DNA of 16,833 bases from Naegleria gruberi (lineage: Eukaryota): NCBI GenBank assembly GCA_000004985.1, contig GG738969.1. One strand, 5' to 3'. Both the position numbers and the translations under genes were made by a program. A model generated the notes under the pieces. It saw only the letters and a list, made by a program, of their open reading frames with translations, ran no database searches and was not told where the DNA came from. This document shows, piece after piece, positions 1 through 16,833 of the stretch (position 1 is its first letter; every line of letters starts with the position of its first letter).

Positions 1-535
1 ACCAATTATCAAATAGAAGAATCTTTCTATGTGCATCCAAGAGTGAGAACAAGTTGCTTGCTTCATCACTACTAGTGTTGCTGTCCTTGATGATATTATT
101 TACATTGTTACTGAATGATGAAGAGGAATTACATGTATTGCCACTATGAAAATTGTTTGATTCTTCTGTCTGAATCATGTGAGCATGCTCAACTTGCTGA
201 TGTTGCTGATACATGTTGTTCGACACAAAATGATTCCAATTCATGGCTGATGATGAAACTCCTCCAAATATATTAACACCATTACTATTATCTGTATAAT
301 TTGATGTATCCAAGTATTGTTGTCCATCTATTTTAACCTGCCTTAAAGATTCGATTACATTATTCAATAATTCAGTATTTGGTGTGAGAGGAGTGATTAA
401 ATTTTGATTGGGTGAAGCATATTGTTGAGGAGTGAGAGGTGAAGTTAAGGATGTTGAATTCCCTTCTCCTTGTTGGTAATTAGTAGAATTATTATTATTA
501 TGATCATCAAACATTGAGATGGTAATTCTTTGCAT
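1..535 (-). CDS. Partial CDS, N-terminal 178 codons of an N/Q/S-rich low-complexity protein. ATG is at 535-533 and the reading frame runs off the window at position 1
   Basis: Manual reverse-complement translation from ATG at 535 gives MQRITISMFDDHNNNNSTNYQQGEGNSTSLTSPLTPQQYASPNQNLITPLTPNTELLNNVIESLRQVKIDGQQYLDTSNYTDNSNGVNIFGGVSSSAMNWNHFVSNNMYQQHQQVEHAHMIQTEESNNFHSGNTCNSSSSFSNNVNNIIKDSNTSSDEASNLFSLLDAHRKILLFDNW... with no stop for 535 nt in AT-rich DNA. The upstream in-frame stop is TAA at 715-713, and there is no other ATG between it and 535. It is absent from the ORF track only because its stop lies beyond the window. Confidence 0.5.
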   Translation of the reverse strand, partial: MQRITISMFDDHNNNNSTNYQQGEGNSTSLTSPLTPQQYASPNQNLITPLTPNTELLNNVIESLRQVKIDGQQYLDTSNYTDNSNGVNIFGGVSSSAMNWNHFVSNNMYQQHQQVEHAHMIQTEESNNFHSGNTCNSSSSFSNNVNNIIKDSNTSSDEASNLFSLLDAHRKILLFDNW

Positions 536-1034
536 TTTCTTTGAAGGCTTTGAATAACCCAAATATGAAATTTCAAATAAATGGGTTGTTGCAGCTAGGA
601 ATGTGTTGAAGAAAGACAGGTTGCAAAATTGGTGTGTTTGTTGTTGTAAAGAGAGAAAGAAGGAAAAAAGCAAATATCCAGAAGATGTGTGTTTAATCTT
701 TTTTCTTCTTGGTTATTTTGGAGGAATCATAAGTAAGAGTTTGATTCTGAATTCGTCAAGAACAAATAAGTACATGTATTAATAACAAAACACAACGGTG
801 AATTTGGCGCGTTTGTTTTACATTCTTTCCTTATTAGAACCTTAAGATGACAGATTAGTGGATGGAAAGTTGAAAAAAGAGCATAAATTAACTTCCCAAT
901 TCCACACCAGAAAAGGTATATTTAACAGAAAAGTCTTTCTTTCTTTGTATTCCACAAAGTTGTTGGTGACTGTTCATCTATTTAAAAAAGTCGATTGGAA
1001 TAAGAATTTATTGACCTAGTAATTTGTGTTATAT
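536..1034 (-). promoter_or_regulatory. Intergenic region holding the promoter/5' flank of the 1-535 gene and the 3' UTR with poly(A) signal of the 1035-1859 gene
   Basis: No ORF here. AATAAA on the minus strand at 1012-1007 lies 23 nt past the TAA stop at 1037-1035. No confident TATA box was identified. Confidence 0.35.
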
Positions 1035-1859
1035 TTAGGCAGGTTTAGGATTGGATGAGGTAGCGGCACTAATTGAAGAGTTGTTGGTTGACTTGGATTG
1101 ATTTTCTTCATCTAGTTTCTTGTTTTCAGTTTCTTCTTTGAGTTTCTTCTCTTCGTTTTGCTTTCGTTCTTGTTCTTCCTTTTGTTTCTTCTCTTCTTCT
1201 TCTTTTTTTAATTGCTCCTCTTTGAGTTTCTTCTCTTCCTCAAGTTTCTTCTTTTCTTCCTCCTCTTTTTTCTTCTTCTCCTCTTCTTCCTTTTTCTTCT
1301 TTTCTTCTTCTTCTTTTTTCTTTTTCTCTTCCTCTTCCTTTTGCTTCTTTGCTTGCTCCTCTTTGAGTTTTCTCTCCTCTTCCATTTTCTTCTTCTTTTC
1401 CTCTGCTTCTTTGATTTTTCTTTCCATTTCCAACTTTTCTTGTCGTATCTTTTCCTGTTTTTTACGTTCCAATTCTCTGAGTTCTGCCTCCTTTTCTGCC
1501 TTCTTATCAATGTTTGTTGGATCGTGCAAGAACCATCCAGTAATTGCTGTTGACACTTCACAATTATGAACACTGAATGCATTGAAAATCATTGAAATAA
1601 CTGATTGTCCATTCCAATCTGGTTCAGTTCCCAATTCTAATGGTTTATCAGCACTGGTTCTGAAAATTGCACCATCAGGAATAGTTCCTTGTCCATTCTA
1701 TAATTCTCTTGATAAATATTTATAAATTGTTCCTAAACTTACCTCACAATCGTATGGTTTTGCCAAACTAATCCTCTTGTGAATTTTCACAAATTCTCCA
1801 TTCTTTAATTTAGAAGCATGCATCAATGAATGATCAAAATAAATGTCAGGTTGATTCAA
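1035..1859 (-). CDS. C-terminal portion of a protein with a globular domain followed by a ~150-aa E/K-rich (EEEEKKKK)n charged helix tract and a short S/N-rich tail. CDS = join(1743..1859, 1035..1697) on the minus strand; the 5' part is lost in the gap starting at 1860
   Basis: Exon A translates ...LNQPDIYFDHSLMHASKLKNGEFVKIHKRISLAKPYDCE. Exon B translates NGQGTIPDGAIFRTSADKPLELGTEPDWNGQSVISMIFNAFSVHNCEVSTAITGWFLHDPTNIDKK, then KKEEEE/EEEEKKKK repeats, ...NQSKSTNNSSISAATSSNPKPA and a stop. The ORF-track 'M' at 1634 is really TTG (Leu). Without splicing the frame hits TAG inside the 45-nt segment. The globular domain was not recognised as a known family. Confidence 0.7.
1120..1500. repeat. Coding low-complexity/minisatellite tract. 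The plus strand is almost pure pyrimidine (CT-rich), with an approximately 24-nt tandem periodicity encoding (EEEEKKKK)n
   Basis: Runs such as ttcttcttcttttttcttcttctcctcttcttcc are visible, and four consecutive EEEEKKKK units appear in the protein. ORFs in all other frames and the opposite strand (1120..1569 +, 1208..1582 -, 1212..1553 +) are by-products of this repeat. Confidence 0.8.
1698..1742 (-). other. Spliceosomal intron, 45 nt, phase 0, GT..AG
   Basis: Minus-strand sequence is gtaagtttaggaacaatttataaatatttatcaagagaattatag. It has a GTAAGT donor and a TAG acceptor. Removing it joins ...PYDCE to NGQGT... in frame, while retaining it gives an in-frame TAG. Confidence 0.6.
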
Positions 1860-4800
1860 NNNNNNNNNNNNNNNNNNNNNNNNNNNNNNNNNNNNNNNNN
1901 NNNNNNNNNNNNNNNNNNNNNNNNNNNNNNNNNNNNNNNNNNNNNNNNNNNNNNNNNNNNNNNNNNNNNNNNNNNNNNNNNNNNNNNNNNNNNNNNNNNN
2001 NNNNNNNNNNNNNNNNNNNNNNNNNNNNNNNNNNNNNNNNNNNNNNNNNNNNNNNNNNNNNNNNNNNNNNNNNNNNNNNNNNNNNNNNNNNNNNNNNNNN
2101 NNNNNNNNNNNNNNNNNNNNNNNNNNNNNNNNNNNNNNNNNNNNNNNNNNNNNNNNNNNNNNNNNNNNNNNNNNNNNNNNNNNNNNNNNNNNNNNNNNNN
2201 NNNNNNNNNNNNNNNNNNNNNNNNNNNNNNNNNNNNNNNNNNNNNNNNNNNNNNNNNNNNNNNNNNNNNNNNNNNNNNNNNNNNNNNNNNNNNNNNNNNN
2301 NNNNNNNNNNNNNNNNNNNNNNNNNNNNNNNNNNNNNNNNNNNNNNNNNNNNNNNNNNNNNNNNNNNNNNNNNNNNNNNNNNNNNNNNNNNNNNNNNNNN
2401 NNNNNNNNNNNNNNNNNNNNNNNNNNNNNNNNNNNNNNNNNNNNNNNNNNNNNNNNNNNNNNNNNNNNNNNNNNNNNNNNNNNNNNNNNNNNNNNNNNNN
2501 NNNNNNNNNNNNNNNNNNNNNNNNNNNNNNNNNNNNNNNNNNNNNNNNNNNNNNNNNNNNNNNNNNNNNNNNNNNNNNNNNNNNNNNNNNNNNNNNNNNN
2601 NNNNNNNNNNNNNNNNNNNNNNNNNNNNNNNNNNNNNNNNNNNNNNNNNNNNNNNNNNNNNNNNNNNNNNNNNNNNNNNNNNNNNNNNNNNNNNNNNNNN
2701 NNNNNNNNNNNNNNNNNNNNNNNNNNNNNNNNNNNNNNNNNNNNNNNNNNNNNNNNNNNNNNNNNNNNNNNNNNNNNNNNNNNNNNNNNNNNNNNNNNNN
2801 NNNNNNNNNNNNNNNNNNNNNNNNNNNNNNNNNNNNNNNNNNNNNNNNNNNNNNNNNNNNNNNNNNNNNNNNNNNNNNNNNNNNNNNNNNNNNNNNNNNN
2901 NNNNNNNNNNNNNNNNNNNNNNNNNNNNNNNNNNNNNNNNNNNNNNNNNNNNNNNNNNNNNNNNNNNNNNNNNNNNNNNNNNNNNNNNNNNNNNNNNNNN
3001 NNNNNNNNNNNNNNNNNNNNNNNNNNNNNNNNNNNNNNNNNNNNNNNNNNNNNNNNNNNNNNNNNNNNNNNNNNNNNNNNNNNNNNNNNNNNNNNNNNNN
3101 NNNNNNNNNNNNNNNNNNNNNNNNNNNNNNNNNNNNNNNNNNNNNNNNNNNNNNNNNNNNNNNNNNNNNNNNNNNNNNNNNNNNNNNNNNNNNNNNNNNN
3201 NNNNNNNNNNNNNNNNNNNNNNNNNNNNNNNNNNNNNNNNNNNNNNNNNNNNNNNNNNNNNNNNNNNNNNNNNNNNNNNNNNNNNNNNNNNNNNNNNNNN
3301 NNNNNNNNNNNNNNNNNNNNNNNNNNNNNNNNNNNNNNNNNNNNNNNNNNNNNNNNNNNNNNNNNNNNNNNNNNNNNNNNNNNNNNNNNNNNNNNNNNNN
3401 NNNNNNNNNNNNNNNNNNNNNNNNNNNNNNNNNNNNNNNNNNNNNNNNNNNNNNNNNNNNNNNNNNNNNNNNNNNNNNNNNNNNNNNNNNNNNNNNNNNN
3501 NNNNNNNNNNNNNNNNNNNNNNNNNNNNNNNNNNNNNNNNNNNNNNNNNNNNNNNNNNNNNNNNNNNNNNNNNNNNNNNNNNNNNNNNNNNNNNNNNNNN
3601 NNNNNNNNNNNNNNNNNNNNNNNNNNNNNNNNNNNNNNNNNNNNNNNNNNNNNNNNNNNNNNNNNNNNNNNNNNNNNNNNNNNNNNNNNNNNNNNNNNNN
3701 NNNNNNNNNNNNNNNNNNNNNNNNNNNNNNNNNNNNNNNNNNNNNNNNNNNNNNNNNNNNNNNNNNNNNNNNNNNNNNNNNNNNNNNNNNNNNNNNNNNN
3801 NNNNNNNNNNNNNNNNNNNNNNNNNNNNNNNNNNNNNNNNNNNNNNNNNNNNNNNNNNNNNNNNNNNNNNNNNNNNNNNNNNNNNNNNNNNNNNNNNNNN
3901 NNNNNNNNNNNNNNNNNNNNNNNNNNNNNNNNNNNNNNNNNNNNNNNNNNNNNNNNNNNNNNNNNNNNNNNNNNNNNNNNNNNNNNNNNNNNNNNNNNNN
4001 NNNNNNNNNNNNNNNNNNNNNNNNNNNNNNNNNNNNNNNNNNNNNNNNNNNNNNNNNNNNNNNNNNNNNNNNNNNNNNNNNNNNNNNNNNNNNNNNNNNN
4101 NNNNNNNNNNNNNNNNNNNNNNNNNNNNNNNNNNNNNNNNNNNNNNNNNNNNNNNNNNNNNNNNNNNNNNNNNNNNNNNNNNNNNNNNNNNNNNNNNNNN
4201 NNNNNNNNNNNNNNNNNNNNNNNNNNNNNNNNNNNNNNNNNNNNNNNNNNNNNNNNNNNNNNNNNNNNNNNNNNNNNNNNNNNNNNNNNNNNNNNNNNNN
4301 NNNNNNNNNNNNNNNNNNNNNNNNNNNNNNNNNNNNNNNNNNNNNNNNNNNNNNNNNNNNNNNNNNNNNNNNNNNNNNNNNNNNNNNNNNNNNNNNNNNN
4401 NNNNNNNNNNNNNNNNNNNNNNNNNNNNNNNNNNNNNNNNNNNNNNNNNNNNNNNNNNNNNNNNNNNNNNNNNNNNNNNNNNNNNNNNNNNNNNNNNNNN
4501 NNNNNNNNNNNNNNNNNNNNNNNNNNNNNNNNNNNNNNNNNNNNNNNNNNNNNNNNNNNNNNNNNNNNNNNNNNNNNNNNNNNNNNNNNNNNNNNNNNNN
4601 NNNNNNNNNNNNNNNNNNNNNNNNNNNNNNNNNNNNNNNNNNNNNNNNNNNNNNNNNNNNNNNNNNNNNNNNNNNNNNNNNNNNNNNNNNNNNNNNNNNN
4701 NNNNNNNNNNNNNNNNNNNNNNNNNNNNNNNNNNNNNNNNNNNNNNNNNNNNNNNNNNNNNNNNNNNNNNNNNNNNNNNNNNNNNNNNNNNNNNNNNNNN

Positions 4801-5958
4801 NNNNNNNNNNNNNNNNNNNNNNNNNNNNNNNNNNNNNNNNNNNNNNNNNNNNNNNNNNNNNNNNNNNNNNNNNNNNNNNNNNNNNNNNNNNNNNNNNNNN
4901 NNNNNNNNNNNNNNNNNNNNNNNNNNNNNNNNNNNNNNNNNNNNNNNNNNNNNNNNNNNNNNNNNNNNNNNNNNNNNNNNNNNNNNNNNNNNNNNNNNNN
5001 NNNNNNNNNNNNNNNNNNNNNNNNNNNNNNNNNNNNNNNNNNNNNNNNNNNNNNNNNNNNNNNNNNNNNNNNNNNNNNNNNNNNNNNNNNNNNNNNNNNN
5101 NNNNNNNNNNNNNNNNNNNNNNNNNNNNNNNNNNNNNNNNNNNNNNNNNNNNNNNNNNNNNNNNNNNNNNNNNNNNNNNNNNNNNNNNNNNNNNNNNNNN
5201 NNNNNNNNNNNNNNNNNNNNNNNNNNNNNNNNNNNNNNNNNNNNNNNNNNNNNNNNNNNNNNNNNNNNNNNNNNNNNNNNNNNNNNNNNNNNNNNNNNNN
5301 NNNNNNNNNNNNNNNNNNNNNNNNNNNNNNNNNNNNNNNNNNNNNNNNNNNNNNNNNNNNNNNNNNNNNNNNNNNNNNNNNNNNNNNNNNNNNNNNNNNN
5401 NNNNNNNNNNNNNNNNNNNNNNNNNNNNNNNNNNNNNNNNNNNNNNNNNNNNNNNNNNNNNNNNNNNNNNNNNNNNNNNNNNNNNNNNNNNNNNNNNNNN
5501 NNNNNNNNNNNNNNNNNNNNNNNNNNNNNNNNNNNNNNNNNNNNNNNNNNNNNNNNNNNNNNNNNNNNNNNNNNNNNNNNNNNNNNNNNNNNNNNNNNNN
5601 NNNNNNNNNNNNNNNNNNNNNNNNNNNNNNNNNNNNNNNNNNNNNNNNNNNNNNNNNNNNNNNNNNNNNNNNNNNNNNNNNNNNNNNNNNNNNNNNNNNN
5701 NNNNNNNNNNNNNNNNNNNNNNNNNNNNNNNNNNNNNNNNNNNNNNNNNNNNNNNNNNNNNNNNNNNNNNNNNNNNNNNNNNNNNNNNNNNNNNNNNNNN
5801 NNNNNNNNNNNNNNNNNNNNNNNNNNNNNNNNNNNNNNNNNNNNNNNNNNNNNNNNNNNNNNNNNNNNNNNNNNNNNNNNNNNNNNNNNNNNNNNNNNNN
5901 NNNNNNNNNNNNNNNNNNNNNNNNNNNNNNNNNNNNNNNNNNNNNNNNNNNNNNNNNN
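1860..5958. other. Assembly gap (4099 N)
   Basis: Uninterrupted run of n. It removes the 5' part of the E/K-rich gene and whatever lies upstream of it. Confidence 1.
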
Positions 5959-6391
5959 TAAAGAAGAGCAATTATAGATAAACGAATACGGGTTGCAAGA
6001 ACAGGAGGTACAACAATTAATATCTTGATGGGAAAGGAAATTGTTGGTTGGAGTTACTGAGGTACACATAAATTAGAGGCTCGAATTAAAACAAAAAGTA
6101 AAATAGTCAATTTCTATAAGGTCTTAAGAGAATTGACTCGTTTGTCGTATAATATATAAATATAAACTACTACTAAAATTGCTGTTTTTTCACAATCAAT
6201 AATACTAAAGTACTAGTAGATTAAGTTTTAAATCAAACCAGTACTCCAATGCTTTTTATGTTATTTTCACTGCTCTTGAATCCAATTTGATTATTAATAG
6301 CAATCACTTCTTCTTGTTGTGTGTTGCTATCGTTCCAATAACACCAAAGTACTCTGTAGAGTTATTTTTTCTCTTTGAATTTCTGCACGCA

Positions 6392-6468
6392 CATGATGAT
6401 GATGCTCAATAGCCGACCGACTCTGCGAATCATCTCAGGGAGTCTGAGATACACAAAGGATCATCATG
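6392..6468. ncRNA. Candidate small structured RNA (snoRNA-like). A 10-bp inverted repeat CATGATGATG / CATCATCATG encloses a locally GC-rich ~55-nt segment with C-box-like UGAUGA and a CUGA motif
   Basis: acaTGATGATGATGctcaatagccgaccgactctgcgaatcatctcagggagtCTGAgatacacaaaggaTCATCATGttg. There is an internal small hairpin ctcag-gga-gtctgag. The GC-rich island sits in an otherwise AT-rich ~1-kb intergenic stretch. Strand and exact ends are not determinable, and the box spacing is not canonical. Confidence 0.2.
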
Positions 6469-6992
6469 TTGTGTAGGCAGCCGTAATGATTTGTGTGTTT
6501 GCAAGAGGCTGTTGAAACTTATCGTGATTGGTAAACAAGGTTGTTTTCGTTTTTGACTGAATTTTGCTTTTGGCTCCTAGAAAGGGCCTATTAATTGCTC
6601 GCGCGTTTTTTGAAAAATTGGCGTAATGCAATTTGGATTTTTGCAACTTGCATAAATATTGCCATAAAAGGCATTGAGGAAAGAGAGATGATTTGACATG
6701 ATTATGATTTGATTGTTGATTAATCTACTGTAGATTGATAGAATGAAGGTATTTTTGTAATTTATATTGAGGTGGTCTAAATTGTTGCCTTAAATATTTT
6801 TGACCTGAAATGAACAAATTCATTTATGGGATTTGTAACAAGTAAATTCTTGTACGGGATCAGTTGGTTATATTTGGATTGTTTATTATTGATTAAGATT
6901 GGAAAATTGTGCCAGTACAGTATTTAACAGTTAAGCATTGACAATGACATAGGCTCCTTCATCACCAATTTGAATTACTGGACACAATAATT

Positions 6993-7970
6993 TTATTTGT
7001 AAACAATCACCTTCTTATCATTGTTACAAACATAAAGTTCTCCAGTATATTGATCCAAACACATTCCATAAGAAAACATTCCAGATTTGAAAGTCTTAAT
7101 TAATGATCGATTCTCTTGCTTGAAAGCACATATTTGTGACTTTCTAATATTAACAATCAGAATATTCTTCTCAATTGGATCGAAAAGAAGACCACCACTA
7201 TCAAAACCTATTATTCCTGTCGAGGGTCTTGATTTATCACTAAAATCAAAACTTGAACTTTTTTGAAATTCTTGATTTTCATTTCTTTCATAAATATGGA
7301 TATTGTCATTACAAGCATCTCCAACAAGGAAGGAATTTGAATTGAGAAAAGCAATTCCATAAGGTGTTGAAGCTAAAATCTCTTGTACTTTCATTCCAGT
7401 AATTGAATCCAATACGTGAATTCTTCCTATTGACATATCAGAGACTAAAATTTGATTGTCATGATAATCTCTGTACAATATTTCAACAGTTGAAGGATGA
7501 TTAAGATTTTCTACCTTCCAAATACAGAGATTTTCTATTGGCTCATTATTTGAAAGTAGCAATTGTTCAAGATCAAATTTAAACAAGACTGAAGGAGACA
7601 TTGAAGTGACATATAAATATTCCTTTTGATTAATCTTTTCAATATTTAAATAATTAATTCTATAGTTTTGAAATTGAATTGATTTTTTAAATTTTCTTGA
7701 ATGCAAATCAAACACTTGAATTCTGTCTCTGTCAGTTATTATGACACAGTGAAATTGATGTGAAATTTTTACATCCAATGGATGCACAAAGTTGTCTTTC
7801 TCCTTGATTTTCCCATTGCCGAATGTGTGGACAGGAGTAAAATTCAAGGAGAAACCAACCTTGTTTTTTGTTTTCGGGTTGAATTGCTCTTGAAGTTTAG
7901 AATAGAGAATAGTTTGCATTTCAGCAAGATTCTCAACAAGAATACATTGTGTGGGTTCAGTTTCTGCCAT
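6993..7970 (-). CDS. NHL-repeat six-bladed beta-propeller protein, 325 aa, single exon, with no accessory domains
   Basis: Real ATG at 7970-7968 with a TAA immediately upstream in frame. NHL signature motifs are DRDRIQVFDL, SIGRIHVLDS, GIAFLNSNSFLVGDACNDNIHIY and GELYVCNNDKKVIVYK, in roughly six 40-50-aa repeats. Stop is TAA at 6995-6993, with AATAAA (minus) at 6997-6992 overlapping the stop. Confidence 0.75.
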   Translation of the reverse strand: MAETEPTQCILVENLAEMQTILYSKLQEQFNPKTKNKVGFSLNFTPVHTFGNGKIKEKDNFVHPLDVKISHQFHCVIITDRDRIQVFDLHSRKFKKSIQFQNYRINYLNIEKINQKEYLYVTSMSPSVLFKFDLEQLLLSNNEPIENLCIWKVENLNHPSTVEILYRDYHDNQILVSDMSIGRIHVLDSITGMKVQEILASTPYGIAFLNSNSFLVGDACNDNIHIYERNENQEFQKSSSFDFSDKSRPSTGIIGFDSGGLLFDPIEKNILIVNIRKSQICAFKQENRSLIKTFKSGMFSYGMCLDQYTGELYVCNNDKKVIVYK

Positions 7971-7972
7971 TT

Positions 7973-7978
7973 TTTATT
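7973..7978 (-). terminator. Only AATAAA hexamer (minus strand) between the 8068 stop and the NHL ATG. It lies 3 nt from the NHL start codon
   Basis: Plus-strand tttatt at 7973-7978. There is no other AATAAA/ATTAAA on the minus strand in 7979-8067. Confidence 0.3.
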
Positions 7979-8067
7979 TTAACGTTGATCTACTCCAATT
8001 GTAACCTTAGAAATAAATCTATTGTTGTTAGAAAGATGGGATCTCATTACAGGATTGAATCTGATGG

Positions 8068-8877
8068 CTAATCATTAATTGCATAAAATTTTGGCATCTC
8101 TTCGATAATGGTCAGGCAACTGTTGTAGAGATAGGCCATTCTTTCCTCTCCATCAAAATCATGGAACACTAGAGTATCTGTACTGTATTTGTTTCGAATA
8201 CCTTTGCAGTATTGGTCAAATGGAACACCTTCATGTTGAATATGTTCAAGAATATACTTAAATCCATCAAGCAGGGTAACACTTGTGATACCTGGATAAG
8301 CCATTCTACTCATAAGAACTACTTTGAAATAGTTTACAATTCGTTCAATACATGAAACATCCAAAATTGTTGGTGTAAAATAGTTCGTCATTATTTCTAT
8401 TGATTCTGTAAGATCGTCCACTTGATGATAGTCCAAAAAATGGCACACAATATAATGATTGATTAATTCTTTGAATGATTGCATGCTTATTTTCAATCTT
8501 GTCGTTAGAATATTTAAATCTAACTTTTCAGGATAGATTTCAAAGAATGGCTTGAGGGAGGTGTTGATCGAACAGAAGGAGTAGCTTTTAAACACTGAGT
8601 AAATAAAATTGTAATTTCCTTCTGAAGTTTCAATTATTTCATAGGGGTCAAAATTTTCAATTTTGGGAAGCAAATCTGGAATCTTGGAGGAATAATTGAA
8701 TTTGTGAAATATTATTTTGTAATCTTCCTTTCCAATCAATCCTCTTTTTTCTAATAACTCTATTATGACTTGTTCCTCTTTCTGTAAAAAAATATTGCGC
8801 TCTGCAATATTCGAATAGTGAATAGATTTTTCTTCGATAATTTCCAAAAGCTGACAAAGACTGTCCACAAGTATTGT
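8068..8877 (-). CDS. C-terminal 270-aa fragment of an uncharacterised protein. The 5' part is lost in the gap. It may or may not be the same gene as the 12121-13228 fragment
   Basis: Open frame from the gap edge to TAG at 8070-8068: ...TILVDSLCQLLEIIEEKSIHYSNIAERNIFLQKEEQVIIELLEKRGLIGKEDYKIIFHKFN...DGFKYILEHIQHEGVPFDQYCKGIRNKYSTDTLVFHDFDGEERMAYLYNSCLTIIEEMPKFYAIND*. That is 270 codons without a stop in AT-rich DNA. No family was recognised. Confidence 0.55.
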   Translation of the reverse strand, partial: TILVDSLCQLLEIIEEKSIHYSNIAERNIFLQKEEQVIIELLEKRGLIGKEDYKIIFHKFNYSSKIPDLLPKIENFDPYEIIETSEGNYNFIYSVFKSYSFCSINTSLKPFFEIYPEKLDLNILTTRLKISMQSFKELINHYIVCHFLDYHQVDDLTESIEIMTNYFTPTILDVSCIERIVNYFKVVLMSRMAYPGITSVTLLDGFKYILEHIQHEGVPFDQYCKGIRNKYSTDTLVFHDFDGEERMAYLYNSCLTIIEEMPKFYAIND

Positions 8878-11800
8878 NNNNNNNNNNNNNNNNNNNNNNN
8901 NNNNNNNNNNNNNNNNNNNNNNNNNNNNNNNNNNNNNNNNNNNNNNNNNNNNNNNNNNNNNNNNNNNNNNNNNNNNNNNNNNNNNNNNNNNNNNNNNNNN
9001 NNNNNNNNNNNNNNNNNNNNNNNNNNNNNNNNNNNNNNNNNNNNNNNNNNNNNNNNNNNNNNNNNNNNNNNNNNNNNNNNNNNNNNNNNNNNNNNNNNNN
9101 NNNNNNNNNNNNNNNNNNNNNNNNNNNNNNNNNNNNNNNNNNNNNNNNNNNNNNNNNNNNNNNNNNNNNNNNNNNNNNNNNNNNNNNNNNNNNNNNNNNN
9201 NNNNNNNNNNNNNNNNNNNNNNNNNNNNNNNNNNNNNNNNNNNNNNNNNNNNNNNNNNNNNNNNNNNNNNNNNNNNNNNNNNNNNNNNNNNNNNNNNNNN
9301 NNNNNNNNNNNNNNNNNNNNNNNNNNNNNNNNNNNNNNNNNNNNNNNNNNNNNNNNNNNNNNNNNNNNNNNNNNNNNNNNNNNNNNNNNNNNNNNNNNNN
9401 NNNNNNNNNNNNNNNNNNNNNNNNNNNNNNNNNNNNNNNNNNNNNNNNNNNNNNNNNNNNNNNNNNNNNNNNNNNNNNNNNNNNNNNNNNNNNNNNNNNN
9501 NNNNNNNNNNNNNNNNNNNNNNNNNNNNNNNNNNNNNNNNNNNNNNNNNNNNNNNNNNNNNNNNNNNNNNNNNNNNNNNNNNNNNNNNNNNNNNNNNNNN
9601 NNNNNNNNNNNNNNNNNNNNNNNNNNNNNNNNNNNNNNNNNNNNNNNNNNNNNNNNNNNNNNNNNNNNNNNNNNNNNNNNNNNNNNNNNNNNNNNNNNNN
9701 NNNNNNNNNNNNNNNNNNNNNNNNNNNNNNNNNNNNNNNNNNNNNNNNNNNNNNNNNNNNNNNNNNNNNNNNNNNNNNNNNNNNNNNNNNNNNNNNNNNN
9801 NNNNNNNNNNNNNNNNNNNNNNNNNNNNNNNNNNNNNNNNNNNNNNNNNNNNNNNNNNNNNNNNNNNNNNNNNNNNNNNNNNNNNNNNNNNNNNNNNNNN
9901 NNNNNNNNNNNNNNNNNNNNNNNNNNNNNNNNNNNNNNNNNNNNNNNNNNNNNNNNNNNNNNNNNNNNNNNNNNNNNNNNNNNNNNNNNNNNNNNNNNNN
10001 NNNNNNNNNNNNNNNNNNNNNNNNNNNNNNNNNNNNNNNNNNNNNNNNNNNNNNNNNNNNNNNNNNNNNNNNNNNNNNNNNNNNNNNNNNNNNNNNNNNN
10101 NNNNNNNNNNNNNNNNNNNNNNNNNNNNNNNNNNNNNNNNNNNNNNNNNNNNNNNNNNNNNNNNNNNNNNNNNNNNNNNNNNNNNNNNNNNNNNNNNNNN
10201 NNNNNNNNNNNNNNNNNNNNNNNNNNNNNNNNNNNNNNNNNNNNNNNNNNNNNNNNNNNNNNNNNNNNNNNNNNNNNNNNNNNNNNNNNNNNNNNNNNNN
10301 NNNNNNNNNNNNNNNNNNNNNNNNNNNNNNNNNNNNNNNNNNNNNNNNNNNNNNNNNNNNNNNNNNNNNNNNNNNNNNNNNNNNNNNNNNNNNNNNNNNN
10401 NNNNNNNNNNNNNNNNNNNNNNNNNNNNNNNNNNNNNNNNNNNNNNNNNNNNNNNNNNNNNNNNNNNNNNNNNNNNNNNNNNNNNNNNNNNNNNNNNNNN
10501 NNNNNNNNNNNNNNNNNNNNNNNNNNNNNNNNNNNNNNNNNNNNNNNNNNNNNNNNNNNNNNNNNNNNNNNNNNNNNNNNNNNNNNNNNNNNNNNNNNNN
10601 NNNNNNNNNNNNNNNNNNNNNNNNNNNNNNNNNNNNNNNNNNNNNNNNNNNNNNNNNNNNNNNNNNNNNNNNNNNNNNNNNNNNNNNNNNNNNNNNNNNN
10701 NNNNNNNNNNNNNNNNNNNNNNNNNNNNNNNNNNNNNNNNNNNNNNNNNNNNNNNNNNNNNNNNNNNNNNNNNNNNNNNNNNNNNNNNNNNNNNNNNNNN
10801 NNNNNNNNNNNNNNNNNNNNNNNNNNNNNNNNNNNNNNNNNNNNNNNNNNNNNNNNNNNNNNNNNNNNNNNNNNNNNNNNNNNNNNNNNNNNNNNNNNNN
10901 NNNNNNNNNNNNNNNNNNNNNNNNNNNNNNNNNNNNNNNNNNNNNNNNNNNNNNNNNNNNNNNNNNNNNNNNNNNNNNNNNNNNNNNNNNNNNNNNNNNN
11001 NNNNNNNNNNNNNNNNNNNNNNNNNNNNNNNNNNNNNNNNNNNNNNNNNNNNNNNNNNNNNNNNNNNNNNNNNNNNNNNNNNNNNNNNNNNNNNNNNNNN
11101 NNNNNNNNNNNNNNNNNNNNNNNNNNNNNNNNNNNNNNNNNNNNNNNNNNNNNNNNNNNNNNNNNNNNNNNNNNNNNNNNNNNNNNNNNNNNNNNNNNNN
11201 NNNNNNNNNNNNNNNNNNNNNNNNNNNNNNNNNNNNNNNNNNNNNNNNNNNNNNNNNNNNNNNNNNNNNNNNNNNNNNNNNNNNNNNNNNNNNNNNNNNN
11301 NNNNNNNNNNNNNNNNNNNNNNNNNNNNNNNNNNNNNNNNNNNNNNNNNNNNNNNNNNNNNNNNNNNNNNNNNNNNNNNNNNNNNNNNNNNNNNNNNNNN
11401 NNNNNNNNNNNNNNNNNNNNNNNNNNNNNNNNNNNNNNNNNNNNNNNNNNNNNNNNNNNNNNNNNNNNNNNNNNNNNNNNNNNNNNNNNNNNNNNNNNNN
11501 NNNNNNNNNNNNNNNNNNNNNNNNNNNNNNNNNNNNNNNNNNNNNNNNNNNNNNNNNNNNNNNNNNNNNNNNNNNNNNNNNNNNNNNNNNNNNNNNNNNN
11601 NNNNNNNNNNNNNNNNNNNNNNNNNNNNNNNNNNNNNNNNNNNNNNNNNNNNNNNNNNNNNNNNNNNNNNNNNNNNNNNNNNNNNNNNNNNNNNNNNNNN
11701 NNNNNNNNNNNNNNNNNNNNNNNNNNNNNNNNNNNNNNNNNNNNNNNNNNNNNNNNNNNNNNNNNNNNNNNNNNNNNNNNNNNNNNNNNNNNNNNNNNNN

Positions 11801-12120
11801 NNNNNNNNNNNNNNNNNNNNNNNNNNNNNNNNNNNNNNNNNNNNNNNNNNNNNNNNNNNNNNNNNNNNNNNNNNNNNNNNNNNNNNNNNNNNNNNNNNNN
11901 NNNNNNNNNNNNNNNNNNNNNNNNNNNNNNNNNNNNNNNNNNNNNNNNNNNNNNNNNNNNNNNNNNNNNNNNNNNNNNNNNNNNNNNNNNNNNNNNNNNN
12001 NNNNNNNNNNNNNNNNNNNNNNNNNNNNNNNNNNNNNNNNNNNNNNNNNNNNNNNNNNNNNNNNNNNNNNNNNNNNNNNNNNNNNNNNNNNNNNNNNNNN
12101 NNNNNNNNNNNNNNNNNNNN
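8878..12120. other. Assembly gap (3243 N)
   Basis: Uninterrupted run of n. The long ORF-track entries spanning it (8068..12129, 8657..13258, 8763..12185, 8818..12150, 8874..12188) are artefacts of translating N as X. Confidence 1.
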
Positions 12121-13228
12121 GATATGCAATCAAAATTACCCAATTCATAACAGTTCCTAAAATCGTTAATCTTACTTTGGCACAATAACTATCGAGTGCG
12201 TACATTTCCTGAGTCTCAAAGTAGACACATACAATTGGTGTGTAAGGAGTTAACAATCTTCTCTTAATGGCTGGTAACTGAAATGATTTAGTAGCAAATA
12301 AAATTACATAATATATAATGACAAGTACGCTAACTGGAATGATCCAATAATCAGATGGAACAAAGCTCATCTGGGTACAATATTCATTTGTACAGTAGGT
12401 ACAAGTAGAAGGGAGTAGATTTGAAAGAAAAACATTCAGAGTAATGTTAGAAACTGGAATATGGTTGTCAATTCGAAGTTTGGTAATGTAAGATTCCATT
12501 TCAATTTGGGAAAGAGTTTCGACCTTGAAACCATTCACCCAAGACAGAAATTCAATGTCAGTCTCTCTAATCTTTCCAAAATCGTTATAGATATTTAACC
12601 ACTGTGTTTCGTATTGGCCAATTGCATGAAATTTTGTGTCATAATTGTGTTCAGAGCAAACAGCAGAGGAGTTTAACCATTCGAAACTTGTTGAAACATT
12701 TACGTTATCACTTTGAATTACAGAGAGAGGAAATAGTGGGAGAGGAATAAAATCACTGGACTCTAAAAATTCAGACTTGGATCTTTTCTTACTCAAAACT
12801 CTACTACCTTTCAGTTTCGTATAAAATTCATAAGGTTCACTAATAATAATATCATACTCTTCAAAGATGTTGATAAATTTGCATGAACCAAGTTTGATGC
12901 TTTGAAAATCTTCCACTACACTTCTAGAAATGTTTTTAAATTGTAAAATATCTGACCACAGTTGTTTGATAGTGGAATTTCTTGTTCCCACTATTGCAAC
13001 TTTGAGAGTGGCAGCAGATGGTGAGATGGAAGAGAACATGTTGAAAATGTCTTGTTTTTGCACATTTACTGCATGTTCTTTCCAGACGAAAGCAGTCAGA
13101 AAGGTTTCCACTCGGAGAACCTTTGCAGTTGAGAGCTTGTCGAAAGATACAGAGTTTTTGGCCAGTAACATTTCGCAAGATTGTGCCAACATCAAGAGGA
13201 GGAGTATCACATGCCAGCTCGATTTCAT
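12121..13228 (-). CDS. N-terminal fragment (369 codons) of a receptor-like membrane glycoprotein. It has a signal peptide, an ectodomain of about 325 aa with multiple N-glycosylation sequons and a Cys-rich juxtamembrane motif, a 23-aa TM helix, and a basic cytoplasmic start. It continues into the gap
   Basis: The true ATG is at 13228-13226; the ORF-track start at 13258 is TTG. N-terminus MKSSWHVILLLLMLAQSCEM has a hydrophobic core followed by small residues, as a signal peptide would. Sequons are NST, NIS, NVS, NSS, NIT. The juxtamembrane motif is CTYCTNEYCTQ. The TM helix is YWIIPVSVLVIIYYVILFATKSF, followed by QLPAIKRRLL (positive-inside). A second hydrophobic run LTILGTVMNWVILIAY lies just before the gap, so this could be multi-pass. 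TATA-like TATAGAAA (minus) is about 65 nt upstream of the ATG. Confidence 0.6.
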
Positions 13229-13334
13229 TTGTTGTCGATTTTTTTGTTTGAGGATCAAATTCCCGATCGTTTCTAAATGGTGACATGAATTTCTATATGA
13301 AATTTAGCCTAAATAACTCAAATCTCAACACACA

Positions 13335-13353
13335 TTATCCATTAGGTGGATAA
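13335..13353. promoter_or_regulatory. Perfect palindrome TTATCCA-N5-TGGATAA in the divergent promoter region between the receptor-like gene and the F-box gene
   Basis: ttatccattaggtggataa. It lies about 107 nt upstream of the minus-strand ATG at 13228. It is a candidate dimeric transcription-factor site, with no functional evidence. Confidence 0.2.
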
Positions 13354-13959
13354 TTACAGCCACCGGTTGTTGATGATTTTTGCTCTTTTAGTGTGGTGTT
13401 GAACAGAATAGGTGGTGCATCTCCGTAGAGAAGTTGATGATTACAGTATTGTGCTCAAGAACATTTTGTATAATTATTTAGATATTTTCATGATTATTTT
13501 ACAGCCAATGTAAGGGAGCAATGAGTAAATTAATATTGTTTTTTCTTTTAAAAATTAAATTTTATTATTATTTGTTTCTCTTCTCCAAACAAGATGTAAG
13601 TATGTTCAAAATTAATAATAACCACCTTAGAATTGTGATTCAAGAATCAGAAACTACACCTCCTCTTCAAACCTTTTGGTTTTGGTAATATTATTTGTTT
13701 TCATTTAATAATTTAGACGGGAAGCCTGCCAGGAATATGGCGACTATCCCGCTACAGTCTTTGACTGTATGAACAGTGAAGGCAACGAATCTATTGATTG
13801 TTGGTTCAGTAAGTTTGTTGTTTTGAAAAGCTTGCTACAACCTGCTCTATTTATTCAATCACTGTTATGCTTTACATCTTTCTTCGCTTGTGGTTCCGAA
13901 AAATATTCCGAATATTTTTTATGGCTTAATTTAAATATTAAAATTAATATTTAAAAAAA

Positions 13960-14253
13960 ATGATCACACAACCAAAACATTCCATCACTTCTTCATTTTC
14001 GAAAATACAAGAAAATAATCTATTCTCTGACGATTCACTCTTTGAAATTTTATCTTTTCACGATGATTTTAAATTTATTGTACAGAGGTGTGCATTGGTT
14101 TCCAAACAGTGGTTTCATGTCATTAAAAATTCATGTAAACACCTCTCGATAACACGTAGTAGTGATTGGGAAATGGTTGGTCAATTGCCGTTTTTGGAAA
14201 ATGTTGCAAATCTAAGAGTGATAGAGAATGAAGGTGGATTTAATTGTGAGATA
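13960..14253 (+). CDS. F-box protein, N-terminal 98 codons. The F-box is followed by the start of probable leucine-rich repeats, and it continues into the gap
   Basis: A-rich context aaaaaaaATGatc. MITQPKHSITSSFSKIQENNLFSDDSLFEILSFHDDFKFIVQRCALVSKQWFHVIKNSCKHLSI... fits the F-box consensus (L.DE.L..IFS.L....L.....VCK.W). LENVANLRVIENEGGFNCEI is LRR-like. Confidence 0.65.
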
Positions 14254-15910
14254 NNNNNNNNNNNNNNNNNNNNNNNNNNNNNNNNNNNNNNNNNNNNNNN
14301 NNNNNNNNNNNNNNNNNNNNNNNNNNNNNNNNNNNNNNNNNNNNNNNNNNNNNNNNNNNNNNNNNNNNNNNNNNNNNNNNNNNNNNNNNNNNNNNNNNNN
14401 NNNNNNNNNNNNNNNNNNNNNNNNNNNNNNNNNNNNNNNNNNNNNNNNNNNNNNNNNNNNNNNNNNNNNNNNNNNNNNNNNNNNNNNNNNNNNNNNNNNN
14501 NNNNNNNNNNNNNNNNNNNNNNNNNNNNNNNNNNNNNNNNNNNNNNNNNNNNNNNNNNNNNNNNNNNNNNNNNNNNNNNNNNNNNNNNNNNNNNNNNNNN
14601 NNNNNNNNNNNNNNNNNNNNNNNNNNNNNNNNNNNNNNNNNNNNNNNNNNNNNNNNNNNNNNNNNNNNNNNNNNNNNNNNNNNNNNNNNNNNNNNNNNNN
14701 NNNNNNNNNNNNNNNNNNNNNNNNNNNNNNNNNNNNNNNNNNNNNNNNNNNNNNNNNNNNNNNNNNNNNNNNNNNNNNNNNNNNNNNNNNNNNNNNNNNN
14801 NNNNNNNNNNNNNNNNNNNNNNNNNNNNNNNNNNNNNNNNNNNNNNNNNNNNNNNNNNNNNNNNNNNNNNNNNNNNNNNNNNNNNNNNNNNNNNNNNNNN
14901 NNNNNNNNNNNNNNNNNNNNNNNNNNNNNNNNNNNNNNNNNNNNNNNNNNNNNNNNNNNNNNNNNNNNNNNNNNNNNNNNNNNNNNNNNNNNNNNNNNNN
15001 NNNNNNNNNNNNNNNNNNNNNNNNNNNNNNNNNNNNNNNNNNNNNNNNNNNNNNNNNNNNNNNNNNNNNNNNNNNNNNNNNNNNNNNNNNNNNNNNNNNN
15101 NNNNNNNNNNNNNNNNNNNNNNNNNNNNNNNNNNNNNNNNNNNNNNNNNNNNNNNNNNNNNNNNNNNNNNNNNNNNNNNNNNNNNNNNNNNNNNNNNNNN
15201 NNNNNNNNNNNNNNNNNNNNNNNNNNNNNNNNNNNNNNNNNNNNNNNNNNNNNNNNNNNNNNNNNNNNNNNNNNNNNNNNNNNNNNNNNNNNNNNNNNNN
15301 NNNNNNNNNNNNNNNNNNNNNNNNNNNNNNNNNNNNNNNNNNNNNNNNNNNNNNNNNNNNNNNNNNNNNNNNNNNNNNNNNNNNNNNNNNNNNNNNNNNN
15401 NNNNNNNNNNNNNNNNNNNNNNNNNNNNNNNNNNNNNNNNNNNNNNNNNNNNNNNNNNNNNNNNNNNNNNNNNNNNNNNNNNNNNNNNNNNNNNNNNNNN
15501 NNNNNNNNNNNNNNNNNNNNNNNNNNNNNNNNNNNNNNNNNNNNNNNNNNNNNNNNNNNNNNNNNNNNNNNNNNNNNNNNNNNNNNNNNNNNNNNNNNNN
15601 NNNNNNNNNNNNNNNNNNNNNNNNNNNNNNNNNNNNNNNNNNNNNNNNNNNNNNNNNNNNNNNNNNNNNNNNNNNNNNNNNNNNNNNNNNNNNNNNNNNN
15701 NNNNNNNNNNNNNNNNNNNNNNNNNNNNNNNNNNNNNNNNNNNNNNNNNNNNNNNNNNNNNNNNNNNNNNNNNNNNNNNNNNNNNNNNNNNNNNNNNNNN
15801 NNNNNNNNNNNNNNNNNNNNNNNNNNNNNNNNNNNNNNNNNNNNNNNNNNNNNNNNNNNNNNNNNNNNNNNNNNNNNNNNNNNNNNNNNNNNNNNNNNNN
15901 NNNNNNNNNN
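14254..15910. other. Assembly gap (1657 N)
   Basis: Run of n. ORF-track entries 13960..15918, 14212..16014, 14228..15925 and 14240..15940 are inflated by it. Confidence 1.
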
Positions 15911-15911
15911 C

Positions 15912-15986
15912 AATATAAGCGATGAGGGTGAAAAATACATTCGAGAAATGAATTTAGCAGATCATGTAGATATTTATGACCTGTAA
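15912..15986 (+). CDS. Probable C-terminal end of the F-box/LRR gene
   Basis: This is the only frame open from the gap edge: NISDEGEKYIREMNLADHVDIYDL then TAA at 15984-15986. ISDEGEKYI matches the I[TS]DxG-xx-L motif of cysteine-containing LRRs in FBXL-type proteins. AATAAA at 15991-15996 lies 5 nt past the stop. Continuity of frame with 13960 cannot be judged across an estimated gap. Confidence 0.4.
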   Translation, partial: NISDEGEKYIREMNLADHVDIYDL

Positions 15987-16098
15987 AAGAAATAAACTTA
16001 ATCTCGATAGCCAAAATAAGAATAAATCATGTTATTCAATAATGTTATTTCAAGAAGTTTACAGTCATATTCATAAACAAATTTTTATTATTCATTGA

Positions 16099-16833
16099 TT
16101 AGCTTTTGTTTGATTCTCCATTCTGAGAATAAATGGTTCCAGTAGTAGTATATAAATAATATCCACATTTTGTATTATTATTTGTTTCGTTCACATTAAT
16201 ACTTTTAGGTGCAAATCCAATCATTAAACTATTACAATTAGATATGAGTTTAACTTTGAAATGATTTGATTTTGTTCCTAAAACATTTGAATTCAAATCA
16301 GAAGTGTTTGTTTTCTTTAGTCTAGTTGGTGTTTCCAAGACAAGATTTGCAGAACAATACTGTGGATCAAATTCTACTGTGTTTGAGCTATTTGTGTCAA
16401 TCTCTAAAATAATTCCATACTTGGATTTGAGTAAACTTCTTCCTTTAGGTGGAAGAATTTCATAAATTGGTGTAATTTGATAATAGACAACTTCTTCCAC
16501 AAACCCCACAAGGTCATTCCCATTCAAATTTTCAACTTGTTCCTTGATGTCAATTCCTCTCAAATAATTTAAAATCAGTTGAAACTGCTCAAAAGGTCTA
16601 TCAATAAAGTATGCATTGTCATCTTCCTCAACAGTTGGACTAAAGTGATCATTGAAATATCCAGTAAAGAATGTATCCTTCACACTCTTCAATGTTTGTA
16701 AGCTCGTGGAGAATATCTTCCCACCAACATTTAATTTTACCACTTGATTCTTTCCCAATTTACTTTCAATTGTTGTTGATTTTGCGAGCTTATTCTCAAT
16801 CTCTAATATTCTCTCCTCACGCTCAGCAAGATC
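16099..16833 (-). CDS. KCTD-family protein with a T1-type BTB/POZ domain. It is partial, and the N-terminus/start codon lies beyond the window end
   Basis: The frame is open to position 16833; the ORF-track 'M' at 16758 is TTG. Upstream in frame is DLAEREERILEIENKLAKSTTIESKLGKNQ, which looks like a coiled coil. Then VVKLNVGGKIFSTSLQTLKSVKDTFFTGYF...EDDNAYFIDRPFEQFQLILNYLRG matches the KCTD BTB consensus (V.LNVGG..F.T...TL......YFIDRDG..F..IL.YLR.G). Stop is TAA at 16101-16099, with AATAAA (minus) at 16089-16084. Confidence 0.75.
   Translation of the reverse strand, partial: DLAEREERILEIENKLAKSTTIESKLGKNQVVKLNVGGKIFSTSLQTLKSVKDTFFTGYFNDHFSPTVEEDDNAYFIDRPFEQFQLILNYLRGIDIKEQVENLNGNDLVGFVEEVVYYQITPIYEILPPKGRSLLKSKYGIILEIDTNSSNTVEFDPQYCSANLVLETPTRLKKTNTSDLNSNVLGTKSNHFKVKLISNCNSLMIGFAPKSINVNETNNNTKCGYYLYTTTGTIYSQNGESNKS

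What the first reader, a model, noticed from the sequence alone, without database searches (positions are those of the whole stretch)
1035..1634. Canonical ER/K single-alpha-helix (SAH) tract about 150 aa long attached to an unrecognised globular domain
The protein runs from ...NIDKKAEKEAELRELERKKQEK... through four perfect EEEEKKKK units to ...KKLKEETENKK. Alternating blocks of four E and four K/R is the textbook pattern for a stable isolated single alpha helix, as seen in myosin-10 and caldesmon-type ER/K linkers and in designed E4K4 peptides. A ~150-residue SAH would be a rigid rod of roughly 20 nm. The preceding domain (IYFDHSLMHASKLKNGEFVKIHKRISLAKPYDCENGQGTIPDGAIFRTSADKPLELGTEPDWNGQSVISMIFNAFSVHNCEVSTAITGWFLHDP) is not one I can assign. 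The N-terminus is missing in the gap, so the architecture is only partly visible.
Basis: partly seen in the sequence, partly recalled or inferred. Interest (0 to 1): 0.5.

Follow-up and report, generated by a model that had tools for sequence, protein, structure and literature searches.

The report
Charged helical tail on Naegleria membrane protein
The tract is a real, translated, roughly 140-residue glutamate/lysine tail that most likely forms a single long helix on a membrane-anchored, sugar-transferase-like protein of a Naegleria-type amoeba; yeast Mnn4 already shows the same design, so it is an ordinary example of a known motif.

Summary
On the minus strand a two-exon gene (partial exon 1 at 1859-1743, 45-nt intron, exon 2 at 1697-1035) ends in a 139-aa E/K/R tract. 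The tract is 77% charged and has no Pro or Gly. It contains three perfect EEEEKKKK units plus one EEEEKKKL, followed by a 20-aa S/N/T tail.

Surrogate tests favour a single alpha-helix over a coiled coil:
- The i+3/i+4 opposite-charge score is z=8.7 against shuffles.
- There is no hydrophobic heptad seam.
- AlphaFold2 gives one 143-residue helix at pLDDT about 90.

A metagenome contig that matches at 97-99.7% of aligned bases (about 94% when indels are counted) carries the orthologue with the complete 5' end. It shows an N-terminal membrane anchor, a domain of about 270 aa and the same tail with two E4K4 units fewer. That in-frame indel is the only indel in the coding sequence.

No second domain follows the helix, so it is a terminal projection, not a linker. 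The closest analogue is yeast Mnn4, a Golgi type II protein with a C-terminal (K4E4)n helix of about 20 nm. This is a new member of a known kind and of low-to-moderate interest.

The parts
1743..1859 (-). 3' part of exon 1 (39 codons, LNQPDIYFD...KPYDCE). It starts at the conserved 'NQPDxYFD' motif of the globular domain. The rest of exon 1 lies in the N-gap.
   Evidence: Translation. It is 116/117 nt identical to L002 exon 1. The motif is invariant in the family alignment.
1860..5958 (.). Assembly gap of 4099 N. It hides the first 177 codons or so (about 531 nt) of exon 1, including the start codon and the membrane anchor.
   Evidence: In the orthologue L002, exon 1 is 648 nt (L002 540-1187), of which 117 nt are visible in the window.
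1698..1742 (-). Intron, 45 nt, GTAAGT...TAG, phase 0.
   Evidence: Read directly. The orthologous intron in L002 is 46 nt, with 2 substitutions and 1 indel. A paralogue in L001 has an intron at the same protein position, after DCE.
1035..1697 (-). Exon 2 (last exon): 220 codons plus the stop codon at 1037-1035.
   Evidence: Against L002 it is 612/615 aligned nt identical, with one 48-nt in-frame indel.
1515..1697 (-). C-terminal part of the globular domain (NGQGTIPDG...HNCEVSTAITGWFLHDPT). Tentatively the C-terminal half of a GT-A-like fold.
1098..1514 (-). ER/K tract, 139 aa (NIDKKAEKEAELRELERKK...KKLDEENQ). Predicted single alpha-helix of about 21 nm. The coding strand is 87% purine.
   Evidence: AlphaFold2 gives a continuous helix over residues 60-202 of the exon-2 product, pLDDT 87-97 over most of it.
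1242..1337 (-). Core of four 24-nt units encoding EEEEKKKK x3 plus EEEEKKKL. Unit number differs between close strains.
   Evidence: TRF finds period 24/48 arrays. L002 has two units (16 codons) fewer.
1038..1097 (-). C-terminal S/N/T-rich tail, 20 aa (SKSTNNSSISAATSSNPKPA). No further domain follows.
   Evidence: pLDDT is about 51 and the model shows no secondary structure there.

Best explanation
The tract is the translated C-terminal extension of a two-exon gene from a Naegleria-type amoeba.

Architecture, read from the near-identical orthologue for the part hidden in the gap:
- a 5-residue N-terminus;
- one 22-residue hydrophobic membrane anchor;
- a lineage-specific globular domain of about 270 aa that is probably a divergent GT-A (nucleotide-sugar transferase-like) fold;
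- a 139-aa E/K/R tract;
- a 20-aa S/N/T tail.

The tract most likely folds as a monomeric, charge-stabilised single alpha-helix. Blocks of E and K/R spaced so that i to i+3 and i+4 partners have opposite charge form dynamic salt bridges along one helix. There is no hydrophobic seam for pairing with a second helix.

It arose and still changes length by slippage of 24-nt GAR/AAR codon units, and paralogues lack it. Because nothing folded follows it, it works as a semi-flexible projection of about 20 nm from the membrane-anchored domain, not as an inter-domain lever.

By analogy with yeast Mnn4 I infer a type II topology, with the domain and helix in the Golgi or secretory lumen. There the tail would space the enzyme or recruit partners.

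Shown: gene structure, translation constraint, sequence pattern, predicted helix, membrane anchor in the orthologue, restriction of the family to Naegleria, and length polymorphism.

Inferred: monomeric state, GT-A identity, topology and function.
For: Gene model and coding constraint.

Single-helix pattern:
- The tract is 77% charged with no Pro or Gly, and its score is z=8.7 against shuffles.
- The charge period is 7.6 residues and there is no 3.5- or 7-residue hydrophobic periodicity.
- Hydrophobic occupancy of a/d positions is 25% in the best register, against 0.85-0.87 in GCN4 and tropomyosin controls.
- The salt-bridge score is 0.80 per residue, against 0.06-0.11 in those coiled coils and 1.37-1.38 in Mnn4 and a designed single helix.
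- AlphaFold2 gives a single 143-residue helix, pLDDT 87-97 over most of it.

N-terminus and anchor: the L002 orthologue encodes 420 aa, and its Kyte-Doolittle 19-mer maximum is 3.19 at residues 9-27. A paralogue in L001 has an in-frame upstream anchor.

Family restricted to Naegleria, tail absent from paralogues.

GT-A lead:
- Two members hit Pfam GT17 in the same profile region at E=0.007-0.012.
- Foldseek hits are weak but fall almost entirely in the same superfamily.

Repeat slippage: TRF finds period 24/48, and there is a 16-codon indel between strains.

Precedent:
- Mnn4 carries (K4E4)n (PMC10602382).
- That tract is used as a 20-nm single helix (PMC4226728).
- Mnn4 is a Golgi type II protein (PMC7530903).
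- K/E repeats are needed for function in Candida Mnn4 and are absent from its paralogues (PMC5681524).
Against: - No dedicated single-helix or coiled-coil predictor could be run. My score is a simplified surrogate.
- AlphaFold2 on a monomer cannot distinguish a lone helix from a helix that pairs.
- The first 59 residues of the tract score lower and carry roughly one hydrophobic residue per heptad, so a short stretch could self-associate.
- The GT-A assignment rests on a low-confidence model (pLDDT 46.8, pTM 0.49) and sub-threshold sequence hits. The canonical DxD position reads NQPD.
- The charge difference across the anchor is about zero in both sequences where it is visible, so topology is not determined.
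- Copy-number variation between close strains, and absence from paralogues, are equally expected for a tolerated low-complexity expansion with no specific function.
- No transcript or protein evidence was available.
Confidence: 0.6

Rival explanations
1. The tract is a functionally neutral low-complexity expansion. Replication slippage in a GAA/AAG-rich polypurine run added a charged tail that is tolerated because it is soluble. It may be helical, but it has no specific role.
For: - The unit number differs by two between strains that are 98-99% identical.
- All three paralogues seen lack any such tail.
- No folded module lies beyond it.
- There are 24/48-nt tandem arrays.
- Charged helices of this kind are common, in about 4% of proteins (PMC5347031).
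Against: - There are no nonsynonymous changes and no frameshift in 123 shared tract codons, against 7 indel events in 524 nt of flank. The divergence is small, so the test is weak.
- The non-repetitive two thirds of the tract also keep the charge pattern.
- In the Mnn4 precedent the repeats matter for function (PMC5681524).
Confidence: 0.25
2. The tract, or at least its N-terminal third, forms a coiled-coil dimer or oligomer that multimerises the membrane-anchored domain.
For: - The first 59 residues have hydrophobic residues at about 7-residue spacing (I22, M29, A36, M43). Their a/d occupancy is 0.50-0.62 when Ala is counted.
- Many Golgi enzymes oligomerise. This point is general knowledge and was not tested here.
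Against: - Only one position per heptad is hydrophobic. Overall a/d occupancy is 0.26, against 0.85-0.87 in real coiled coils.
- There is no 3.5-residue hydrophobic periodicity.
- The E4K4 core has no hydrophobic residues at all.
- Such sequences are commonly misidentified as coiled coils (PMC5347031).
Confidence: 0.08
3. The tract is an intrinsically disordered polyampholyte, not a stable helix.
For: Very high charge and low hydrophobicity are the classic predictors of disorder. The S/N/T tail is predicted unstructured.
Against: - Blocked E4K4-type patterning is documented to be helical, and charge/hydropathy heuristics fail on such regions (PMC10602382).
- The tract has no Pro or Gly.
- AlphaFold2 gives a helix at pLDDT 87-97 from a single sequence.
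Confidence: 0.07

Closest known systems
Saccharomyces cerevisiae Mnn4p (and Candida albicans Mnn4): Golgi type II membrane protein of the mannosylphosphate pathway with a C-terminal (KKKKEEEE)n tract
   Same: - Both have an N-terminal membrane anchor, a glycosylation-related catalytic-type domain, and a long E4K4/K4E4 tract at the C-terminal end of about 20 nm.
- In both cases the paralogues of the same family lack the repeats.
- The Mnn4 tract has been used experimentally as a 20-nm single alpha-helix (PMC10602382, PMC4226728, PMC7530903, PMC5681524).
   Different: - There is no homology. Mnn4 carries a LicD (nucleotidyltransferase-fold) domain, whereas this protein has no LicD match and looks GT-A-like.
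- Mnn4's repeat is more regular, scoring 1.37 against 0.80 per residue.
- Topology and Golgi location are not shown here.
- The resemblance is convergent architecture, not membership.
ER/K (charged) single alpha-helix domains of myosin VI/X, caldesmon, INCENP and MAP7, and designed AEEEXXX/E4K4 peptides
   Same: The composition is the same, as is the i+3/i+4 opposite-charge pattern. Both lack a hydrophobic seam and helix breakers. The length falls within the reported 40-200 residue range (PMC5347031, PMC5812594).
   Different: - Those domains usually bridge two functional modules or bind microtubules or nucleic acids in the cytosol or nucleus. This one is terminal and is attached to a membrane-anchored, probably lumenal, domain.
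- It is K-rich and R-poor (47 K, 6 R).
GT-A fold glycosyltransferases (CAZy GT2/GT17-like; type II Golgi enzymes)
   Same: - The orthologue has an N-terminal signal anchor.
- The low-confidence model shows alternating strand and helix elements.
- By eye the conserved blocks resemble GT2 motifs. This is my reading from memory and was not tested.
   Different: - No significant sequence match to any curated family was found.
- The DxD position reads NQPD.
- The C-terminal half, which is the part in the window, is modelled with pLDDT below 50.

Membership tests
ER/K charged single alpha-helix (SAH/CSAH) | At least 40 consecutive residues dominated by E, K and R, with opposite charges at i+3/i+4 | tested here: met
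   139 aa, 77% charged. There are 80 i+4 and 59 i+3 opposite-charge pairs, against 5 and 23 like-charge pairs. z=8.7 against shuffles. The score is 0.80 per residue, against 0.06-0.11 in coiled-coil controls.
ER/K charged single alpha-helix (SAH/CSAH) | No hydrophobic a/d seam | tested here: met
   Best global register has 25% occupancy. There is no 3.5- or 7-residue hydrophobic periodicity. The N-terminal 59 aa are borderline, with occupancy 0.50 when Ala is counted.
ER/K charged single alpha-helix (SAH/CSAH) | Uninterrupted helix (no Pro/Gly; predicted continuous helix) | tested here: met
   0 Pro and 0 Gly. AlphaFold2 gives a helix over residues 60-202 of the exon-2 product at pLDDT 87-97.
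ER/K charged single alpha-helix (SAH/CSAH) | Monomeric, highly helical in solution, with non-cooperative melting | not testable with these tools
   Needs CD, AUC/SEC-MALS and SAXS on the expressed tract.
ER/K charged single alpha-helix (SAH/CSAH) | Score above threshold in Waggawagga, SCAN4CSAH or FT_CHARGE | not tested
   These programs are not available here. Only a simplified surrogate with positive and negative controls was run.
Coiled coil | Heptad repeat with hydrophobic residues at both a and d | tested here: not met
   Mean a/d occupancy is 0.26 (maximum 0.62 in one 28-residue window), against 0.85-0.87 in GCN4 and tropomyosin.
GT-A fold glycosyltransferase | Rossmann-like alpha/beta/alpha nucleotide-sugar binding fold | tested here: inconclusive
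GT-A fold glycosyltransferase | Significant sequence match to a curated GT family | tested here: not met
   Pfam GT17 scores only 15-16 bits against a cut-off of 26 bits, in 2 of 4 members. Nothing relevant was found in the PDB sequence search or in NCBIfam.
GT-A fold glycosyltransferase | DxD metal-binding motif after the fourth strand | tested here: inconclusive
   An invariant NQPD(I/V)YFD follows the predicted strand at P0004 residues 111-115. It is not a canonical DxD. No structural alignment was available to fix the register.
GT-A fold glycosyltransferase | N-terminal signal anchor (type II topology) | tested here: inconclusive
   A hydrophobic 22-mer is present in L002, and an in-frame one in L001. 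Orientation is undetermined because the flanking charge difference is about zero. The window copy is hidden in the gap.
Mnn4 / LicD family | LicD domain | tested here: not met
   No LicD hit in Pfam for any family member. The resemblance is architectural only.

The most novel reading that the evidence does not exclude
Fungi (Mnn4) and a heterolobosean amoeba have independently added a C-terminal E4K4 helix of about 20 nm to membrane-anchored enzymes of the glycosylation machinery. If both tails are lumenal, this would point to a general and so far unstudied role for charged single helices inside the Golgi lumen. Examples would be a spacer or ruler of cisternal dimensions, or a partner-recruiting arm.
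Probability: 0.1. Interest if true: 0.55.

Novelty: new member of a known kind. Interest (0 to 1): 0.25.

Why it matters
The main value is annotation. The analysis rescues a gene that an assembly gap left unannotated. It defines a small Naegleria-specific family of membrane-anchored, probably GT-A-like proteins. It also adds a natural E4K4-type helix whose length varies between strains.

The parallel with yeast Mnn4 is a modest point of interest. A charged helical tail on a secretory-pathway enzyme has now been seen in two unrelated lineages. This could motivate a test of what such tails do in the Golgi lumen. The motif itself is well known and common.

Tried and rejected
- Pfam, PDB-sequence and NCBIfam searches with the window fragment and with the family gave nothing significant. 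The DUF5832 hit (E=0.0037) lies across the junction with the charged tract, and I treat it as a compositional artefact.
- The word-indexed search with the fragment found nothing. An exhaustive phmmer search found only two Naegleria-type relatives (an N. gruberi protein and a sequence from an SRA run) plus one spurious repeat protein, P0003.
- Two profile searches added only P0006 and P0007.
- Two JGI metagenome scans, one by protein pattern and one by exact DNA, found nothing.
- Exact look-ups of window ORFs, meant to name the source organism and to find an ungapped copy, all failed. The species is therefore inferred only from its homologues.
The afdb50 fold library was unavailable.
- The four overlapping ORFs at 1120-1582 on both strands are by-products of the polypurine/polypyrimidine composition, in which stop codons are scarce. 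They were rejected as genes.
- I considered LRAT/NlpC and PPPDE papain-like folds because of the 'HNCE' motif. I dropped them because every fold hit is GT-A and the motif is not conserved in P0007.

Full report
**What is in the sequence.** The window is AT-rich (32% GC), eukaryotic, and has three runs of N at 1860-5958, 8878-12120 and 14254-15910.

The finding lies on the minus strand. Translation gives ...LNQPDIYFDHSLMHASKLKNGEFVKIHKRISLAKPYDCE, then 45 nt beginning GTAAGT and ending TAG, then NGQGTIPDG...GWFLHDPTNIDKKAEKE... through to a stop codon at 1037-1035.

The gene model is therefore:
- exon 1, 1859-1743, truncated by the gap;
- intron, 1742-1698, phase 0;
- exon 2, 1697-1035.

**The tract itself.** It is 139 aa long (window 1514-1098).
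- Composition is 52 E, 47 K, 6 R and 2 D, with 10% LIVMF and no Pro or Gly.
- The core is three perfect EEEEKKKK units plus one EEEEKKKL (1337-1242), not four perfect units.
- A 20-aa S/N/T-rich tail follows, then the stop codon.

**Is it more than chance, and is it translated?**
- The excess of opposite over like charges at i+3/i+4 is 111, against 1.4 +/- 12.6 in 5000 shuffles of the same residues. That is z=8.7.
- The coding strand is 87% purine, so every frame is open there. The overlapping ORFs are compositional by-products, and an open frame alone proves nothing.
- Among the four 24-nt units, six third-codon positions vary but only one first and one second position do. Both of those lie in the single K-to-L codon.
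- A 3.1-kb metagenome contig (L002, ENA ERZ929261) matches window 4-1859 at about 94% when gaps are counted and carries the orthologue.
- In the shared coding sequence there are 0.5-0.9% substitutions, no frameshift and one in-frame 48-nt indel. The intergenic flank has 2% substitutions and seven indel events. The intron has two substitutions and one indel in 46 columns.
- A codon-wise comparison gives 5 synonymous and 2 non-synonymous differences in 243 codons, with none non-synonymous in the tract.
- A paralogue on another contig (L001) has its intron at the same protein position.

I conclude that the tract is coding.

**Helix, coiled coil or disorder?** No dedicated predictor was available, so I used surrogates with controls.
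- The salt-bridge score per residue is 0.80 for the tract. It is 1.37 for the Mnn4 K4E4 tract and 1.38 for an (AEEEKRK)14 design.
- Hydrophobic occupancy of a/d positions is 0.26 on average (25% in the best global register), against 0.85-0.87 in the coiled coils.
- The charge pattern has a period of 7.6 residues. Hydrophobic residues show no 3.5- or 7-residue periodicity.
- AlphaFold2 from the single sequence gives one continuous helix over residues 60-202 of the exon-2 product, with pLDDT 87-97 over most of it. The S/N/T tail is unstructured.
- Published work states that (EEEEKKKK)n polymers are helical (PMC10602382).

At 0.15 nm per residue the tract would be about 21 nm, which is longer than one persistence length. 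It would therefore be semi-flexible, not rigid. The first 59 residues are weaker, at 0.42 per residue with roughly one hydrophobic residue per heptad. Self-association of that stretch cannot be excluded.

**The rest of the protein.** The fragment has no Pfam or PDB-sequence match.
- An exhaustive phmmer search of 1.84 billion representatives found only two real relatives. One is a Naegleria gruberi predicted protein, XP_002668690 / XP_002676445 (UniProt D2VHL6), at E=7.5e-28 and 49% identity. The other comes from an SRA run.
- Profile searches added a second N. gruberi paralogue (P0007, about 30% identity) and P0006.
- P0006 is exon 1 of the orthologue on L002.

Splicing L002 gives a 420-aa protein:
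- MFSNR;
- a 22-residue hydrophobic segment, GLAITFSVVVLVVVIISFLFIL (Kyte-Doolittle 19-mer maximum 3.19);
- a domain of about 270 aa;
- the ER/K tract;
- the tail.

L001 also has an in-frame upstream hydrophobic anchor. D2VHL6, the L001 paralogue and P0007 all end shortly after the domain, with no charged tail. The tail is therefore a recent addition in one paralogue. L002 has two E4K4 units fewer than the window, and TRF sees 24/48-nt arrays, so the tract changes length by unit slippage.

**What the domain may be.**
- Two family members independently give sub-threshold Pfam hits to glycosyltransferase family 17 in the same profile region (E=0.007 and 0.012; 15-16 bits against a 26-bit cut-off).
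- AlphaFold2 on D2VHL6 with a six-row alignment is of low confidence (pLDDT 46.8, pTM 0.49) but shows alternating strands and helices.
- Foldseek finds nothing significant, and its weak hits fall almost entirely in the same superfamily.
- By eye, the conserved blocks (IVSQLIVG...LLTSIQMNLLNP, EYHLLQIDNSLDSD, ...YLNQPDIYFD) resemble the N-terminal motifs of GT2-type enzymes, with NQPD where DxD is expected. This is my own reading from memory, not a test.

I rate the GT-A assignment at about 0.6. The window holds only the C-terminal, least confidently modelled part of the domain.

**Mechanism and comparison.** No folded module follows the helix, so it cannot act as an inter-domain lever as in myosins.

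The closest known case is yeast Mnn4:
- It is a Golgi-resident type II membrane protein (PMC7530903).
- It has a C-terminal run of KKKKEEEE units (PMC10602382).
- That run has been cloned and used as a 20-nm single helix (PMC4226728).
- In Candida albicans the K/E repeats are reported as required for function, and the seven paralogues lack them (PMC5681524).

The present protein shares that architecture but not homology. It has no LicD domain. By analogy I infer a type II topology, with the domain and tail in the secretory lumen and the tail acting as a projecting spacer or interaction arm. The charges flanking the anchor are balanced, so orientation is not established. A neutral low-complexity expansion remains a serious rival, at about 0.25.

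**Verdict.** The single-helix reading is supported as far as sequence-based tests can go, but the 'rigid rod linker' picture is not. This is a new member of a well-known motif class, on a small uncharacterised Naegleria-specific family, with a documented fungal analogue. Interest is 0.25.

**What led nowhere.**
- The metagenome scans found nothing.
- Exact look-ups to name the source organism or find an ungapped copy failed.
- The NCBIfam and PDB profile searches found nothing relevant.
- The afdb50 fold library was unavailable.

Noticed in passing
window 1120-1582, both strands: Four long overlapping ORFs lie on both strands: K/R-rich on the minus strand, S/F- and L/F-rich on the plus strand. 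They exist only because the 87% purine/pyrimidine asymmetry of the tract removes stop codons. They are not genes. A polypurine run of about 420 nt like this could also form triplex DNA.
   Followed up: partly
window 4-535, minus strand: The downstream neighbour on the same strand starts at about 535 (MQRITISMFDDHNNNN...) and runs off the window. It is N/Q/S-rich. It is conserved in L002 at 97% of aligned bases with a single 3-nt indel, while the 500-nt spacer between the two genes has seven indels.
   Followed up: partly
window 16099-16758, minus strand: A 219-aa ORF has a clear BTB/POZ (BTB_2, K-channel tetramerisation type) domain at residues 7-97, E=4e-17. The listed start is a TTG, so the true start or an upstream exon is unknown.
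   Followed up: partly
window 6993-7970, minus strand: An intron-less 325-aa ORF with an ATG start has no Pfam match. The only hit is a faint WD40-like one, far below threshold. By eye it looks like a beta-propeller repeat protein. The exact sequence is not in the protein collection.
   Followed up: partly
window 8068-8877 and 12121-13258, minus strand: Two long open frames flank the second N-gap. The upstream one (379 aa) starts with a signal-peptide-like segment and contains hydrophobic segments. The downstream one (269 aa) runs to a stop codon. They may be one gene split by the gap. Neither has a Pfam match.
   Followed up: partly
window 13960-14253, plus strand: An ORF start (MITQPKHS...LFSDDSLFEILSFHDDFKFIVQRCALVSKQWFHVIKN...) looks like an F-box by eye but gave no Pfam hit. 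It runs into the third gap.
   Followed up: partly
L001 2418-2506: The gene call for the paralogue on the SRA contig (P0002) starts at an internal ATG. An in-frame upstream ATG adds MTTNHQTNRRGGIFIISSVIIIAVILYFIT, which is a membrane anchor. The call also reads into the intron and misses exon 2. The N. gruberi models XP_002668690 and XP_002676445 likewise appear N-terminally truncated.
   Followed up: partly
L002 1-3101: A human-unrelated ENA metagenome assembly (ERZ929261, PRJEB11402) contains a contig from a strain very close to the window's organism. A Naegleria-like amoeba was therefore present in that sample.
   Followed up: no
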